The notes below the pieces were generated by a model. That model worked only from the letters and a program-made list of their open reading frames with translations. It was not told the DNA's origin and searched no databases. A stretch of DNA of 64,000 nucleotides from assembly GCA_965208105.1 (NCBI GenBank), contig OZ242318.1, positions 352,001 to 416,000 of the forward strand, given 5' to 3'. Both the position numbers and the translations under genes were made by a program. The stretch is from Candidatus Latescibacterota bacterium. GTDB lineage: Bacteria; Latescibacterota; UBA2968; UBA8231. This document shows, piece after piece, positions 1 to 64,000 of this stretch. Every line of letters starts with the position of its first letter. The first letter of the stretch is position 1.

Positions 1-1
1 G

Positions 2-418
2 GCCACCCAGATGGCGGAAGGTATGGTCAAGGAATACGGCATGAGCGATAAACTGGGGCTGGTTGCCCACAGGCAGGACCGCGGCCCGCAGTATCTGGGA
101 GTGCCCGCGGCGGAGCGCAGCTACAGCGAGGAGACCGCCCGCGAAATCGACCAGGAGGTTGCCCGGTTTATCGGCGATAGTTACGAGAGGGCCAAAAAGT
201 TGATCGAGAACAGACGTGCCGTCCTGGAGAGAGTGGTAGAGATTCTCTTCGAGAAGGAGGTCATGGACGGCGATGAGTTGCGGACCTTGTTGGATGAAGC
301 CGATGCCGCAAAGAGTGGGAATAGGGACAGCGATCCCGCAAAACTGTCCAAATCGGCCGGAAATGGGATGGATGGCAGCACGGTGCAGGCCGAGGACCCC
401 GGCCAGGAATCCATTTGA
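2..418 (+). CDS. ftsH: ATP-dependent zinc metalloprotease FtsH, C-terminal part (5' truncated by window)
   Basis: ATQMAEGMVKEYGMSDKLG...YSEETAREIDQEV...YERAKKLI matches the FtsH protease-domain end. Confidence 0.93.
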   Translation, partial: ATQMAEGMVKEYGMSDKLGLVAHRQDRGPQYLGVPAAERSYSEETAREIDQEVARFIGDSYERAKKLIENRRAVLERVVEILFEKEVMDGDELRTLLDEADAAKSGNRDSDPAKLSKSAGNGMDGSTVQAEDPGQESI

Positions 419-554
419 TCGAATGATGGCAGCCCCGTGAGTAATGGCGCATCCCCTGACTGCCTTGGGAAATTTGCCGACCGGCAAGACTCATCGTGAG
501 TCCCGTGCCCCCAGGAATGCCCTGATCCAACTCATAAGGTGGACGGCAGAGTTC

Positions 555-574
555 GGCTGAGCCGGTTTTTTTTC
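555..574 (+). terminator. possible weak intrinsic terminator after ftsH
   Basis: CGGC-TGA-GCCG hairpin followed by a T-run. Confidence 0.3.
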
Positions 575-784
575 GAGCTCCGCGCCGGAAATCCCTGGTA
601 TTTCTGCTTCATTCCTCCAAGTAGATGTTGCCGCGGCGGGGAACTCCTTCGTCCGCCACCTCTCAATGACAGCCCCGCAGGTAAGGACCCTGGGCCTGGG
701 TGTGGCCTCCCCTTCGCAAATTGCGCAGGCGCGGAAGTCAGCAGCCGGACACTCCAAGGACCATTCCATTTTCCACAATAAATC

Positions 785-2068
785 TTGAGCGATAGGACCG
801 GAAGCGCGCGAACGAAGTTGGAGCGGACACTGGGAGGAGGGGTTCTGGGCCCATTGCAGAACCGGGATTTCTTCCGCTTGTGGCTGGCCAACGGCCTATG
901 GTGGCAGGGCATGTGGATGGAGTCTCTGGTTGTGGGCTGGATGGCTCTCGGCATGACCGACTCCGCATGGAAAGTCGCCTTGGTGGGCTTCTTCCGGTCT
1001 CTCCCGCTGCTCGTGTTCGGACTCTTCAGCGCTGCAATCACCGACCGTTGCAAACGGCGAACTCTCGTCGCCGTGTCACAGTTTCTCAACGCGGTGGGAA
1101 TGGGATTGCTGGCGCTGTTGTTGTATACAGGGAACCTCGAGTACTGGCACATTGCCCTCGTTGCCCTGGCCAATGGGTGCGGCTGGAGCCTGGACTGGCC
1201 CACTCGCAGGGCCCTGATCCCGGATCTGGTGGGAAAGGAAAGGGTAGTGGAGGCGATGATGCTGGAGAACTTCATGCAGAGTCTGACCCGCATCTCGGGG
1301 CCATTGGGGGCGGGGTCCTTGCTGGCGGCGATAGGCACCCAGGGTTCCCTCGTGATTCTGACCACCATGAGCTTCATAGCCACTCTTATTCTCCTCGGGC
1401 TCAGGACCGAATCGCGGTCTCCAGCCATGCCCAGGGGGGTGGTGGACTCCTTCCGCAGCCTCGTGGCCGGGTTGGGATACATTCGCCGCAGAGCCCGAAT
1501 CCTGGGGGTGCTGCTGATTACCCTCTGCATGAATCTCTGGGCCTTTCCCTACATGGTTCTTCTACCGGTCGTCGCCCGCGACGTGTTGAACCAGGGACCG
1601 CTTGGACTCGGATTGTTGGGCACCGCCCAGGGAGTGGGGACTCTCCTGGGTCTGCTGGTATTGAACCATGTCCGCAACGTTTGGAACAACGTGTGGATAT
1701 TTGCCGGTGGATCCATCCTGACGTGCTTGGGGTTGGTGGGGCTGTCACTTTCTTCGTCCCTTTACATCTCGTTCGCCATGCTCCTCGTCGCGGGGATTGG
1801 ACACATAGGATTCAGCACCATGCAAAGTGGAATCATCCTGGTCGAGGCGGCCGATGAAATGCGCAGTCGGGCCATGGGCGCCGTCGTCCTGGCCATCGGC
1901 GGAGGACCCCTGGGAGCCCTTCAGGGGGGAGCTCTGGCGGAAGCCTGGGGAGCCGCATGGGCAGTGGGGGGGATGGCTGCCATTGGAGGTTCGGCCATTC
2001 TGGCCATAGCCATGCTCCTGCCCGGTTTCCGTCCCCGTACTGCAAGGGTGCATGAGATGGACCGGTGA
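785..2068 (+). CDS. MFS transporter
   Basis: about 12 hydrophobic segments; 'NRDFFRLWLAN', motif-A-like 'AITDRCKRR', 'DEMRSRAMG'. Confidence 0.9.
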   Translation: MSDRTGSARTKLERTLGGGVLGPLQNRDFFRLWLANGLWWQGMWMESLVVGWMALGMTDSAWKVALVGFFRSLPLLVFGLFSAAITDRCKRRTLVAVSQFLNAVGMGLLALLLYTGNLEYWHIALVALANGCGWSLDWPTRRALIPDLVGKERVVEAMMLENFMQSLTRISGPLGAGSLLAAIGTQGSLVILTTMSFIATLILLGLRTESRSPAMPRGVVDSFRSLVAGLGYIRRRARILGVLLITLCMNLWAFPYMVLLPVVARDVLNQGPLGLGLLGTAQGVGTLLGLLVLNHVRNVWNNVWIFAGGSILTCLGLVGLSLSSSLYISFAMLLVAGIGHIGFSTMQSGIILVEAADEMRSRAMGAVVLAIGGGPLGALQGGALAEAWGAAWAVGGMAAIGGSAILAIAMLLPGFRPRTARVHEMDR

Positions 2069-2139
2069 GATGTTGACCCTGCTCCGGGCCCCAATTATAT
2101 TGCAATTCAAAATTTGCCAGGTTCGTGAAGGGAGCCTCC

Positions 2140-2904
2140 ATGCCAGGTTCAGTGATTGCGGCACAACTCTATACCGTGCGTGAATTTACCAGGACTCCGT
2201 CAGATATCGGATCAACGCTGGGGAAGTTGGGGAAGATGGGATATGAGGCCGTCCAGGTCTCCGCTCTGGGACCCATTGCTCCTGCGGACCTGAAGGAGAT
2301 TGCCGATGGGGAAGGTCTCGAAATTGCAGCCACACATGTTGGATACGATGAGATTCGCAGGAATCCCCAGAAAGTAATTGAGGACCACCAGTTGTGGGAC
2401 TGCCGGCACGTGGCCATCGGAAGTCTGCCGCAGGAGTACCAGAACGGGGAGGGCTTTGCCCTGTTTGCGCGGGAGGCGTCCGAGGCGGTGCGTCCACTGG
2501 TCGATGCCGGTCTGACCTTCAGCTACCACAATCACAGCTTCGAGCTCGAAAAGTTCGGTGAAAGGACAGGGCTTGACATCCTCTACGAAGAGAGCGATCC
2601 AGAGGTTTTTTCGGCGGAGATAGACACCTACTGGATCCAGCACGGCGGGGCAAACCCGGTCTCCTGGCTGCGCAAGCTCGAGGACCGGATGTACGTCGTT
2701 CATCTCAAGGACATGGCAATGCGGGGCAGGGAGCAGCTGTTTGCGGAGGTTGGAGAGGGGAACCTGGAATGGACGGAGATTCTGCAAATGTGCCGGAGAG
2801 CCAGGGTGGAGTGGTACATCGTCGAGCAGGACATTTGCCAGCGCGACCCTTTCGAAAGCCTGGAGATCAGCCTGCACAACCTGCAGCGAATGGGCATTCA
2901 TTGA
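2140..2904 (+). CDS. sugar phosphate isomerase/epimerase (xylose isomerase-like TIM barrel)
   Basis: QLYTVRE, YHNHSFE, EIDTYW, HLKD, EVGEG, VEQD motifs; SD AAGGGAG before the ATG at 2140. Confidence 0.9.
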   Translation: MPGSVIAAQLYTVREFTRTPSDIGSTLGKLGKMGYEAVQVSALGPIAPADLKEIADGEGLEIAATHVGYDEIRRNPQKVIEDHQLWDCRHVAIGSLPQEYQNGEGFALFAREASEAVRPLVDAGLTFSYHNHSFELEKFGERTGLDILYEESDPEVFSAEIDTYWIQHGGANPVSWLRKLEDRMYVVHLKDMAMRGREQLFAEVGEGNLEWTEILQMCRRARVEWYIVEQDICQRDPFESLEISLHNLQRMGIH

Positions 2905-2997
2905 ATTTCCACACGAGGATGGCCGCCGGCCCGGGCGCCAGACTCGCCATTCCCTATCCTGTTTCACCTTGAAGGGCAAGGAGACCAGAATCCGTTC

Positions 2998-3774
2998 ATG
3001 GGCCATCTTCCGAGTTTCGAACTCAATGAAAAAGTAGTGATCGTCACCGGCGCCGGTCGTGGAATTGGCCGGACTATTGCCCTGGATGCCGTCCGTTCCG
3101 GGGCGAAATTGGCAGTTGGCAGCCGTACGGTAGCAGAGTTGGAGACTCTGGCGGCGGAAATCGGAAGAATGGGCGGAGAATGTTTCTACCGTCACCTCGA
3201 TGTGGTGGACCTGGGGTCGATCCGGGAGTTTGTCGAGGGTGTCGCGGCACACTATGGACGCCTCGACGTTATGGTGAACAATGCCGGATACAACAAATTG
3301 GCCTCCGCCCTCGACTATGACGAGGTCCTCTTCGACCAGATCGTGGACGCAAATCTGAAAAGCGTATTTTTTTGCTCTCAGGCCGCTGCCAGGCAGATGA
3401 TCGCACAGAAGGGGGCAGGGTGCATAGTGAATATCTCCTCTCAGGCAGGGGTGGTTGGCGCACCGGAGCGAGGACCGTACAGCGGCGCCAAGGGCGGGGT
3501 CAACAACCTGACCCGGACCTTGGCCGCCGAGTGGGCACACCACGGAATCAGAGTCAATGCCGTGGCCCCCACGGTGACCCGTTCGCCTCTGGCAGAGCAA
3601 GCCATGAAGGACAGCCAGGCATTTGCGGATGCCGTGAGGACCAAAAATCTCCTTAGGGGCGATCTGGCCGAGCCCGGAGAGATTTCTGCCCCGGTCATTT
3701 TCCTCGCCTCTGATGCCGCCAGCATGATCACCGGACACACCCTGGTAGTGGATGGGGGTTGGACCATAGTCTGA
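2998..3774 (+). CDS. SDR family NAD(P)-dependent oxidoreductase
   Basis: TGAGRGIG, NNAG, YSGAK, VNAVAP, VDGG. Confidence 0.95.
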   Translation: MGHLPSFELNEKVVIVTGAGRGIGRTIALDAVRSGAKLAVGSRTVAELETLAAEIGRMGGECFYRHLDVVDLGSIREFVEGVAAHYGRLDVMVNNAGYNKLASALDYDEVLFDQIVDANLKSVFFCSQAAARQMIAQKGAGCIVNISSQAGVVGAPERGPYSGAKGGVNNLTRTLAAEWAHHGIRVNAVAPTVTRSPLAEQAMKDSQAFADAVRTKNLLRGDLAEPGEISAPVIFLASDAASMITGHTLVVDGGWTIV

Positions 3775-3979
3775 GCCAGGGGTCCGGCAGCCTTTGGTGC
3801 CTGCTCCACTGCAAACAGGATCGAGAGAGAGCCTGACCGGGTCCCCGATTGCACTGCGAACCCGGGATCCGGTTTGCCGTGAAATCACCGGAATAATATA
3901 TTCACAGGCGGATTCTGAAGGCGAATTCCTCCCTGGGCATCACCATGAGGGCTGGAATTTGCAACAATTTCCCCGTGGA

Positions 3980-4333
3980 ATGGATATTTTCTCGCGTATT
4001 TTCCAGATAGTCAGGTCCAGCCTGAATCGCGGGGAAGAAGCGCATTGGGAGCGGACTGGTTGGCCATCCGATGATGCCGGCACCGACTCGAGATTCAAGC
4101 ACAAGCGCCAGGTCGACCCACAACTCGCAGGGTACTATGCCAACCTGGAGATTCCTTACGGGTCCGATCTGGTGATGGTCCGCAGGGCCTGGAAGAGGCA
4201 GTTAAAGAAGTATCATCCGGACCTGCACGCCGAGAACCCGGAGAAGCGCCAGTTGGCCAACGAGCTTACGGTCGAGCTGACCAGGGCCTACCAGGAAATA
4301 GAACGAGCACTCACCCAAAAGGAGAAGCGCTGA
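3980..4333 (+). CDS. small J-domain (DnaJ-like) co-chaperone with N-terminal amphipathic helix
   Basis: YYANLEIP...VRRAWKRQLKKYHPD...LTRAYQEI (HPD motif); start placed at the in-frame ATG 3980. Confidence 0.85.
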   Translation: MDIFSRIFQIVRSSLNRGEEAHWERTGWPSDDAGTDSRFKHKRQVDPQLAGYYANLEIPYGSDLVMVRRAWKRQLKKYHPDLHAENPEKRQLANELTVELTRAYQEIERALTQKEKR

Positions 4334-4337
4334 AGCC

Positions 4338-4736
4338 ATGTCCGATCATTTCGATCAAGTCAAGGGATATGTCCTGGAACTGGATCTGCAGATTGAGGAG
4401 GAGATCGCAGCCGAGGAGATCCTCGTCGTCAACGATCACGAGCGTGGTATCCAGAATCTGGTCATCGACTGCGAGGACGAGGTTCTCGTGCTCGAGCAAC
4501 TCATCCTCAAACTGGATCCCGCTGCCGGGGACCAGGTATGCAGGCGCATTCTGCAAATCAATCGGGAACTCGTCTACGGCGCATTCGTCCTCGACGAGGA
4601 AGGCGATACCCTGATCTACCGCAATACCCTGGCCCTGGAGAATCTCGATTTGAACGAACTCGACAGCACAATCAACGCCCTCAGTCTCGGCTTGGCTGAA
4701 AACGGAGCGGAACTCCTCGCATTCGCCCAAAAATAA
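4338..4736 (+). CDS. CesT/Tir (YbjN-like) type III-chaperone-fold protein
   Basis: acidic 132 aa; 'ILQINRELVYGAFVLDE...IYRNTLALENLDLNEL'; adjacent to pspA. Confidence 0.75.
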   Translation: MSDHFDQVKGYVLELDLQIEEEIAAEEILVVNDHERGIQNLVIDCEDEVLVLEQLILKLDPAAGDQVCRRILQINRELVYGAFVLDEEGDTLIYRNTLALENLDLNELDSTINALSLGLAENGAELLAFAQK

Positions 4737-4748
4737 GGAAGGGAAACC

Positions 4749-5456
4749 ATGTCGGGTATTTTTCAACGCTTGTTCAAAACCGGGCAGGCCGAAGCTCACG
4801 CCCTGGTCGACAAATTGGAGGATCCCATCAAGATAAGCGAACAGGCGATTCGCGATTTGCGCGGGGACTTGCAGGAGAGCCTCAAGAGCCTCGCCGAAGT
4901 CAAGGGCATCGCCATCCGGATGAACAAGGAGGCAGAAGACAGCAAGCGCCTGGCCGCGGACTACGAACGCAAGGCCATGTTGCTTCTGCAAAAAGCCCAG
5001 AACGGGGAGATGGAAGCAACAGAGGCGGAACGTCTGGCGAGGGAGTCCCTCGCGCGCAAGGAGGAGGCCGCCGCGAGGGCTCTCGAGTCCTCTCAACAAG
5101 CTCAGGTGCAGGAGGAAATGGTGTCCAAGCTGCAGAGCAACACCAACGACCTCAAGTCCAAGGTTGCCTCCTATGAAAATGACCTGGTAATGCTGAAGGC
5201 TCGCGCCAAGACGGCCAACGCCACCCGCAAGATCAATCAGCGATTGTCCAAAGTCGATTCCAGAGGAACGGTGAGTCTTCTCGAACGGATGAAGGAGAAG
5301 GTGGAGGAGCAGGAAGCTCTGGGTCAGGCCTACGGAGAGATGGGCGACTCTACCGGTTCAATCGACGAAGAAATCAACAAGGCCCTGGCCGGAGGTTCGC
5401 AGGCCAAAGCCGATGATTCTCTGGCACAACTCAAAGCAAAGATGGGAATGAAGTAG
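4749..5456 (+). CDS. pspA: PspA/IM30 (ESCRT-III superfamily) protein
   Basis: MSGIFQRLF...LEDPIK..EQAIRDL, long coiled coil, LKARAKTA, C-terminal LAQLKAKMG. Confidence 0.93.
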   Translation: MSGIFQRLFKTGQAEAHALVDKLEDPIKISEQAIRDLRGDLQESLKSLAEVKGIAIRMNKEAEDSKRLAADYERKAMLLLQKAQNGEMEATEAERLARESLARKEEAAARALESSQQAQVQEEMVSKLQSNTNDLKSKVASYENDLVMLKARAKTANATRKINQRLSKVDSRGTVSLLERMKEKVEEQEALGQAYGEMGDSTGSIDEEINKALAGGSQAKADDSLAQLKAKMGMK

Positions 5457-5477
5457 GCATTCTCTCCCGGTTCCACC

Positions 5478-7154
5478 ATGCATTTGCTGACCCGCAGGCG
5501 GTTTTTACGTCTTCTGGCCGCCGGCAGTGGGGTGCCCGTCCTGCCATCCTGCCATTCGAAGGCGATCCCACCTTCCATCCTTGACATTCCGGGCAGAATC
5601 GTCAATCCCTCCCCCATCCCCGCGCATCTGATGCGCACGGAACATACCTGGGAGAATTTTCCTCGGCCTGCGGGCCCAGCTTACGATGTGGTGATCGTAG
5701 GGGGAGGCGTGTCGGGCTTGTGCGCCGCCTGGAAATTGCGAAGGGCCGGTGTAGACAGAATTCTCCTGCTGGAGCTGGAGGGAGAACTGGGCGGGACCTC
5801 CATCGCCGCTTCTAGCCGCGGCATCGCGTACCCCTGGGGAGCTCACTACATCAACATTCCGCCGGCAGAGGCCGATTGTGTCCACGAGGTCCTGCAGGAC
5901 CTGGGAATCATCGAGGGCTACGATGCGCGGGGCCTCCCCCTAATCGGTCCACAGCATTTTCTGCGCTGGCCGCACGAGCGCCTGTTCAAGGAGGAAGAGT
6001 GGAGATTGGGCCTGGATCCATTCGCCGAAGCTGACCAAGAGGCACGGGATATTCTTCAGGCCTTTGAAGACGACATGCTCCGCTGGACCCTCTACAGGGG
6101 AAAAGACGGGCGCAGAGCGTTTGCCATGCCGTTGCTGTACAGTTCGAGGGATTCTTCGGTGAGGCAGCTGGATAGAATTACCATGGCTGATTACCTGCGG
6201 TCCAGAGGCTGGAAGTCCAGGCTTCTGGACTGGTTGGTCGATTATGCCTGCCGCGACGACTACGGCAGCCTGAGCACCCAGGTTTCGGCCTGGGCGGGAA
6301 TCCATTACTTCGCCTGCCGGTTTTACGACTATCGCCTTCGCGAGGAGTACCCGGCGGACACCTTGACCTGGCCCGAAGGCAACGCCTACCTGGTGGGAGG
6401 GTTGAGCCGCCAGCTGGAGGCGGACCAGTTCCGCACAGGAGTCCTGGTGCTTCGAATTGAGCAGGAGGCGGACGGGGTGCGGTTGGGTTACGCGGACCTC
6501 GACGCCGGTACCTTTGGTTCAATCCTCGGCAAAAGCATCATCTATGCCGGCAAGTTGTACACGGCCCCCTTTGTGGTTGCGGGCCTGCCCTCCGAATCGC
6601 GCCGGGCGATGTCCTCCGCAACCTACAGCCCCTGGCTGGTCGCCGCGGTTCACCTGATGCGGCCCCTTCACGAGGCGGAGGTTGGGATGGCCTGGGACAA
6701 TATAATGTTCGACAGCCCTTCCGTGGGATACGTGGCGGCCAGCCATCAGAACCCTCGAAAACGATCCTCGACCGTACTGGTTTACTACCTGCCATTCGTG
6801 GAGGAGGTGGACAGGGCCCGCCGGGAACTGCTCCACAGGGACCAGCGCTACTGGAGCGCGCGAGTTGCGCAGGATTTGCTGGCTGCCCACCCCGACCTGG
6901 AGGAACTGATCGAGCGCATCGACATCTATCGCTGGGGACATGCCATGATGCGCCCCGGCCCGGGGTGCATCTGGGGCGAGGAGAGCCTCCTCCGTCGACG
7001 TCCGTTCGGGGGAGTTTTTTTCGCTTCCTGCGACGCCACCGGATTGCCCTTGTTCGAGGAAGCGTGCTTCGGCGGCATACGGGCTGCCGAACAGAGCATG
7101 GACCACCTCGGTCTCTCCTATGAGACATCTTTGAAGGGAATGCCCGGTGGCTGA
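5478..7154 (+). CDS. Tat-exported FAD-dependent oxidoreductase (amine oxidase-like), possible lipoprotein
   Basis: TRRRFL Tat motif, LPSC lipobox-like, IVGGGVSGL..A, WGAHY, CRDDYG, RWGHAM, LPLFEEA. Confidence 0.85.
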   Translation: MHLLTRRRFLRLLAAGSGVPVLPSCHSKAIPPSILDIPGRIVNPSPIPAHLMRTEHTWENFPRPAGPAYDVVIVGGGVSGLCAAWKLRRAGVDRILLLELEGELGGTSIAASSRGIAYPWGAHYINIPPAEADCVHEVLQDLGIIEGYDARGLPLIGPQHFLRWPHERLFKEEEWRLGLDPFAEADQEARDILQAFEDDMLRWTLYRGKDGRRAFAMPLLYSSRDSSVRQLDRITMADYLRSRGWKSRLLDWLVDYACRDDYGSLSTQVSAWAGIHYFACRFYDYRLREEYPADTLTWPEGNAYLVGGLSRQLEADQFRTGVLVLRIEQEADGVRLGYADLDAGTFGSILGKSIIYAGKLYTAPFVVAGLPSESRRAMSSATYSPWLVAAVHLMRPLHEAEVGMAWDNIMFDSPSVGYVAASHQNPRKRSSTVLVYYLPFVEEVDRARRELLHRDQRYWSARVAQDLLAAHPDLEELIERIDIYRWGHAMMRPGPGCIWGEESLLRRRPFGGVFFASCDATGLPLFEEACFGGIRAAEQSMDHLGLSYETSLKGMPGG

Positions 7155-8682
7155 CCGGGGCAAGGCAGAGGCCTCCGGCTTTGGCCTGTTCCTGTTGCTG
7201 GCTGCCGTGTTCGCAGCAGCGGCGTGCGCCATCGTCTACGAGTTGCTCATCGGCAGCACCTCTTCGTATTTCCTCGGCGACAGCGTCGAGCAGTTCTCGC
7301 TGACCATTGGGTTCTTTCTCTTCGCCATGGGGGTTGGATCCTGGCTTTCGCGCTTGATCAGGCAGGAGTTGCTGGCAAGATTCATTGCCCTGGAAATCTG
7401 GTTGGGGTTGATAGGGGGGTGCGCCGTGGCAGTTCTCTACCTGGCATACGGGCACAGCTCCCATTATCGCTACTGGATGCTGATGCTCATAGTGGCTATC
7501 GGCGTCCTCGTCGGCCTCGAGGTGCCCCTCCTGTCCCGGATTCTGCGCAGCTACGGCTCGTTGCGCACCACCTTGTCCACGGTGCTGTCCATGGATTATT
7601 TCGGTGCTCTGGCTGCGGCTCTCCTGTTCCCCTACCTTCTCATGCCCCTCCTGGGAGGGTTCCATACTTCGGTCCTCGCCGGCTGGGTCAACCTGTCCGC
7701 GGGGGTCGCGGTTCTGTTGTGCTTCAGGACCAGGATCAGAACTTCGACCCGTCGCTGGCTGATGGTGCAGGGTGGAGGAGCGGGGTTGGTACTGGCGGGG
7801 CTTTGGGCAGGTTCCGGCCCCCTTCTGGACCGCTGGGAGAGTAATTTCTACGCCGACCGCATTGTCCACAGCGAGCAGTCGCCGTACCAGAAGATCGTCC
7901 TGACTCTCTGGCGCGATGACCTGCGGCTGTTTCTGGACGGCCATCTGCAATTTGCCTCAGTGGACGAGCATCGCTACCACGAGGCCCTGGTGCATCCTGC
8001 CCTGGCTGTGGCCCTCAATCGAGAGCGGGTGCTGGTCATCGGGGGAGGGGATGGCCTGAGCGTTCGCGAGATTCTCAAGTATTCGGACGTTTCCAGTATC
8101 GACCTCGTGGATCTGGACCCGGCGGTGACCACCTTGAGCCGGCGCAACCCACATCTTACCCGACTGAATAAAAATGCCCTCAATGGGCCCAATGTGCGTA
8201 TCTTTAACGAGGATGGGTTCACCTTTCTGCAGAGGGAGCACACTCCCTATGGGGCAATTGTCATCGATCTGCCGGACCCGCGCGAGGAAGCTCTGGCCAA
8301 GCTTTATTCGGTGGAGGGGTATCGGCTGTGTCTCCGCCACCTGGCTCCAGGCGGGGTGCTGGTCACCCAGGGGACGAGTCCATATTTTACCCGAGAGGCC
8401 TATTGGAGCATTGCGGCTACCCTGGAAGAAGCTGGATTCGAGGTTTGTTCCTACCACGTTCACGTCCCCTCATTCGGCGAGTGGGGATTCCATCTTGCCA
8501 GCCGGGACTGGGTGGATCTGAAACAGGTTGAATTCGAGGTGCCACGGCGTTTTTTGCGGAAGGAACTGCTGGAAGGCATGCTTTTCTTCGACCCGGACAT
8601 GAGCCGGGTAAAGGTGGAGTCCAATCGGCTTGACAGGCCATCGCTGGCTCGATTTTATCGCAGCGGATGGGAGCGCTGGTAG
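7147..8682 (+). CDS. speE: polyamine aminopropyltransferase (spermidine synthase-like) with N-terminal multi-TM domain
   Basis: about 7 TM segments, then SPYQ, LFLDGHLQF, DEHRYHEALVHP, IGGGDGL..RE, DLPDP, VPSFGEWGF. Confidence 0.92.
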   Translation: MADRGKAEASGFGLFLLLAAVFAAAACAIVYELLIGSTSSYFLGDSVEQFSLTIGFFLFAMGVGSWLSRLIRQELLARFIALEIWLGLIGGCAVAVLYLAYGHSSHYRYWMLMLIVAIGVLVGLEVPLLSRILRSYGSLRTTLSTVLSMDYFGALAAALLFPYLLMPLLGGFHTSVLAGWVNLSAGVAVLLCFRTRIRTSTRRWLMVQGGGAGLVLAGLWAGSGPLLDRWESNFYADRIVHSEQSPYQKIVLTLWRDDLRLFLDGHLQFASVDEHRYHEALVHPALAVALNRERVLVIGGGDGLSVREILKYSDVSSIDLVDLDPAVTTLSRRNPHLTRLNKNALNGPNVRIFNEDGFTFLQREHTPYGAIVIDLPDPREEALAKLYSVEGYRLCLRHLAPGGVLVTQGTSPYFTREAYWSIAATLEEAGFEVCSYHVHVPSFGEWGFHLASRDWVDLKQVEFEVPRRFLRKELLEGMLFFDPDMSRVKVESNRLDRPSLARFYRSGWERW

Positions 8683-8685
8683 TAT

Positions 8686-9249
8686 TTGTCTCAGGTATCG
8701 GAGGTGAAGATCGTGAGATTGAAGAAATTTTGGGGAAGGCAGGATGACGAGGTCTACCAGGAACACACCTTGAGCACCATGGAGAAGGGTGACCTGGTGG
8801 ATTTCGACTTGAAAACCTGGCAAGTCATAGGTTATAATACATACGACTACGATGGGTTCATTACCCGGGAGTGGGAATTGCGCTGCGCCGATGACGTGCG
8901 CTTCCTGGAAGCGGCCGAGGATGACGGCAGGGTTGAATGGACCTGGACCCGGAGTATTGATCTACAACAGATCGAAGAGGATGTCAGCGGAACGATTATC
9001 GAGAAAGACGACCCACCTCCGGACGTGAGTTTTGAAGGCAGGCGCTATGAGGCGGTGGAGAGCAGCGCCGGGCTCCAGCGCAGAGGCGGCGACGAGCGGG
9101 ACCGCGAGTTCGTCAGCTGGAACTACGAATCCAAGGAGGGGCGATTGCTGTTCATACTCCAGTGGGGAGAGCGGGACTTCGCCGCCTACGAGGGCGCGTG
9201 CGTCGAGGAGTACCAATTCACCGATATTCTTCCTGGCGGGAAAGTATGA
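8686..9249 (+). CDS. DUF4178 domain protein
   Basis: acidic; GD.V....W.V, EW.L, FLE, F.SW.Y pattern; typical speE/DUF350 context. Confidence 0.75.
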   Translation: MSQVSEVKIVRLKKFWGRQDDEVYQEHTLSTMEKGDLVDFDLKTWQVIGYNTYDYDGFITREWELRCADDVRFLEAAEDDGRVEWTWTRSIDLQQIEEDVSGTIIEKDDPPPDVSFEGRRYEAVESSAGLQRRGGDERDREFVSWNYESKEGRLLFILQWGERDFAAYEGACVEEYQFTDILPGGKV

Positions 9250-9258
9250 GGTGATAGA

Positions 9259-9990
9259 ATGGTGAGAAATCCATCTTTGCGGGGAATTGCGCTGGTAGCT
9301 GCCCTGGGTCTGTTGGGATGTGGTGGCAGCCGGGATCCTGTACGCGATCTCACTCGGGACTTGAACCGCTATCCCGAGTTTCTGCTCATCGTAGAGGATT
9401 TGCGGGTGGAGGAAGGCTTCTTTCCGGACTATTTCCTCCGATTTAAAACTCTGACGGCATCGGGCCAGCGGATGGCTGGCCGGGACACCCTGATCTACCA
9501 GGAGCGCACCACGGATTGGCATGAGGTGAGCGAAGATGTATTTGGCCGCTACGAGCATTATGTGGGCATGGTTGTGGCTTCCAAGGGCAAGGATGGACGC
9601 CACACCGATGTCCGGCAGGCTCATCCTCCAGGGTATCAGTACGTGGGAAATCCGAGCTACGGGTTCTGGGGTGGAGGAGGATTCTGGCAGTTTTACGGGC
9701 AGTATGCCCTCATGCGTGATTTGATGGGAGGATGGCGGGTGAATCGGGACGATTACCGGGACTACCGCCGCAATTACGAACGTGGAAGACCCTATCACGG
9801 ACCTGTCCAGAGAGGCCGGCCGGCCTTTGGCTCAAGAGGAACGGTGACCGAAAAGACGAAACCCGGGTTCTACCAGCGCAATCGTCAGCGATTGCGTTCA
9901 GGACGCTATGGTTTTGCCAACAAGGCCCAAAGCCGCATGGGTCGCACCGGCTCGAGTTGGGGCCGAGGCTACGGTTTTCGAGGAAAGTAA
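9259..9990 (+). CDS. lipoprotein with Gly/Arg/Tyr-rich tail ending in GK
   Basis: lipobox LLGC; PPGYQYVGNPSYGFW, FWQFYGQYALM; tail ...GRGYGFRGK. Confidence 0.8.
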   Translation: MVRNPSLRGIALVAALGLLGCGGSRDPVRDLTRDLNRYPEFLLIVEDLRVEEGFFPDYFLRFKTLTASGQRMAGRDTLIYQERTTDWHEVSEDVFGRYEHYVGMVVASKGKDGRHTDVRQAHPPGYQYVGNPSYGFWGGGGFWQFYGQYALMRDLMGGWRVNRDDYRDYRRNYERGRPYHGPVQRGRPAFGSRGTVTEKTKPGFYQRNRQRLRSGRYGFANKAQSRMGRTGSSWGRGYGFRGK

Positions 9991-10018
9991 ACCATCTTTC
10001 GCATCAGGGAGGCTCACG

Positions 10019-10864
10019 ATGGAGGAATACCTGATTCCCATGGCTTGGTCCGCTGTCTATATCCTGGAAACCTTTCTGCTCCTGTGGCTGGCAAAGTTCG
10101 CCTACGTCAGCCTGTATCGGCGGGTGGACTTGAAAAGGGAGATTTTCGACCGGCGCAACTACGCCCTTGCCACGGCAACCACAGGCTACCTGTTCGGAGT
10201 GATCGTCGCATTCGGCGGCGTGCTGGCGGGGCCTTCGGCCGGCTGGAAAGCGGACCTGCTTGGGATCGCCCTCTACGGCATTGTCTCGATTGCGCTTCTG
10301 CTGGTAGCCAGCTTTTTGTCCGAGAAGGTGTTGCTGCCCCATTTCGACAACACTCGCGAGGTTGTTCAGGACCGCAACATGGGCACGGCATTCGTCGAGG
10401 CGGGCATGCACATCGCCAACGGGCTGATCATCCTGGCCATCGTGCAAGGGGATGGTCCCTGGTGGATTGGATTGGTGTTCTGGGGACTTGCTCAAATTAT
10501 TCTGATTCTGGTCGCCTTGCTCTACGAGGTTTCCACAAGGCACAGTATCCACGCGGAGCTGGAGCGCGATAATGCTGCCGTGGGCCTGGCCTTTTGCGGG
10601 GCTCTGGTCGGGATGGGCAATATCATCAGCCTCGCAGTCGCTGGTGATTTTCTGGGATGGAAAGCAAGTCTGCTGGGCTTTGCCAGCTATGCGATTTTCG
10701 GCCTTATCATGCTGCAAATTGTCAAGAGGTTGACGGATATGCTGCTGGCACCAGGAGTGAAGCTGGGGAAGGAACAGAGCGATGACCAACCCAGCGTGGG
10801 GGCGGGTCTGTTCGAGGCCTTTGGCTATGTCGGAGCTTCCATGCTGCTGGTCTGGGCCCTGTAG
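10019..10864 (+). CDS. DUF350 (YjfL-like) membrane protein, duplicated domain
   Basis: repeated EI..rN.A motifs (REIFDRRNYALA, REVVQDRNMGTA, AELERDNAAVGL); about 8 TM; SD GGGAGG. Confidence 0.85.
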   Translation: MEEYLIPMAWSAVYILETFLLLWLAKFAYVSLYRRVDLKREIFDRRNYALATATTGYLFGVIVAFGGVLAGPSAGWKADLLGIALYGIVSIALLLVASFLSEKVLLPHFDNTREVVQDRNMGTAFVEAGMHIANGLIILAIVQGDGPWWIGLVFWGLAQIILILVALLYEVSTRHSIHAELERDNAAVGLAFCGALVGMGNIISLAVAGDFLGWKASLLGFASYAIFGLIMLQIVKRLTDMLLAPGVKLGKEQSDDQPSVGAGLFEAFGYVGASMLLVWAL

Positions 10865-10925
10865 AATCCGCTTGCCTTGCCGGGGCGATCGGCGGGGAAG
10901 AGAGGAAAATGGATCTTCAATAAAA

Positions 10926-11257
10926 TCAATTCTGCCTCTCCCGAGTGAGTTCTTCATCCAACCATTTGACGTAGGCCTCAAAGCCGGCGATCAGGGGAAC
11001 GGCCAGGATCTCGGGTACCTGGTAGGGATGGATCTCGCGGATGGCCTTCTCCAGAGTTTCGTACAGGTCCCTGCGGGTCTTGGCTGTACACTTCCACTCC
11101 CTGGCTTCTTCTACCTTGCCTCCCACCAGTATGTGCTCGTGACGGGTCCCTCGATCTGAACGCATGCCGCCAGTCTCTTCTCTACCAATTTCCGAGCGAT
11201 TTCTCGGGCTTCCTCCTCACTGCCTGCCGTCGTTCCCACTTCGATGTACTGGGTCAT
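10926..11257 (-). pseudogene. cutA: divalent-cation tolerance protein CutA, interrupted by a 1-nt frameshift
   Basis: MTQYIEVGTT...LVEKRLAACVQIEGPVTSTYWWE in one frame; GKVEE.EW...HPYQVPEI..Y.KW in another. Confidence 0.85.
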
Positions 11258-12263
11258 TTTTCCCTTCTCCTTTCTTGCTTACACTCCAGAATTGCCATAG
11301 CAGGGCAGGTGCGCCCAGGGCAAGGTAGGTGAGATTGGCTATCGCGTGGACCACGGTGGCGCAGGCCATGGCGGCGGTTTCGGGCACCTGGTAGAGCAGG
11401 TGTAATGCGTCTCCAAAAAAGAGGTGATAAGAGCCGACCCCCGCGGGCGTGGGAACAATGATCCCGATCGTGGAAATGGCCATGACGACCATGGTCGCGG
11501 AGGCGCCAAGGTCAAAGGAACGAATGAAACCGAAGCTGAGGAAGGATCCGTAGATTATCAGCAGGTAACACAGGTTGAGAAGGATGGAGCTGACAATTAT
11601 TTCCAGACAGGCGGTTGGCCTTCCGAGAGCGGAGAGGCCTTGCAAAAAGGTCTCGAGGACCCGGGCGGACCGGTTCGCAATTCTCGAAGATATCTTCCCG
11701 AGCAGGCGGGGGATGATCCTCAAGGCGTGATTTCTGTAGATGGAGACCAGGGCAAGAAGTGCCAGGACCAGGATACAGCCGGCGAGAACGACCAGGCTGG
11801 CCGGTTCCAACCAGGGAAAGGCTTGATCGATCCTCGACCGGAGCAGCAGCAACGACGCCCCTACCAGGGCGATTAAACAAAAGAGATCGATGATGCGTTC
11901 CACCACGACCGTTGCAAGCACCGCGCTTATGCTGGCACCACGGGACCAGTTGAGGCTCCAGATGCGCAATGCTTCTCCGGACCGCGGAATGACGAGATTG
12001 GCTGTGTAGCAAATGGCCAGGGCCTGAAAGGCAGCAAGCACAGGTATGCTGGCAAAAGGACGCATGAGCACGATCCACCGCCAGGCGCGCAGGCCAAGGG
12101 ACAGGATGGTAGTGAAGACCAGGGCCAGAACCCAGAAAGGGGAGACGCGTCCCATCGCTGCCCACAAGGCAGCTGGCTCGATACCCTTGAAGGCCCAGTA
12201 GAGGAAGAGACCCATCAGTGCCAGGCTGATGAGGTATCTTCCAATTTTAAACGGGGAAATCAA
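11217..12263 (-). CDS. lysylphosphatidylglycerol synthase TM-domain (flippase-like) protein
   Basis: LRAWRW, ANLVIPRSGE, VVERIIDL, PTPAGVGSYH. Confidence 0.85.
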   Translation of the reverse strand: MISPFKIGRYLISLALMGLFLYWAFKGIEPAALWAAMGRVSPFWVLALVFTTILSLGLRAWRWIVLMRPFASIPVLAAFQALAICYTANLVIPRSGEALRIWSLNWSRGASISAVLATVVVERIIDLFCLIALVGASLLLLRSRIDQAFPWLEPASLVVLAGCILVLALLALVSIYRNHALRIIPRLLGKISSRIANRSARVLETFLQGLSALGRPTACLEIIVSSILLNLCYLLIIYGSFLSFGFIRSFDLGASATMVVMAISTIGIIVPTPAGVGSYHLFFGDALHLLYQVPETAAMACATVVHAIANLTYLALGAPALLWQFWSVSKKGEGKNDPVHRSGNDGRQ

Positions 12264-12883
12264 CTGGGATTCGGCGCCTTGATCTTGCCGCGCTCTGCCA
12301 GCAAGTCAACGATCTGCAGGGCGGCTTCCTGGGGACTGCATTCTGCGGTCGAAATGACCAGCTCTGGATTTTCCGGTTTTTCGTAAGGGTCGGAGACCCC
12401 TGTAAAGTTGGAGATTTCACCTTTGCGGGCTTTTTTGTAGAGTCCTTTGGGATCGCGTCTCTCGCACAACTCTACCGGGGTGTCGATGAAAATTTCCAGA
12501 AAATCGCCGTCAGCGAACAGGGCGCGAGCCCTCGCTCGGTCCGCTTTGTAGGGACTCACGAAACTTGTGACAAGGATGAAGCCTGCATCGACGAAAAGCT
12601 TGCCGACCTCTCCGATGCGACGGATGTTTTCTGCCCGGTCTTCAGGGGAGAAGCCCAGGTTTCTGTTGAGCCCGTGGCGAATATTGTCTCCGTCGAGCAC
12701 ATAAGCCAGACGTCCGCTCTCTACGAGAAGGTGTTCCGTGGTAAATCCAATGGTGCTCTTCCCGGAGCTCGGCAGGCCGGTCAGCCAGACCAGGGCCCCT
12801 CTCTGCTGCAGTAGATTTTCGCGTTGCCGGCGGCTGACGTGTCCTTCGTGCCAGACAATATTTGCTGGGCTGCCATGTGCCAA
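12260..12883 (-). CDS. cysC: adenylyl-sulfate kinase
   Basis: WLTGLPSSGKST, LDGDNIRHGL, RDPKGLYKKA, FTGVSDPYE. Confidence 0.96.
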   Translation of the reverse strand: MAHGSPANIVWHEGHVSRRQRENLLQQRGALVWLTGLPSSGKSTIGFTTEHLLVESGRLAYVLDGDNIRHGLNRNLGFSPEDRAENIRRIGEVGKLFVDAGFILVTSFVSPYKADRARARALFADGDFLEIFIDTPVELCERRDPKGLYKKARKGEISNFTGVSDPYEKPENPELVISTAECSPQEAALQIVDLLAERGKIKAPNPS

Positions 12884-13318
12884 GGCGCAGATCCTTTATG
12901 AAGAGGGAGGAATGGCAATTGCGGGAGAAATTAAATTAGGACTGCATCGAAAGCCGTCAACACCTCAGGGTGAGCGGCAGCGGCGCGTGGCTCCGTCGGT
13001 GGGCTTGGAACTGAAATAAGGGCCTGGATTAGGCGGCCAAAGGGATCAGACACCCCTCGGGGCGGATGGATTGGCAGTGTTCCCCACAGTGATAAAATGC
13101 AGCCATCCAGGGAGATCGCGCGATATAAAATAAACATAAGAAGCTGTTTTATATGAGGTAATACCCACTGCCCCAGTGCCGGGGATAGCAGGGGACCCGG
13201 GACGGTGGGCATTTTACCAATTTCTAACTTTTTTTTTGCCATTTCATTCATTATATTCTGTCCAAGAGTTGGGATTTTCATTCCGTTCGCATACACCTGC
13301 CTGTGAGGAGGCAAACCA

Positions 13319-14248
13319 ATGACCTTAGCAAAAAGAAGCTTCGCTCTTCCGGTGGCCGCTCTCGTGGCCGTTTTCTGTTTCCATTCTACTGTGCAGGCCC
13401 TCAACTTACAGACCGTCGGTCCCAGCGCAAGGTCGGTGGCACTAGGCGGCAGCACCGTGGCCTTGGCTGATAATACCGATGCCATCTTTGAAAATCCGGC
13501 CGGTCTGGGCAAGTTGGCCGGCCGCCAGGTTTCCTACACCAACGTGATGCTGTTCTACACCGGTACCGGCGAGGACAGCCCTGCCCAGCACGTCATCGGG
13601 ATTGCCCAACCCTTGGGCGGCAGATTGGGATTGGGCCTGGGTATCGAGTACATAGGCATTGAGAATTTCAATGAGATTGGTGGCACGGTGTCGCTGGCCT
13701 ACAAGCTGTCGAACAGCCTTAATCTGGGGTTGAATGCCAAATATCTGAGTTGGAGTGCGACCCTTGCAGATGGCGATCCCGGAAGCAGCAGTGGCGGCAA
13801 TGTCGGTGTCGATGTGGGCGCCCTGTGGAAAAGTCCGTTTAAAGGAGCCCAGGTTGGTCTCCTGGTGAAAAACTTGAATAAGCCGAATGTTGCCGGAGGC
13901 GATGTTCCTGGGGAACCGGACGCGGGTACATTGCCCATGGACCTGCATGTAGGCATTGCCTACTGGCACCAGGCGACGACATCCCTGATCTCCGTGCAGT
14001 GGGTTGCTCGTGCATTCGGCGAGGATGCCAGCTCCACCAGGCTGCTCCTGGGAGCTGAGACTCAATTGGCTCCGGGTTTTATGCTCCGTGCGGGCGGAAG
14101 TCGCTATCTGGAGGACGATGAGGATAATCTGAACGCGGGTCTGGGATGGCAGAGAAACAAGCTGGGGATCGACTACGCTTATCATATCCCCCTGGGTCTG
14201 GAGGGAAGCAACGGCAAACATCTCTTCACCTTTGCGTACGATTTCTGA
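13319..14248 (+). CDS. outer-membrane beta-barrel, PorV/PorQ (FadL-like) family
   Basis: signal peptide; GPSARSVALGG, AIFENPAGL, VGVDVG, LRAG, IDYAY; C-terminal YDF. Confidence 0.75.
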   Translation: MTLAKRSFALPVAALVAVFCFHSTVQALNLQTVGPSARSVALGGSTVALADNTDAIFENPAGLGKLAGRQVSYTNVMLFYTGTGEDSPAQHVIGIAQPLGGRLGLGLGIEYIGIENFNEIGGTVSLAYKLSNSLNLGLNAKYLSWSATLADGDPGSSSGGNVGVDVGALWKSPFKGAQVGLLVKNLNKPNVAGGDVPGEPDAGTLPMDLHVGIAYWHQATTSLISVQWVARAFGEDASSTRLLLGAETQLAPGFMLRAGGSRYLEDDEDNLNAGLGWQRNKLGIDYAYHIPLGLEGSNGKHLFTFAYDF

Positions 14249-14272
14249 ACGCTGAAACGCTGAAACGCTGAA
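14245..14272 (+). repeat. short tandem repeat, (GCTGAAAC) about 3 copies, spanning the stop codon
   Basis: ctgaac gctgaaac gctgaaac gctgaa. Confidence 0.7.
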
Positions 14273-14282
14273 TTGCATTTCG

Positions 14283-14317
14283 AAAAGGACCGCTCTCGCA
14301 GAGAGCGGTCCTTTTTT
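14283..14317. terminator. bidirectional rho-independent terminator
   Basis: perfect 15-bp stem AAAAGGACCGCTCTC-GCA-GAGAGCGGTCCTTTT between convergent genes. Confidence 0.9.
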
Positions 14318-15056
14318 ATTGGAGTAGATCTTCCGGAGTATCTTTGACCAGGGTACCTGGGTTTTCCCCACGACAGAGAAGTTGCATTGTACCTTTTGCG
14401 AGAAAGTCAAAGACGTGGATGGGCAGGTTGTGATCGCGCGCCAGAATGACCGAAGGCTGGTCGACGATGGTGAGGTTCTGGCGGATGAGAGTGTTATAGT
14501 TCACGCAGCGATAGAGGCGGGCGTGGGGATCGGTCTGGGGATCCGCGGTAAATATCCCGCGGACGCGGTTTTTGGCAAAGAACAGGGCATCGGATCGAAC
14601 TTCGATTGCCCGTTGTGCCGCAGTATAGTCGGTGGTGACGTAGGGATTGCCCGTGCCCCCTCCGAATATGACGATGTATCTCTTTTCCAGGTGATGAATG
14701 GCGCGCAGGCGAATGAAGGGCTCGGCTACGGTGTTTATGGGAATGGCGCTCATTACCCGCACCTCCACCTGGCCTCGGGATTTGGAGGTTAGAACCCCTC
14801 GCAACATCAGGCTGTTGACCACAGTGCCCATCATGCCAATGTTGTCGGCCTCCGCGCGCTCGATTCCCCATTGGTCAGCAAGGGTGCCGCGAAGGACGTT
14901 TCCCCCTCCGATTACAATGGCGACTTCCACTCCTTCAGCGTGCAGGGTCAATACCTCGTCGGCAATATGTTCGAGAATCCTCGCGGAAAAGCCAAAGTCG
15001 CTGTCCCCCGATATTGCCTGGCCGCTCAACTTGAGCAAAACGCGCTTGTATCGCAT
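14316..15056 (-). CDS. pyrH: UMP kinase
   Basis: YKRVLLKLSG, VIGGGN, ADNIGMMGT, GGTGNPYVTTD. Confidence 0.93.
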   Translation of the reverse strand: MRYKRVLLKLSGQAISGDSDFGFSARILEHIADEVLTLHAEGVEVAIVIGGGNVLRGTLADQWGIERAEADNIGMMGTVVNSLMLRGVLTSKSRGQVEVRVMSAIPINTVAEPFIRLRAIHHLEKRYIVIFGGGTGNPYVTTDYTAAQRAIEVRSDALFFAKNRVRGIFTADPQTDPHARLYRCVNYNTLIRQNLTIVDQPSVILARDHNLPIHVFDFLAKGTMQLLCRGENPGTLVKDTPEDLLQ

Positions 15057-15109
15057 GGACGGCAGTGCTCCGGTTGTCGTTGTCTTGAAATCAGTTCCGG
15101 GCGCCCTCG

Positions 15110-16549
15110 TTAAAGCAGGCTGCCCTTTTGGATCTTGCCCGCATCGGGGTAACTCCGGACCAGTTGGTTTACCGAACCCGCAAAGGAATCGACCTGGTAC
15201 GCGGCCAGGCCGACGAAGCCCTGGCTATCCTTGAAGATAGCCTCGATCTTCTCCCGTGATAGCGGAATGCGATCGTCGGCACCCAGGCGTTGAGCCAGGT
15301 TGTTGCGAGCCAGTCCTTTTTCCCGCATGTCCAACGCTGCGGCAACGGAGTGTTGCTCGATGGCGGCGTGAGCTTGCTCCCGGCCGGCACCGCGTTTTAC
15401 CGCCTCCATCAACAGGGTAGTAGTGGCCAGGAAAGGCATGTAACGCTCCAGGTCTTTCTGAATGAGGGTCTCGTAGGCACCCATCTCGTCGAGTACGTGG
15501 AGCATGGTTTCGGTCATGCCGTCAAAGGCGAAGAAGCTGTCGGGAAGGGCGACTCTGCGCACTACCGAGCAGGAGACATCGCCTTCGAACCACTGGTCGC
15601 CGCAGAGACTTCCAAGCATGTGGACATACCCGCCAAGAATAACCTGAAGACCATTGATGCGTTCGGTGCTCCGGGTATTCATCTTGTGGGGCATGGAAGA
15701 CGAGCCCACTTGGCCCTTTGTGAAGCCCTCGGTTATGAATTCGTTTCCCGCCATCAGCCGCAGCGTGCGGGCAAGGTCGGCGATGCCCGCCCCGAGCTGA
15801 TAGAGGCAGCCGATAACTTCATAGTCCAGACTTCGGGGATAGATCTGCCCGACCGCGTTAAGCTGATTGTTGAAGCCGAGAAAATGGCAGACCCTCTCCT
15901 GCAGTTGCTTCAACTTGCCCTGGTCTCCGCCCAGAAGGGTGAGTTGATCCAGGGAGGTGCCGACAGCTCCCACCAGGCCGCGCAATGGATAGGCAGCCAC
16001 CAGGTCTTCGAAACGGCGGAAGGCCTGCAACATCTCCTCACCGTACATGGCCAGGCGCTTGCCAAGGGTGGTGGGCTGGGCCGCCGCGTAGTGGGTGCGG
16101 CCAACCATGGCCAGGTCTCTCCATTGGAGGGCGCGCCGACTCAATGATGAGAGCAGGGCTACGTACTTTAGTTGCAGATGTTGCAGCGACCGGAGGATCT
16201 GAAACTGCTCGACGTTGTCCGTCAAATCGCGGCTGGTCATGCCCTTGTGGATGTGCTCGCAGCCTGCCAGGGAACAAAATTCCTCGATGCGTGCCTTGAC
16301 ATCGTGGCGCAGGACGGACTCGCGGCGGCGAATGGATTCGAGGTCCACCTGGTCGGCGACTCCCTCGTAGGCTTGGATGGATTCCTGGGGGATATCCATC
16401 CCGAGCTTCTTCTGGGCCTTCATCACCGCAATCCAGAACTCGCGTTCCAGGAGGATGCGTCCGCGCTCCGACCAGATGTCCCGAATGCAGGGACTGGCAT
16501 AGCGGCTGGCGAGGATGTTGGGAATTTCCATGGACATGGCCGTGCTCAA
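15110..16549 (-). CDS. purB: adenylosuccinate lyase
   Basis: RHDVKA, HKGMTSRD, GRTH, GSSSMPHKMN. Confidence 0.95.
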   Translation of the reverse strand: MSTAMSMEIPNILASRYASPCIRDIWSERGRILLEREFWIAVMKAQKKLGMDIPQESIQAYEGVADQVDLESIRRRESVLRHDVKARIEEFCSLAGCEHIHKGMTSRDLTDNVEQFQILRSLQHLQLKYVALLSSLSRRALQWRDLAMVGRTHYAAAQPTTLGKRLAMYGEEMLQAFRRFEDLVAAYPLRGLVGAVGTSLDQLTLLGGDQGKLKQLQERVCHFLGFNNQLNAVGQIYPRSLDYEVIGCLYQLGAGIADLARTLRLMAGNEFITEGFTKGQVGSSSMPHKMNTRSTERINGLQVILGGYVHMLGSLCGDQWFEGDVSCSVVRRVALPDSFFAFDGMTETMLHVLDEMGAYETLIQKDLERYMPFLATTTLLMEAVKRGAGREQAHAAIEQHSVAAALDMREKGLARNNLAQRLGADDRIPLSREKIEAIFKDSQGFVGLAAYQVDSFAGSVNQLVRSYPDAGKIQKGSLL

Positions 16550-16652
16550 CGATGAGTGGCACGAGAAATTGAGTTAAACATTGGCCAGCACTCTCGAACA
16601 CCCGGCAAACCCGAGTTCATCGCCTGGATGCAAAGGCGTCCAGGTGGGATGC

Positions 16653-17612
16653 TCAGTTGACGATATTGGTAGGATTTCCCTCAAGGTAGGCTCTGACATT
16701 GTCTATGGATGTTTGCAGGAGCCTTCTTCTGGCTGCGAGGGTCGCCCAGGCGATGTGGGGAGTAATAATCAGGTTCCTGGCTTTGAGCAGTGGGTTATTG
16801 GCCCGAATGGGCTCTGCAGAGACCACGTCGACCGCAGCGCCTGCGATTTTTCCCCCGTTGAGGGCGGCGGCCAGATCCTTTTCGTTGACGAGGCCTCCGC
16901 GGGCGGCGTTGATGAGGATGGCTGTCGGCTTCATCTGGTTCAGGAGAGCCTCATTGACGAAACCAAGGTTGTCCGGTGTTTGAGGGCAGTGGAGGGAAAC
17001 TACATCCGCCTCGGCGAAGACCTCCTCGATATCCATCCAGGAAAACGGTCGATAGGAAGGCAGTTCTCCATGAAAGATATCCTGGGCAAGTACTTCCATT
17101 CCGAAGGCATGGGAGAGTTCGCCAACCCGGCGGCCGATTCTTCCAAATCCGATGATCCCCATTTTCTTCCCGGCCAATTCAACCAAAGGGGTCTCCCAGA
17201 AAGAAAATTCTCTGGCCCTGGTCCATTTTCCATTTTTTACCGCGAGATCGTGTTGGCCGACGTGGTGGCAAAACTCAAGCAGGAGCGCAAGGACAAACTG
17301 GGCAACCGAGTCGGTACCGTAGACCGGAACATTTGAGACCGGAATGTTGCGCCGGCGAGCGGTTCGCACGTCTACGTTGTCATAGCCCGTGGCGGTAACC
17401 CCGATGTAGATCAGCTTGGGAAGTTGCTCAAGGGTGTCGCCCATCAGGGGTATCTTGTTGGTCAAAATGATTTCGGCGTCCTTCGACCTTTCCACGACCT
17501 GGTCCTCGTTGGTTCGGTCGTAGACAGCGAGGTCTCCCAGATCTTCCAATTCATCCCAGGGATTGTCTCCACCGGGGTTCAGGGTGTATCCGTCGATCAC
17601 TACGATCTTCAT
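16653..17612 (-). CDS. D-2-hydroxyacid (glycerate) dehydrogenase
   Basis: DGYTLNPG, ATGYDNVD, GFGRIG, INAARG, TPHIAW. Confidence 0.92.
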   Translation of the reverse strand: MKIVVIDGYTLNPGGDNPWDELEDLGDLAVYDRTNEDQVVERSKDAEIILTNKIPLMGDTLEQLPKLIYIGVTATGYDNVDVRTARRRNIPVSNVPVYGTDSVAQFVLALLLEFCHHVGQHDLAVKNGKWTRAREFSFWETPLVELAGKKMGIIGFGRIGRRVGELSHAFGMEVLAQDIFHGELPSYRPFSWMDIEEVFAEADVVSLHCPQTPDNLGFVNEALLNQMKPTAILINAARGGLVNEKDLAAALNGGKIAGAAVDVVSAEPIRANNPLLKARNLIITPHIAWATLAARRRLLQTSIDNVRAYLEGNPTNIVN

Positions 17613-17705
17613 GTGAATCTCCCGATTAATTCAGATGTTTGGAGGCAATATACATAAACCCACCTGGTAGGAAAAGTCTGTCCTGCGGGAGCCGAGGCGG
17701 ACCCC

Positions 17706-19106
17706 TTAAATGAGACCGACCAAGTGCCAGTAGAGGATATTGAGGGGGGTGAGCAGGAGGAGGGAGAGAATGGAGATCCAGAACATGGTGAGAATCATTT
17801 TGGCCATGGGAACGAGGCGATAGGAATTGGCAAGCATGAAAGGGGCGGCTTGATAGGGGAAGAAGACCAAGGTAGTGGCGGTGGCTACACTCATGGCGGT
17901 CGGCAGGTTTTCCATCTCGTAGGTCTGCCCTAATTCGAGCATGGTTGGCGTGATCATTCCTGCGATGGCCGCCGTATCCATGAGGAAGTCGAGAGGCAGG
18001 ACCATCCAGGTGACCGAAAGGTACTTGCCCATCCAGCCCAATTGGCCCAAGTCGGCAAGGGAAGTAGCAAAGCCAATGAAGTGCTCTTTGAAACCTGATC
18101 CCTCCAGAGCAGAACCGAGGGACAGCAGCGCGGCTACATAGAAAAAGAATGGGAAGTTGACCTTGCGAATGTGGGAAAAGTCCAGTGGGCCCCATCCCGG
18201 CAAGGTGATGAGCAGGGCCAACCCCAGAGCAACGTAGGTCGGTGCGACCCGATGCACCGCATCCGTAGACCAGAGCAGGATTCCAAGGAGGAGAATCCCG
18301 AGGATCCGTCGTTGCCGCCGATTCATGGGCTCTTCGCCCTCGGCAACTTCCGGGAGGGAATGGAGGTCGATCCGGAGCTTTCGCCCGAATAGGACCCAGA
18401 TTACCGCCAGGGAAAGGAGGGTACGTCCCAGGCCGATGCAGGGAAACATCCACCTCAACCATTCGGTCCAATATACCGCTTGCCCGCTTGCTTGCTCCAG
18501 TTGGCCGGCGACTACAAGATTGGGCACCGACCCGGTAAGGATGCCGGAGCCTCCGTAGTAGGTGCTGCACAGCAGGGAGAGAAGAACCGCAGCATTGAAG
18601 TTGGGATCGTGGCGGCCACCCAGGCGGTCCACCAAGGCTACCCCGAGGGGCAGCAGGATCAGGACTCGCACCATTCCCGAGGGAATCAGCAGGGCGGTGA
18701 GAAGGCCGATCAGGTGGAGGTTGAGGAGCAGGTACAGCGGCCGGCGGCAGAGGTGGGTCTGACAGAAGGCGGCCAGGCGTTTGTCAGCACCCGTCTCGCT
18801 AGCGCCCAGGCTGAGGACCATGCCGGCGAAGAGCAACCAGATTGTCGTGGCGGCAAAAGGGGAAAAGCTTTCTTGAAATGAAAGAAGGCCAAGGGCTGGC
18901 AAGAGCAGAAGGACTACCAGGGAGCTGTACTCCAGAGGCAGCGGCTCGGCCGTCCACAGGAAGATGGCCAGGAGGACGAGGCCAAGTGCGCGCTGGGCCT
19001 GAGGTGGCAGGATGTCGAGTGGGGCGGTCAGGCCCAGCGCGAAGCAGGAAAGGGCTAGGAGAGTACCAATGACCTTTTTTCGCGACAAACCAAGAGGGAC
19101 CCTCAT
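17706..19106 (-). CDS. SLC13/DASS family anion transporter
   Basis: W..EPLP, LIPSGMVR, LTGSVPNLV, FPYQAAP; highly hydrophobic. Confidence 0.85.
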   Translation of the reverse strand: MRVPLGLSRKKVIGTLLALSCFALGLTAPLDILPPQAQRALGLVLLAIFLWTAEPLPLEYSSLVVLLLLPALGLLSFQESFSPFAATTIWLLFAGMVLSLGASETGADKRLAAFCQTHLCRRPLYLLLNLHLIGLLTALLIPSGMVRVLILLPLGVALVDRLGGRHDPNFNAAVLLSLLCSTYYGGSGILTGSVPNLVVAGQLEQASGQAVYWTEWLRWMFPCIGLGRTLLSLAVIWVLFGRKLRIDLHSLPEVAEGEEPMNRRQRRILGILLLGILLWSTDAVHRVAPTYVALGLALLITLPGWGPLDFSHIRKVNFPFFFYVAALLSLGSALEGSGFKEHFIGFATSLADLGQLGWMGKYLSVTWMVLPLDFLMDTAAIAGMITPTMLELGQTYEMENLPTAMSVATATTLVFFPYQAAPFMLANSYRLVPMAKMILTMFWISILSLLLLTPLNILYWHLVGLI

Positions 19107-20356
19107 GAATCGACCATGAACAGGCTCAGAGCAGGCACGTAGGTGATAACCAGGAGGGCCAGGAGGAGGATGAAAAGGAAGGGAAGGGAAGCCGTGTACA
19201 ATCTCAATATAGGCTTTTCAAAGCGAATGCTGGCAATGAACAGGTTCAACCCAACTGGTGGGGTGGAGTAACCGATCTCCAGATTGGTCAGGAAGATCAT
19301 TCCCAGGTGAATGGGGTGGACGTCGTAGGACTTGGCAATGGGCAGGATAAGTGGAACCACCACGATGAGTGCCGAGAACATGTCTACCATGCAGCCCACC
19401 GCCAGCAGAAAGACATTGAGCAGTATCAGGAATACAATTCGGCTGCTGATATATTGCTCGATCAGACCAAGAAGGCGGTTGGGGATTTCCGCGTCGATCA
19501 GGTAGCTGGTATATCCCATGGCCGCGGCGAGAATGATCAGAATGCTGCCCACGAGGACCATGCAGTCGCGGATGATGCGCGGAAGCTGCTTCAGGCTGAT
19601 CTCGCGGTGCACGACCATCTCCACCACCAGGACGTAGAGGGCGCTCAGGGCTGCGGCTTCGCTGACTGCAATGATACCGCTGTAGATTCCGCTGATGACG
19701 ACTACCGGGAGAAGGAGCTCCCATATACTCTCGCGCAGCACGCTTACCACTTCCGTGGATGTCGTGCGCACGGGAATGAGTTTGCGCTTGCGGCCAATGA
19801 AATAGCTGTAGATGGAAAGGGCGGCGACCAGGACCAGTCCCGGAACGATGCCGGCGACGAAAAGCTGATCCACCGCAGTTTCGGAGACGATCCCGTACAT
19901 GATGAGAGGCAGACTGGGCGGAAAAAGCAGGCCCAAACTGCCCGAGGTGGTGAGCAGGCCCAGGGAGAAGTTCCCGGGATATCGGTTTTTCAAGAGCGCC
20001 GGGTAGAAGAGGGCCCCCAGGGTGATAATTGTCATACCCGATGCGCCTGTAAACGCGGTAAAGAGTGCACAGATCAGGATGGCCATGATGGCCAGACCGC
20101 CGGGCAGCCATCCCAGGAGCACCTGGGCAAACCGAACCAGCCTTGTTGCCGCCTTGCTCTCGGCGAGGATGAATCCCGTAAATGCGAAAAGTGGAATGGC
20201 CGACAATGTGGGCGTCTCGGCGATCCGGTACATTTCGATGAAGACGACGGTCAGGTCTACTTCGACCAGGTAGTAGTTCAACAGGGCGAGGGCCGAGATG
20301 ATTATGAATAGCGGCGTTCCTGCGAGGGCGAGAAATCCGGTCAGCACGCTGCTCAT
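19103..20356 (-). CDS. dctM: TRAP transporter large permease
   Basis: AIPLF, FTGASG, GSLGLLFPPS, TPPVGLNLF. Confidence 0.95.
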   Translation of the reverse strand: MSSVLTGFLALAGTPLFIIISALALLNYYLVEVDLTVVFIEMYRIAETPTLSAIPLFAFTGFILAESKAATRLVRFAQVLLGWLPGGLAIMAILICALFTAFTGASGMTIITLGALFYPALLKNRYPGNFSLGLLTTSGSLGLLFPPSLPLIMYGIVSETAVDQLFVAGIVPGLVLVAALSIYSYFIGRKRKLIPVRTTSTEVVSVLRESIWELLLPVVVISGIYSGIIAVSEAAALSALYVLVVEMVVHREISLKQLPRIIRDCMVLVGSILIILAAAMGYTSYLIDAEIPNRLLGLIEQYISSRIVFLILLNVFLLAVGCMVDMFSALIVVVPLILPIAKSYDVHPIHLGMIFLTNLEIGYSTPPVGLNLFIASIRFEKPILRLYTASLPFLFILLLALLVITYVPALSLFMVDS

Positions 20357-20853
20357 GAGGACCCTCTATTCAGGACTGACTGGAGCCTGAGACCACACTG
20401 AAACAGGAAACGCAGCGCCATGATCCCGAAGCTCAGGGGGAAGATCAGCTGTAGTTGCCAGGTTTGAAGGTTGAGAAAGGCCGTGGTTCCCCCTGCCATT
20501 TCATCGCCTATGAAGCGCACTGAAATCCAGGTCAGAAGCAGGCATACCAGGGCCGATAAGAAGGACGTCGAGGCGTGGACCCAGTCCCGCCAGGGAGGGG
20601 ACAGGAGCCGGAAAAGGGCATCGATTCTTATATGCTTGTCCTGGCGCGTGGCAATCATCGCGCCGAACAGGCCGCACCACAGGACAAGGTGGCGGACCAG
20701 GGGATCTGACCACACAAAGGTGATGGAAAAAAGGTTGCGAAGAATGATCTGGGCGAAGGCGGTTCCTATGAGCGTGCCCATGAGAAGGACCAATGCGGCT
20801 TCCTCGAGGCACTGGATCAAGCGAAGGATGGTTGAGGGCCGTCCGATACTCAT
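20353..20853 (-). CDS. dctQ: TRAP transporter small permease
   Basis: 4 TM; QIILRN, W.D.LVRHLVLW, HIRID. Confidence 0.92.
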   Translation of the reverse strand: MSIGRPSTILRLIQCLEEAALVLLMGTLIGTAFAQIILRNLFSITFVWSDPLVRHLVLWCGLFGAMIATRQDKHIRIDALFRLLSPPWRDWVHASTSFLSALVCLLLTWISVRFIGDEMAGGTTAFLNLQTWQLQLIFPLSFGIMALRFLFQCGLRLQSVLNRGSS

Positions 20854-21974
20854 TCTCTTGCCGCCCTTTGGCGGCGAAAGTCTCTCAGGTGGGTATTGAC
20901 CATTTCAAATGATTGCTTTGAGAAGGCTTTTCCCACCAACTCGGGTATGGAGTCGCGGACCAGCTGTTCGAAGGATTCGATTTCTTCTTGCATGGGGACC
21001 ACGAGCTTCAGCCCATGGGCTTCCATAACCTTGACGGCGTCTTCATTTTCCTCGCGGTTTCGCAGACTCTGCGCGCGGGTGTGGTCGGCGGCCACGCTGC
21101 GCAGAATGGCCTGGTGCTGCGGAGATAGTTTTTCAAATGCTCTTTTGCTGACCAGTAGAGTGCCAAGGGTATAGTTTATGGGCAACTCGGTCAGGTACCT
21201 TACCCGGGTAAACCACTGCAGGACAATGGCTGCTACCGGGGGAGCATAGACGACCTCAACCAGGTTGGTCTGCAGACCCAGAAGCACGTCTGGAATAGAG
21301 AGGGGAACCGAGGTGACTCCGGCCTTGGCAAAAATCACCGCGGTAATGGGCTCCTTCTCGAGGCGCCAGACCTTCAGGCCCCTGATGTCCGCGGAAGCGC
21401 GGATAGGTTCCTGGGAGAGAATGTGGACGAAGCCGATATCTGACCAACCCAGAAGGATGAAACCTCGTTCTTCGAACCCCTCCTGGTAGAAAGTGTCCAT
21501 GCGCTCGAGAACGTAGTCGATTTCCTCGTAGTCATCGAAGAGGAACGGGATTTCCATTGCCAGAATATCGGGAAACACCATACTTGCGCCCTGGCCTGCA
21601 AAACTACCGGCGTGAAGTTGGCCTATGCGCATTTTGCGCAGGATTACATGTTCGTCTCCCTGCACTCCTCCGGGGTAGATCTTGAAACCGACGGCGCCGT
21701 CTGTCTTTCGCCGCACTTCCGCATCGATGTCGCGCATTGCCTGGACCCAGCTGCTGCCTTCGGGAGCCAGGGTGGCGAGCTTGAGGAGGTGCTCGGGAAG
21801 CTTCTCCTCTGCTGCAGAGGGGGCGGCGGTTGCAAGGGCGAAGCAAACGAGAATCAGGAGCCGGCTTACAACCCGGTGAATCCAACTTTTCCTTTTCGGT
21901 GAAATGATTTCCGATGAGGACGAGCCCAATAAGGCAGCAAGGCCATTGGCCCCGAGACACTCAGAAGAAGGCAT
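20850..21974 (-). CDS. dctP: TRAP substrate-binding protein DctP (TatP type); start uncertain
   Basis: LATLAPEGSSW, YPGGVQGDE..LRKMRIGQLH, LQTNLVE. Confidence 0.9.
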   Translation of the reverse strand: MPSSECLGANGLAALLGSSSSEIISPKRKSWIHRVVSRLLILVCFALATAAPSAAEEKLPEHLLKLATLAPEGSSWVQAMRDIDAEVRRKTDGAVGFKIYPGGVQGDEHVILRKMRIGQLHAGSFAGQGASMVFPDILAMEIPFLFDDYEEIDYVLERMDTFYQEGFEERGFILLGWSDIGFVHILSQEPIRASADIRGLKVWRLEKEPITAVIFAKAGVTSVPLSIPDVLLGLQTNLVEVVYAPPVAAIVLQWFTRVRYLTELPINYTLGTLLVSKRAFEKLSPQHQAILRSVAADHTRAQSLRNREENEDAVKVMEAHGLKLVVPMQEEIESFEQLVRDSIPELVGKAFSKQSFEMVNTHLRDFRRQRAARE

Positions 21975-22893
21975 CCACTTCCTCCAGTAGTTTGCCGGCT
22001 TCTTTCTTCGCGGCAATGTTTTGCAGGGTGAGTTCGGGGACCTGGTCGGCGGGTAGTTCCAGGACCTTGGAAAGGAGAGAGATATAGAGCCCCCGGTCGA
22101 AAATTTGCCGGGCATAGTACTTGGCCATGAGCACATATGCCATCAAAGACTGCCTTTGCCCGATTTCGATCGCTCTTTCAAAATGATGCAGCGCCTTGTC
22201 CGGCCGGCCGCCGAGGGACGGCGGAAGGGCGGAGTAATACATGCCTAGGAAGAGATGTGGACTGCCGTAGTAGAACGACTCATCCGTGCTCAAGATCCAT
22301 TCCATCAGCGCGATTACTTTGGGGAGATCGGCCAGTGCCTCCAGAGAAGATGTGTTTGTGCTCACCCAGGCTCCCCAACTGCTCGCCGCCCAGAAGACAA
22401 TGGGAAGGTCCTCCGGTTTGAGGTGTGAGCGAATCTGGATGAACTCCCCGTATGGCGCCCTGAGAAATCCCGCGATTTCTTTATCGGCGGCGAGCGCTCG
22501 CAACCCGTAATCCTTTGCCCTGCGGTAGAGCTTGCGGGCGCGCTCTGGATCGTCAGGCTCGACCAGGGCGCCGTAGGAAACATAGGCCTCCGCCGCCGAG
22601 CCGAGCAGGCGTTGATTGCCGGGGTCGCTTTGCAGCAGGCCTTCGAGGAGCAAAAGGTAGGTGGGGGCTGCCTGTGCCACGAGGTCGACGTCATCGTGCC
22701 GGGCAGTGACCGCCGCTATATCCTCAACGAGAGATCCTGCAGCAGCCGACCTGATTTTAGCTGCGCAACCCGCGCATCCGGCAAGGGTGCTCCAGAGAAG
22801 GAGACAGGCGAGGAAAAACCACTTCCAGTGATGCCTGGCGTGAAGATTATAATCCTGGGATGAACGGAAAGATGAGTGAAGATGCAACGGCAT
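21961..22893 (-). CDS. tatT: TRAP transporter TatT component (lipoprotein); start uncertain
   Basis: lipobox LAGC; D..LV..A.P..L.LLEGLL, FYYG.PHL.LG.YY..LPP.LGG, YARQ.FDR, L.N..AK. Confidence 0.88.
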   Translation of the reverse strand: MPLHLHSSFRSSQDYNLHARHHWKWFFLACLLLWSTLAGCAGCAAKIRSAAAGSLVEDIAAVTARHDDVDLVAQAAPTYLLLLEGLLQSDPGNQRLLGSAAEAYVSYGALVEPDDPERARKLYRRAKDYGLRALAADKEIAGFLRAPYGEFIQIRSHLKPEDLPIVFWAASSWGAWVSTNTSSLEALADLPKVIALMEWILSTDESFYYGSPHLFLGMYYSALPPSLGGRPDKALHHFERAIEIGQRQSLMAYVLMAKYYARQIFDRGLYISLLSKVLELPADQVPELTLQNIAAKKEAGKLLEEVDAFF

Positions 22894-22904
22894 ATTGCAA
22901 TAAA

Positions 22905-24074
22905 TTACTGAATATGGATTGTGGAGGTCAAGCTTGCGCCGCTTCCAACTTTGCTGGAGTCCTCGATGGTGAAATCCCCGATGCATTCCCATGGGTCCAG
23001 TTCCTTCGCGCAGGCTTTGTATACCTTCATGGCATCACCTAGATCCCCGCTTTTGAGCACGAGGATCCTTTTGAATTCATCCATATTCCGGTGGTAACGG
23101 CGGTAGGAAAGCAGTCGCGCGTTGTTCAGCTTCCATTGGAGAAATCCATCAAAATTGCCAGAGTGAAACTCACCGCGCATGGCGAGGTAGCTCTCTTTCG
23201 CCTGTTCGAAGACCAATTCCCTTTTTGTCAGGATTGAATCCCTTGGCAGCCCCGAATTATACAGGCTGTCCAGGGAAGTGATCACGCGGCCAATAAAACG
23301 GTTGAAACGCGCCTCGTCATCGCGGCGCCTGCGCACCTGCTCAACAGGCCTGGTACCGGGTCCGTAGTACTTGGCCAGGATTTCCAAGGATCCGCTTCTG
23401 CCCACAAAAGTGGCCAGGCTCTCATTGAAGTCAATGTGGTTCTCGACGTAGACGGTGGAATGGGTGAGCTCGTGCAAGATCAGATCCGCCAGCCGGTCTT
23501 GCGAATATGTAAGCATTGGGCTGAACACGGGGTCGGAGAAAAATCCCAAGGTGCTGTAGGCGGAGATGGGACTCAGGATTGCATCTAGGCCCAGCCCTTG
23601 AAGGCGGTCCCGTTCACGTTCACCATATTCCCTGGCGAAAAAGCCTTTGTAAGGGAGTTTCCCCACGAAGGGAAAGTCCCACAGGTAGGGTTCGAATCGG
23701 TCTGGAGGAGAGGCGCTCGTGTTCCAACCGACAGGTTCGCCTTCTGTGTCGTAGAAGTAGGTGTAGTTCGAAGAGGCGGCCAGGCCTACGTCGTCGCGGG
23801 CGAAGGCAAGCACCGATTTGACGAATTTGAACCTTCTGCGGAGATCAGGTTCCAGATCAGGATCTTCCAGCAATCGGTCAATGGATTGGCGGCCCAAGAG
23901 GATGCGAGTCTGGCCGTTGACCAGGTGCCAGTAATAAGGGGTTTCGCATCCGGCAAGGAGGAAAAGAAGGCCGAACCACAGCAAACGCCATCCCGGGATC
24001 CTTTCCTGCCATTGACAGGCAGCCTTTGGGATTTCCCCCGGGTAGAAACCAGTATTCCTCAGCTGGTTTCTCAC
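22905..24074 (-). CDS. putative zinc aminopeptidase lipoprotein
   Basis: LAGC lipobox, W.FPFVG..PYKGFF, AYSTLGFFSDP, HELTH...FNESLA, LNNA. Confidence 0.85.
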   Translation of the reverse strand: MRNQLRNTGFYPGEIPKAACQWQERIPGWRLLWFGLLFLLAGCETPYYWHLVNGQTRILLGRQSIDRLLEDPDLEPDLRRRFKFVKSVLAFARDDVGLAASSNYTYFYDTEGEPVGWNTSASPPDRFEPYLWDFPFVGKLPYKGFFAREYGERERDRLQGLGLDAILSPISAYSTLGFFSDPVFSPMLTYSQDRLADLILHELTHSTVYVENHIDFNESLATFVGRSGSLEILAKYYGPGTRPVEQVRRRRDDEARFNRFIGRVITSLDSLYNSGLPRDSILTKRELVFEQAKESYLAMRGEFHSGNFDGFLQWKLNNARLLSYRRYHRNMDEFKRILVLKSGDLGDAMKVYKACAKELDPWECIGDFTIEDSSKVGSGASLTSTIHIQ

Positions 24075-24781
24075 ATGTTACCCGAGGCTTGAGCCAGACC
24101 TGTGCGAGCTTCAAAGGAGGCGGGCTGGATGAGCAGGGCTGTTCTGAACCGCTCGGCGGCTGCGGCCCAATCTTTCTCTTCCATGTACAATTTCCCCAGA
24201 CTCAAATAGGCTTCAACCGCGTTGATGTCCAACTCAACTACGCGCTCAAAGGCCTGAATGGCCTTCTCCGTGGAGTCCTGGAATGCGTAGAGTTCCCCCA
24301 ATTTGGAGAAGGTGACCGGGAAGTTCGGATTGGCGAGGGCGGACCGCTCGTAGTAGTGAATGGCTTTGTCCCATTGCTCCCTGCCAAGGTAGACATCCCC
24401 GAGTTGGTTGAGAGCAAGGGGATGGGAGGGAGATATTTTCAGCGTGTGTCCGAAGGAATTTATGGCCGCTTCCTCGTCGCCGCTTTCAAGAGCTTTGAGG
24501 CCTCTCTCATAAGTTATGTTCATGGCTCTGCGCAGGTACTTGTCGCGAGCGGCCAGGTTTCCATTTAGAGCTTGGGCGCGCGCGAGCAGGGCCCAGGCGT
24601 CGGCGTTGAGGCTGTCCTGGTGGAGTGCGAGCCGGATGGAGGCGATAGCCTGGTCCAAGTCGCCGTCCTTCAGTTGTTTCTGGCCCAGCTTTAAATGGGC
24701 ATTGTGGCTGGAGGTTTCCTCAGTACAAGCAAGGAAGAACAAGGCGGTCACCAAAGGCCCTGCCCATCTCATATTTTTCAT
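24071..24781 (-). CDS. tetratricopeptide repeat lipoprotein
   Basis: FLAC lipobox; about 5 TPR-like repeats. Confidence 0.85.
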   Translation of the reverse strand: MKNMRWAGPLVTALFFLACTEETSSHNAHLKLGQKQLKDGDLDQAIASIRLALHQDSLNADAWALLARAQALNGNLAARDKYLRRAMNITYERGLKALESGDEEAAINSFGHTLKISPSHPLALNQLGDVYLGREQWDKAIHYYERSALANPNFPVTFSKLGELYAFQDSTEKAIQAFERVVELDINAVEAYLSLGKLYMEEKDWAAAAERFRTALLIQPASFEARTGLAQASGNM

Positions 24782-24856
24782 GGGAAAATGAAGTTTGGTA
24801 AAGAATTGAGGGGAGCAGGTAGGAAAGAACCGGAAGGGTGGAAAGGTGCGATTGGA

Positions 24857-25345
24857 TCAGGAGGATTTGCCGACGATTTTCTCACCGTCATAGATGACGT
24901 TGCCTTCTTTGTCGAGCACCCTGCCGTCCCCGGTGAATTCGTATTTCATCGCCTGACCCAGGGTTAGATGCTTTTGAACCTCTCCCAGGTCCCCGTACTT
25001 CTCGATCAACTTTTCAATGGGACCTTCGAAGCGGGTGGGATTCCAGTTCGGGCGGTCTTTGTCTCGCTCCTGCCGCTCTTTAGCCGTCATTATCGGCAGT
25101 CGTTCAGCTGCCGGAGTAAATCGGCCGGCCATGGCCTGCTGGCGCCGGTACTTCTCATGCCGTTTTTCCGATTCGGTCAGCAATTCCTCCGGTACTGCAT
25201 CGAGAATTCCGGGATCTTTCTTTTTGTCCGCTTCCTTTTGGTCACTTCTGATCTCTACCTCTCGTTCTATGCGCTGCTGGCGTTCCGTTTCCAGGCTGTG
25301 GTCCGTACCCAGTTTTCGCAAAACCGATCGGGCCGCTCTTTTCAC
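24857..25345 (-). CDS. hypothetical charged protein
   Basis: 162-aa ORF with GTG start and GGAG upstream; no recognisable motif. Confidence 0.55.
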   Translation of the reverse strand: MKRAARSVLRKLGTDHSLETERQQRIEREVEIRSDQKEADKKKDPGILDAVPEELLTESEKRHEKYRRQQAMAGRFTPAAERLPIMTAKERQERDKDRPNWNPTRFEGPIEKLIEKYGDLGEVQKHLTLGQAMKYEFTGDGRVLDKEGNVIYDGEKIVGKSS

Positions 25346-25561
25346 TTTAATTCGTCTCCGCTTTGGAAGTTCGCCGAAAAAGGTAGAATAAATATACGCC
25401 TGGCATTGGATTTGGCAAATTGAAATTCAGGTGATATCTTAAGGAGAATCGGCCAAATCGGCCTTCTGCTGGCCCTTGCACATGATCGGGATGGGTCCAT
25501 CCGATCGAAGTTGCCAATCCGGCCAAATGTTGGTAAAAAATAATCATGGATGGAGGTGGCC

Positions 25562-26581
25562 ATGGGGGTTTTTTCGTGGTTTTTCTCTAACGATATAGGA
25601 ATTGATCTGGGGACCGCCAATACCTTGATCTACGTCAAGGGCGAAGGAATCGTCTTGAACGAACCTTCGATTGTTGCCCGTCACATAATGACCAAGAAGC
25701 TCATAGCCGTGGGCTCCGAGGCCAAGGAAATGCTGGGACGGACAAACTCGGAAATGGAGACCATCCGTCCCCTCAAGGACGGTGTGATTGCCGATTTCGA
25801 GGTGACCGAGAACATGATCCGTCACTTCATTCGCAAAGTTCAAAAGAATAAATTCTTTGTCCGGCCCCGCATTGTCGTTTCTGTGCCCTCGGGAAGCACT
25901 GAAGTGGAAAAACGAGCCGTTCGAAATTCCTGCGAGCGCGTTGGTGCCCGCGAAGTTCACCTGATCAGCGAACCGATGGCGGCGGCAATAGGTATTGGCT
26001 TGCCGGTTGAGCAGCCGGTTGGGTCCATGGTCATCGATATCGGTGGTGGGACAACGGAGATTGCGGTCATTGCTCTGTCCGGCATCGTGACCCACGAGTC
26101 CTTGCGAGTGGCGGGAAATGCCATGGACCAGGCCCTCGTCGATTGGCTGCGAAGAAAATACAACTTTGCCATCGGGCCCCGGAATGCGGAGCAGATTAAA
26201 TTTCTGATTGGCTCCGCCATGCCAATCGATCCTGAAAAAGAGGCCCCGGTGCGGGGCCTGGACCTTGTCGCTGCCATCCCCAGGACTCTCATGCTCGATT
26301 CCCGTGAAGTACGGGAGGTCCTCTGCGAGCCTGTGGACCAGATCATTGCAGGGGTTCGGCGTGCCTTGGAACGAACGCCACCCGAGTTGGCTGCCGACAT
26401 CCTGGACCGTGGGATGGTGCTCAGCGGTGGAGGAAGTAAACTCCGGGGACTCAAGGAGCGCCTGGTCGAAGGAACCAGTCTTCCCACCTATGTCGATAAC
26501 AATGACCCCTTTACCTCGGTTGTACGCGGAAGCGCCAAGGTTTTGGAGAAGTTCGAAAATTTGCGCAAGGTCCTCTACTAG
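25562..26581 (+). CDS. mreB: rod shape-determining protein MreB
   Basis: IGIDLGTANT, RPLKDGVIADF, DIGGGTTE, TPPELAADI. Confidence 0.97.
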   Translation: MGVFSWFFSNDIGIDLGTANTLIYVKGEGIVLNEPSIVARHIMTKKLIAVGSEAKEMLGRTNSEMETIRPLKDGVIADFEVTENMIRHFIRKVQKNKFFVRPRIVVSVPSGSTEVEKRAVRNSCERVGAREVHLISEPMAAAIGIGLPVEQPVGSMVIDIGGGTTEIAVIALSGIVTHESLRVAGNAMDQALVDWLRRKYNFAIGPRNAEQIKFLIGSAMPIDPEKEAPVRGLDLVAAIPRTLMLDSREVREVLCEPVDQIIAGVRRALERTPPELAADILDRGMVLSGGGSKLRGLKERLVEGTSLPTYVDNNDPFTSVVRGSAKVLEKFENLRKVLY

Positions 26582-26722
26582 TGTGCCGTCGCAGAGATAG
26601 GTTGACGCAATTGGGCCGCCGAGGCGCCAGGCTCATAAGGCGCCTGAGCGAGTCGTACCGGTGGTGTACGGCGAGTGAAGGCAACGCCGTGAGCCCGGAT
26701 GGACTTTTCAACGGGCTGCTAG
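26578..26722 (+). mobile_element. MITE copy 1 (CTAG-bounded; right end differs from the other copies)
   Basis: first ~125 bp nearly identical to 40924-41091; begins at the mreB stop (CTAG) and ends ...TTTTCAACGGGCTGCTAG. Confidence 0.85.
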
Positions 26723-26743
26723 GTTCACAGAAGACGCAAAACC

Positions 26744-27517
26744 ATGGTGATTAACCGAAATTACCTTGTAATTGCTCCGGCGGTGGTGGTCAGCCTGGTG
26801 TTAATGGGGCTGCCCGAGGAGCAGAAGTTGAAAATTGCCGGCTACGGTCGGGTGGCGATTTGGAGTACGAGCCAGCGGATATTCTCGAAAGTCATTCGCT
26901 ATGCCGAGAACGAGCAAAAGAGCCGGTTTTTGCTTGCCCATAACGTCGGACTTGCCCTGGACAATATGCAGTCCCGCGAGGCGGTCCTGGAAAACCAGCG
27001 GCTGCGTCAGGCGCTCGAATTTAAACGTAGAGAAGTTTCCCATCCCCTTATTTTGGCAGAGGTTATCGGCCGCGATCCAGACCAGATCTACGACTCGATC
27101 ATCATCGATGTGGGAGAAGACAAAGGCATTCAGAAGGATTTGCCCGTTGTTACGGCGAAAGGGCTGGTGGGTCATGTTGCCCAAGTAGGCCAGTCCAGTT
27201 CGATAGTTCGGCTGATAATGAGGTCCCGCGTGAGCGCCGCGGTACAGAACCGGGAACGGGCTCAGGGAATCGTTTCCTGGGTTCAAGGGAAGCGGTTCAA
27301 GCTGGGAATGGTCGAAGTAAATAGCGAAATCCAATTGGGGGACCGGGTAGTTTCCTCGGGATTGGGAGGAAGATATCCCAAGGGAATTCTCATCGGCTAT
27401 GTCACCGAGGTGAGCGACAAGCCAAGCAATCCTCTTTTCATGGAGGTTCAATTGGAGTCCAGCGTGGATTTCCTCAAGCTTGAAGAGGTCTTCGTCTGGC
27501 ATTCGGAGGAAGGATGA
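26744..27517 (+). CDS. mreC: rod shape-determining protein MreC
   Basis: ENQRLRQAL, AEVIGRDP, GLVG.V, SSGLGGRYPKGI.IG, LEEVFV. Confidence 0.95.
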   Translation: MVINRNYLVIAPAVVVSLVLMGLPEEQKLKIAGYGRVAIWSTSQRIFSKVIRYAENEQKSRFLLAHNVGLALDNMQSREAVLENQRLRQALEFKRREVSHPLILAEVIGRDPDQIYDSIIIDVGEDKGIQKDLPVVTAKGLVGHVAQVGQSSSIVRLIMRSRVSAAVQNRERAQGIVSWVQGKRFKLGMVEVNSEIQLGDRVVSSGLGGRYPKGILIGYVTEVSDKPSNPLFMEVQLESSVDFLKLEEVFVWHSEEG

Positions 27518-27552
27518 AGCTCGCAACCATCCAAATTGGCCCTGTACTACTC

Positions 27553-27581
27553 TTGACAAGGCAATTTCCATCACATATCCT
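27553..27581 (+). promoter_or_regulatory. sigma70-type promoter for hup
   Basis: TTGACA-17 bp-TATCCT. Confidence 0.6.
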
Positions 27582-27638
27582 TAAGGACTGAAACTCCGAT
27601 GTCTTGCAAGCATTTACCTTATTTATGGGGAGGGCGGA

Positions 27639-27968
27639 TTGACCAAGGCTGACATAGTACGGCAGATTGCTCAGGGAACAGGCCTGACCAAGACCGACAC
27701 CGCCGTAGTGGTCGATGGATTTATCGAGTCGGTAATTACAGCCATGGAGCAAGGCGAGCACATCGAGATCAGAGGTTTTGGTACGTTTAGAACCGTTACC
27801 CGGGCACCGAGGACAGGTCGGAATCCGCGTACGGGGTCCGAGGTAAAGATTTCCGGTCGCCGCGCCCCCACCTTCAAACCTTCGAAGGAATTGAGAGCGC
27901 GTGTCGAGAGGGATAAAAATATAGGAGCGAAGAAAGATGCCATGTGGGAGGAAGAGAAAGCGGCATAA
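27639..27968 (+). CDS. hup: HU/IHF family DNA-binding protein
   Basis: MTKADIV, IRGFGTF, GRNPRTG, FKPSKEL. Confidence 0.93.
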   Translation: MTKADIVRQIAQGTGLTKTDTAVVVDGFIESVITAMEQGEHIEIRGFGTFRTVTRAPRTGRNPRTGSEVKISGRRAPTFKPSKELRARVERDKNIGAKKDAMWEEEKAA

Positions 27969-28032
27969 GATTGCCACCCATAAACGCAAGAAAAGACTGA
28001 GAAAAAACCGCCATAAGAAAAAGCTCATCTAG
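27937..28032 (+). CDS. 31-aa basic protein, bS22/AURKAIP1-COX24-type ribosomal protein (not in ORF track)
   Basis: MPCGRKRKRHKIATHKRKKRLRKNRHKKKLI*; SD AGGAG at 27923-27927. Confidence 0.85.
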   Translation: MPCGRKRKRHKIATHKRKKRLRKNRHKKKLI

Positions 28033-28044
28033 TTTGCGGTACGA

Positions 28045-28121
28045 GGGCTATTAGCTCAGTTGGATAGAGCGCCAGTCTCCGGAACTGGAGGTCGCAGGTT
28101 CGAATCCTGCATAGCTCACCA
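28045..28121 (+). tRNA. tRNA-Arg(CCG)
   Basis: cloverleaf; anticodon arm CCAGT-CTCCGGA-ACTGG; GTTCGAATCC; 3' CCA. Confidence 0.95.
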
Positions 28122-28145
28122 TTAATTCCTCAGAGAGAATTGGGT

Positions 28146-28223
<78 letters not shown>

Positions 28224-28290
28224 TTTTTTTCAATAAATGGGCTACAGCAATCCACTGCTAGCCCATTTCCTTCATCAAGCCCTCCAATAT

Positions 28291-28368
28291 CGGGGTGTAG
28301 CGCAGCCCGGCTAGCGCACCTGCTTCGGGAGCAGGGGGTCGGCGGTTCGAATCCGCCCACCCCGACCA
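28291..28368 (+). tRNA. tRNA-Pro(CGG)
   Basis: CCTGC-TTCGGGA-GCAGG; GTTCGAATCC; 3' CCA. Confidence 0.95.
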
Positions 28369-28462
28369 ATATTACTTCCTGTTAATTGTAAAGTTAAGTA
28401 ATCTGTAATCCCGCCTTTGCGCCGTCTTGTCCGCTGGTGAAATTATCCGTGTTGCCAATCCA

Positions 28463-29407
28463 ATGCCGCAAAGATCGTCCAATATTATTCTGATCATTGC
28501 CGGACCAACAGCCGTTGGGAAGACCGGGATTGGAATCGAGATAGCCAGACTTCTGCACGGGGAGATTATTTCGGCCGATTCCCGGCAAATCTACCGCCAT
28601 ATGGACATCGGTACTGCAAAACCCAGCGTGGGGGACCTGGAAATGGCGAGGCATCATTGTATCAATATCAGGAATCCGGATGAGACTTACAGTGCTGGAC
28701 ACTTTGGCAGGGATGCACGCAGCTTGATTCTTGAACTGAATGGTAGAGGAATCCTTCCCATAATCGTGGGCGGATCAGGGCTTTATCTGCAGGCAACCCT
28801 GGACGGTTTGTTTGAAGAGAGTGCCGATTACGGGTCAATACGTTCAAGGTTGAAGCAACGGCTTGCCCGTGACGGATTACAGGCACTGTACGCGGAACTG
28901 GGAAAACTGGATCCGGTAGCCCACTCACGCCTTTCCGCCAACGACACCCAGCGAGTCCTGCGTGCCTTGGAGGTAGCCCTTGGAGGAACCAACCTTTCCT
29001 CCCACTGGGGGGAAGAATCTATTGGGCCGCTAGACTGTACTCCACTGGCGTTCTGCATGGAATTGGAGCGTGACAGGCTTTATAACCGCATTGACCGACG
29101 TGTTGACTTCATGATGAGAAATGCCCTCGTCGACGAGGTGGAAAGACTGGCGGAAATGGGCTATGGCAGGGATTGTCCAGGGCTGGATACGGTAGGATAC
29201 AGGGAAATACTGGACTACCTGGAAGGCAAATGCTCTCTGAGTACTGCGGTGGACCTGATCAAACACCGGTCCAGACGCTATGCCAAGCGCCAGTTGACCT
29301 GGTTTCGCAAGGACCGCCGGTTGCGCTGGCTCGATTTGGGTAGGTGGGGGAGGAAGGGCGTATTGTCCAGGATCGCGACTCAATACCACCTGCAAGGCAA
29401 TTTTTGA
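28463..29407 (+). CDS. miaA: tRNA dimethylallyltransferase
   Basis: GPTAVGKT, SADSRQIYR.MDIGTAKP, VGGSGLY, YAKRQLTWF. Confidence 0.97.
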   Translation: MPQRSSNIILIIAGPTAVGKTGIGIEIARLLHGEIISADSRQIYRHMDIGTAKPSVGDLEMARHHCINIRNPDETYSAGHFGRDARSLILELNGRGILPIIVGGSGLYLQATLDGLFEESADYGSIRSRLKQRLARDGLQALYAELGKLDPVAHSRLSANDTQRVLRALEVALGGTNLSSHWGEESIGPLDCTPLAFCMELERDRLYNRIDRRVDFMMRNALVDEVERLAEMGYGRDCPGLDTVGYREILDYLEGKCSLSTAVDLIKHRSRRYAKRQLTWFRKDRRLRWLDLGRWGRKGVLSRIATQYHLQGNF

Positions 29408-29436
29408 TTTGCATACCCACTGGGATGTTTCCTCTA

Positions 29437-29465
29437 TTGACAGTTTAAGATAGGTCGATTATTTT
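29437..29465 (+). promoter_or_regulatory. sigma70-type promoter upstream of tRNA-Gly
   Basis: TTGACA-17 bp-TATTTT in an AT-rich stretch. Confidence 0.6.
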
Positions 29466-29519
29466 GAACATTGCCTTAAGTTAGAATCAATAGAGTTCGA
29501 ATACAATTCACTCAAGGGA

Positions 29520-29594
29520 GCGGGAGTAGTTCAGGGGTAGAACGCAAGCTTCCCAAGCTTGATGTCGCGGGTTCGACTCCCGTCTCCCGCTCCA
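29520..29594 (+). tRNA. tRNA-Gly(CCC)
   Basis: GCGGGAG acceptor; CAAGC-TTCCCAA-GCTTG; GTTCGACTCC; TCCA. Confidence 0.95.
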
Positions 29595-29652
29595 TCTTTC
29601 CCTCGCTTCCTTACGTTGCATTTCCGGTTATCTCCAGCTTTAGACCAAAGCG

Positions 29653-31011
29653 ATGATCCATGTGAAAACGATCGATCCCGGTAGCCTGGCAGAAGAAGCC
29701 GGCTTTGCCATCGGCGACAAAATCCATTCCATCAATGGAAATGCCGTAGAGGATTTGATTGATTTTCAAGTTCACAGCTCTGAAGAGACATTATCGTTCG
29801 GGGTGGAGCGGGGCGAGGAACACTACCAATTGGAGCTGGAGCGGACTTCTGGAAGAAATCTCGGACTTGCCTTTGACGAGATGCGCCTGCGGCGGTGCAA
29901 CAACAGATGCGTTTTCTGTTTCATTCACCAGATGCCCAAGGGGATGCGGCGCAGCCTGTATTTTGAAGACGACGATTACCGCCTTTCCTTTCTTCACGGT
30001 TCCTATGTCACCCTTACGAATGTAAAAGAAAAGGACATCGAGCGAATAATTGAATATCGCCTTTCGCCTCAATTCATTTCGGTGCACTCCACGGACCCCC
30101 AACTGCGCCAGTTGCTGCTCGGCCGCAAATTGCCTGTAGATATCCTCGAACGCATTGGCCGGTTGGCCGACAACCATATTGAAATGCACGCCCAGGTAGT
30201 CGTATGCCCGGGCTTGAACGACGGCGCCCACCTGCAGCGCACGGTAAGTGATCTGGCCAGCTTCTTTCCGGCGGTGCAGTCGGTTGCACTGGTGCCTGTT
30301 GGCTTGACGAGGTTCCGCAAGAACCTTCCCCAACTTGAACCTGTGACGCGGGATCTGGCCCGGGAATATTGCGATCAAGTTGCCGGGTGGGGTGATAAAT
30401 TTCAGGTGAGATTTGGTCAGAGGTTCGCCTACGCTGCCGACGAATTGTTTCTCCTCTCCGGCGGATTGCCGCCTCCTGTTTCATATTATGATGCCTTTCC
30501 GCAGATCGAGAATGGAATCGGGATGGTGCGGTCCTTCCTGGACAGTTGGGAAAGGGACAAAGTTCTGCTGCCCGTCAAGCTTCCCAATCCAGTTCACCTG
30601 GCCATGGTGACCGGTGAGTTGGCCGCAGAGTTTTTGAGGCCGATTACTGCCTTTTTGAACAGTATCTCCGGCTTGCAGGTTGACCTGGTCCCGGTGACAA
30701 ACGAATTCTTTGGCAAGGGCATAACGGTGTCGGGTCTGCTCTGTGGAGAGGACATCCTCAAGCACGTAGATGGAGGTCCATGGGACCTGGTCATGCTGCC
30801 TCCCAACTGCATTAATGGGGAAGGGCTGACGCTGGATGATAGAACGGTCCCCGAGCTCGGAGCATCTGCCGGAGTGCCCCTTACCGTGGGAAGCTACAAT
30901 CTTGCAGCTTTCTTGAAAAAGGTCCTGGATGGCCCCCACTTCGTCTTTGAGGGAATTGGACGCCAGCTATCGGAATTGGGCTTCTACCTGGGGGGTAAAT
31001 CGTCCCGATGA
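29653..31011 (+). CDS. DUF512 protein (PDZ plus radical SAM-like Fe-S domain)
   Basis: CNNRCVFC, DDDYRLSFL.GSYVTLTN, VPVGLT, QIENGIG. Confidence 0.9.
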   Translation: MIHVKTIDPGSLAEEAGFAIGDKIHSINGNAVEDLIDFQVHSSEETLSFGVERGEEHYQLELERTSGRNLGLAFDEMRLRRCNNRCVFCFIHQMPKGMRRSLYFEDDDYRLSFLHGSYVTLTNVKEKDIERIIEYRLSPQFISVHSTDPQLRQLLLGRKLPVDILERIGRLADNHIEMHAQVVVCPGLNDGAHLQRTVSDLASFFPAVQSVALVPVGLTRFRKNLPQLEPVTRDLAREYCDQVAGWGDKFQVRFGQRFAYAADELFLLSGGLPPPVSYYDAFPQIENGIGMVRSFLDSWERDKVLLPVKLPNPVHLAMVTGELAAEFLRPITAFLNSISGLQVDLVPVTNEFFGKGITVSGLLCGEDILKHVDGGPWDLVMLPPNCINGEGLTLDDRTVPELGASAGVPLTVGSYNLAAFLKKVLDGPHFVFEGIGRQLSELGFYLGGKSSR

Positions 31012-32351
31012 ATTCCACCCGGAGGTTGGTCCCTTTGAAGCCCATCGTCGCCATTGTGGGGCGGCCCAATGTGGGCAAATCGACACTCTTCAACCGGCTT
31101 CTGGGCTCCAGAAGGGCGATTACCAACGATCAGCCCGGTGTGACCCGGGATCGCATTTACTCCGAAATTGAATGGACAGGGCAAAGGTTCACCCTGGTGG
31201 ATACCGGGGGTTTCGTGCCCCATTCCAAAGATCTCCTTGAGGTGGCCGTGAGGACGCAGGCCGAAAATGCCATCCAGGAGGCCGATTTTGTCATTTTGCT
31301 CTGCGATGGGTCCACCGGTGTTACGGATCTGGATTGTTCCCTTGCTGCAATTTTGCGTTGTAACAGGGAGGCCAGCTTGCTGGTGGTCAATAAGATTGAC
31401 GAATCACACCACGCCCGGTCCATAGACTCATTTTACAGCCTGGGGCTGGGAGATCCTGTGCCCGTATCTGCTGCGACGGGTCGATGCTCCGGCGATCTAC
31501 TGGATTCCATTGTCAAACGCTTTCGGCAGGCCGAATTTTCATCCAAACCGGCAGACCTCGCTATTAAGGTAGCCATTGCAGGACGTCCAAATGTGGGGAA
31601 GTCAACCCTGATAAACCGCCTTGCAGGTCAGCAAGTATCAATCGTGAACGAAGAGCCGGGGACGACTCGCGATACTACCAGCATACGATTGAACTACGAA
31701 GGCCGTCAGTTCGTGCTTATGGATACGGCCGGAATCAGGCGGCGCTCCAAGGTGAACGGACAAATTGAATACTACAGTGCCCTGCGGGCAGCATCGAGTA
31801 TAGAGCGGGCAGATGTGGTATTGGTATTAATTGACGCTGTGGAGGACCTGACCGCTCAGGATGTCCGCATCGCGAACAAGGCCATCTCCGCTGGATGTGG
31901 TTTACTCATTGCCTTCAACAAATGGGATTTAATTGATTCCTCGAGGCGGAGCAGCCAAGCCTATCGCCAGGATCTTCATCGCAGGTTCGCTTTTCTGGCG
32001 AACTACCCTGTTCTCTTCATTTCAGGGCTCAAGGGCAGGCATGCCCTCAAGTGCCTCGAGCGCGCGGCCCAGGTATTTGAGAATCGCCGCAGCAGAATAC
32101 CTACCTCAAGGTTGAACAAGTTCATACAAAAACTGAATGGCCACTGTTCTCATACACCGGTTGGAACCCCATTGAGGTTGTTGTTCGCGACCCAACATGC
32201 GGTTGCTCCACCGACCTTCGTGGTTTTTTCCAATCGACCCGATCTTGTTTCGAGTTCCTACAGGCGGTTCATTGAAAATAACTTGCGACAGAATTTCAAT
32301 TTTGAGGGAACCCCTGTCCGTATTCATTGGCGCAGAAAGGCAGGCGGATGA
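31008..32351 (+). CDS. der: ribosome biogenesis GTPase Der
   Basis: two GRPNVGKS G-domains, DTGG/DTAG, KH-like C-terminus. Confidence 0.97.
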   Translation: MNSTRRLVPLKPIVAIVGRPNVGKSTLFNRLLGSRRAITNDQPGVTRDRIYSEIEWTGQRFTLVDTGGFVPHSKDLLEVAVRTQAENAIQEADFVILLCDGSTGVTDLDCSLAAILRCNREASLLVVNKIDESHHARSIDSFYSLGLGDPVPVSAATGRCSGDLLDSIVKRFRQAEFSSKPADLAIKVAIAGRPNVGKSTLINRLAGQQVSIVNEEPGTTRDTTSIRLNYEGRQFVLMDTAGIRRRSKVNGQIEYYSALRAASSIERADVVLVLIDAVEDLTAQDVRIANKAISAGCGLLIAFNKWDLIDSSRRSSQAYRQDLHRRFAFLANYPVLFISGLKGRHALKCLERAAQVFENRRSRIPTSRLNKFIQKLNGHCSHTPVGTPLRLLFATQHAVAPPTFVVFSNRPDLVSSSYRRFIENNLRQNFNFEGTPVRIHWRRKAGG

Positions 32352-32381
32352 TCTCCAAATTGGCAATCCTGGAGTCTCCTC

Positions 32382-32867
32382 GTGAAAAATTTATTCAGGA
32401 ATAAGCTCTATTACAGCATAAGCGAGGTCGCCGAGTTGACGAACCTGCAGCCTTACACCCTCAGGTCCTGGGAGAAGGAATTTTCTTGCCTGCGTCCGCG
32501 CCGTGTACGGGGGAAGAACCGCGCTTATCGCCAACGTGATATTTGTATCGTCCTGATGATCAAGCGGCTGCTCCACGAGGAGCGCTATACAATTCAAGGG
32601 GTCAGGCAAAAGATCAAGAGCGAGCCCGAACTATTGCGACATGTGGTTGAAAATTTTTCAATCCAGCGGCAGGTCAATAAGCCCGGAGGCATGCGGGCTC
32701 CAAACCCACCATCTACTCCGGCCGGCATCAATGGGCCTTCGCCGGTGGAGAAGGAAGAGAAGAGCACCGAACCTTCGGTTCAAGTAAAAGGGCAAAATCA
32801 GAAGAAGGCCATGGAGGTGATCAGGATGACGCGAAATGAGCTGTATGACATACTGGAACTTTTATAA
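32382..32867 (+). CDS. MerR family transcriptional regulator
   Basis: YYSISEVA, LRSWEKEF..LRP, YTIQG. Confidence 0.88.
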   Translation: MKNLFRNKLYYSISEVAELTNLQPYTLRSWEKEFSCLRPRRVRGKNRAYRQRDICIVLMIKRLLHEERYTIQGVRQKIKSEPELLRHVVENFSIQRQVNKPGGMRAPNPPSTPAGINGPSPVEKEEKSTEPSVQVKGQNQKKAMEVIRMTRNELYDILELL

Positions 32868-32923
32868 ATCATTGGCACAAAATTCTTTATGAGAAATACC
32901 TTATAATTTTTTGTAAATAAATC

Positions 32924-32952
32924 TTGCTTAATTCAAGAGATTGGTATATTTT
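32924..32952 (+). promoter_or_regulatory. putative sigma70 promoter of the rimP-nusA-infB operon
   Basis: TTGCTT-17 bp-TATTTT, AT-rich upstream. Confidence 0.45.
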
Positions 32953-32991
32953 CGTTAGTATATGCCAGGGGTTAGTTATCCTCCACGAGGA

Positions 32992-33456
32992 ATGGAAAGC
33001 TTCGGATCCGGAAATCTCGACCTGAGGGAAAGACTTTCCCGGCTTTTATTGCCTGTTGTAGAGAGAAGTGGCGCCACATTGGTCGATTTGGAGCTGGGCG
33101 GTTCGGCAGGAAATATGACGATTCGGTTGCTCGTGCATAAGGACCCCGCCACTTCAGTCGATCTATGCCAGGCCATAAGCCTTGGTGCAGGAGAGATTCT
33201 CGATGCCGAGGACCCGATCCCCGGGCACTATCGGCTCGAAGTCACTTCTCCGGGTTTATCCCGTTCTCTGCGTACTGACCAGGATTTTGGCCGTGCTTCC
33301 TCAAGGCGATTGAAGGTGGTCATGTCTTCCGGAAAGACATTCCACGGTCGGCTGCTGGAGTTTGGGAGTGACTATATTTCTCTGGAGAGTAAAGCAGGTA
33401 CCCGAAAGCTGACTCGTGGCGAAATTGCCAGAGCAACTATCCAGGCAGAGCTATAG
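32992..33456 (+). CDS. rimP: ribosome maturation factor RimP
   Basis: LDAEDPIPG.YRLEVTSPG; position before nusA. Confidence 0.93.
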   Translation: MESFGSGNLDLRERLSRLLLPVVERSGATLVDLELGGSAGNMTIRLLVHKDPATSVDLCQAISLGAGEILDAEDPIPGHYRLEVTSPGLSRSLRTDQDFGRASSRRLKVVMSSGKTFHGRLLEFGSDYISLESKAGTRKLTRGEIARATIQAEL

Positions 33457-33500
33457 CCCCAAGGCCAGGGGCAAAACCAAACCTGATCTGATGAATAACG

Positions 33501-35012
33501 ATGAATAACTTTAATGTGCTGGAAGCATTGAGCCAGATTGCCCGTGAGAAGAATGTCGATCGTGATCTGGTGGTGCAGACTTTGGCGGAGGCTTTGATTT
33601 CTGCCGCCAAGCGGCGTTATGGAAATACAGATAATTTCGAGGTGAAGATCGATTCTGCCTCTGGACAAATGGAAGTTGTAGCACGCAAAATCGTAGTGGA
33701 GGAGATAAACGAGCCCAGCTTGGAAATCACCCTCCCGGAGGCTCTGGAACTCGATGCTGAAGCCCAGCTTGGCTCCGAGGTTGTTGAACGATTGGATTTT
33801 ACTGACTTCGGACGCAACGCCATTCAGACTGCCAAACAAATTCTTATTCAGCGGGTGCGAGAGGCCGAAAGAGAATACATCTATACTCAGTTTAGCGGGC
33901 GCAGCGGCCAAATAGAATCTGGGATCGTTCAACAAATAAGCAGAGGTGACATTATCCTGAATCTGGGAAGGGCTGAAGCGGCCATCCCATACAAAGAGCA
34001 GATTCGCCGCGAGCGCTATCGCCAGGGAGATGCGGTCCGGGGTTACATTTATGAGGTGCTGAGGTCGAGCCGCGGTCCTCAGGTCTTGCTCTCGCGAACC
34101 CACCCTGAATTTTTGCGAAAGCTGTTTGCAATTGAAGTGCCCGAGATCTCGGAGGGCATCGTAGAGATTCACGCGGTCTCCCGCGAGCCGGGAGAACGCG
34201 CCAAGATCGCAGTGAGTTCAAGTGACGAGCGGGTAGATCCCGTCGGGGCGTGCGTGGGGGTGAAAGGGTCTCGAGTTCAGGCAGTGGTGCGCGAGTTGAG
34301 CGGCGAGCGCATAGATATCGTTCCCTGGAGCGAAGAACCTGAAGTTTTCGTTTCCAGGGCACTGAGTCCTGCGGTCGTTTCAAGGGTGATCGTCGACCAC
34401 AGGCGTCACCATGCAACCGTCATCGTCGATGGGAGTCAGCTTTCCCTCGCCATTGGCAAGTCGGGACAAAATTCCAGACTGGCAGTTCAGCTTACGGGTT
34501 GGGGGCTTGACATAATCACGGAAGAAGAGTATCAGGAGCGGCGTGCCCAGATTGAAGCAAGTCAGCAGCAGCTCCGGTCACTCACAGGGGTCAGCGAGTT
34601 GATTGCCCTCAGCCTCGCCACCTCTGGATTTACATCGATCCGCTCGATAGCGGAGTCGGACCTGCAGCTGTTGCAAACTGTCCCCGGATTGGAAAGCGAG
34701 GAAGTGGCGAAAGGGTTGAAGGAAACGGCCGAGGTTTTCGTCTCCGAGCACGGAGACGAGGAACCGGAGAAGGGCGCCACGGCAGCAGCACCGGAGGATT
34801 CCGGTTCGGATTTGAGCACGGCCGGACCCGATTCGAGTATTATTGGAAAAGATGATGAAGTCAGCGCGAATCCCCAGCCCCTTACCCAGATACAGGGAAG
34901 CTCGGAGGTGGTTACCGGGGAAGTTTGCGAAAGTGAACTTGAAGGGCCGTTAGATAAGGCAATCGCCGAAAAGCAGGGCGAACCGTCCGTAGATCCGTCC
35001 GTAGAAGATTGA
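33501..35012 (+). CDS. nusA: transcription termination factor NusA
   Basis: FGRNAIQTAKQ, EVPEI, DPVGACVG, LSLAIGK. Confidence 0.97.
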   Translation: MNNFNVLEALSQIAREKNVDRDLVVQTLAEALISAAKRRYGNTDNFEVKIDSASGQMEVVARKIVVEEINEPSLEITLPEALELDAEAQLGSEVVERLDFTDFGRNAIQTAKQILIQRVREAEREYIYTQFSGRSGQIESGIVQQISRGDIILNLGRAEAAIPYKEQIRRERYRQGDAVRGYIYEVLRSSRGPQVLLSRTHPEFLRKLFAIEVPEISEGIVEIHAVSREPGERAKIAVSSSDERVDPVGACVGVKGSRVQAVVRELSGERIDIVPWSEEPEVFVSRALSPAVVSRVIVDHRRHHATVIVDGSQLSLAIGKSGQNSRLAVQLTGWGLDIITEEEYQERRAQIEASQQQLRSLTGVSELIALSLATSGFTSIRSIAESDLQLLQTVPGLESEEVAKGLKETAEVFVSEHGDEEPEKGATAAAPEDSGSDLSTAGPDSSIIGKDDEVSANPQPLTQIQGSSEVVTGEVCESELEGPLDKAIAEKQGEPSVDPSVED

Positions 35013-35072
35013 ATTTTTCCCAAGACGCGAACTTGCGTCTGCACTTCCCCCCGTTGGCAAGGGAGACTGTCC

Positions 35073-37487
35073 TTGGAAAAGCGCAGGGTATATCAGGTCG
35101 CCAGAGAGCAGAAGCTATCCAGCGACGCCCTGATTTCCATCCTCAAGGGTATGGGGCATGAAGTCAAGAGCCACATGAGCGTGGTAACTGATGAGATGCT
35201 CGAGGCGATTACCCTCAAAATCGAAAAAGAGAAAAAGAGTTCGATTGAAGAGGTAAAACGGCAAAAGGCCAAGGAGGAGAGTCGCAAGAAAGCCCAGGCA
35301 AGCGAAGCTACGACCCGCCGGCGGGGAGAAGCGCAGGCGAAGGCATCGCGACGACAGACCGGGTCGCCCGGTGGTGGTCGCAGTTCAGCACCCTGGAATT
35401 TGGCTTCCAACGTACCCTTTCCGGTAAAAGACGACGAAGAAAGGAAGCGGACCCGGCGTCGAAACAAGCGCCCAGGAGATCCCGTCGATGAAGGCCGCGA
35501 TAAAGGAGCTGCCCCGGGGAAAGAAGAAATCAAGGATGGTGAAGCCGGCGGCAGATGGCGCGGAAGGCGAGGCAAACGTCGCCGCCTGGTTGATTCCAGG
35601 ACCATACAGGACAACGTCCGAAAAACCCTTTCACAGCTCAGCGAAGGTCGCACTCGCCGGCGATACGACAGGTCGCGAAAGGAGGATGGCGAGGAAGACT
35701 TCGAGGCCCAGAAACAGCTGACCGTAAGTGAATTTATAACTGTCGCCGATCTCGCGGAACAGATGGGAGTCAAGCCGACCGAAGTAATTGCTGCATGCTT
35801 GGAACTGGGCTTGATGGCAACGATCAATCAGCGGCTTGACATGAGCACGATTGCCACCGTAGCAGACGAATTCGGTTACGAGGTCAAACCCCTTGACGCG
35901 CACGAAGATGCCATGGTTTTCGAGGAGGTGGAAGACGAAGAAGAGAGCGGGGAAACCGAACCGCGCCCTCCTGTTGTGACGGTAATGGGCCACGTTGATC
36001 ACGGCAAAACTTCCCTGTTGGACCATCTCCGGAAATCCAATGTTGTCGCCGGCGAATCCGGAGGGATCACCCAGCACATAGGGGCATATGTCGTGCATTT
36101 GCCCGACGGCCGCCGCATCACCTTTCTGGATACGCCCGGCCACGCGGCTTTTACCGCCATGCGGGCCCGGGGAGCCCGTGTCACCGACCTTGTAATTCTG
36201 GTGGCTGCCGCCGATGATCAAGTTATGCCTCAGACCATTGAAGCTATCGATCATTCAAAAGCCGCCCAGGTGCCAATGGTCGTGGCGATCAACAAGGTTG
36301 ATCTGCCCACCGCGGACCCAGACCGGATCAAGCGGCAGTTGGCCGAGCGGGACGTGCTGGTTGAGGAATGGGGTGGCAAGGTACCCAGCTCGGAGGTTTC
36401 CGCCATGACGGGGGCTGGGATCGAAAGGCTGCTCGAGTTGGTCCTGCTTGAGGCAGAATTACTGGAGTTGCGGGCAAACCCGAACAAGCGGGCGAGCGGG
36501 ACCATCATTGAAGCAAAGCTGGACAAGGGACGGGGACCGGTGGCTACGGTGCTGGTGCAAAAGGGCACCTTGAGAAAAGGAGATCCTTTCATAACCGGTG
36601 TGTTCCACGGTCGCGTGCGGGCATTGCAGGATGAAAACGGGAAGAACATCGAGGAGGCGACGCCATCAATTCCCGTCCAGGTTCTCGGATTGACCGGAGT
36701 CCCTCAGGCGGGAGACCGTTTCGAGGTAACCGCCGCAGAACGCGATGCCAGAGAGGTCAGCCAGAAGCGTCAGCAATTAAAAAGGGAGCAGGATTACCGC
36801 AATATCCACAATGTAAGTTTGAGTGACCTCCATTATCAGATCCAGCAAGGGCAGATCAAGGAACTCAAGGTGATCGTTAAGGGCGATGTGGACGGTTCCG
36901 TAGAAGCAATCACCCAGGAATTGGGCGGAATCGCTCATGAGGAAGTCCGCGTTGCGGTGATTCACAGTGGGGTTGGAGTAATCACCGAGACCGATGTCCT
37001 CCTGGCGTCTGCATCAAATGCCATAATTATCGGATTCCGGGTAAACATGGAGGCAACCGCTCGGGACATGGCCCTCAAAAACCACGTTGAAATTCGCCAT
37101 TACAAAGTCATCTACGAAGTGATCGAAGAGATAAGAGCAGCATTGTCCGGCCTTCTGGCTCCGGTCCTGGAGGAGCATGTTGTGGGAACCGCTCAAGTGA
37201 GGCAGGTCTTCACCTCCTCTCGCGTCGGCACCGTTGCCGGCTGTGTTGTTCAAAACGGTAGAATCTCCCGCAACAATCGCGTGCGGGTTGTGCGCGGAGG
37301 TGAGGTTGTCTTCACAGGCGATATGGCTTCGCTTCGACGTTTCAAGGACGATGTGCGGGAGGTGTTGGAAGGATTTGAATGCGGCATTGGAGTTGAAGGC
37401 TTCAGCGATATCCAGCAAGAGGATGTAATCGAGGTCCTTGAAGTCGTAGAAACCATCCGCAGTTTGGATGATAGCCAGGCCAGGTAA
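35073..37487 (+). CDS. infB: translation initiation factor IF-2
   Basis: [35 protein letters not shown]. Confidence 0.98.
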
Positions 37488-37490
37488 ACG

Positions 37491-37772
37491 TTGGTCCTGC
37501 TGACGTGTCAGATACAGATCTACCTGCCCGAAAGCGGATCTCTCAAGAACAAGCGGCAAATCGTCAAGAGTTTGAAGGAACGGATCCGCAATCGATTCAA
37601 TGTGTCCGTGGCGGAAATTGATCAGGCCCAACTGTGGCAGCGCAGTACTCTGGGAGTGGCCACCGTCAGCACCGCCTTCCAACATGCCAATGAGGTCCTT
37701 TCGAAAGCGGTAAAATTTGTCGAACGAGACGGCCGGGTTCAGTTACTTGATTATTCCATTGAGCCCCACTGA
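37491..37772 (+). CDS. DUF503 (YlxP) protein
   Basis: SLKNKR, FNVSVAE..Q..WQR. Confidence 0.9.
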   Translation: MVLLTCQIQIYLPESGSLKNKRQIVKSLKERIRNRFNVSVAEIDQAQLWQRSTLGVATVSTAFQHANEVLSKAVKFVERDGRVQLLDYSIEPH

Positions 37773-37778
37773 GAATTC

Positions 37779-38123
37779 ATGGGATCTCCGTACCGGGTGA
37801 ACCGCGTTCGCGAGTTGCTGCATCGCGAACTCAGCGATATTGTTCAGGGTCTCAAGGATCCGCGTACCCGCCTGGTAACTGTTGTTGATACGGAGATTAC
37901 CAGGGATTTGCGGCACGCAAAGATGTATGTCAGCCTTTTCGGTACTTGCGAAGAGCAAGAAGATGCCATGAGAGGTTTGTCAAGGGCGTTGGGCTTCATT
38001 CGAAGAGAGGTCTCCCGGCGGGTGAAGTTGAAATACACTCCCGAAATCCAGGTGATCTACGATGATACCGCAGAAAGGGCTTCGCGTATTTCAGCCATGG
38101 TTGATGGGTTCGAAAAAGCCTGA
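37779..38123 (+). CDS. rbfA: ribosome-binding factor A
   Basis: RVNRV, KDPR, DLRHAK.YVS, YTPEI. Confidence 0.95.
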   Translation: MGSPYRVNRVRELLHRELSDIVQGLKDPRTRLVTVVDTEITRDLRHAKMYVSLFGTCEEQEDAMRGLSRALGFIRREVSRRVKLKYTPEIQVIYDDTAERASRISAMVDGFEKA

Positions 38124-39023
38124 ATGAGGGATCGAAAGTACGATGGCCTGCTTGTGGTAGACAAGGAGCCGGGGCCTACATCTCACGATGTAGTTGCGAT
38201 GATACGACGCATAACCCGTATGCGCCGAATCGGACATTGCGGCACCTTGGATCCATCCTCCACGGGTGTTTTGCTGGTTTGCCTGGGCCGGTTCACGCGG
38301 CTGAACGAGTGGTTAAGTGCAGGCGAAAAGGAATACCGGGCAGTTCTTATGCTCGGTGCGGTCAGCGATACTTACGACTCCCAGGGCAGCATCTCCTCTA
38401 TGGGCGAGGTTGAAGTTCCCGAAGTCGACACTTTGCGGGATAGATTGCAAGAATTCAAGGGTGCCATCGAACAAATCCCTCCAGTATTCTCCGCTCTCAA
38501 AGTTCACGGCGTTCGCAGCTACAAGCTGGCCAGAAGCAACCGGGCGGTTCCCTTGAAGCCTCGGCAGGTCCACGTCGCGGCCATCGAGATAATCGAATAC
38601 GAATTCCCCCAGCTCGTATTACGCGTGGTTTGCTCTAAGGGGACGTATATACGATCTTTGGCTGCCGACCTCGGGACAAGGCTTGGTTGTGGAGCCTATG
38701 TGCAGGAACTGCGTCGTTTGCGAGTGGGAAACCTCGACTTGAGCAGGGCATTGAAGCTAGACGGGATAAGGGATGCGGAGATGGAAGGAAGACTGGAGCA
38801 GAGTTTTATTCCTCCGCACCAGGCGCTGAGTGGGTTGCCCAGTGTGCACCTCGAGCCCAGGCGCCTCATGTCTTTCGTCCATGGCCATTCCGTTCATTTG
38901 AGCCAGGCAGATGCGCACAAGGGACAGATTTGTGCCGTCTACGACCTGGAACAGGGGTTTTACGGAATGGGAAGGCGCGAGGGGGAGGAAGAATTGAGAC
39001 CTGTCAAGGTTTTGCGCAACTGA
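38124..39023 (+). CDS. truB: tRNA pseudouridine(55) synthase
   Basis: TSHDVV, GHCGTLDP, CSKGTYIRSL. Confidence 0.96.
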   Translation: MRDRKYDGLLVVDKEPGPTSHDVVAMIRRITRMRRIGHCGTLDPSSTGVLLVCLGRFTRLNEWLSAGEKEYRAVLMLGAVSDTYDSQGSISSMGEVEVPEVDTLRDRLQEFKGAIEQIPPVFSALKVHGVRSYKLARSNRAVPLKPRQVHVAAIEIIEYEFPQLVLRVVCSKGTYIRSLAADLGTRLGCGAYVQELRRLRVGNLDLSRALKLDGIRDAEMEGRLEQSFIPPHQALSGLPSVHLEPRRLMSFVHGHSVHLSQADAHKGQICAVYDLEQGFYGMGRREGEEELRPVKVLRN

Positions 39024-39098
39024 TCCCCTGTCTAATGGAAGTGGAGAATCGAGGTGGGTTCTTGTGGTGCAGGAGACGGGATAATCGGGTGCGAACCT

Positions 39099-39479
39099 GT
39101 GAGGTTCTCGGGGGTCGTTTGCCCGGGAATGGCACGTGGACGAACCCTTGGATATCCTACCGCAAACCTGAAGGTTGGAGTCCAAAAGAAGAAAGCGCTC
39201 GCTCGTGGCGTATACGCGGGGTGGGTGATGTGGGAAGGAGGACCGCGTCGAGGCGCCCTGGTCAACATCGGGATGCGACCCACATTCGGCGGGCAGGGCC
39301 TTTCAATTGAACTTCATATTCTGGATTTTTCCGGCGATTTGTACGGGAAAACCCTGGAGGTCGAATTGGTAAAGCGCTTGCGCGACGAAAAGTTTTTTGA
39401 AGAAATTGAGGCACTCGTAAGGCAAATCGGGTTGGACATAAAGCAGGCACAACTTTTTTTGGCAGACAATGCCATTTAA
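39099..39479 (+). CDS. monofunctional riboflavin kinase (RibF C-terminal domain only)
   Basis: GRTLGYPTAN, GVY, NIG.RPTF, E.HILDF.GDLYG, RLRDEK.F. Confidence 0.88.
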   Translation: MRFSGVVCPGMARGRTLGYPTANLKVGVQKKKALARGVYAGWVMWEGGPRRGALVNIGMRPTFGGQGLSIELHILDFSGDLYGKTLEVELVKRLRDEKFFEEIEALVRQIGLDIKQAQLFLADNAI

Positions 39480-39499
39480 TTTGATGGAGGGAAAAGAAA

Positions 39500-39769
39500 T
39501 TGGCCATCACAACCGAGAAAAAGAAAAAACTGATAGGCCAATACGGCCGTGACGAGGTGGATACAGGGTCTGCGGCCACGCAGATTGCGATCTTGACCGA
39601 GCACATAAGCAATTTGACAGCGCACTTGAAGAGGCATAAGAAGGATTTTGGATCCCGTCGAGGCCTGCTGAGGCTTATCGGAAGGAGGCGGCGTCTACAG
39701 AATTATCTCCGACGGGCAAACTCCGATGAGTATGCCGAGCTGATAAAAAACCTCGGCCTCAGGCGCTAG
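39500..39769 (+). CDS. rpsO: 30S ribosomal protein S15
   Basis: DTGS...QIAILT, HKKDF.SRRGL, LGLRR. Confidence 0.97.
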   Translation: MAITTEKKKKLIGQYGRDEVDTGSAATQIAILTEHISNLTAHLKRHKKDFGSRRGLLRLIGRRRRLQNYLRRANSDEYAELIKNLGLRR

Positions 39770-40927
39770 TGCGCTGTTAAAGAGTGGGCATTGAATTTTG
39801 TATTTTGGCGAGCTTGGCATCGTCCTGGTTTCGATTTCTCCATACGAGGTATTCCTGCATGCGCTGGCCGATGTCTCGATGGTCCCTTGGGTCGCTGTTC
39901 TTGATGACGAAGTAGTGGGCGGCGGTCAGATGGCATTCGAGACGGTTCATCCAGGAGGCGTTGGTAGCGGTGAAGACGAGGGAGACTCGATGCTGCCGAC
40001 ACCATTGCCGAATCTTTGGGGTCGCGTGCGTCGACAAATTGTCCAGAACGAGGTAGATGCGTTGGGCCTTGCGGTAGCGGTGCCGGATGGCCTTGAGGAA
40101 AGTGAGCACCTCCGAGGCGTGCTTCTTTCGCTTGTGATGCATCCACAGGACGTCCTCGTGGACGTTGTAGGCGCCGAAGAAATAGCTGACCCCGGCGTGC
40201 CGGGTGTAGGTGGCTCGGTGCCGCACCGGGTGCTTCTGCGGCGCCCAGGAGGAGCCGGCATGGGGCTTGATCTGCACGGGCCCCATTTCGTCGAAGCAGA
40301 CTACGACCGAGTCCTTCGGCGCACGCCGGTAGAGGCGGTCGATGCGTTTTTTTTCGAGGAGAAATCCGGATCCTTCGACTCCTTCCAGGTGCGGGTACGT
40401 TGGTAGGTGACCTTATGCCGGTCCAAGACCTTGGCGATGGTCACGTGCGAGACCTTGGGGATCATCTTGCGCCCGACCAGACAGTCGGTCAGCTTGCGCA
40501 GCGACCACTGGTTGAAGGGTTGGCCGAAAGCCCGAGGGGGCATCTTGGCGATCTCCACCACCACGGACTCGTCTTCGGGCGTCAGCGCTGGGGTGCGCCC
40601 CGGGTGGGCTCGCGTGCGAAGCGACGCCAGCCCTTCCTCGTTGTATCGTCGGACCAGGGAGCGGATGTATTCCTCGTGCAGATGCAGCGTCGCCGACAGC
40701 TCCTGGACCCGCATACCCTGGGCACTGAGGGAGATCAATTGCCCTCGTCGCATCTGTACGGCATTGCGTGGCCGCTTCAGCCATCGGCCCAGTTCTTTCG
40801 ATTCGGCAGCATCCGGTGTTCGAGCATGGAGGCACATGGCAGGACCCTCCCAGAAAAATGGACATATGTCCCCATGATACCAACATGTACGAAAAAGTAC
40901 AAGCCTGAATCCTTAACAGAGCACTAG
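39766..40927 (-). mobile_element. IS630-family insertion sequence (~1.16 kb)
   Basis: TIRs CTAGTGCGCTGTTAAAGAGT / CTAGTGCTCTGTTAAGGATT (rc); CTAG at both ends; encodes a DDE transposase. Confidence 0.93.
39777..40837 (-). CDS. IS630 transposase, orfA/orfB joined by a -1 frameshift at an A8 tract (40347-40354)
   Basis: HTH orfA (WSLRKL, WKESKDPDF); shifted frame gives KRIDRLY..VCFDEMGP, LVLDNLSTH, SWMNRLE. Confidence 0.9.
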
Positions 40928-41091
40928 TGTCCCGTCGCAGAGATAGGTTGACGCAATTGGGCCGCCGAGGCGCCCGGCTCACAAGGCGCCAGAGCGAGTC
41001 GTACCAGTGGTGTACGGCGAGTGAAGGTAACGCCGTGAGCCGGAATGGATCGGCGGAATAATGGCGACCTATTTCTGCGACGGGACACTAG
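40924..41091 (+). mobile_element. MITE copy 2 (168 bp, complete)
   Basis: perfect 18-bp terminal inverted repeat CTAGTGTCCCGTCGCAGA...TCTGCGACGGGACACTAG. Confidence 0.9.
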
Positions 41092-41142
41092 GGTTGATGC
41101 CTTCATTGTTCGCTGGTTCTTTCACAATTTAACAGAAAGAGT

Positions 41143-43218
41143 ATGATGATTCACAAGCAGGAGTTGGAACTAGGAGGGCGTAGCCTCTCCATTGAGATGG
41201 GAAAGGTAGCAAAGCAGGCCAATGGTGCGGTCTGGGTTCAGTACGGGGAAACAGTAGTGCTGGTTACCGCTTGCAGGACGAATTTTCCAGAAGAACGAGG
41301 CTTTCTCCCCTTGATCGTCGACTACCGGGAGAAGGCGTACGCCGGGGGTCGCATTCCGGGCAATATCTTCAAGCGTGAGGCACGGCCCACAGAAAAAGAA
41401 ACATTGAGCGCCAGACTCACCGACCACCAGATCCGGCCGATGTTTCCCAAGGGTTTCCCCTATGAAATCCAGGTATACATAACCGTCCTCTCCGTTGACG
41501 GAGAAAACGATGCGGATGTGCTGGGAATGGTGGGGGCCTCTGCGTCGCTGTGCATTTCCGATATCCCGTTTGCCGGTCCCATGGGAGCAGTACGCGTCGG
41601 GAGGGTCGACGGAGAGATGGTCGTCAATCCGACCTATGAGCAGCTGAGCCGAAGCGATATCGACCTGATTGTCTCCGGCACTATGGATTCCATAGCCAGC
41701 GTCGAAGGAGGAGCCCACGAAATCTCGGAAGCCGACCTGCTGGAGGCCCTCAAGTTTGGACACCAGTTTATAAAGAGATTGGTCGTTTTCCAGAATGAAC
41801 TCGTGGAGGCGGCGGGGAAGGAAAAACTGAAACTGGAGCCGAAAGAGGTCGATCCACAATTGACCCAGGCAGTCGAGGAATTGGCATCGGCGCGGATCCA
41901 CGCAGCCAATCGCACGGCTGTCAAGGAAGAGCGGGGTGGATTGGTGGATGCCTTGAAAACCGAGGTGCAGGGAACCCTTTGCGAGCGGTTCCCCGAAATG
42001 GAAAAGGAAATTGATGATGTTTTGGAAAACCTCGTAAAGGTTGATATGCGTCGCATGATCCTGGCCGAGAAGCGGCGCATAGACGGCCGCAGCCTCGAGG
42101 AGGTGCGCCCCGTCACCTGCGAAAAGGGCATTTTAGTGCGGACTCATGGCTCCGCCCTTTTCACCCGTGGACAGACGCAGGCCCTGTGCGTGGCCACCCT
42201 GGGGACAAAGCCGGATGAGCGCATGGCTGATGACCTGCGGGGAAAAACCTTCAAACCCTACTTCTTAGACTATAACTTTCCACCATACAGCGTGGGCGAG
42301 GTCAAGTTCGAACGGGGCCCCGGACGCCGGGATTACGGACATGGGCACCTTGCCGAGCGCGCCCTTGAACCTGTCATTCCTTCAGTCGAAGCGTTTCCCT
42401 ATACGATCCGCCTGGTTTCGGATATAACCGAATCCAACAGTTCCAGCTCAATGGCCACGGTCTGTGGCTGTTCGCTGGCACTCATGGATGCTGGAATTCC
42501 GGTGCGGAAGCACGTAAGTGGGGCGGGGGTAGGATTGGTGATGGATGGAGAAGAGTGGGAACTGCTGACCGACATTCAGGGCGCCGAGGATTTCCTGGGC
42601 GACATGGATCTCAAGGTAGCCGGGACCGAGGACGGTATTACAGCTATTCAGATGGACATCAAGATCCAGGGCATCCGTTTCGACATCCTGGAGGATGCCC
42701 TGAGTCGCGCTCATGAGGGCCGCATGCATATTCTGGAGGAAATGAATGGGTGCATCACAAATCCCCGAGCCGAACTTTCTCCGCACGCTCCCCGCATTGA
42801 ATTCATGAAGATTGACCCGTCCAAAATTGGAGTGGTGATAGGGCCCGGAGGCAAAATGATTCGCGAGATCGAAACTACGGGCGCCAGTGTGAATGTGGAT
42901 GATGACGGCACAATCACCATCGCTTCAGTGGAGGCAGAACCTGCCCGGGTAGCGCGCCAGATGATTGAAGCCCTCACCTCGGACGCCGAGATTGGCAAGA
43001 TCTACAATGGCACCGTGCGCAGCATCAAGCCATTCGGGGCCTTTGTCGAGATATTGCCGGGAAAAGATGGGCTGCTCCATATATCCGAGCTGGCTCACCG
43101 CCGCGTCGGGCGCGTGGAAGATGTTGTAAAGGAAGGCCAGAATATCGAGGTCAAGGTCCTCGACATCGATACGGGTGGCAAGATTCGGCTCAGCCACAAG
43201 GCGTTACTCAAAAAGTAA
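41143..43218 (+). CDS. pnp: polyribonucleotide nucleotidyltransferase
   Basis: AKQANG, HGSALFTRGQTQ, GDMD.KVAGT, KH and S1 domains. Confidence 0.97.
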   Translation: MMIHKQELELGGRSLSIEMGKVAKQANGAVWVQYGETVVLVTACRTNFPEERGFLPLIVDYREKAYAGGRIPGNIFKREARPTEKETLSARLTDHQIRPMFPKGFPYEIQVYITVLSVDGENDADVLGMVGASASLCISDIPFAGPMGAVRVGRVDGEMVVNPTYEQLSRSDIDLIVSGTMDSIASVEGGAHEISEADLLEALKFGHQFIKRLVVFQNELVEAAGKEKLKLEPKEVDPQLTQAVEELASARIHAANRTAVKEERGGLVDALKTEVQGTLCERFPEMEKEIDDVLENLVKVDMRRMILAEKRRIDGRSLEEVRPVTCEKGILVRTHGSALFTRGQTQALCVATLGTKPDERMADDLRGKTFKPYFLDYNFPPYSVGEVKFERGPGRRDYGHGHLAERALEPVIPSVEAFPYTIRLVSDITESNSSSSMATVCGCSLALMDAGIPVRKHVSGAGVGLVMDGEEWELLTDIQGAEDFLGDMDLKVAGTEDGITAIQMDIKIQGIRFDILEDALSRAHEGRMHILEEMNGCITNPRAELSPHAPRIEFMKIDPSKIGVVIGPGGKMIREIETTGASVNVDDDGTITIASVEAEPARVARQMIEALTSDAEIGKIYNGTVRSIKPFGAFVEILPGKDGLLHISELAHRRVGRVEDVVKEGQNIEVKVLDIDTGGKIRLSHKALLKK

Positions 43219-43327
43219 TCACATCAATCAGGGCGTCTGCGGTTATTTTATAGAAGGCTATCGGATGGTATTCGATAGTCTTTTGATTTTCAGAGGATAA
43301 TTTCTTCGGATAATTTGCCAGGGTATC

Positions 43328-44620
43328 ATGGAAGAGATCAGGATTGCCCAAATAGCTTCCTTTGAAGACCGGGAAGTCCACCTGAGTGGCTGGCTCTACA
43401 ACAAGCGTTCCAGCGGCAAGCTCCATTTCCTGCAACTGCGCGATGGCAGTGGCATCGTGCAGTGCGTGGTCTTCAAAGGCGATGTCTCTGAAGAGGTCTT
43501 TGAGCTCTGCTCGGAACTTTCCGATGAATCATCAATCAAGGTCAGGGGACGGGTGAGGAAGGACCCACGGGCGCCCATAGGGTTTGAACTCGGAGTGACA
43601 GGCCTGGAGTGCATCCATCTGGCCCGGCCATATCCCGTCACCCCCAAATCCCACGGTGTAGCCTTCTTGATGGACCACCGCCACCTGTGGCTGCGTTCGA
43701 GCCGGACTACGGCAATTTTAAGTGTGCGCAGCGAGGTGGTAAAGGCCTGCCGCGACTTTTTGGAGGAGCGTGATTTTATCCTGATCGACGCGCCCATCCT
43801 CACTCCGGCTGCCTGCGAGGGGACGACTACCCTTTTTGAGACTGATTACTTCGGCAACCCAGCTTATCTCACACAAAGTGGCCAGCTCTACATGGAAGCG
43901 GCGGCCATGGCCTTTGGGAAGGTGTATTGTTTCGGACCGACATTCCGCTCGGAGAAATCCAAGACTCGTCGGCACCTGAACGAGTTCTGGATGGTCGAGC
44001 CCGAGATGGCTTTCTGCGATTTGCAAGGAAGCATGAACCTTGCTGAAGATATGGTAACCTTCGTCGTTTCCAGAGTGTTGGAACGCAGAAGGAAAGAGCT
44101 TGATCTATTGGAAAGGGACGTCACCAGGCTGGAGAAAATCCAGAAACCATTTCCCCGCATATCCTATGGGGAAGCGGTCGATTTGTTACATGCCAAGGGC
44201 AGTGATATCCAGTGGGGAACAGATTTGGGCGGCGACGACGAGACCTTGATCTCCGATCAGTTTGAATCGCCTGTTTTGGTGCATCGCTATCCTCTCGAGA
44301 TCAAGGCCTTCTACATGAAGGCGGATCCCTCAGACGGAGGTCTGGCCTTGTGCATGGACATGCTGGCACCTGAAGGCTACGGGGAAATTATCGGCGGCGG
44401 ACAACGCGAAGACCAAATTGGTGCGTTGGAGCGAAGGATTGATGTGCATGGCCTTCCCAAAAAGTCCTTTGAGTGGTATTTGGATTTGAGGCGTTACGGA
44501 TCTGTCCCCCACGCTGGTTTCGGCATGGGCATCGAACGCGTAGTAGCGTGGATATGCGGGCTGCACCATGTGCGCGAGACCATACCATTTCCCCGGACTC
44601 TGCACCGTTTGTATCCATAG
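43328..44620 (+). CDS. asnS: asparagine--tRNA ligase
   Basis: [44 protein letters not shown]. Confidence 0.96.
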
Positions 44621-44649
44621 TCTGTACAAATAGGAATAGGACGAGTTCG

Positions 44650-47526
44650 ATGAGTGAAGGCTCTTACAATTTCCGTGAAATTGAGAAGCGATGGCGGAAC
44701 TACTGGCTGGAGGCCGGAACCTTCAAGACCTGCGGCCCCGGCGAGGAAGGATTCAACCCGGAGCAACCCAAATATTATATCCTGGATATGTTCCCCTACA
44801 CCAGTGGGTCGGGATTGCACATGGGCCACCCCAAAGGGTACATCGCCAGCGATATTTACTGTCGCTACAAGCGGATGTGCGGGTTTAACGTGTTGCATCC
44901 CATGGGGTTTGACAGCTTCGGCTTGCCGGCAGAGCAGTACGCCCGGGAGAATAACATTCATCCCTCGGTGGCTACCGAGCGCAACATCGAGACCATCCGC
45001 GGTCAGCTCCAGTTTCTGGGTATGGCCTACGACTGGAACCGGGAGATAGCCACCTCCAGGCGGAACTACTATTGCTGGACTCAGTGGATCTTTCACCAGA
45101 TCTTTTCTAGCTGGTTTGATGGGGACTGCAAGTGGAAGGACGCCAGCGGCCGGGAAAACAACGGTAAGGCAAGGCCCATCGCCGAGTTGATCGCGGCTTT
45201 TGCGACAGGGCAACGTGGCTTCAGCGAGGCTGACAAAAAAGTGCTGGGTGAAGACGCCAGAAATGGGTGGGAAGCCCTGGATGAAGGTCAGCAGGCTGCC
45301 GTGCTCAATAATTATCGCCTGGCCTATCAAAAGGAAGTGATGGTAAACTGGTGTCCCGCGCTGGGCACGGTTCTGGCCAACGAGGAGGTGACCAACGAGG
45401 GCAGGAGCGAGCGGGGGGATCATCCCGTCTACAGGAGGCCCTTGAGGCAGTGGATGATGAGGATTACGGACTACGCCGACCGCCTGCTGGAGGATCTGGA
45501 TGCACCCGCGTTGCCGGATGGCGGGAGAACCTTCAGGCTGGAGTGGCCCGAATCCATAAAACTCATGCAACGCAACTGGATCGGCCGCAGTGCGGGTACC
45601 GAGGTTTTGTTCGATGTCCTCGGGCCGGGCGGCCAGGAAGTGGCGGATGAGTTGAATGTATTCACCACCCGCCCGGATACCCTGTTCGGAGTCACCTTCA
45701 TGGTGGTTGCTCCACAGCATCCACTCGTCGTCCAGGGCAGCGGCCATTACCTGGTGCCGGGGGAATGGCCTGGGGACATTGACCCGCGATGGAAGGGGGC
45801 GGGTCCGGGCCAGGAAATCCGGCAGGCTGTGGCCGCCTACATTGAAGAAGGCAATATTGCCACGCAGCGGGAAAGCCAGGAAAAGACGGGAATCTTTTCA
45901 GGAATAATGGCGCGCAATCCCGTGAATGGCCGGATTATCCCGATCTTCGTGGGGGATTATGTCAGCATGGAATATGGCTCTGGTGCGATCATGGCCGTGC
46001 CGGCGCACGACGAGCGCGACTTCGAGTTTGCCTGCAAGTACGGCCTGGAGATCGTTCGCGTGGTAGAAGGGCCTGACGGCATCGATGATGAATGTTATGC
46101 CGGAGATGGGATATCGATTAATTCCCCTGCAGCAGGGAAGGGCAACTTTGCAATCAACAGCCTTACGACTCCTGAAGCTAAAGCCAAAATCGCTGCAGAC
46201 CTGGAGCGTGTGGGCAGGGGAAAGAGGGCGGTCAATTACAAGCTGAGGGACTGGATTTTTTCGCGGCAGTGGTACTGGGGAGAGCCCTTTCCCGTGGCGG
46301 AACGGCCCGAGGGATTTTCCGTTGCCACGGATATGCCCGTTTACCTGCCCGAGATGGAGGATTTTCAACCACACACCTCGGAAGATCCCAACCGCCCGGT
46401 GACGCCGCCGCTGAGCCGGGCAGGGGACGATTGGAGGAAGGTTTTGGTGCAGGGGGTGGAGTGCCGGCGTGAAATCAACGTCATGCCTCAATGGGCGGGG
46501 TCGTGCTGGTACTACTTGCGCTTTATTGATCCTTCAAACGACCAGGTGTTTTGCCAGGAAAGCAAGGAGAAGTACTTCATGCCGGTGGACCTCTACATCG
46601 GCGGCGCTGAACACGCGGTCCTGCATTTGCTCTACTCCCGCTTCTGGCACAAGGTCCTCTTCGATCTTGGACACGTTTCCTCAGCCGAACCATTCAAAAA
46701 GCTGTTCAACCAGGGGATGATTACCGCAGATGCCTTTGCCGATGAGCGCGGAGTCTACGTTGACATACGCGAGGTGGAGTTCCGCGAGGGCGAACCCTTC
46801 AACGCGAGGACCGGTGAAAAGCTGCAGCGCTTGGCCGGAAAGATGGGAAAGCGCTACAAGAACGGGCTGCCCCCGGAGGAGGTGGGGTATGAGTTCGGGG
46901 TGGATACCTTTCGGCTGTACGAGATGTACATGGGGCCTCTGGAGGCCAGCGCGCCGTGGAGCATGGAAGGAATCCGCGGAATGCAGCGGTTCCTGCAGCG
47001 GGTATGGCGCAATTTCGTCGACCAGGGAAGAAATGCAAAGAGGGGAGGCCAGCTGACCCCGGAGCTTGAAAAGATCTTACATAGAACAATTAAGAAAGTT
47101 TCAGAACATATTGCTGGACTGAGGCTTAACACATCGATATCCACCCTGATCGAATTCAATAACAAGTTGGTGCAACTAAGGTCTCTGCCCCCTGAGGTGA
47201 CGCGAAATTTTCTTCTGTTGCTGGCGCCGTTTGCCCCGCACATCGCTGAAGAGATTTGGGAAATCTGGGGATTTGGCAGAGGAGATATATCCAGCGCAAG
47301 GTGGCCGGAGGCCGATGACGAATTGACCAGGGAGGAAACGGTAACCTTGCCCATTCAGATCAACGGCAAGGTGAGAGGCAGTGTGGATGTCGCGGTCGAT
47401 ATTGAGGAAGATGATTTGCGCCGGATAGTGCTGGGGATGGAGAACATCAAGCGCCACGTTGCCGATGAGGCGAGTGTAAAGCGCTTCATTGTCGTGCCCG
47501 GGCGCATCGTGAATATCGTAGTTTGA
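44650..47526 (+). CDS. leuS: leucine--tRNA ligase
   Basis: MFPY.SG.GLHMGH, FTTRPDT, EHAVLHLLY, KMGKR, C-terminal IVNIV. Confidence 0.96.
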   Translation: MSEGSYNFREIEKRWRNYWLEAGTFKTCGPGEEGFNPEQPKYYILDMFPYTSGSGLHMGHPKGYIASDIYCRYKRMCGFNVLHPMGFDSFGLPAEQYARENNIHPSVATERNIETIRGQLQFLGMAYDWNREIATSRRNYYCWTQWIFHQIFSSWFDGDCKWKDASGRENNGKARPIAELIAAFATGQRGFSEADKKVLGEDARNGWEALDEGQQAAVLNNYRLAYQKEVMVNWCPALGTVLANEEVTNEGRSERGDHPVYRRPLRQWMMRITDYADRLLEDLDAPALPDGGRTFRLEWPESIKLMQRNWIGRSAGTEVLFDVLGPGGQEVADELNVFTTRPDTLFGVTFMVVAPQHPLVVQGSGHYLVPGEWPGDIDPRWKGAGPGQEIRQAVAAYIEEGNIATQRESQEKTGIFSGIMARNPVNGRIIPIFVGDYVSMEYGSGAIMAVPAHDERDFEFACKYGLEIVRVVEGPDGIDDECYAGDGISINSPAAGKGNFAINSLTTPEAKAKIAADLERVGRGKRAVNYKLRDWIFSRQWYWGEPFPVAERPEGFSVATDMPVYLPEMEDFQPHTSEDPNRPVTPPLSRAGDDWRKVLVQGVECRREINVMPQWAGSCWYYLRFIDPSNDQVFCQESKEKYFMPVDLYIGGAEHAVLHLLYSRFWHKVLFDLGHVSSAEPFKKLFNQGMITADAFADERGVYVDIREVEFREGEPFNARTGEKLQRLAGKMGKRYKNGLPPEEVGYEFGVDTFRLYEMYMGPLEASAPWSMEGIRGMQRFLQRVWRNFVDQGRNAKRGGQLTPELEKILHRTIKKVSEHIAGLRLNTSISTLIEFNNKLVQLRSLPPEVTRNFLLLLAPFAPHIAEEIWEIWGFGRGDISSARWPEADDELTREETVTLPIQINGKVRGSVDVAVDIEEDDLRRIVLGMENIKRHVADEASVKRFIVVPGRIVNIVV

Positions 47527-47548
47527 GTTCAGAGCATGAGCTGCATAA

Positions 47549-47576
47549 TTGCCCCATAAGATAAATTATGTAAATA
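47549..47576 (+). other. dif-like recombination site (left)
   Basis: TTGCCCCATAA-GATAAA-TTATGTAAATA, 11-6-11 architecture. Confidence 0.7.
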
Positions 47577-47594
47577 TTCGGGCTTGCTCCCGTT

Positions 47595-48539
47595 TCAAGA
47601 CATCCGAATATAATCCGATGCGTTGTTCACCAGATTCTCGCGGTTCTCATAATATCGCATGGTGGTCTTCAAATCTTTGTGGCGAAGATGCGCCTGTACT
47701 TGCTGTGGCTTGGCGCCGCCCTCAATTGCCAGTGTGCAACAGGTATGGCGAAACATATGCGCGGTGATCTGGTGGGGAATCCCCGCCGTTTTCGCCCGCT
47801 TTTTGACAATTAAATTAATCGACTGATCGGTCAGTGGTTTGCCGTGAGACAGGTTGGGGGACAGACTGATAAATACCTTGCCATTCGCATCGTAGCCCTT
47901 TCTTTCCAAAATCTCCCTGTAATTGTTCAAGTAGTGGGCCACAACCGGTTGAAGTTTAATGACCTGGGGAACTCCGGCCTTTGTCGCGGGCAGGGTGAGA
48001 ATGTAAAATGCACCTTCCTGGCTGATATCGCCCCAGGACATTTGGGCGGCCTCTGAACGACGCAGTCCTCCATAGGTAAGCAAAAAAACTATGGCCGCGT
48101 CCCTGGCCCGGGCCAATTCGTTTTTATCTTTTTCGATGCTTTGGAGGATCTCCTGCAACACCTTCGTAGAAATAGCCTTGTTGCTGAGAGTGCCTTCGAT
48201 CCGATAGCCGCGGACCAAAGCAGAGTCGGCCGGATTGTTTTCGATGAAGCCAGCAGCAACCAACATCTTGAAAAAGCTTTTTAAGCTGGCGAGTTTGCGA
48301 TTGATGGTACTGCGCTTGAGGCCACTGGCGGCCAGGCCGTTGCGGAAGGAGATGACCTCAGCGAAGGTGACTGCGCGGACCGTTTCTATTGAAACGGCGT
48401 TTGTGCCGAAAAACTGGCAAAGGTCCGCGTGATAAGCCCGCTTGGTTCGCTCAGAGAGCTGGCCGGCGATGAATTGCGCCAGAGGGTCGTCTGGATTGAC
48501 CGGGTGGTTTTGGCGAACTGCCGTAAGGTTGGCTTCCAT
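47595..48539 (-). CDS. XerC/D-like tyrosine recombinase
   Basis: SAM-like N-domain (SERTKRAY..DL..F; STINRKLASLKSFF); catalytic GLRRSE, TK, HMFRH, LRH, RYY. Confidence 0.93.
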   Translation of the reverse strand: MEANLTAVRQNHPVNPDDPLAQFIAGQLSERTKRAYHADLCQFFGTNAVSIETVRAVTFAEVISFRNGLAASGLKRSTINRKLASLKSFFKMLVAAGFIENNPADSALVRGYRIEGTLSNKAISTKVLQEILQSIEKDKNELARARDAAIVFLLTYGGLRRSEAAQMSWGDISQEGAFYILTLPATKAGVPQVIKLQPVVAHYLNNYREILERKGYDANGKVFISLSPNLSHGKPLTDQSINLIVKKRAKTAGIPHQITAHMFRHTCCTLAIEGGAKPQQVQAHLRHKDLKTTMRYYENRENLVNNASDYIRMS

Positions 48540-48654
48540 GGCCTGAAATTCGGATGGGAAACTCCGGGTGTGATATTTCCAAATATAAAGGCAGGAGGCA
48601 AAGTTGTCATTAAAAACAGGAGTGGTCCCGAGTGGACCATGGATTCAGCCGGTA

Positions 48655-48682
48655 ATTATCTAGAACAGGCATTATCAGTAGT
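48655..48682. other. possible third recombinase-binding site
   Basis: ATTATCTAGAA-CAGGCA-TTATCAGTAGT, 11-6-11 with partial dyad. Confidence 0.35.
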
Positions 48683-48718
48683 TTGATTTTGCAGTGGCAG
48701 CCGGGGGAAATCAGCATT

Positions 48719-48746
48719 TGTTTACATAGTTTTTATTATGCGATCA
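48719..48746 (-). other. dif-like recombination site (right, inverted)
   Basis: minus strand TGATCGCATAA-TAAAAA-CTATGTAAACA. Confidence 0.65.
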
Positions 48747-48761
48747 AGTGCCGGGTCCCGC

Positions 48762-50573
48762 TCATGATCTGCCAAACATCCGATCCAACCTTTTTATTGG
48801 CACCTTCAGCATTATCGGCCTGCCATGGGGACACACAAAGGGTTCGCGGGCATTCAGAAGTTGGTGAATAATATTCTGCATCTCGTTTTCCGTGAGCTTT
48901 TGGCCGGCGCGGATGGAGGTGTGGCAGGCATAAGAGGCAGCCACTGCTTCCTGCAAGCTGTCCCTCTCTTCTTTTTCTTCCAGAAGTTCGTTGACGATTT
49001 TGTGGAAGATGTCTCCTTCTCCCCAGTCGGTCAAATTGCTTGGAATTGCATCGACAATTACTGTCCCGGGCCCAAAATCGCGGATCCCGAATCCCAATCT
49101 TTCAAATAACTCCCGCGCCTCCCGAATAACCTCCATTTCCAGGGCATTTGCATTGACTGTCAGAGGAAAGAGAAGTTGTTGGGAGGCAACCCCTTCCTCG
49201 GCAAAACACCGAAGAGCTTCCTCGTAGCGAATTCTCTCATGGGCTACGTGCTGGTCAATTATGACAACCCCATCCTCGATGGGTGAAAAAATATACTTTC
49301 TATGCAACTGCCAAAGCGCCGGAGCCGATTCGAGTTTTTTCAGGGAATTTAGATTGCTTTGCCCCTCCCGGCTGGTCCTTTCCAATCCCTCCGCCCCAAA
49401 ATCCGAAGGCTCCCGAAGAGATGGGGAGATCCGGTCAAGATGAGGCCGATCTTCTTTCGGATAATCAACTTCCAGGGTGTGAGCACCCTTCTCCTCTCCT
49501 GGAGGAAAGCTCATTCCCGGAGACTCCCCGATGGTGACGGGTTGATCCTCGGGCTCGTGTTGACGGTAAGACTGAAAACCGGTTTCAGGTCCATGTAGAG
49601 AACGCCGCACAGTCTCTTCTATGGCCTTGCTTACCCTTCTTTCATCGGCAAAGCGAACTTCCCTCTTTGTCGGATGTACGTTCACGTCGATCTTCCGCGG
49701 GTCCAGTTCGATCCATATTACGAAGGAAGGATGGCGGTCCCTGGGCAGCAATCCTCCATAACCTCGATAGACGGCCTGGCTGAGGGGACGGGAAGTTATC
49801 GGCCGTCCCCGCACGACCAGGAACTGCTTCGCCTTCGAACCTGTGCAAGCCGCCGGTAGGGAAAGAAATGCCTCGACGCCGATTCCATCATCATCTCCCC
49901 GGGCATGAAGCAGGGATTCGGCCGTGGGGCCCAATATTTCCTCCGCTCTCCCCTTTTGGCCGTTTGAAGCCGATAAATCGAGGATTTGCCGCTCTTCGTG
50001 TACCAGCCTGAATCCTGTCCGGGGATACGCTACAGCCAACCGCACCACAGCCTGGGTTATGTGGCGAGTTTCCGTTTCTATCCGCCGCAGGAATTTTCTC
50101 CGCGCCGGTGTGTTGAAGAAGATATTGCGCACCGACACAGTGGTACCTCGAGCCCGGCCGATTGAAACAGGGTCCCTGCGAATCCCTCCCTCGACAGCGA
50201 GGCGGGTGCCTTCCAGGGCTCCGGCTGCCCGTGTTTCGATGGTCATGCGGGAAATTGCGCCAATGCTGGCCAATGCCTCCCCTCTGAAACCCAGGGTGGC
50301 GATGGCGAACAGGTCAGAAGGAGAGGACAATTTGCTGGTGGAGTGGCGCTCAATGCATATTTCGAGGTCTTCCGGGGACATTCCCACCCCATCGTCCACA
50401 ATAGTTATGGACTGCCTGCCGCCTGCGACTACCTCGATGTGAACATGCCTGGCTTGTGCGTCGATGGCGTTCTCTACCAATTCCTTGACCACCGAAGCAG
50501 GCCTGTCGATTACTTCGCCCGCGGAGATTTTTTGAATCAAGTTTTCCGATAGTTTGTGAATTTTCACGGACAT
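48762..50573 (-). CDS. mutL: DNA mismatch repair endonuclease MutL
   Basis: AGEVIDRPASVVKEL, GFRGEAL, DVNVHPTK, DQHVAHER, CPHGRP. Confidence 0.97.
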   Translation of the reverse strand: MSVKIHKLSENLIQKISAGEVIDRPASVVKELVENAIDAQARHVHIEVVAGGRQSITIVDDGVGMSPEDLEICIERHSTSKLSSPSDLFAIATLGFRGEALASIGAISRMTIETRAAGALEGTRLAVEGGIRRDPVSIGRARGTTVSVRNIFFNTPARRKFLRRIETETRHITQAVVRLAVAYPRTGFRLVHEERQILDLSASNGQKGRAEEILGPTAESLLHARGDDDGIGVEAFLSLPAACTGSKAKQFLVVRGRPITSRPLSQAVYRGYGGLLPRDRHPSFVIWIELDPRKIDVNVHPTKREVRFADERRVSKAIEETVRRSLHGPETGFQSYRQHEPEDQPVTIGESPGMSFPPGEEKGAHTLEVDYPKEDRPHLDRISPSLREPSDFGAEGLERTSREGQSNLNSLKKLESAPALWQLHRKYIFSPIEDGVVIIDQHVAHERIRYEEALRCFAEEGVASQQLLFPLTVNANALEMEVIREARELFERLGFGIRDFGPGTVIVDAIPSNLTDWGEGDIFHKIVNELLEEKEERDSLQEAVAASYACHTSIRAGQKLTENEMQNIIHQLLNAREPFVCPHGRPIMLKVPIKRLDRMFGRS

Positions 50574-50603
50574 TCGGCGAGACTCCACCTTAAAACGGGT
50601 GGT

Positions 50604-51515
50604 TCAGCTGATTTTTACCTCCGGTCTGGCGATTTCCTTGCCCAATCGCGCTGCCTGGTGAATCCAATGGGCCCAATAGAGCCCTTCCAGGGCTTCCTCT
50701 CCGCTCCAGACCGGCCTCCGTCCATGCGAAATACATTCGATGAAGTCCTCGTACTGAAGGCGAAGACCTTCCGGATTCTCTCCCCAGCCGTTATGGAATT
50801 TCATCGTGCCGTGGCGTCCGTACACCTGGAGGGAGACCTCGTTTTGCTCCCCCAGCCCATTTATTTGAACGATTCCTTCCAACCCGCTTTTAAACCACAG
50901 CTGGGCTACCGCGACATCTTCGGCGGGCCGATTCAAGCCCAGGCTTCGAGAATGGGCATATAGTGAATCCAAGGGGCCCAGGTGCCTTCCTATCAAGCTC
51001 AGGTATTCTAGACCATGGAGGAGAATCACTCCTTCTTTTTTGTTTCTCAGGCACTGCCTGGATACGGAAACTTTGAGGTCGAGAAATAGAAGTGGACCAA
51101 TGGTCTGCTCCTCCAGCAACCGGCGCATTTCCGCTTCGAGGGCGGATGACAGGTGCCTGGCTCTGACAGCCAGTTCAACTCCGGCAGAAGAACAGGAATT
51201 CACCACCTCGGAGGCTTGGGAAAAAGTCGCAGCGAAGGGCGACTCGCTGAATACGTGCTTTCCACTCGCCGCGGCCTGAATTATCCAGTAATTCCGTTGT
51301 GGCAAGGAGGTGCAAACAAGCACTGCCTGCACATCGGAGTGGTTTACCGCCTCGGCGTGGTCACCCAGGAGCAATTCCTGCGGCAATCCGCAATCGGAGG
51401 CATTTTCCTCCAGGGAGCATCCGACGAGCCTGGTGCCCTCCAGGCCTTCGAGTGCGGCCAGGTGGTTGTCCAGGCAACATTGCCCCAGGACAGCTAGGCC
51501 GACTGCCGCTCCCAA
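50604..51515 (-). CDS. divergent Gfo/Idh/MocA family oxidoreductase
   Basis: AAASGKHVFSESP, AED.A.A...F.SG..G, EDFIECI..GRRP. Confidence 0.75.
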   Translation of the reverse strand: MGAAVGLAVLGQCCLDNHLAALEGLEGTRLVGCSLEENASDCGLPQELLLGDHAEAVNHSDVQAVLVCTSLPQRNYWIIQAAASGKHVFSESPFAATFSQASEVVNSCSSAGVELAVRARHLSSALEAEMRRLLEEQTIGPLLFLDLKVSVSRQCLRNKKEGVILLHGLEYLSLIGRHLGPLDSLYAHSRSLGLNRPAEDVAVAQLWFKSGLEGIVQINGLGEQNEVSLQVYGRHGTMKFHNGWGENPEGLRLQYEDFIECISHGRRPVWSGEEALEGLYWAHWIHQAARLGKEIARPEVKIS

Positions 51516-51524
51516 TGGCCCTAC

Positions 51525-52472
51525 CTACCTTTTCCCGGAAGCCTTCTGCTGCATGGTGCGGATCAGCCGGTTGTCGAATTCACGCGCCGAGTGATATCCC
51601 TTGATGCGCAGCAGGTAGTTCTGGGCGATGGTCTCGATTATAACCGTTATGTTCTTCCCAGGGAACAAGGGGACCGTAATTTCTGGAAGCTCAACCCCGA
51701 GGATAACTGCGATTTTATCGTCCAGGCCGATCCGCTCGTAGCCAACCTCCTCATCCCAGTCAACCAAGTGCACGATCACTTCGACCCGCTTTTGTTGCCG
51801 GGTCGCCCTGACCCCGAATAAGCGCTGCAAATCCAGAATGCCCACTCCCCTGATCTCAATGTGATCCTGAAGGATTTCAGTGCTGTGACCCACCAGGATT
51901 CCCTGCGCCATACGAGTGATTACAACCGTATCGTCGGCTACCAGCCGATGGCCCCGTTCTACCAGATCAAGGGCCACTTCACTTTTTCCAATGGCGCTCC
52001 TGCCTGTAAAAAGCAGTCCTATGCCGTGCACATCGACCAAGGTTCCGTGGAGGGTGACCTGCGGAGCGAATTTTGCATCGAGGTGAAAATGCAGCAGGCG
52101 AACCAGCTTCGGGGTATTGAATTCGGATTTCAACAAGGGGATATCATATCTATCCGCCAGTTCTCGCAATTCGGGCAGCATGCGCCCTCTTCCCGTTATT
52201 ACCACACAAGGTATATCGAATTGGAAGATGACCTGGAGGGCTTGGCTGCGCCGTTCCTTTGGCAGGCTGCGCAGGTACTCGATCTCGTGATTGCCCAGAA
52301 GTTGCACCAGATTGATCGTGAACAAATCGACGAACCCTGATAGAGCCAGCGCTGGACGATTGGTGTCCGCGCTATTTATCGTGCGATCCAATCCCCGCTC
52401 GCCGGCAATGAGGCGCAGGCCCAAAAGCCGTTCGTAGTTTTTCAACAGATTTCGTATGGAAATTTCGTTCAT
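51525..52472 (-). CDS. hprK: HPr(Ser) kinase/phosphatase
   Basis: NRPALALSGF, G.SAIGKSE.ALDLVERGHRLVADD, EIRGVGI. Confidence 0.96.
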   Translation of the reverse strand: MNEISIRNLLKNYERLLGLRLIAGERGLDRTINSADTNRPALALSGFVDLFTINLVQLLGNHEIEYLRSLPKERRSQALQVIFQFDIPCVVITGRGRMLPELRELADRYDIPLLKSEFNTPKLVRLLHFHLDAKFAPQVTLHGTLVDVHGIGLLFTGRSAIGKSEVALDLVERGHRLVADDTVVITRMAQGILVGHSTEILQDHIEIRGVGILDLQRLFGVRATRQQKRVEVIVHLVDWDEEVGYERIGLDDKIAVILGVELPEITVPLFPGKNITVIIETIAQNYLLRIKGYHSAREFDNRLIRTMQQKASGKR

Positions 52473-53374
52473 GGCTGTTGCGACAGGTTTTCCATAATGC
52501 GCTGGTACCCTGTGTAGCGAGTGGGAGAAATCTCCCCCCGCCCGACCGCCGAGCGAATGGCACATCCAGGCTCGCTCAAATGCCTGCAATTCCTGAATTG
52601 ACAATTCATTGCCAGGGGTTTCATTTCGACGAAGTAATCAACCAGGGAAGAACAATCGACATCCCAAAGCCCCATCTCCTTGATGCCGGGTGTGTCAGCC
52701 ACATAACCACCCACCTGCAATCGGTGCAACTGCACCGCCGTGGTCGTATGGCGACCACGTCTATGCCTGATCATGATTCCGTGTGTTTTAATGGAAAGGC
52801 GGGGATCTACCCGGTTCAACAGTGATGATTTCCCTACTCCAGACTGACCAGCAACCGCTGAAATCCTGCCCTCGAGCACGGCCTTGAACTCCTCCATGCC
52901 TTCTCCTGTCACGGCGCTGGTGCAGCAGACCCGGTATCCCAGGTCCCGATAGACCCTTGCTATGGCGTCACTCTCATCCTCGCTGTCCAGGTCGATTTTG
53001 TTGAAACAAATGATGGGCTCCATCCCCCCCTTAAGCGCCATGACCATGGACCGGTCGACAAACCCAAGCCTGAGAGGCGGGCTATGGAGGGATGCCACTA
53101 CAACCAGCTGGTCGAGGTTGGCGGCCAGGACCTGCTCGCACGACCTCAGCCCGGTGGCCAGGCGAGAAAACTTGGATTTGCGGGGACGCACCTCCTCGAG
53201 CACCCCCGTGTGATGCTTCACCTGTTTTACCCTGACCAAATCTCCCACTACAACAGGGGTAGTAGCCGTCCGGGCTCCCCTCTTCAGCCTTCCGCGCAAC
53301 TCGCACTGCCAGAGATCATCACCGACCTCCACCAGGTGTTGCATGCCCGACACTCGAATCACTCGCCCAATCAT
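52469..53374 (-). CDS. rsgA: ribosome small subunit-dependent GTPase A
   Basis: VVGD.V, NKID, GQSGVGKSS, GRHTTT, DTPG, CQFRNC.H..EPGC. Confidence 0.96.
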   Translation of the reverse strand: MIGRVIRVSGMQHLVEVGDDLWQCELRGRLKRGARTATTPVVVGDLVRVKQVKHHTGVLEEVRPRKSKFSRLATGLRSCEQVLAANLDQLVVVASLHSPPLRLGFVDRSMVMALKGGMEPIICFNKIDLDSEDESDAIARVYRDLGYRVCCTSAVTGEGMEEFKAVLEGRISAVAGQSGVGKSSLLNRVDPRLSIKTHGIMIRHRRGRHTTTAVQLHRLQVGGYVADTPGIKEMGLWDVDCSSLVDYFVEMKPLAMNCQFRNCRHLSEPGCAIRSAVGRGEISPTRYTGYQRIMENLSQQP

Positions 53375-53387
53375 TGAATGAGCAGGC

Positions 53388-54110
53388 TCACTCTCCCTTT
53401 TCCAACCTCTCAGCAAGATAGTCCAGGCCGCCGGCTTCGTTGAGTTTTTTCTGGGTTACCTTCACAGGGTATTCCACAGCGTGGAGAAAGACGCACTCGA
53501 GGTCGACGTCCCATATGGCGAAAGCGGCCCGCTCGTCTCCGTTCCTCGGCTGGCCGACACTGCCGGGATTGACCAGGTACTTGTGAGAGCCGATGGCTAC
53601 TTTGGAAGATGTCAAAGGAAAGACCTGGCCGTCCGACTTACAATAAATTCCCGGGTGGTGGGTATGGCCCACAAATCCAATTCGCCAATCGAGACGCTCC
53701 ATACACCAAACTACCTGATCGTAGAGAAACAGGTGGTCCCACTCCTCTGGTTTTACCGGGTTGGCGTGTGAAAAAACGGCTCCAAATTCAACCCTGCGAA
53801 AGGGGTGGGAGGAAAGGAAGTCCAATTCACCGGTGGATAGGCATTCCTTCGAGTGCAGGATCGATTCCCTGGCCATGGGATTCAGGGTCTTCAGGTGTCT
53901 GGGATCTACCATGGCCTGGTCGTGATTGCCAAGGACGCAAGCAGCCTCGACTTCCCTGAGACGATGGATACAGGCCACCGGATCAACACCATAGCCAACA
54001 ATGTCTCCCAGGCAAATAAACCTGTCGACCTTTTCCTTTTCCGACCTGATCAGAACGGCTTCCAAGGCCTCTAAATTGGCGTGAATATCAGCGATAATCG
54101 CCAATTTCAT
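53388..54110 (-). CDS. metallophosphoesterase family protein
   Basis: DIHAN, GDIVGYG, GNHD, GHTH, NPGSVGQPR. Confidence 0.93.
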   Translation of the reverse strand: MKLAIIADIHANLEALEAVLIRSEKEKVDRFICLGDIVGYGVDPVACIHRLREVEAACVLGNHDQAMVDPRHLKTLNPMARESILHSKECLSTGELDFLSSHPFRRVEFGAVFSHANPVKPEEWDHLFLYDQVVWCMERLDWRIGFVGHTHHPGIYCKSDGQVFPLTSSKVAIGSHKYLVNPGSVGQPRNGDERAAFAIWDVDLECVFLHAVEYPVKVTQKKLNEAGGLDYLAERLEKGE

Positions 54111-54243
54111 TTTGGATGCTCCATAGTAGATAGGAGAAAAGAAGCCTTCAGACCATTTGAATCATGGATTCAATTCTGAATACTCTTGCAAGGTCCGGCG
54201 TCTTCCTTTCCCGATGGAGAGGCATCAGCCCTCGGACGGGACC

Positions 54244-54912
54244 TCAAAGCATTCCGGCAAGGTCTTTCGCCCTTCTCGCTACAGGAGACTCGGAAAAATC
54301 CTTTGTAATTCGGACCAGGATTTCTTTCTGATTGGCCACGTCTCCAACTGCTCCAAAGCAACGCGCGGCTTCAAAAAGAGCCAGAGAGGCTTGCATGGTG
54401 GCGGCATGAGCTTCTGCATATTCCTGGTACAACTTGGCAGCGCGTTGGAATTCTCCCTCAGCCTCCAGGCAGGCGGCTACTCCGCTCCAGGCAGCGAAGA
54501 CCAGGACGTCCAGTGGTTCATAATCATCGAGGTAGGACTGGTAGAGCCGTTGGGCATCGGCGAAGCGTCCCAGAGCAAAGTATCGGTTTGCAAGCAACAA
54601 GGTGCCCTGGGCGGCGGCTGGAGTGCCGGCGTACTCTGCAATTAGCAGTTCGCACAGGCGTATGACCTCGTCAGCCTGCCGATTACCATCTGCGACTATG
54701 GCATCTCCCAATAACGCGCTGGCCTCGACCCTGGCTTCTCTTTGTGAGGAAAGGATGAAATTGATGGACAAGATAACGATGACTACGAAGATTCCTGCCG
54801 CTATAACCAACTGACTGTTCTTCCTGACAAATTCTGCAGCAGACATGGCCCACTCTACGAAGCGATCTTCTTTCAGCTCTTCCTTTGAAAGTTTTTTATT
54901 TGCCTTTGACAT
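54244..54912 (-). CDS. membrane-anchored TPR protein (YfgM-like)
   Basis: KEELKEDRF, one TM, TPR repeats. Confidence 0.8.
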   Translation of the reverse strand: MSKANKKLSKEELKEDRFVEWAMSAAEFVRKNSQLVIAAGIFVVIVILSINFILSSQREARVEASALLGDAIVADGNRQADEVIRLCELLIAEYAGTPAAAQGTLLLANRYFALGRFADAQRLYQSYLDDYEPLDVLVFAAWSGVAACLEAEGEFQRAAKLYQEYAEAHAATMQASLALFEAARCFGAVGDVANQKEILVRITKDFSESPVARRAKDLAGML

Positions 54913-54941
54913 AAATGGAATGTCTCCTTTTATGAACGGGC

Positions 54942-55469
54942 TCAATACCGGATGAGTGCTTCGACGCGAAATCCGTTCAAGTTCTGCCTGCCATTCAGAA
55001 ACTCCAATTCTACCAGGAAATTCAGTCCCACGACCTGGGCCCCGATTCGGTCCAGGAGCTGGCATGTAGCCCGGGCGGTACCTCCAGTAGCCAGCACGTC
55101 GTCGACCACCAGGACTCTCTGTCCCTTCCGAATGGCATCCTGGTGGATCTCGACGGCATTATTGCCATACTCGAGTTCGTACTCTTCACAAATTGTGGGA
55201 GCAGGCAATTTTCCCGCCTTGCGTATCGGCACGAAACCACATCCCAGTTCCACAGCCAGAGGGGCGGCCAGAATGAAGCCTCGCGCTTCAATGCCAGCGA
55301 CAAGGTCTATACGCGCGTCCGAGAAAGAGGCGAGCATGGCATCCACAGCCGTTCTGAGGCCCTTCCCGTCCTTGAGCAGGGTGGTAATATCCTTGAACCC
55401 GATTCCAGGTTTTGGAAAATCGGCAACTTCCCGTATTAGATCTTTAAGATAGGAAACAGAATCGGCCAA
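54942..55469 (-). CDS. apt: adenine phosphoribosyltransferase
   Basis: DFPKPGI.FKDITTLL, EARGF, RKAGKLP, VDDVLATGGT. Confidence 0.97.
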   Translation of the reverse strand: MADSVSYLKDLIREVADFPKPGIGFKDITTLLKDGKGLRTAVDAMLASFSDARIDLVAGIEARGFILAAPLAVELGCGFVPIRKAGKLPAPTICEEYELEYGNNAVEIHQDAIRKGQRVLVVDDVLATGGTARATCQLLDRIGAQVVGLNFLVELEFLNGRQNLNGFRVEALIRY

Positions 55470-55516
55470 GAGTCCCTGCTTGTTTGTGGCAAAGCCCCAG
55501 AAATTGATCGATCATC

Positions 55517-55683
55517 CTGATGTCCCGCTGCAGAGACATGCCGCCATTTTCCGCCGGTCCATCCCGGGTCGCGGTGTTGTCATCACTCGCCGTGCATCAA
55601 TGGCAAGGCTCGCCTGGGCGACTGGTGAGCAGGCCGCCTCTGCGGTCCCATTTTGTCAACCAATCTCTGCTACGGGGCACCAG
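55517..55683 (-). mobile_element. MITE copy 3 (degenerate, inverted)
   Basis: reverse complement CTGGTGCCCCGTAGCAGAGATTGGTTGAC...TCTGCAGCGGGACATCAG aligns end-to-end with 40924-41091. Confidence 0.8.
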
Positions 55684-55868
55684 CCCTGATGGAAATCTAC
55701 GTCCTTCGTTCGATAGGATTTTGAATCCGCGCCATGGCCCAGGCACGGTCCACGGCGGCAGCCGGGGATCGATGCCATTGCCCTACCTTTTTGAAATATA
55801 GGAAGTTAGCAACTTCTGGCAAGTCTGGCCAGGCTGGCTCGTGCGGTCACCAGGAGAAGAGCATGATG

Positions 55869-57059
55869 CTAAATTTTTTTCAGAGCCTGGTCGATATCTG
55901 CGAGTAGCTCATCCTCATCTTCAATCCCTACCGCATACCGCACGAGTTCGTCCTTGATCCCGATGGCCAATCGTTCCTCCCTGCTCAGATCATAATATGA
56001 AACCGATGCCGGGTGAGAGACCAGGGTCTCAACTCCACCCAGGCTTGGGGCCAGGTAGGGAATCTTCAATGCATGAACGAAGTTCCGCGTGCGGTCCAGG
56101 TCACCGTCGATGTCGAAACTGACTACTCCACCATATCCGCCCATTTGCTCCTTGGCCACCTTGTGATCGGGATGGCTTTCAAGACCCGGATAGTATACTT
56201 GCTTCACCTTTTCGTGGTTTTCCAAATAGCGGGCGACTTTTTGCGCTGTCCTGTTTTGGCGGGCAACGCGCAAAGCCAGGGTTTTCATCCCCCTTATCAA
56301 TAGATAGGCCGCGTGGGGATCGACCACGGACCCCAGAACTCCTTGAAACTCCTTCAGAGCTTCTATGGTAGGGGTAGATCCGCAAACCGCGCCAGCCATA
56401 AGGTCATTATGTCCTCCCAGGTACTTGGTAGCGCTGTGGACAACCAGGTCGGCACCAAATTCCAAAGGTTTTTGGTTGATGGGCGTAGCGAAGGTGCTGT
56501 CGATGATCACCTTGAGCCGGTTCTTCCTCGCCCAGGGCACTAATTGCACGAGGTCGACGACGTGCAGGTGTGGATTGGTAGGTGATTCCGTCAGGAGAAT
56601 TCGGGTTTCGGGGCGAAGAGCAGCTTGCACTTCATCAAAGTCGCCGGGTTTCACAAAAGTGCTCTCAACACCGAACTTGCTGAAAATTTTGCAGAATTGA
56701 GTTGTCTTTCGATAGCAGTCTTCCATTACGATCAGATGCTGACCACTTCTCAGCATGGCCAACAACACAGTCGTTACCGCACTCATTCCAGTTGGAAACA
56801 AAAGGGCATCCTGCGCCCCTTCCAGCGCAGCGATTTTCAGTTCCGCTACCCTCTGGGTGGGATTGCCATACCTACCGTATTCGAAATGCCCCTTCTTCCC
56901 CGAGGATATATACGCCTCAACCTCGTCGAGGTCTTCGAATATGTAGGTTGCAGTCTGGGCGATGGGATTAACCAGGGACTTGGCGAACTTGATCCTATCC
57001 TCCCCACCGTGCACCGCCCGGGTGGATTGGCTGGCAGAGTTAGCTTTTTCACTACACAT
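55869..57059 (-). CDS. metB: cystathionine gamma-synthase (PLP trans-sulfuration enzyme)
   Basis: [34 protein letters not shown]. Confidence 0.85.
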
Positions 57060-57099
57060 GAGAGTATCTTTCTATGATTCGCAATGAATGTTGAAAAGC

Positions 57100-58446
57100 C
57101 TATGCAAAATATTCATCGACAAGCCTCAACACGGCGCTTCGTACATTCTCGTAATGGGCATCCATTTCAAAAGGTTTGTTGGGATGGCGGGACTCGACCC
57201 CGTGCCCCCCGAGCTCTTTGCGGTGGTAGCTCGTCTTGAAGTCGGTGAATTTCAGCCCGTGGGCCGTCGAAACGACGATCACCTTGCTGTCCGCGGCGAT
57301 TACCTTCCTCTCAACTAACTTGAAAAGAGTGGCCAGGGCTACGCCGGTGTGCGGGCAAGTGAATAAGCCGGTACGGTCGGCAAGGGCAGATGCATTGGCG
57401 AGTTCATCCTCGGTAGCTTGCTCGACGACTCCATTGAACCTCCTCAGTGTCCTGATCGCCCGTTCCCAGCTTACCGGGGCCCCGATCTGAATAGCACTTG
57501 CCAGGGTAGAGCGGGCTTTCTGGGGTTCAAACCCCTCAAAGCCATTGAGGTAGCTCAGGTACAAGGGATTTGCATTGGCAGCCTGAGCCACAGCTATGCG
57601 TGGAAGGTGGTCTATAATTCCCATCTCCTCCATTTCCAGGAACCCTTTTCCAAGTGCGCTCACATTGCCCAGGTTCCCTCCGGGAATGACAATCCAATCC
57701 GGAACTTCCCAGTTGTCCTGTTGTTGTACCAACTCAATGGCAAGCGTCTTCTGCCCTTCGATCCTCAAAGAGTTCATCGAGTTCGCCAGGTAGATATTCT
57801 CTCTGTGGCTTATCTCAGTCGCCAGATTCATGCAGCCGTCGAAGTCCGTATTCAAAGACAGGGTCAGGGCGCCGTTAGCTATGGGCTGCACAAGCTGGTG
57901 CTGCGTTACCTTTTCTCTGGGAAGAAATACGATAGAGGGAATCCCTGCAGCAGCACAATAGGCGGCCAGTGCAGCAGAAGTGTCTCCGGTAGATGCACAG
58001 GCAACGGCCGGAATGTTCTGGCCATCCGCGATCATCTGCTTTACCATCGAGACCAGGACGGTCATACCCAGATCCTTGAACGAACCGGTATGGCTGTTGC
58101 CACACTGCTTGATCCACAGGTCTTCCATGCCGATCTGCCGTCCCAATCGCTCCGCCCAGAAAAGGTTGCTGCCTCCCTCTAAAATGGAAACCACGTTGTC
58201 ATTATCAACATGGGGACAGACCATTTCCTTCTTGCCCCAGACCGAGCTTCCATAGGGGTATTCCGTGCGCATATAACGCAGGTTGAATAGTTTTTTCCAG
58301 GAATCGGGAGGCTTCCTGCACAAAGCATTCATATCGTGACGCACCTCGAGGAGCCCCCTGCAATGCTTGCATTCGTAGACAACCTCGTCCAGGGGGTAGC
58401 GTTCGTCCTCACAACTCAGGCACTGGAACCAAGCCTTGTAGACCAT
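57100..58446 (-). CDS. thrC: threonine synthase
   Basis: HTGSFKDLG, CASTGDTSA, NSMNSLR.EGQKT, PGGNLGN, TAHGLKF. Confidence 0.95.
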   Translation of the reverse strand: MVYKAWFQCLSCEDERYPLDEVVYECKHCRGLLEVRHDMNALCRKPPDSWKKLFNLRYMRTEYPYGSSVWGKKEMVCPHVDNDNVVSILEGGSNLFWAERLGRQIGMEDLWIKQCGNSHTGSFKDLGMTVLVSMVKQMIADGQNIPAVACASTGDTSAALAAYCAAAGIPSIVFLPREKVTQHQLVQPIANGALTLSLNTDFDGCMNLATEISHRENIYLANSMNSLRIEGQKTLAIELVQQQDNWEVPDWIVIPGGNLGNVSALGKGFLEMEEMGIIDHLPRIAVAQAANANPLYLSYLNGFEGFEPQKARSTLASAIQIGAPVSWERAIRTLRRFNGVVEQATEDELANASALADRTGLFTCPHTGVALATLFKLVERKVIAADSKVIVVSTAHGLKFTDFKTSYHRKELGGHGVESRHPNKPFEMDAHYENVRSAVLRLVDEYFA

Positions 58447-58636
58447 TTCCAATCCACAGGAGACCTTGCTGATCCAACCCCGTATTTCCAATGGGCCTGG
58501 CGGCGCTGGAGGAGGCGAGCAGCAAAGACATGGTATGCGCTACGAGCGACATTGCCTTCAGCATAGGGGCAGTATTCAACTTCAAACGCCGTTCAAAAAA
58601 TTTGGATGGAAAACAGGCTTCCTTGCCGCCACCAAC

Positions 58637-59200
58637 CTATTTTCTCCCGGGGGTCCAGATCCCATACAGGCGGCGCAATAAAATTTGCAACAGGAGAATG
58701 GTAATGATGGTCTCAGGAATGATATAACTGCCGTTATAGATCAGTGAATACAGCCATACTGGCTGGCCCGCCGGTGCGAGATGGCCGAAGAAGACCATGC
58801 CGGAAACAAAATGGGAACAAAACCTTGCCCCATTCCCAACGACCACTCCAAGGAGGATTCCCGCCCGCGTGCGGATGCTTGAAGAATTCTCCGGTCCAAG
58901 CCTTACAGCTGTCAACCCGGCAAGTCCCACGGCTCCAAATGCGACCGGGTAATCCAAAAGGACCTGGACGGGATGAAATAGAAAGGGACTGATCAGCAAT
59001 TCTGCCAAACCATAGATCGCACCGGCGGCGACACCTGCTTTCCATCCATGCCGAAAGGCAACGACGAATATGGGAAGCATGCGCAAGCTTATCGAGCCGC
59101 CGTATGGCAAGCGCGGAACCGGCAGCATCTTGGAGACCAAGTCCAGCACAATTGCAAGTGCAACCGCCATTGCCAACTCTGCAAGAAGTTGGATTCTCAT
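58637..59200 (-). CDS. thiT: energy-coupled thiamine transporter S component ThiT
   Basis: LPYGGSISL.MLP, HPVQVLLDYP, HFVSG.VFF, YSLIYNGSY. Confidence 0.92.
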   Translation of the reverse strand: MRIQLLAELAMAVALAIVLDLVSKMLPVPRLPYGGSISLRMLPIFVVAFRHGWKAGVAAGAIYGLAELLISPFLFHPVQVLLDYPVAFGAVGLAGLTAVRLGPENSSSIRTRAGILLGVVVGNGARFCSHFVSGMVFFGHLAPAGQPVWLYSLIYNGSYIIPETIITILLLQILLRRLYGIWTPGRK

Positions 59201-59402
59201 TCAATGATTCAACGCCCCTGGTTGCGGATCAAATCCTCAGTTACGAATTTCCGTCAAATTCCGGGAGTCTTCAGATAGTTATCTTCCCTCCGGTACCCGG
59301 AACGACACCGGATCTTACCAGTGGACAAAGCGATGGTCGAAGGGCGGGTACTCCTTTCACCCATTCAAAGGGGATATGTTGCCTCGGTGAATTCGGCAAA
59401 AG

Positions 59403-60404
59403 CTAATTCATCCGCTGAATGATCATGAACCCCATTGACACCCGGACAATTTCGCTTATTTCACCCACCTGTAACTGCATAACGGCTGCTTCAAATTCCG
59501 ACATTAACTCTCCTGCTCCGAAAAAGTCGGTATCCCCTCCAAACTGGGCATTTGGTGCCAGGGAAAATTTCTGAGCAAGTGAACCAAAATCCTCCCCGCT
59601 TTCGATACGCTGCAGCAAATCCCTTGCAGCTGCCTGACTCTTGACCAGAATGTAGCGCGCCCGCACCTTCCCATCCATTATTGCCCTCACCGCCTCGATC
59701 TGGAGGTTGGTTGTGTGAGCTTCAAAGGCGTCCCCGGCCAGGTCTTTTGCGCGTTTGTAGTACTCGAGAGCCTGCCTGTATTGTCTTTGCCTGGCATGAA
59801 GAAAGGCAATGTTATTATGGGCTTCGAAGTCATTGGGCAAATAGTCCAGGATTTTCTCAAAATGCTTCCTGGCCGTATCGAAGGAATCGGCGTGGGTGAA
59901 GTAGAATCCGAGGAAGCGGTGGGCTTCGGGATTGCGCGTATCGATTCGGAGAGCGCTATCGAGATGGGCCTTGGCCTTGAGGTGCTCTCCGGCTTGAAGG
60001 TAGAGACCACCAAGCGAACTGTGAACCGCACCCGCATCCGGGGCAAGAACCAGGGCTTCCTTGACGTAGTGAATGGCCGAATCAAGCTTGCCGCTCGCCA
60101 GGTAAATTTCTCCCAAGCGGGAATAGACCGAAAGCTGGCCGGGCCTTTCCCTCAGTGATTTCCGGAAGGTGGTCACTGCCATGTTGAAGTTCTCGACCCT
60201 CAAATAGGCTTCCCCCAGGCGATTGAGGAATTGGGCGCTTCCGGCGCCAGCGGCCAGAGCCTTTTCATACTCTTCGATTGCCCTGTCCAGCTGACCCTGT
60301 GAAGCGAGCAGGTCCCCCTGCTGCACGTGCTTCAGGATTGATGATTCAGAAAATGCCGGGGCAAAGGCCAGGCATACCAAAAGAACAAAAAGAATGCTTC
60401 TCAT
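59403..60404 (-). CDS. exported TPR protein with C-terminal parvulin (PpiC) PPIase domain
   Basis: signal peptide, TPRs, ARYILV, F..LAQKFS, GGD...F, EFE.AV, S.IVR..MGF.II. Confidence 0.85.
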   Translation of the reverse strand: MRSILFVLLVCLAFAPAFSESSILKHVQQGDLLASQGQLDRAIEEYEKALAAGAGSAQFLNRLGEAYLRVENFNMAVTTFRKSLRERPGQLSVYSRLGEIYLASGKLDSAIHYVKEALVLAPDAGAVHSSLGGLYLQAGEHLKAKAHLDSALRIDTRNPEAHRFLGFYFTHADSFDTARKHFEKILDYLPNDFEAHNNIAFLHARQRQYRQALEYYKRAKDLAGDAFEAHTTNLQIEAVRAIMDGKVRARYILVKSQAAARDLLQRIESGEDFGSLAQKFSLAPNAQFGGDTDFFGAGELMSEFEAAVMQLQVGEISEIVRVSMGFMIIQRMN

Positions 60405-60410
60405 GTCTCC

Positions 60411-62117
60411 TCAGCTGCTTCCGAATATTTCCAGAAAGCGGTTTTCGGCTTCCACGCTGCCGATGAGTATCATTTCTCTACCTTGGGGCAGGGGCAGGGT
60501 CGGGTCAGGATTGATTTCCATTTGATCGCCATCGACGATCGCGATCACGGTACATCTGGTTTCCCTGCGAATTGATGAATTGGCCAAGCTCTTACCGACC
60601 AGGGAGGGAGGGATTTTTACCTTGAACACATCCAACCCTTCGTCCACCATCAGAATATCGCTGCGCTCGAGCAAATTGAAAATGGCGTTGGCTCCCATCG
60701 AGGCATATGACATGACGAAGTCCGCCCCGGCTCGATGAAGTGTCGAAACATTCCTTTCCAGTGTAGCCCGGCCGATGATTTGAATATCGGGCCTCAGGTG
60801 CCGGCAGTAAATCGTGAGGTAGATATTCGTCTCATCTTCGCGGGTCGTAATGAGCACTGTAGGGGCCTCAGTGATCCCTGCCTCCTTCAGAACCTCCAGG
60901 TCCGCCGCATTTCCTAGCAGGTACTTTTCAGTATTCTGAACGCGCTCCGGCAATTGCTCAACAATGAGGTAGTCAGTCCCCTGCTCCTCGAGAGTCCTGC
61001 CCGCTGCCCTGCCAACCCGGCCGCCGCCAATAATTATTACGGGAACATCAGAGGTATTGTCGGCGCGAAATTGCTGGTTGTAATTTTCCAGCTGGTTCTG
61101 GGAACCCGCCAGCACTAACATTGCACCCGGACCGACGAGAGTCTCGGGCCTGGCAGTTTTGAACTCCCCCCGTTCCCAGACCCCCACAACCGTCACTCCG
61201 ACTTTTCTGCGCAATCCGATTTCGGCGAGGGTCTGGCCGACAAGGGATGTCCCGGCCGCGGTGGCTTTGGCAATCAGGAGATGGCTGAATTGGCCTATCG
61301 GCCGTGCCGGGGCGCGGCCACCTCTTGCATGCCGCGCCAGAGATTGGCCCATCATCTCGCCCAGTTGGAGCACCCGGGAACAGCCTGCAAGTTCGAGGAT
61401 GTCCACAGAAGCAGGGTCCCGCGCGGTGGCGACGATTGGTACAGCTTCCGAGGTTTCTCGTACTGTAAATGCCAAACTGGTGTTGGTCGCGTCTGTGGAG
61501 GTCATGGCCACCAGTGCGGCCTTTTCTATCTGAACTTTGCGATAGGTTTCAGGATTGTCCAGGTCGCCGACCACCACCCTCAATCCCAGGTCGTACAGGC
61601 GCGACGCCTCCAATGGATCCGCAACCACCAAAACGTAAGGGTAACGGTACTGGGTTAATTTGTGAATCAAAGCACTTGTGACCGGATCGTAATACGTGAT
61701 CACAACATGGCCATGGGTGTCCTCGGAGAGTTTCCGGGGAATCCGGGAAGCGGACTGAGTTTCCATCCACGGCAAGTAGAAAAATTGAATGAATGTGAAA
61801 GGCAGAATGATCAGGATGAAGGCCACACCGGACAGGAGGACAACCATGGAGAACACACGACCCCAATCCTCAGTGAAGACAATATCTCCATATCCCAGGG
61901 TCGTCATGAGGGTCAGGGTCCAGTAGACCCCGGTAAACCAGCTGAAATCGCGCCCCTCATGAGCCATGAGAAGGTGAAAAAGGACGCTGTAAATACCCAC
62001 CAAAATGACCAAAGTCCCAAGCAACCAAAGCAATACCTTGAGTTTTTGGCGATTGGTGGGGTTGCGCGAAAAGCCGAGCAGATGGGGAACGAGATGTTTC
62101 ACGAGCTCGAACGGCAT
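60411..62117 (-). CDS. potassium channel protein (2 TM + pore) with tandem RCK/TrkA domains; start uncertain
   Basis: MTTLGYGD selectivity filter; IIGGGRVG; TrkA_N and TrkA_C repeats. Confidence 0.9.
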   Translation of the reverse strand: MPFELVKHLVPHLLGFSRNPTNRQKLKVLLWLLGTLVILVGIYSVLFHLLMAHEGRDFSWFTGVYWTLTLMTTLGYGDIVFTEDWGRVFSMVVLLSGVAFILIILPFTFIQFFYLPWMETQSASRIPRKLSEDTHGHVVITYYDPVTSALIHKLTQYRYPYVLVVADPLEASRLYDLGLRVVVGDLDNPETYRKVQIEKAALVAMTSTDATNTSLAFTVRETSEAVPIVATARDPASVDILELAGCSRVLQLGEMMGQSLARHARGGRAPARPIGQFSHLLIAKATAAGTSLVGQTLAEIGLRRKVGVTVVGVWERGEFKTARPETLVGPGAMLVLAGSQNQLENYNQQFRADNTSDVPVIIIGGGRVGRAAGRTLEEQGTDYLIVEQLPERVQNTEKYLLGNAADLEVLKEAGITEAPTVLITTREDETNIYLTIYCRHLRPDIQIIGRATLERNVSTLHRAGADFVMSYASMGANAIFNLLERSDILMVDEGLDVFKVKIPPSLVGKSLANSSIRRETRCTVIAIVDGDQMEINPDPTLPLPQGREMILIGSVEAENRFLEIFGSS

Positions 62118-62154
62118 CGATTGAGGGATGGAGTCCAGGGACGAGTCATGCAAT

Positions 62155-63102
62155 CTAACCTTTGGTCATCCATGGGGTTGTTGAGAGGATTTTGGATTGA
62201 GCTGGAAGACTTTGCACGCCGTTCAACTTGAAGATATTTCGAAAGACCAGGATCGAACCGCATGCTCCCGGAACCAGGACGTTGAGCGCAAAAATGAGGA
62301 TAGCCGAATTAAAGGCCGCAAGCGGATCAGCTTCGAGCATGCCGAGTACCAGCACGGCAGCCCCTTCGCGGACTCCCAGGTCCATGAAGCTTATGGGAAG
62401 AATGGACTTCAACCCAAAAATCACCGGGATTCCCCATAAGGCAATTCCAGGGACAGGTCCCCAGCTGCGAACCAGGATGTAGAACTGTGTGAAAAGGACC
62501 AGGTTGAAGAGAATTGACCAAGTCAACCCCCTTGCCCAAACTCCCCCGGGAGCTCGTTCGACCGCCTTCCAGACCCGGTGTATCCAACCATCCCCGCTCC
62601 CCGTCCCGGCCTTCGCTCCGGCCAAGGCCAAAATCACCAGTGATGCCAACAGGAGGACAAGACCAGGTTTGGCCCCGGGAAATATCACCCAAAGCCCCAC
62701 CCATGCCGCGGCAAGAGTTGCTGCCAGCGAACAGAGGCGGTCCACCCCTGCTGCCCCCACCCAGGTCGCGCGGTCTCCAACAAGAAATATCCCTCTTCCC
62801 AGCTCTCCCAATCGTCCCGGGGACACGAGGCCGAGGGCGAAACCAATCAGCAGGGAGTGCATCCCGTCCCCCCAGGTAGTCTGCGGACGATAGTGCCTGA
62901 GAAGCTGCTTCCATTTCACCCACTGTATTCCAAGTCCCAAGAGGGCAAGAAGCCCTGCCAAGGCTATCCACCCCGGGTCCATTTGTTTCCAGGCTTCCCA
63001 GAGACGGCCTGGCTTCAGATAGACCCCCAAGCTTCCCAGGAAGATGGCGGCAAGACCTATTTTCAGAATGGGAAGCCAGTGACCGGTTTGAAGAAGTTTC
63101 AC
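62155..63102 (-). CDS. lysylphosphatidylglycerol synthase TM-domain protein; start uncertain
   Basis: KWKQLL, SPGRLGELGR, DR, PIS..DLGVRE. Confidence 0.85.
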   Translation of the reverse strand: MKLLQTGHWLPILKIGLAAIFLGSLGVYLKPGRLWEAWKQMDPGWIALAGLLALLGLGIQWVKWKQLLRHYRPQTTWGDGMHSLLIGFALGLVSPGRLGELGRGIFLVGDRATWVGAAGVDRLCSLAATLAAAWVGLWVIFPGAKPGLVLLLASLVILALAGAKAGTGSGDGWIHRVWKAVERAPGGVWARGLTWSILFNLVLFTQFYILVRSWGPVPGIALWGIPVIFGLKSILPISFMDLGVREGAAVLVLGMLEADPLAAFNSAILIFALNVLVPGACGSILVFRNIFKLNGVQSLPAQSKILSTTPWMTKG

Positions 63103-63526
63103 AGGCAGGCTGCGGACGAGGGAATGAGGTGAGAGAGAAAGTCGCCGAAAAATCAGCGTAGAACACAGAAGATTCCCACCCGGCAAGCGCTCGTAAGGTA
63201 TAGCGGTCATGCGCTCTTCAGAGCACGAGCGAGAAGGCATCGAAAGCGGCAATGGAGGAGGGTGGACCCGCTCCCGCCTTACCAGACTGGAATGCCTCAA
63301 AAATTTGCTTCAGCCCGATGCTCCGTGGAACCAGAAGCATTAATGCGGCTAGGAAAAATAGATGGGAGCCTTTCCGAAGTCAAGCAATTACCTTCTTCCC
63401 TGTGAGTCGTCGGCTATCCGGCCTGGTCGCATGGGTAATGATTGCCAGGTTCCCCGTTCCATTCGCATCCGGTAATCCATTCAATTTCCAAGGGGAATGG
63501 ACAAAGGGAGATATCCAGACCGGGCC

Positions 63527-64000
63527 TCAGTCCCGAAAGAGGAAGGTGACCACATCTCCGTCCTGGACGATATAGTCTTTGCCTTCGGTGCGCAGTTTTC
63601 CTGCATCCTTCAGTCTTGCCAAACTGCCCGCAGATATCAAGTCTGCAGATGAAACTATTTCGGCGCGGATAAATCCGCGCTCCATGTCGCTGTGTATCCT
63701 GCCCGCCGCCCTGGACGCCTCCGTTCCCCTGGGCAACTGCCAGGCCTGGAGCTTGCGGTTTGCCACGGTGTAGAAGGTAATCAAATCGAGCAACTGGTAG
63801 CTGGCAAGAATGAGCCGCTCGATTCCATTGGCCTCCAATCCCAACTCGGCCGAAAATTCACCTCTTTCCCCGGCAGGAAGTTGCGCAATTTCGGCTTCGA
63901 GCTGGGCGGCGACGGGAAGCACCCTGCTCTTGCCTACTCGTTCTTCAAGAGGACCGATCTCCCCCTGCTCGACCTGGGTTGATTCTCCTTCGATATTGGC
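63527..64000 (-). CDS. ychF: redox-regulated ATPase YchF, C-terminal part (5' truncated by window)
   Basis: LITFYT, AAGRIHSDMERGFIRAE, EGKDYIVQDGDV. Confidence 0.95.
   Translation of the reverse strand, partial: ANIEGESTQVEQGEIGPLEERVGKSRVLPVAAQLEAEIAQLPAGERGEFSAELGLEANGIERLILASYQLLDLITFYTVANRKLQAWQLPRGTEASRAAGRIHSDMERGFIRAEIVSSADLISAGSLARLKDAGKLRTEGKDYIVQDGDVVTFLFRD

Follow-up and report, generated by a model that had tools for sequence, protein, structure and literature searches.

The means by which bacteria disassemble and recycle the polymers of ESCRT-III-like proteins, i.e. PspA, Vipp1 and their relatives, in the absence of a Vps4-type ATPase have yet to be established. In the parts of Ravi et al. 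(PMC11237479) used here, the way in which PspA homologues without an AAA+ ATPase regulate their assembly is described as unknown, and according to the excerpted text of a 2026 review high conservation in bacteria seems to be confined to the genes for ESCRT-III itself (PMC13051332). The window, i.e. the whole stretch of 64,000 nucleotides analysed in our study, contains a gene for a small J-domain protein (J-protein), which is the first of a conserved three-gene cassette encoding the J-protein, a CesT_Tir_1 protein and PspA. A widespread J family that seems to carry PspA's own targeting helix and heads a pspA cassette suggests that the motor is DnaK. Judging from the sequence comparisons and from analogy with known systems, we consider it on balance probable that the product is a class-C J-protein which uses the membrane-targeting mode of PspA and brings DnaK to PspA assemblies for remodelling.

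The J gene occupies positions 3980..4333 of the + strand, stop codon included, and encodes a protein of 117 amino acids whose translation opens with MDIFSRIFQIVRSSLNRGEEA. The protein consists of an N-terminal, PspA-alpha0-like amphipathic helix (residues 1-16, MDIFSRIFQIVRSSLN; 3980..4027, +), a variable, disordered linker (residues 17-46; 4028..4117, +) and a C-terminal J-domain (residues 47-117; 4118..4330, +) with an intact HPD motif. In the linker, the AF2 model has pLDDT values below 50 at residues 16-28 and 30-42, and neither a fixed length nor a consensus is found in the alignments A1 and A2. Pfam DnaJ (PF00226) matches residues 52-106 with an E value of 6.2e-7 and 29.9 bits, above the cut-off of 27.8; the first-pass annotation of this open reading frame as a J-domain protein with intact HPD is thus borne out. 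The HPD motif (residues 79-81, nt 4214-4222) is present in 150/150 J representatives, and H79-P80-D81 is invariant in all 110 sequences of A2. The J-domain fold was modelled with a pLDDT of about 88-91 (residues 50-110), and its top Foldseek matches in the PDB were J-domains (rmsd 1.3-2.2 Å over about 54 columns), the DnaK-bound J-domain 5nro_B being among the best; given the small size of the domain, the E values do not fall below 0.02. The strict conservation of J-domain and HPD argues for a real Hsp70 co-chaperone function. As DjlA the protein was rejected at equivalog level: the NCBIfam model NF006948, comprising 267 positions, gave 24.4 bits against a cut-off of 162, with the J-domain alone aligning.

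The start of the J-protein in the window is slightly ambiguous. An alternative in-frame TTG (3959..3961, +) is preceded by GAGGG at 3947-3951 with a spacer of 7 nt, a better Shine-Dalgarno-like sequence than that of ATG 3980, and would add 7 residues to the protein; in P0001 and P0003, two close homologues, the gene call starts at the equivalent position. Across the J family, the helix begins at residues 1-3, and in at least 18 orthologue loci no start codon lies between the upstream in-frame stop and the methionine of the motif. The family consensus favours ATG 3980, the start assumed in the first-pass annotation, although the ribosome-binding signal is better at TTG 3959. A weak promoter-like site (TTGCCG-17-TATATT; 3874..3902, +) lies upstream of the J gene; this single occurrence compares with an expectation of 0.8 from shuffles, and its position is noted here and not taken as evidence of function. 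The scan for promoters and terminators remained at chance level, and Rfam detected four tRNAs only and nothing close to the J gene.

The N-terminus of the J-protein is conserved in its orthologues, as its proposed role would demand. The column profile of the helix reads M-[SDE]-[ILV]-[FL]-x-R-[LI]-[FY]-x-I-[LAI]-[RK]-[AS]-[NEQ]-[LIV]; in the 110 aligned relatives (A2), M1 is found in more than 90% and R6 in all, while R or K occupies position 12 in 83% and position 9 in 44%. At least 6 of the 7 motif positions are present at the N-terminus of 121 out of 150 diverse representatives, and 8 more contain the motif further in, which fits mis-called starts. Among background N-termini of open reading frames only 22 of 1368 carry the motif, and PspA or J proteins account for 10 of these 22. 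For residues 2-16, the hydrophobic moment on the Fauchere-Pliska scale amounts to 0.61, a value reached by 0.9% of 2000 shuffles; for residues 2-19 of E. coli PspA it is 0.51. The amphipathicity of the J helix, which the first-pass annotation had read from the sequence, is comparable to that of PspA alpha0. In the AF2 model, residues 3-15 form a helix, though at low confidence (pLDDT 53-57).

The helix alpha0 is the element of PspA that binds negatively charged or stressed membranes. PspA/Vipp1 alpha0 (AHa of E. coli PspA) and the J helix have in common that they start at residue 1 and are amphipathic, and they share F4-x-R6, I10, A13-N14 and a basic position 12. E. coli PspA begins with MGIFSRFADIVNANIN, and the solved Vipp1 chains, whose N-termini were read from PDB alignments only, open with GLFDR(L/I)..VV(R/S)(A/S)NLN. 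In Synechocystis PspA, the basic residues R6, R9 and K12 of alpha0 contact lipid headgroups, according to the parts of PMC12358876 cited here; they coincide with the J positions occupied by R in 100%, by R/K in 44% and by R/K in 83%, respectively.

Comparison of profiles by hhalign gave a single match between the J family (A2, n=110) and E. coli-type PspA (A4, n=13), aligning residues 1-21 of J with residues 1-21 of PspA (P 1.5e-4, probability 51%); the A4 profile is shallow, since the 120 matches listed in the search with E. coli PspA were all enterobacterial PspA of at least 86% identity. With the neighbouring PspAs (A3, n=31), residues 2-21 of J were aligned with residues 3-22 of PspA (P 3.8e-4, probability 36%). 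The probabilities reach only 36-51% because the segment is short. The scores of 31.5 (A4) and 30.4 (A3) exceed the maxima of 150 column shuffles each (20.5 and 20.3), and reversed alignments scored 11.4 and 10.9. Furthermore, a matrix derived from 38 J N-termini ranked the N-terminus of E. coli PspA first of 404,709 background positions. The reverse test, in which a matrix of the neighbouring PspA N-termini was applied to J N-termini, is weak: the J-protein of the window scored 8.4 bits (background fraction 3.2e-5), and the median J N-terminus about -1 bit (background fraction 1.1e-3), with some anchors misplaced on doubled Arg residues. Pfam PspA_IM30 matched none of the 40-aa N-terminal pieces of 15 J-family members at E<=10, the segment being too short for hmmscan and its filters. 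Taken together, the N-terminus of the J-protein resembles that of PspA more than chance would explain, and residues 1-21 align in register with alpha0, at scores above all column shuffles. The first-pass annotation had compared the J start with both the canonical helix and the start of the neighbouring PspA (MSGIFQRLFKTG); the likeness holds for canonical PspA/Vipp1 alpha0, but the J helix is less like alpha0 of its own neighbouring PspA. The ESCRT-III hairpin alpha1-alpha5 of the PspA family is absent from the J-protein: PspA_IM30 did not match the whole protein, and hhalign aligned nothing beyond residue 21. Lacking the ESCRT-III core, the J-protein is therefore not a member of the PspA family.

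Downstream of the J gene, on the same strand, follow the genes for a chaperone-like CesT_Tir_1 protein (PF22550; 4338..4736, +; Pfam E 2.3e-44) and for a PspA/IM30-family protein (bacterial ESCRT-III, PF04012; 4749..5456, +; Pfam E 1.4e-42), which matches solved Vipp1/PspA chains at E of about 1e-17. The gaps are very short, with 4 nt between the J stop and CesT_Tir_1 and 12 nt between CesT_Tir_1 and PspA. Chaperones of the CesT type bind to the N-terminal segments of their clients. A PspA gene was located 128-697 nt downstream of the J gene, on the same strand, in 33 of 37 loci, corresponding to 33/35 evaluable loci, since two of the four without it are contig ends; in the other two, L013 and L025, there is no PspA within about 8 kb. 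The neighbourhood of the J gene and PspA that had been noticed in the window extends, as a tight linkage, over about ten phyla, but the two genes do not adjoin, as a conserved CesT_Tir_1 gene lies between them. The latter directly follows the J gene in 33/36 evaluable orthologue loci; in L036, PspA comes straight after J without a CesT gene. The J-protein has 61 homologues at E<=1e-3, and in the library of representatives at 50% identity the family comprises 841 members at E<=1e-10. Longer, fused forms were not found among 147 candidates at E<=1e-3, which is weak evidence. A scan with a signature motif revealed no Hsp70 gene in the window or the 37 loci, so that only the housekeeping DnaK would be available as a partner. 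The predicted complex of PspA and J (alignments A3 and A2) gave an ipSAE of 0.00 in both runs, against a mark of 0.32, and counts neither for nor against binding.

The cassette is continued by further genes of the + strand. A gene for an FAD amine oxidase-like protein (5478..7154; Pfam Amino_oxidase E 8e-14), found at the same position in the loci L002, L003, L005 and L009, precedes one for a fusion of a membrane domain with a spermine/spermidine synthase domain (7147..8682; Pfam Spermine_synth at residues 274-451, E 6.9e-35), an arrangement described in such operons in the text of PMC11237479 used here. Next come genes for a DUF4178 protein (8686..9249; Pfam E 1.5e-19) and for a conserved protein (9259..9990) which had no Pfam or NCBIfam match and whose homologues occur in the same cassette in 19/37 loci; by position it is a candidate for the lipoprotein of the Ctha_1186 type that belongs to the published operon (PMC11237479, as excerpted). 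A DUF350 (YjfL-family) membrane protein (9908..10864; Pfam E 1.1e-41) completes the series; its first ATG would give an overlap of 83 nt with the preceding gene, which leaves the start uncertain. Unlike PspA, the polyamine and DUF350 genes shift position or are missing among the J loci.

This polyamine/PspA operon is already known. The 'second major group' of operons in Ravi et al. 2024 comprises a CesT/Tir-PspA dyad and genes for spermine synthase, DUF350, DUF4178 and a lipoprotein (PMC11237479, in the parts used here), and positions 4338..10864 of the window reproduce this type, with adjacent CesT_Tir_1 and PspA genes, the membrane-spermine synthase fusion, DUF4178 and DUF350. The J gene heading the cassette and the amine oxidase gene are not described in the portions of that paper considered here; the terms DnaJ, DnaK and Hsp70 do not occur in its main text, nor in one supplementary file (PMC11237479). 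No description of the J-protein was found in the literature searched.

The first-pass annotation had proposed that the J-protein co-localises with PspA and that DnaK replaces Vps4 as the disassembly ATPase. From the architecture of the protein, the linkage of its gene and the precedent of CDJ2/HSP70B acting on VIPP1, we likewise infer membrane binding, recruitment of DnaK, a client role of PspA and the reaction's direction, be it disassembly or assembly. The protein would be a minimal class-C J-domain co-chaperone, in which a disordered linker of some 30 residues joins the N-terminal amphipathic helix (about 16-20 residues) to the C-terminal J-domain; its helix would be a copy of PspA/Vipp1 alpha0, by descent or by close mimicry. 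This helix would bring the J-domain to those membrane surfaces that are coated by PspA, where the J-domain might stimulate ATP hydrolysis by DnaK, the housekeeping Hsp70. DnaK would then remodel PspA assemblies, most likely for disassembly and recycling, and would supply energy much as Vps4 does for ESCRT-III, HSP70B-CDJ2-CGE1 for chloroplast VIPP1 and auxilin-Hsc70 for clathrin. If this is true, the J-protein is a clean example of a client's targeting helix copied onto its co-chaperone. Possible, though doubtful in our view, is the wider proposal that the cassette represents a complete assembly and disassembly cycle of bacterial ESCRT-III. Here, the alpha0-bearing J-protein would be an auxilin-like uncoating factor recruited by PspA's membrane cue or by a lattice site, DnaK would be the counterpart of Vps4 where a PspA-linked AAA+ ATPase is absent, and CesT_Tir_1 would hold the released PspA monomers.

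Alternatively, it might be that the protein is a generic membrane-tethered, DjlA-like J-protein, its helix only an anchor, its likeness to alpha0 convergent and the clients of DnaK not PspA but membrane proteins, either those encoded in the operon (the membrane-spermine synthase fusion, DUF350) or such proteins in general. Amphipathic helices converge easily, in NCBIfam the J-domain is matched best by DjlA, which likewise has its J-domain at the C-terminus, membrane-protein genes often lie beside the cassette, and two loci have the J gene without a nearby PspA. However, the likeness to alpha0 exceeds hydrophobic periodicity, comprising in register the invariant Arg, the F-x-R start, the A/S-N positions and the start at residue 1. 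The linkage is specific to PspA (128-697 nt, 33/35 evaluable loci); the polyamine and DUF350 genes, by contrast, vary in position or are absent. The DjlA match attains 24 bits against the cut-off of 162. We therefore regard this explanation as unlikely. The conserved basic positions 6, 9 and 12, matching the lipid-contacting residues, speak in turn against a mimicry of protein contacts, in which the J helix would dock not on lipid but on a receptor of alpha0, either CesT_Tir_1 or the PspA lattice where Vipp1 alpha0 contacts the rod wall, and PspA would be exchanged, through the J-protein, between an ATP-independent chaperone and DnaK. L036, having J and PspA without a CesT-like gene, does not fit it either. 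The conserved order J, CesT_Tir_1, PspA with its very short gaps and the CesT-like gene in 33/36 evaluable loci are consistent with such a role, as are the binding of clients' N-terminal segments by CesT-type chaperones (general family knowledge and the parts of PMC11237479 used here) and the contact of Vipp1 alpha0 with the rod wall (PMC12358876, as excerpted). Nevertheless, we judge it rather improbable.

It is very improbable that the J-protein is a competitive regulator, its helix competing with PspA alpha0 for limited membrane-defect sites or capping PspA polymers and its J-domain mainly turning over the regulator itself. Only the likeness to alpha0 and the operon position ahead of PspA would agree with this; the J-domain and its HPD are strictly conserved, and nothing specific for capping was found. 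To a chance resemblance or a mis-called start, with the true N-terminus elsewhere and the motif meaningless, we attribute hardly any probability. TTG 3959 does have the better Shine-Dalgarno-like sequence, and Pfam gave no PspA signal, but the motif recurs at the N-terminus of 121/150 diverse representatives, is preceded by no other possible start after the stop in at least 18 loci and was never approached in hhalign score by shuffles. Even with a start at TTG 3959, the helix would be only 7 residues from the N-terminus. Recruitment of DnaK to PspA assemblies thus remains the reading that we prefer.

Several known systems can be compared with this arrangement. In E. coli, the yjfIJKL operon, reported as a heat-tolerance operon in the text of PMC12492005 cited here, combines CesT-like and PspA-family proteins with DUF350 and polyamine-related genes. 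It has no J gene, yjfI being preceded by rlmB; a J-protein is hence not essential to CesT-like/PspA dyads in general. BLASTP places the PspA of the window nearer to E. coli PspA (E 1.4e-9), the match to YjfJ having an E value of 1.6; the window's CesT-like protein did not match YjfI. DjlA of E. coli resembles the J-protein in combining a C-terminal J-domain with an N-terminal element, and is held at the inner membrane. Its anchor is a transmembrane one.

Auxilin, too, is a protein with a C-terminal J-domain that is targeted to a membrane coat, where it recruits Hsc70 for the uncoating of clathrin (PMC2830701, as excerpted). This is an analogy only, with no homology outside the J-domain, and auxilin binds the coat protein, whereas the targeting element of the J-protein looks lipid-binding. 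Functionally comparable are CDJ2-HSP70B-CGE1 acting on VIPP1 in Chlamydomonas chloroplasts and cpHsc70-1 acting on Arabidopsis VIPP1, i.e. a dedicated J-protein and Hsp70 for a PspA-family polymer (PMC13051332, PMC12798727, in the parts used here). Vipp1 interacts with CDJ2 and Hsp70, which take part in disassembly of the polymer (PMC13051332, likewise), and the CDJ2/Hsp70 systems have been implicated in both assembly and disassembly of VIPP1 in these sources (PMC13051332, PMC12798727). The comparison is functional only: CDJ2 is eukaryotic and organellar, whereas the J-protein of the window is bacterial, has 117 aa and is encoded in a pspA operon, and an alpha0-like targeting helix is not reported for CDJ2 in the same portions of the two papers (PMC13051332, PMC12798727). 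If our reading is true, the link between CDJ2, HSP70B and VIPP1 known from chloroplasts would be extended to free-living bacteria.

The open reading frame at positions 3980..4333 of the window (+ strand, 117 codons, N-terminus MDIFSRIFQIVRSSLNRGEEA) encodes a J-domain protein, hereafter J-protein. As claimed in the first-pass annotation, it carries a J-domain with an intact HPD tripeptide: residues 52-106 match the Pfam DnaJ domain (E 6.2e-7, 29.9 bits, cut-off 27.8) and HPD occupies residues 79-81 (nt 4214-4222). AlphaFold2, run with a 110-sequence alignment, predicted this domain confidently (pLDDT about 90), and the best PDB matches of the predicted domain are J-domains. Residues 3-15 were predicted to be helical at low confidence (pLDDT 53-57) and residues 16-42 to be disordered.

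The assumed start codon, ATG 3980, is preceded by a poor Shine-Dalgarno-like sequence only, whereas an in-frame TTG at 3959 follows a GAGGG with a spacer of 7 nt. Starts of the close homologues P0001 and P0003 are called at the position equivalent to this TTG, which would extend the J-protein by seven residues ending in Pro-Arg-Gly. Across the family the start lies at the helix: Met occupies alignment position 1 in 94% of the 110 aligned sequences, and in at least 18 orthologue loci the motif Met is the first start codon past an upstream in-frame stop. Judged by these family-wide starts, ATG 3980 is the likely start, with TTG 3959 as the alternative.

A word-indexed search returned 61 relatives of 64-205 aa. 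In an exhaustive search of a representative library (50% identity), the family profile matched 3692 proteins at E<=1e-3; of these, 841 reach E<=1e-10 and 51 reach E<=1e-30. Among the best 150 of the 3692, all contain HPD, and most are 105-150 aa long and match from profile position 1. R6, H79, P80 and D81 are invariant in the 110-member alignment, whereas the linker between helix and J-domain varies in both length and sequence; in the Chlorobi-type members L010 (7701..8210) and L033 (7797..8213) it is much longer (170 and 139 aa). An odd repetitive relative, P0306 (827 aa), has 11 short, separate matches to the profile around the HPD region. Source names are generic only, e.g. "J domain-containing protein", and no specific NCBIfam model was found for the family, the best match being DjlA (24 bits, cut-off 162).

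The N-terminus of the family follows the column profile M-[S/D/E]-[I/L/V]-[F/L]-x-R(100%)-[L/I]-[F/Y]-x-I-[L/A/I]-[R/K]-[A/S]-[N/E/Q]-[L/I/V]-N, to be compared with MGIFSRFADIVNANIN for E. coli PspA and with GLFDRLGRVVRANLN and GLFDRIKRVVSSNLN for solved Vipp1 chains. Likeness to alpha0, the membrane-binding amphipathic helix of PspA/Vipp1, had been proposed and was confirmed by in-register hhalign matches. Against 13 E. coli-type PspAs (enterobacterial sequences only) the J-family alignment gave a single match, J 1-21 on PspA 1-21 (P 1.5e-4, probability 51%; 43% identity for the window J-protein), and against 31 neighbouring PspAs J 2-21 matched PspA 3-22 (P 3.8e-4, probability 36%). The scores of 31.5 and 30.4, respectively, exceed those of all 150 column-shuffled controls per PspA alignment (maxima 20.5 and 20.3) and the reversed alignments (11.4 and 10.9). 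Scored with a matrix derived from 38 J N-termini, E. coli PspA has an N-terminus that ranks first among 404,709 positions from 1,329 unrelated long ORFs; the median for neighbouring PspA N-termini is 11.6 bits, a score that a fraction of 2.7e-5 of the background attains. The predicted conservation in orthologues was likewise found: at least 6 positions of a seven-position motif rule are present at the N-terminus of 121 of the 150 best representatives (of 3692). Eight more satisfy the rule deeper in the sequence, probably as a result of mis-called starts. Of 1,368 background N-termini, 22 satisfy it, and 10 of these 22 are PspA or J proteins themselves.

The reverse matrix, made from neighbouring PspA N-termini, gave 8.4 bits for the window J-protein but about -1 bit for the median J-protein, so that canonical PspA/Vipp1 alpha0 is a closer match to the J helix than is the alpha0 of the PspA in the same cassette. 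The Pfam PspA model matched none of 15 N-terminal J pieces of 40 aa. The J-protein belongs to the J-domain family and not to the PspA family, with which it shares an alpha0-like segment only.

The helix is amphipathic, as expected: the hydrophobic moment of residues 2-16 is 0.61, versus 0.51 for E. coli PspA 2-19, and 0.9% of shuffles attain 0.61. Residues I3, F4, I7, F8, I10, V11 and L15 all fall on the same face of the helix. Synechocystis PspA alpha0 is reported to form an amphipathic helix on anionic membranes, with M1, R6, R9 and K12 touching lipid headgroups (PMC12358876). The last three correspond to J-family positions 6, 9 and 12: position 6 is R in 100% of members, and R or K fills position 9 in 44% and position 12 in 83% (R6, Q9 and R12 in the window J-protein).

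The first-pass description of the locus was accurate except on one point: pspA is not the neighbour of the J gene but the second gene after it. By Pfam, a CesT_Tir_1 (PF22550) chaperone-like protein (4338..4736, +) begins 4 nt past the J stop, and the PspA_IM30 gene (4749..5456, +; N-terminus MSGIFQRLFKTG) follows after 12 nt. Further genes on the same strand encode an FAD amine oxidase-like protein (5478..7154), a membrane domain fused to spermine synthase (7147..8682), DUF4178 (8686..9249), a conserved protein without family assignment (9259..9990) and DUF350 (9908..10864). The first ATG of the latter lies 83 nt inside the preceding gene and gives 318 aa versus about 280 aa in orthologues; translation probably begins further downstream. 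The amine-oxidase gene sits between pspA and the synthase fusion also in L002, L003, L005 and L009, and in several Acidobacteriota loci it adjoins the synthase on the opposite strand. This position suggests that polyamine oxidation, besides synthesis, belongs to the module; the available text of Ravi et al. (PMC11237479) has no mention of the gene.

Two genes with MprF-like lysylphosphatidylglycerol-synthase transmembrane domains (lipid modification) lie at 11220..12263 (-) and 62158..63300 (-), one of them directly downstream of the PspA operon. A potassium-channel-like gene (60414..62153, -), some 50 kb away from the cassette, combines an ion channel domain with two TrkA-N/TrkA-C domains; a ligand-gated K+ channel has been described in a related PspA operon class (PMC11237479). 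Nothing around the cassette points to a mobile element, and four clustered tRNA genes (28045..29591) beside miaA-like, mreB/mreC and nusA-infB-rbfA-truB-pnp genes form an ordinary chromosomal context.

A scan of genome contigs with the J-family alignment yielded 80 loci. Counts refer to the 37 full-length orthologues (L001-L037); the other 43 (L038-L080) are larger ordinary J-proteins matching in the J-domain only. A PspA gene lies downstream on the same strand in 33 of the 37 loci, 128-697 nt past the J stop (median 466). In L004 and L035 the contig stops before a PspA gene could be recognised, and L013 and L025 have none within about 8 kb. A CesT_Tir_1 gene stands between J and PspA in 33 loci; in L036 PspA follows J directly. 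By their record titles, the loci come from Latescibacterota, Gemmatimonadota, Planctomycetota, Nitrospinota, Chlorobi and other Bacteroidota, Calditrichota, Acidobacteriota, Tectomicrobia, Nitrospirae and Bdellovibrionales. Often, polyamine, DUF350 and DUF4178 genes lie close by, but their position and strand shift; the stable unit is the J-CesT-PspA triad. The solitary orthologues (L013 7941..8405, an Anammoxibacter record; L025 4455..4835, an Acanthopleuribacteraceae record) also lack a CesT-like gene within about 8 kb, and no other N-terminus is as PspA-like as that of the L013 protein (MALFKRIIDIIQADISSRLDKLEN).

Architecture, conservation and linkage of the J-protein are direct observations, and they best support reading it as a class-C J-protein whose single targeting element is the alpha0-like helix. 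This helix would bring the J-domain to the places where PspA binds, presumably on the membrane; the J-domain would switch on the housekeeping DnaK, which in turn may remodel PspA assemblies, with PspA as putative client and disassembly as one assumed direction. The first-pass annotation had proposed such a protein, co-localising with PspA and recruiting DnaK as disassembly ATPase in place of Vps4; all its sequence-level predictions (J-domain, alpha0-like N-terminus, conservation) held, and the interpretation is supported to that extent. A search with an Hsp70 signature motif found no Hsp70 gene in the window or the 37 loci; specialised J-proteins are usually encoded without an adjacent Hsp70 gene.

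Alternatively, the J-protein might be a general membrane J-protein similar to DjlA with a convergent helix, or the PspA-likeness might be due to chance. The conserved polar positions of the helix and the linkage specifically to PspA argue against both. Two other rivals concern the mode of action: the helix might dock on the CesT-like protein or the PspA lattice instead of lipid, or the J-protein might act as a competitive regulator. We rate the J-protein as a specialised one whose targeting helix appears to be copied from its presumed client, PspA. It makes the question of what powers bacterial ESCRT-III turnover directly testable.

From CesT_Tir_1 onwards, the operon corresponds to what Ravi et al. 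2024 (PMC11237479) describe as the "second major group" of CesT/Tir-PspA operons; DnaJ, DnaK and Hsp70 do not occur in the main text of that paper or in one supplementary file; other supplementary tables may exist. Neither a J-protein from a pspA operon nor one with an alpha0-like helix turned up in our literature search. The E. coli operon yjfIJKL, reported for heat tolerance (PMC12492005), has a similar theme but, unlike the window cassette, no J gene. In BLASTP, E. coli PspA (E 1.4e-9) and not YjfJ (E 1.6) is the closer match of the window PspA, and the CesT_Tir_1 protein has no match to YjfI; therefore, the dyad 4338..5456 should not be called yjfI-yjfJ. In function, the closest precedent is the action of chloroplast CDJ2/HSP70B on VIPP1 (PMC13051332), and auxilin-Hsc70 acting on clathrin offers a mechanistic analogy (PMC2830701).

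Follow-up and report, generated by a model that had tools for sequence, protein, structure and literature searches.

A Xer-like recombinase gene bracketed by two inverted dif-type sites: a probable gene-linked dimer-resolution locus at the replication terminus in one Latescibacterota family

A 64,000-nucleotide stretch of a Latescibacterota genome (the window; the genome containing it is G000, and all coordinates are window positions) carries the gene of a Xer-like tyrosine recombinase between two inverted dif-type sites. This arrangement, placed at the replication terminus, is probably a dif (dimer-resolution) locus with a linked recombinase gene and an inverted second copy of the site, in a form confined to one family of Latescibacterota. 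Chromosome dimers are usually resolved either by XerC and XerD at an unlinked dif, or by one linked recombinase (XerS, XerH, XerA or XerL) at one site. The present locus mixes both schemes, as a linked third recombinase and an intact XerD are found together with a decaying, non-catalytic XerC and two inverted dif sites; a single site would be expected, and two are considered harmful. In the literature searched, no account was found of a terminus where inverted dif sites enclose a recombinase gene.

Two dif-type sites at the replication terminus

The interval 47549-48746 holds a single credible gene in the list of open reading frames, that of the recombinase, and is flanked by leuS and mutL (Table 1). 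No known RNA family or tRNA gene was found inside or near the interval, and no tRNA, phage or plasmid genes lie close to the locus. The composition of the recombinase gene is not an outlier.

Table 1. Features of the locus, in window coordinates.
Feature	Position	Strand	Basis
leuS, left flank, terminus-directed	44473..47526	+	Pfam LeuRS editing, class I synthetase and anticodon-binding domains
Site 1, dif-type 28-bp site	47549..47576	+	direct sequence reading
P0001, Xer-like tyrosine recombinase, 314 aa, complete catalytic motifs	47595..48539	-	ORF, translation, Pfam, alignment
Promoter-like -35/-10 pair for the recombinase gene, within the bracket	48582..48610	-	consensus scan, 10/12 matches; putative function
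Site 2, another 28-bp dif-type site, opposite in orientation to site 1	48719..48746	-	direct sequence reading
mutL, right flank, terminus-directed	48762..50588	-	Pfam MutL_C, DNA_mis_repair and HATPase_c_3

Both sites are 28 bp long and follow the classical 11-6-11 pattern of dif, the two arms being separated by a centre of about 6 bp. Site 1 lies past the stops of both neighbouring genes, at 22 nt from that of leuS and 18 nt from that of the recombinase, and has its C-like GC-rich arm outward and its D-like AT-rich arm towards the gene. Site 2 is located 179 nt upstream of the recombinase start, with the mutL stop a further 15 nt away. The D-like AT-rich arms of the two sites face inward, and their spacers mismatch at two of six positions. 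In a repeat search the two sites emerged as an inverted repeat of 20 nt with 85% complementarity and arms 1146 nt apart, and no other substrate-like repeat was found near the recombinase gene. The two 28-mers with their inward D-like arms stand in the sequence exactly as the first-pass annotation had placed them. Its description of a recombinase with complete catalytic residues between leuS and mutL was equally accurate, the flanks being identified by Pfam domains and the motifs by alignment with XerD (1a0p).

The core CATAA-N7-TATGTAAA, common to both sites, was found twice in the window (expectation 0.01), and none of 100 shuffles contained two or more copies. With zero mismatches it identifies sites 1 and 2 alone in the whole genome; with up to two mismatches there are 15 genome-wide matches, compared with 19 for a reversed control pattern. 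In addition, 94 distinct sites were taken from other genomes, excluding G000 and its congener, to build a position matrix. When the 4.85-Mb genome (about 9.7 million positions) was scanned with this matrix, site 1 (37.8 bits) and site 2 (28.2 bits) ranked first and second, and the third-best score was 22.7 bits. The core-pattern and matrix scans found no further dif candidate in the genome. It had been considered earlier that the sites might score no better than AT-rich background, and their ranking by the leave-out matrix settles this point in their favour; shuffles, genome-wide pattern counts and matrix ranking together rule out chance AT-rich matches as their source. Judged by sequence, both are real dif-type sites, and site 1 is the best dif candidate in the genome. 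As a separate observation, weak matrix matches (22.7 and 19.8 bits) are present at 32870-32923, within an AT-rich intergenic stretch.

Comparison of G000 with its congener showed that the arms of site 1 are kept and its spacer is altered, and that the arms of site 2 are likewise kept, with gaps in the surrounding intergenic DNA. The spacers of both sites are AT-only hexamers, and for this reason their comparison leads to no conclusion regarding exchange between the sites. The promoter-like block is near-invariant between the two genomes, and the adjacent intergenic DNA has diverged.

The cumulative G-C curve has its global maximum at window position 48,937 and its minimum at 2.98 Mb, 3 kb from dnaA. 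The maximum at the locus, together with dnaA at the opposite minimum, places the locus at the replication terminus. Sites 1 and 2 combine the features of a chromosomal dif, namely a near-unique site, a GC-skew switch and convergent replichores. Similarly, in nearly all orthologous loci with enough flank, the skew turns from plus to minus just beyond the recombinase gene. The genome also encodes an FtsK gamma domain (103 bits).

The linked recombinase and other Xer genes

The product of the linked gene, P0001, matched PF00589 at 93.6 bits (cut-off 27.1) and PF02899 at 47.3 bits, and thereby combines the catalytic domain, the N-terminal SAM-like domain and the motifs of the tyrosine recombinase superfamily. 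In an alignment with E. coli XerD (1a0p), its GLRRSE, HMFRH, LRH and RYY stretches coincide with those of XerD, which we take to hold the catalytic Arg, His-x-x-Arg, His and Tyr. Its scores fell below the NCBIfam cut-offs for XerC (TIGR02224, 126.4 against 335.15 bits), XerD (TIGR02225, 120.1 against 329.6 bits), the XerS equivalog (NF003462, 72.7 against 267 bits) and archaeal XerA (NF040815, 107.2 against 220 bits). The match to the XerH chain 5jjv was confined to residues 123-297 (E = 2.6e-6), which does not place the protein in the XerH/difH group. Further, a score of 39.2 bits against a cut-off of 222 for NF007371 indicates that P0001 is not a Fim-type invertase by sequence.

In a recombinase tree, all 14 linked recombinases formed a clade of their own outside XerC and XerD, on a stem of 1.84; the long-branch join was flagged by a warning, and the tree therefore supports only a placement that is not inside XerC or XerD. 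This separate, long-stemmed clade rules out a recent XerC or XerD duplicate as the origin of the linked gene. On these comparisons of protein sequence, the linked recombinase is a distinct Xer-like lineage of Latescibacterota.

Nine PF00589 matches are present in the genome, including XerD-like and XerC-like genes. The term 'lone', applied to the recombinase in the first-pass annotation, is thus correct for the interval but not for the genome. XerD is intact in G000. Three catalytic residues are missing from the XerC-like protein of this genome: both His, the first being that of H-x-x-R, and the Tyr. The coexistence of the two, established by a check for separate xerC and xerD genes, does not agree with the single-Xer system that had been suggested. 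An XerC-like orthologue without the catalytic His and Tyr was found in 13 of 25 family genomes, G000 included, and 12 of these 13 have a recombinase gene bracketed at the terminus. In the sister families, the catalytic residues of XerC are intact in all 13 genomes examined. The state of XerC requires at least three changes on the Xer tree. The pattern of decay may rest on few events, since related genomes are not independent. Intact XerD was found at 30 of 30 loci and at six more. At least 12 genomes have the linked gene alongside an intact XerC, so the replacement of XerC is not obligatory.

Conservation and inversion among relatives

Orthologues of the recombinase with 60-82% identity were found in 18 of 24 same-family genomes and in none of 16 genomes of other families in the class, always as a single strong match in a genome; four family genomes (G003, G011, G012 and G015) have no assembled orthologue. 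All 18 family genomes with the orthologue keep the gene order leuS, xer, mutL, and the leuS-mutL slot is held across 56 species-representative loci. At 40 of these 56 loci a dif-type site lies within 400 nt past the recombinase stop, and the linked gene keeps a distance of 18-60 nt from the site, also through flips. An inverted pair is present at 32 loci and a downstream site without a partner at eight; sites of at least 20 bits are absent from 14. The expectation that the sites would be conserved around homologues is borne out by these counts of downstream sites and inverted pairs.

The partner site lies beyond mutL at 26 loci, and in most relatives the bracket also encloses this core gene. 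One subclade has an altered motif with both arms changed, which weakens the case that the invariant AT-rich arm is bound by XerD. Sister families without the linked gene have one conserved dif near leuS, with an identical AT-rich arm, and the skew switches at this dif at six of seven loci. In two genomes, G016 and G018, similar sites persist around a Cre-like gene in place of the linked recombinase; the sites are thus not tied to the linked recombinase alone. Another genome, G007, has a 3-kb cargo segment between two direct sites in the same place.

Inversions of the bracketed segment are evident among relatives. The gene of G010 stands in the opposite orientation, with mutL on one side and an orthologous left flank (synthetase 74% identical) on the other. 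In a sister clade, the bracket of mutL and xer occurs in both orientations and, with G010 counted, at least six changes are required on a quick, weakly resolved tree. Identical spacers were found in six of the 32 pairs, all in the sister clade with the flipped mutL and xer bracket. No inversion separates G000 from its congener, as their 3.9-kb regions are collinear at 75% identity. Logan contigs from three studies (X16, X1 and X2) bridge both sites and are collinear with the window; X5 provided short pieces only. A strand-change joint at the sites was not seen in the Logan contigs, which cannot exclude a minority form. The contig joints listed inside leuS come from conserved stretches of other organisms. 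The segment had been described as potentially invertible, and this holds on an evolutionary scale in relatives (G010 and the sister clade) but found no counterpart among the contigs of the species itself. Inversion between sites 1 and 2 of G000 is expected to be rare because their spacers differ.

Proposed mechanism and alternative explanations

The first-pass annotation had offered two readings, an autonomous cassette and a paired-site locus for chromosome dimer resolution of a kind not yet described. The second is the better one, since the sites lie at the terminus. In the mechanism that we propose, a third, separately descended Xer-like recombinase gene would have been inherited vertically right beside dif. 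Site 1, placed 18 nt past the gene stop at the GC-skew switch, would act as the primary resolution site, and site 2 would be a further site of this kind, copied in inverted orientation; enclosed by the pair, the recombinase gene and its promoter would be potentially invertible. The linked recombinase is the putative catalytic enzyme at these sites, acting either alone or with intact XerD on the conserved AT-rich arm, and may have made catalysis by XerC dispensable. An FtsK with a gamma domain would be available to control the reaction, which may thus be FtsK dependent. Recombination would take place mainly between the copies of one site on sister chromosomes, and the second site may bring some benefit.

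A fuller historical scenario can be put forward tentatively. A foreign tyrosine recombinase may have settled at dif and taken over from XerC the catalytic role beside XerD, with XerC becoming a full-length pseudo-recombinase whose active site was lost at least three separate times. An inverted duplication of dif would have turned the resolvase gene, with or without mutL, into a flip-flop cassette exactly where the replichores meet, and the content of the cassette would be swappable, as with the Cre-like gene in two genera.

It is unlikely that both sites are ordinary XerC/XerD dif sites, served by XerD together with the XerC-like protein or some other partner, with the enclosed recombinase as a passenger acting on some other substrate. 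Such an explanation would account for the classical 11-6-11 form, for an AT-rich arm that is the same in sister families with only XerC and XerD, for the intact XerD everywhere examined and for the similar sites around the Cre-like gene in G016 and G018. Against it, the XerC-like protein of G000 lacks three catalytic positions, and the linked gene, with complete motifs, stays 18-60 nt from the site across 40 of 56 loci and is associated with no other substrate-like repeat.

Site 2 by itself could serve as an operator-like element at which the recombinase, or XerD, controls the recombinase gene, or it could be a decaying relic of an old duplication. We consider this decidedly unlikely. The full two-arm architecture of site 2, with arms kept in the congener, and the recombination of partner sites in relatives, as seen from flips and identical spacers, both argue against it. 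In its favour, site 2 stands 179 nt ahead of the recombinase start, at some 110 nt (about) from the conserved promoter-like block on its upstream side, and scores lower than site 1 (28.2 against 37.8 bits). The partner site of relatives is missing at eight loci or lies beyond mutL at 26, but the latter position, which prevails in most relatives, is ill-suited to an operator of the recombinase gene.

The geometry of an inverted pair with D-like arms inward is that of a dif module, and the locus might be a cassette of this type (a 'D module', as on Acinetobacter plasmids) with its own recombinase, moving or exchanged between replicons. The Cre-like gene within the same bracket in G016 and G018 resembles a cassette swap, and the 3-kb cargo between direct sites in G007 points in the same direction. 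This reading is nevertheless very unlikely, because the fixed slot and the conservation of the sites across loci argue against a mobile cassette. One copy per genome occupies the leuS-mutL slot in all 18 family genomes and the 56 loci; the recombinases form one clade, the composition is unremarkable, tRNA, phage and plasmid genes are absent nearby, and the bracket in most relatives includes the core gene mutL. The autonomous mobile cassette of the first-pass annotation is not supported, given the single copy number, the one slot in all relatives having the gene and the one-clade tree.

Lastly, an active switch in the species itself, whereby the recombinase would invert its own gene appreciably often and thereby affect regulation, is highly improbable despite an inverted pair that encloses the gene and its own promoter and despite the documented flips among relatives, as the spacers differ at two of six positions, the congener is collinear, the contigs of three studies are in the window orientation only, and flipping would leave the gene on because the promoter travels with it.

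Comparison with known systems

The proposed gene-linked dimer-resolution locus can be compared with several described systems. In XerS/difSL of streptococci and lactococci and XerH/difH of Helicobacter and Campylobacter, the recombinase gene and the adjoining site constitute one inherited module, according to PMC5357621. As these systems are presented there, the locus is like them in having a Xer-family gene immediately beside a dif-type site at the terminus and in the presence of an FtsK gamma domain. It differs in that P0001 belongs to neither family, in having two inverted sites instead of one, and in the retention of XerD and an XerC-like gene. Unlike difSL, a 31-bp site with an 11-bp central region, the sites here are of 28 bp with a centre of about 6 bp, so that only the adjacency of gene and site is shared. 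The arms also differ from the difH arms quoted in PMC5357621.

The similarity to the canonical XerC/XerD-dif system includes a 28-bp terminus site with an inner palindrome and unlike outer arms, an intact XerD, and an AT-rich arm also present in sister families, which use XerC and XerD at a single dif. In contrast to that system, the locus has a linked recombinase gene, a degenerate XerC (in G000 and 12 other family genomes) and an inverted duplicate site. As in the pdif sites and dif modules of Acinetobacter plasmids, so far as the accounts available describe them, inverted Xer sites bound the enclosed genes, here with the D-like arms inward. Unlike those modules, as outlined in the same accounts, the locus is chromosomal, at the terminus, single-copy and in one slot family-wide, with the recombinase itself as its cargo, and it gave no indication of having moved.

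In Lactobacillus delbrueckii ssp. bulgaricus, according to PMC5345009, the terminus contains inverted repeats of 47.5 kb with two opposed dif sites, a configuration expected to make the resolution of dimers more complicated. Two opposed dif sites at the terminus of a circular chromosome are thus shared with that organism, as it is described there. Unlike its 47.5-kb repeat, in the same description, only the 28-bp sites are repeated here, where they bracket a recombinase gene in a layout that is old and cross-genus.

Significance

If the linked enzyme works with XerD, the locus would represent a natural partner replacement in a heterotetrameric recombinase, and would provide a natural test of the asymmetry needed for control by FtsK. 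If it works alone, it would be a new single-recombinase system atop the classical one, with intermediate stages alive in related genera. In addition, the inverted pair would make the terminus of these chromosomes the seat of a natural flip-or-exchange cassette. The heterologous spacers found here, as against the identical spacers of flipping relatives, lead to a testable prediction on how inversion may be controlled in this family.

Paired sites at the replication terminus

The two 28-mers described in the first-pass annotation lie exactly where, and on the strands on which, it had placed them, each with a GC-containing outer arm, a centre of six AT-only bases and an AT-rich arm pointing inward. 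Together they form a 20-nt inverted repeat, 85% complementary in a repeat search, and enclose one credible gene, which encodes the linked recombinase P0001. Against an expectation of 0.01, the window contains their common core, CATAA-N7-TATGTAAA, twice (two copies in 0 of 100 shuffles), and sites 1 and 2 are the only exact matches to this core in the whole 4,846,116-bp genome of G000, the source of the window. With up to two mismatches, the core pattern gave 15 genome matches, no excess over the 19 of a reversed control. A position matrix was trained on 94 distinct sites taken from genomes other than G000 and its congener (a same-genus relative). Sites 1 and 2 ranked first and second genome-wide on both strands (37.8 and 28.2 bits; next, 22.7), which sets them above the AT-rich background against which the annotation had wanted them judged. 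Core-pattern and matrix scans of the whole genome found no second dif candidate elsewhere in G000. Two weak matches to the matrix, facing each other at 22.7 and 19.8 bits, fall within intergenic AT-rich DNA 15 kb left of the locus, where the GC content of the window is lowest.

The locus lies at the replication terminus, give or take a kilobase or two, because cumulative G-C over the whole chromosome peaks globally at genome position 400,937 (window 48,937) and reaches its minimum at 2,979,876, and the sole DnaA-domain gene of the genome lies at 2,982,680-2,983,165. The LeuRS and MutL genes flank the interval convergently, both reading toward the terminus, and no Rfam family or tRNA gene was found near it. 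Between G000 and the congener, the arms of both sites are kept, while the spacers and surrounding intergenic DNA are altered. The promoter-like block of the recombinase gene, inside the bracket formed by the sites, is also conserved in the congener. Upstream of this element is a 33-nt block that is near-invariant between the two genomes in diverging surroundings, and which may be an operator.

Coordinates of the sites, genes and segments discussed
Feature	Location	Strand	Remark
Site 1, 28-mer	window 47549-47576	+	from window sequence
Linked recombinase gene (P0001)	window 47595-48539	-	314 aa
33-nt block	window 48641-48673		possible operator
Site 2, 28-mer	window 48719-48746	-	from window sequence
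Weak facing matrix matches	window 32870-32923		
XerC/D-type gene	G000:C1:2155323-2156297 (L022:1001-1963)	-	outside window; adjoins topoisomerase I gene
Cre-like gene region, G016	L031:2834-4006	opposite strand	309 aa
Cre-like gene region, G018	L032:4006-5226	opposite strand	319 aa
Segment between direct sites, G007	L044:6365-9533		
Other leuS, G010 (L112/L113)	G010:C1:305887-308334		
Third site upstream of leuS (example)	L137:11887-11914		

The linked recombinase

P0001 has a tyrosine-recombinase catalytic domain and a SAM-like N-terminal domain. It scores far under the curated cut-off of every named Xer equivalog (XerC, 126 bits against 335; XerD, 120 against 330; XerA, 107 against 220; XerS, 73 against 267), and its top solved relatives are Xer-like chains (E = 1e-15 to 1e-6). 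Its GLRRSE, HMFRH, LRH and RYY motifs align to the stretches of E. coli XerD that carry its catalytic residues (Arg, His-x-x-Arg, His and Tyr). In a tree that also included the XerC-like proteins and XerD of this class, all 14 linked recombinases formed one clade on a long stem (1.84) outside the group of XerC, XerD and an integron-type integrase. Since this was a quick tree carrying a long-branch warning, we claim from it only that P0001 is not a recent copy of XerC or XerD.

Descent and site layouts in relatives

Source-given names put the P0001 protein in Latescibacterota. Within the family, 18 of 24 genomes have an orthologue (60-82% identity); across three other families of the class, none of 16 genomes does, the only matches there being of XerC/D type (about 27%). 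In the 18, the recombinase gene lies between leuS and mutL wherever the contig reaches, and the congener is collinear with G000 over 3.9 kb at 75% identity. A one-genome-per-species scan, overlapping with the 18, yielded 56 orthologous loci, all from metagenome-assembled genomes of this group, and in nearly all those with enough flank the GC skew goes from positive to negative immediately beyond the gene. Scored at 20 bits or more, a dif-type site lies within 400 nt past the stop codon in 40 of the 56, so that sites do recur around homologues, a check that the first-pass annotation had proposed. A convergent inverted pair is present in 32, enclosing the recombinase gene alone, as in G000, in 6 and mutL with it in 26. 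Eight loci have the downstream site only (4 with a short left flank), two the upstream site only and 14 no site (3 with short flanks).

In sister families, leuS has one conserved site about 2 kb away, its spacer conserved as well, and no recombinase gene was found within 4 kb of that site. Because this single site is of the same kind, has the same AT-rich arm and stands at the skew switch (6 of 7 loci), the G000-type sites are derived from the classical dif of the class. In one subclade (L154, L157, L122, L166 and L169), the usual site is absent between the recombinase gene and leuS, and another two-arm motif with TTACGTAA follows the stop codon, which suggests that site and binder co-diverged.

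The annotation had proposed a dif cassette carrying its own recombinase, possibly mobile. The best evidence for a cassette comes from G016 and G018, family members that lack the orthologue. There, the same slot holds a Cre-like gene (E = 1.7e-19 against Cre), again between inward-facing dif-type sites, three of them in G018. The Cre-like gene shows that the sites do not go with one enzyme only and that the bracket content was replaced at least once. Against the cassette stand the fixed slot and conserved synteny across relatives; the distribution is that of a chromosomal module passed on vertically, not of a mobile one. In G007, another relative, leuS and the recombinase gene are separated by a 3-kb segment that has a dif-type site on either side, the two in direct orientation. 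The segment contains a 497-aa membrane transporter-like and a 384-aa amidohydrolase-like ORF and no recombinase gene, and looks like cargo captured at dif.

Inversion of the bracket

Brackets do recombine in relatives. In G010, the left-flank class II aminoacyl-tRNA synthetase gene (74% identical to the one left of leuS in G000) and mutL are in place, the recombinase gene and its two sites are flipped, and the long leuS has been lost from the terminus slot. About 675 kb away, G010 has another leuS of a shorter, 47%-identical type. Among the 24 loci of one clade, the bracket of mutL and recombinase gene occurs in both orientations (8 flipped), with sister rows differing. Counting G010, the tree needs at least six orientation changes, a rough number since the clade is weakly resolved. 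Identical spacers occur in 6 of the 32 pairs, all in this clade, and in none of the 6 brackets, other than that of G000, that enclose the recombinase gene alone. Loci of the clade (L123-L168) also have a third dif-type site, upstream of leuS in the interval that separates it from the class II synthetase gene; the spacer of this site is conserved and its AT-rich arm differs slightly. Some loci have a fourth about 5.5 kb beyond the bracket. G000 showed no counterpart.

In G000 itself, the spacers differ at 2 of 6 positions. Contigs from three studies (runs X16, X1 and X2; the X1 and X2 strains about 2.5% different) cover leuS, site 1, the gene, site 2 and mutL in window order. None has a strand-change joint at the locus, though contigs could miss a rare form. 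The suggestion that the module is invertible holds, on an evolutionary scale, for G010 and the 24-locus clade; neither spacers nor contigs give a sign of flipping in G000.

Known systems and proposed mechanism

By working principle, the closest systems are gene-linked modules, XerS/difSL and XerH/difH (PMC5357621), and likewise XerL (preprint 10.1101/2021.09.12.459815); by sequence, P0001 belongs to none of XerS, XerH and XerL. The terminus of Lactobacillus delbrueckii ssp. bulgaricus has two opposed dif sites, which, unlike those of G000, belong to a 47.5-kb inverted repeat (PMC5345009). The dif modules share the geometry of the G000 locus but not its fixity. A full-text literature search limited to main articles turned up no account of inverted dif sites enclosing a recombinase gene at a terminus, or of a decaying XerC next to a linked recombinase.

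We read the locus as the dif locus of the G000 chromosome. Site 1 would be the primary resolution site and the linked enzyme the catalytic recombinase. The enzyme may act by itself or with XerD bound to the conserved AT-rich arm, and we give the two options about the same weight. The likely controller would be FtsK, whose G000 form has a gamma domain. Site 2 would be an inverted duplicate, the pair forming a bracket that flips if the spacers match and is locked if they do not. Flipping would not silence the recombinase gene, because its promoter-like block lies inside the bracket. The binding partners, the order of strand exchange, the dependence on FtsK and any benefit from having a second site are inferred here.

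Decay of XerC and retention of XerD

The single-Xer system that the first-pass annotation had offered as an option does not fit G000, where the recombinase is not the lone Xer protein. Among nine PF00589 matches in the genome are both an XerD-type gene with intact motifs (317.6 bits, slightly below the equivalog and over the subfamily cut-off) and an XerC-like gene, the separate pair that the first-pass annotation had thought worth seeking. The XerC-like protein keeps its frame, C-terminal end and full length, but three positions near its C-terminus are gone: the H-x-x-R His, the second His and the catalytic Tyr.

By the C-terminus of the XerC-like orthologue, read across all 25 family genomes, the catalytic His and Tyr of XerC are lost in 13 (G000, G001, G002, G005, G006, G007, G011, G014, G017, G019, G020 and, as well, G016 and G018 with the Cre-like gene) and intact in 10, the gene not being found in 2. 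XerC is intact in 13 of 13 sister-family genomes with the locus read (of 16) and in five of five further complete genomes of the flipping clade. A terminus-bracketed recombinase gene accompanies dead XerC in 12 of the 13 genomes; none was found in the 84%-complete assembly of G011. On the linked-recombinase tree (22 scored rows), at least three changes of XerC state are needed. XerD keeps all motifs in 30 of 30 loci and 6 more, counted with G002, G005, G007, G014, G016, G018 and G019 left out. The genomes in the XerC counts are kin rather than independent; despite this kinship the direction is consistent, in that catalysis by XerC, but not XerD, becomes dispensable where a recombinase gene is present at dif.
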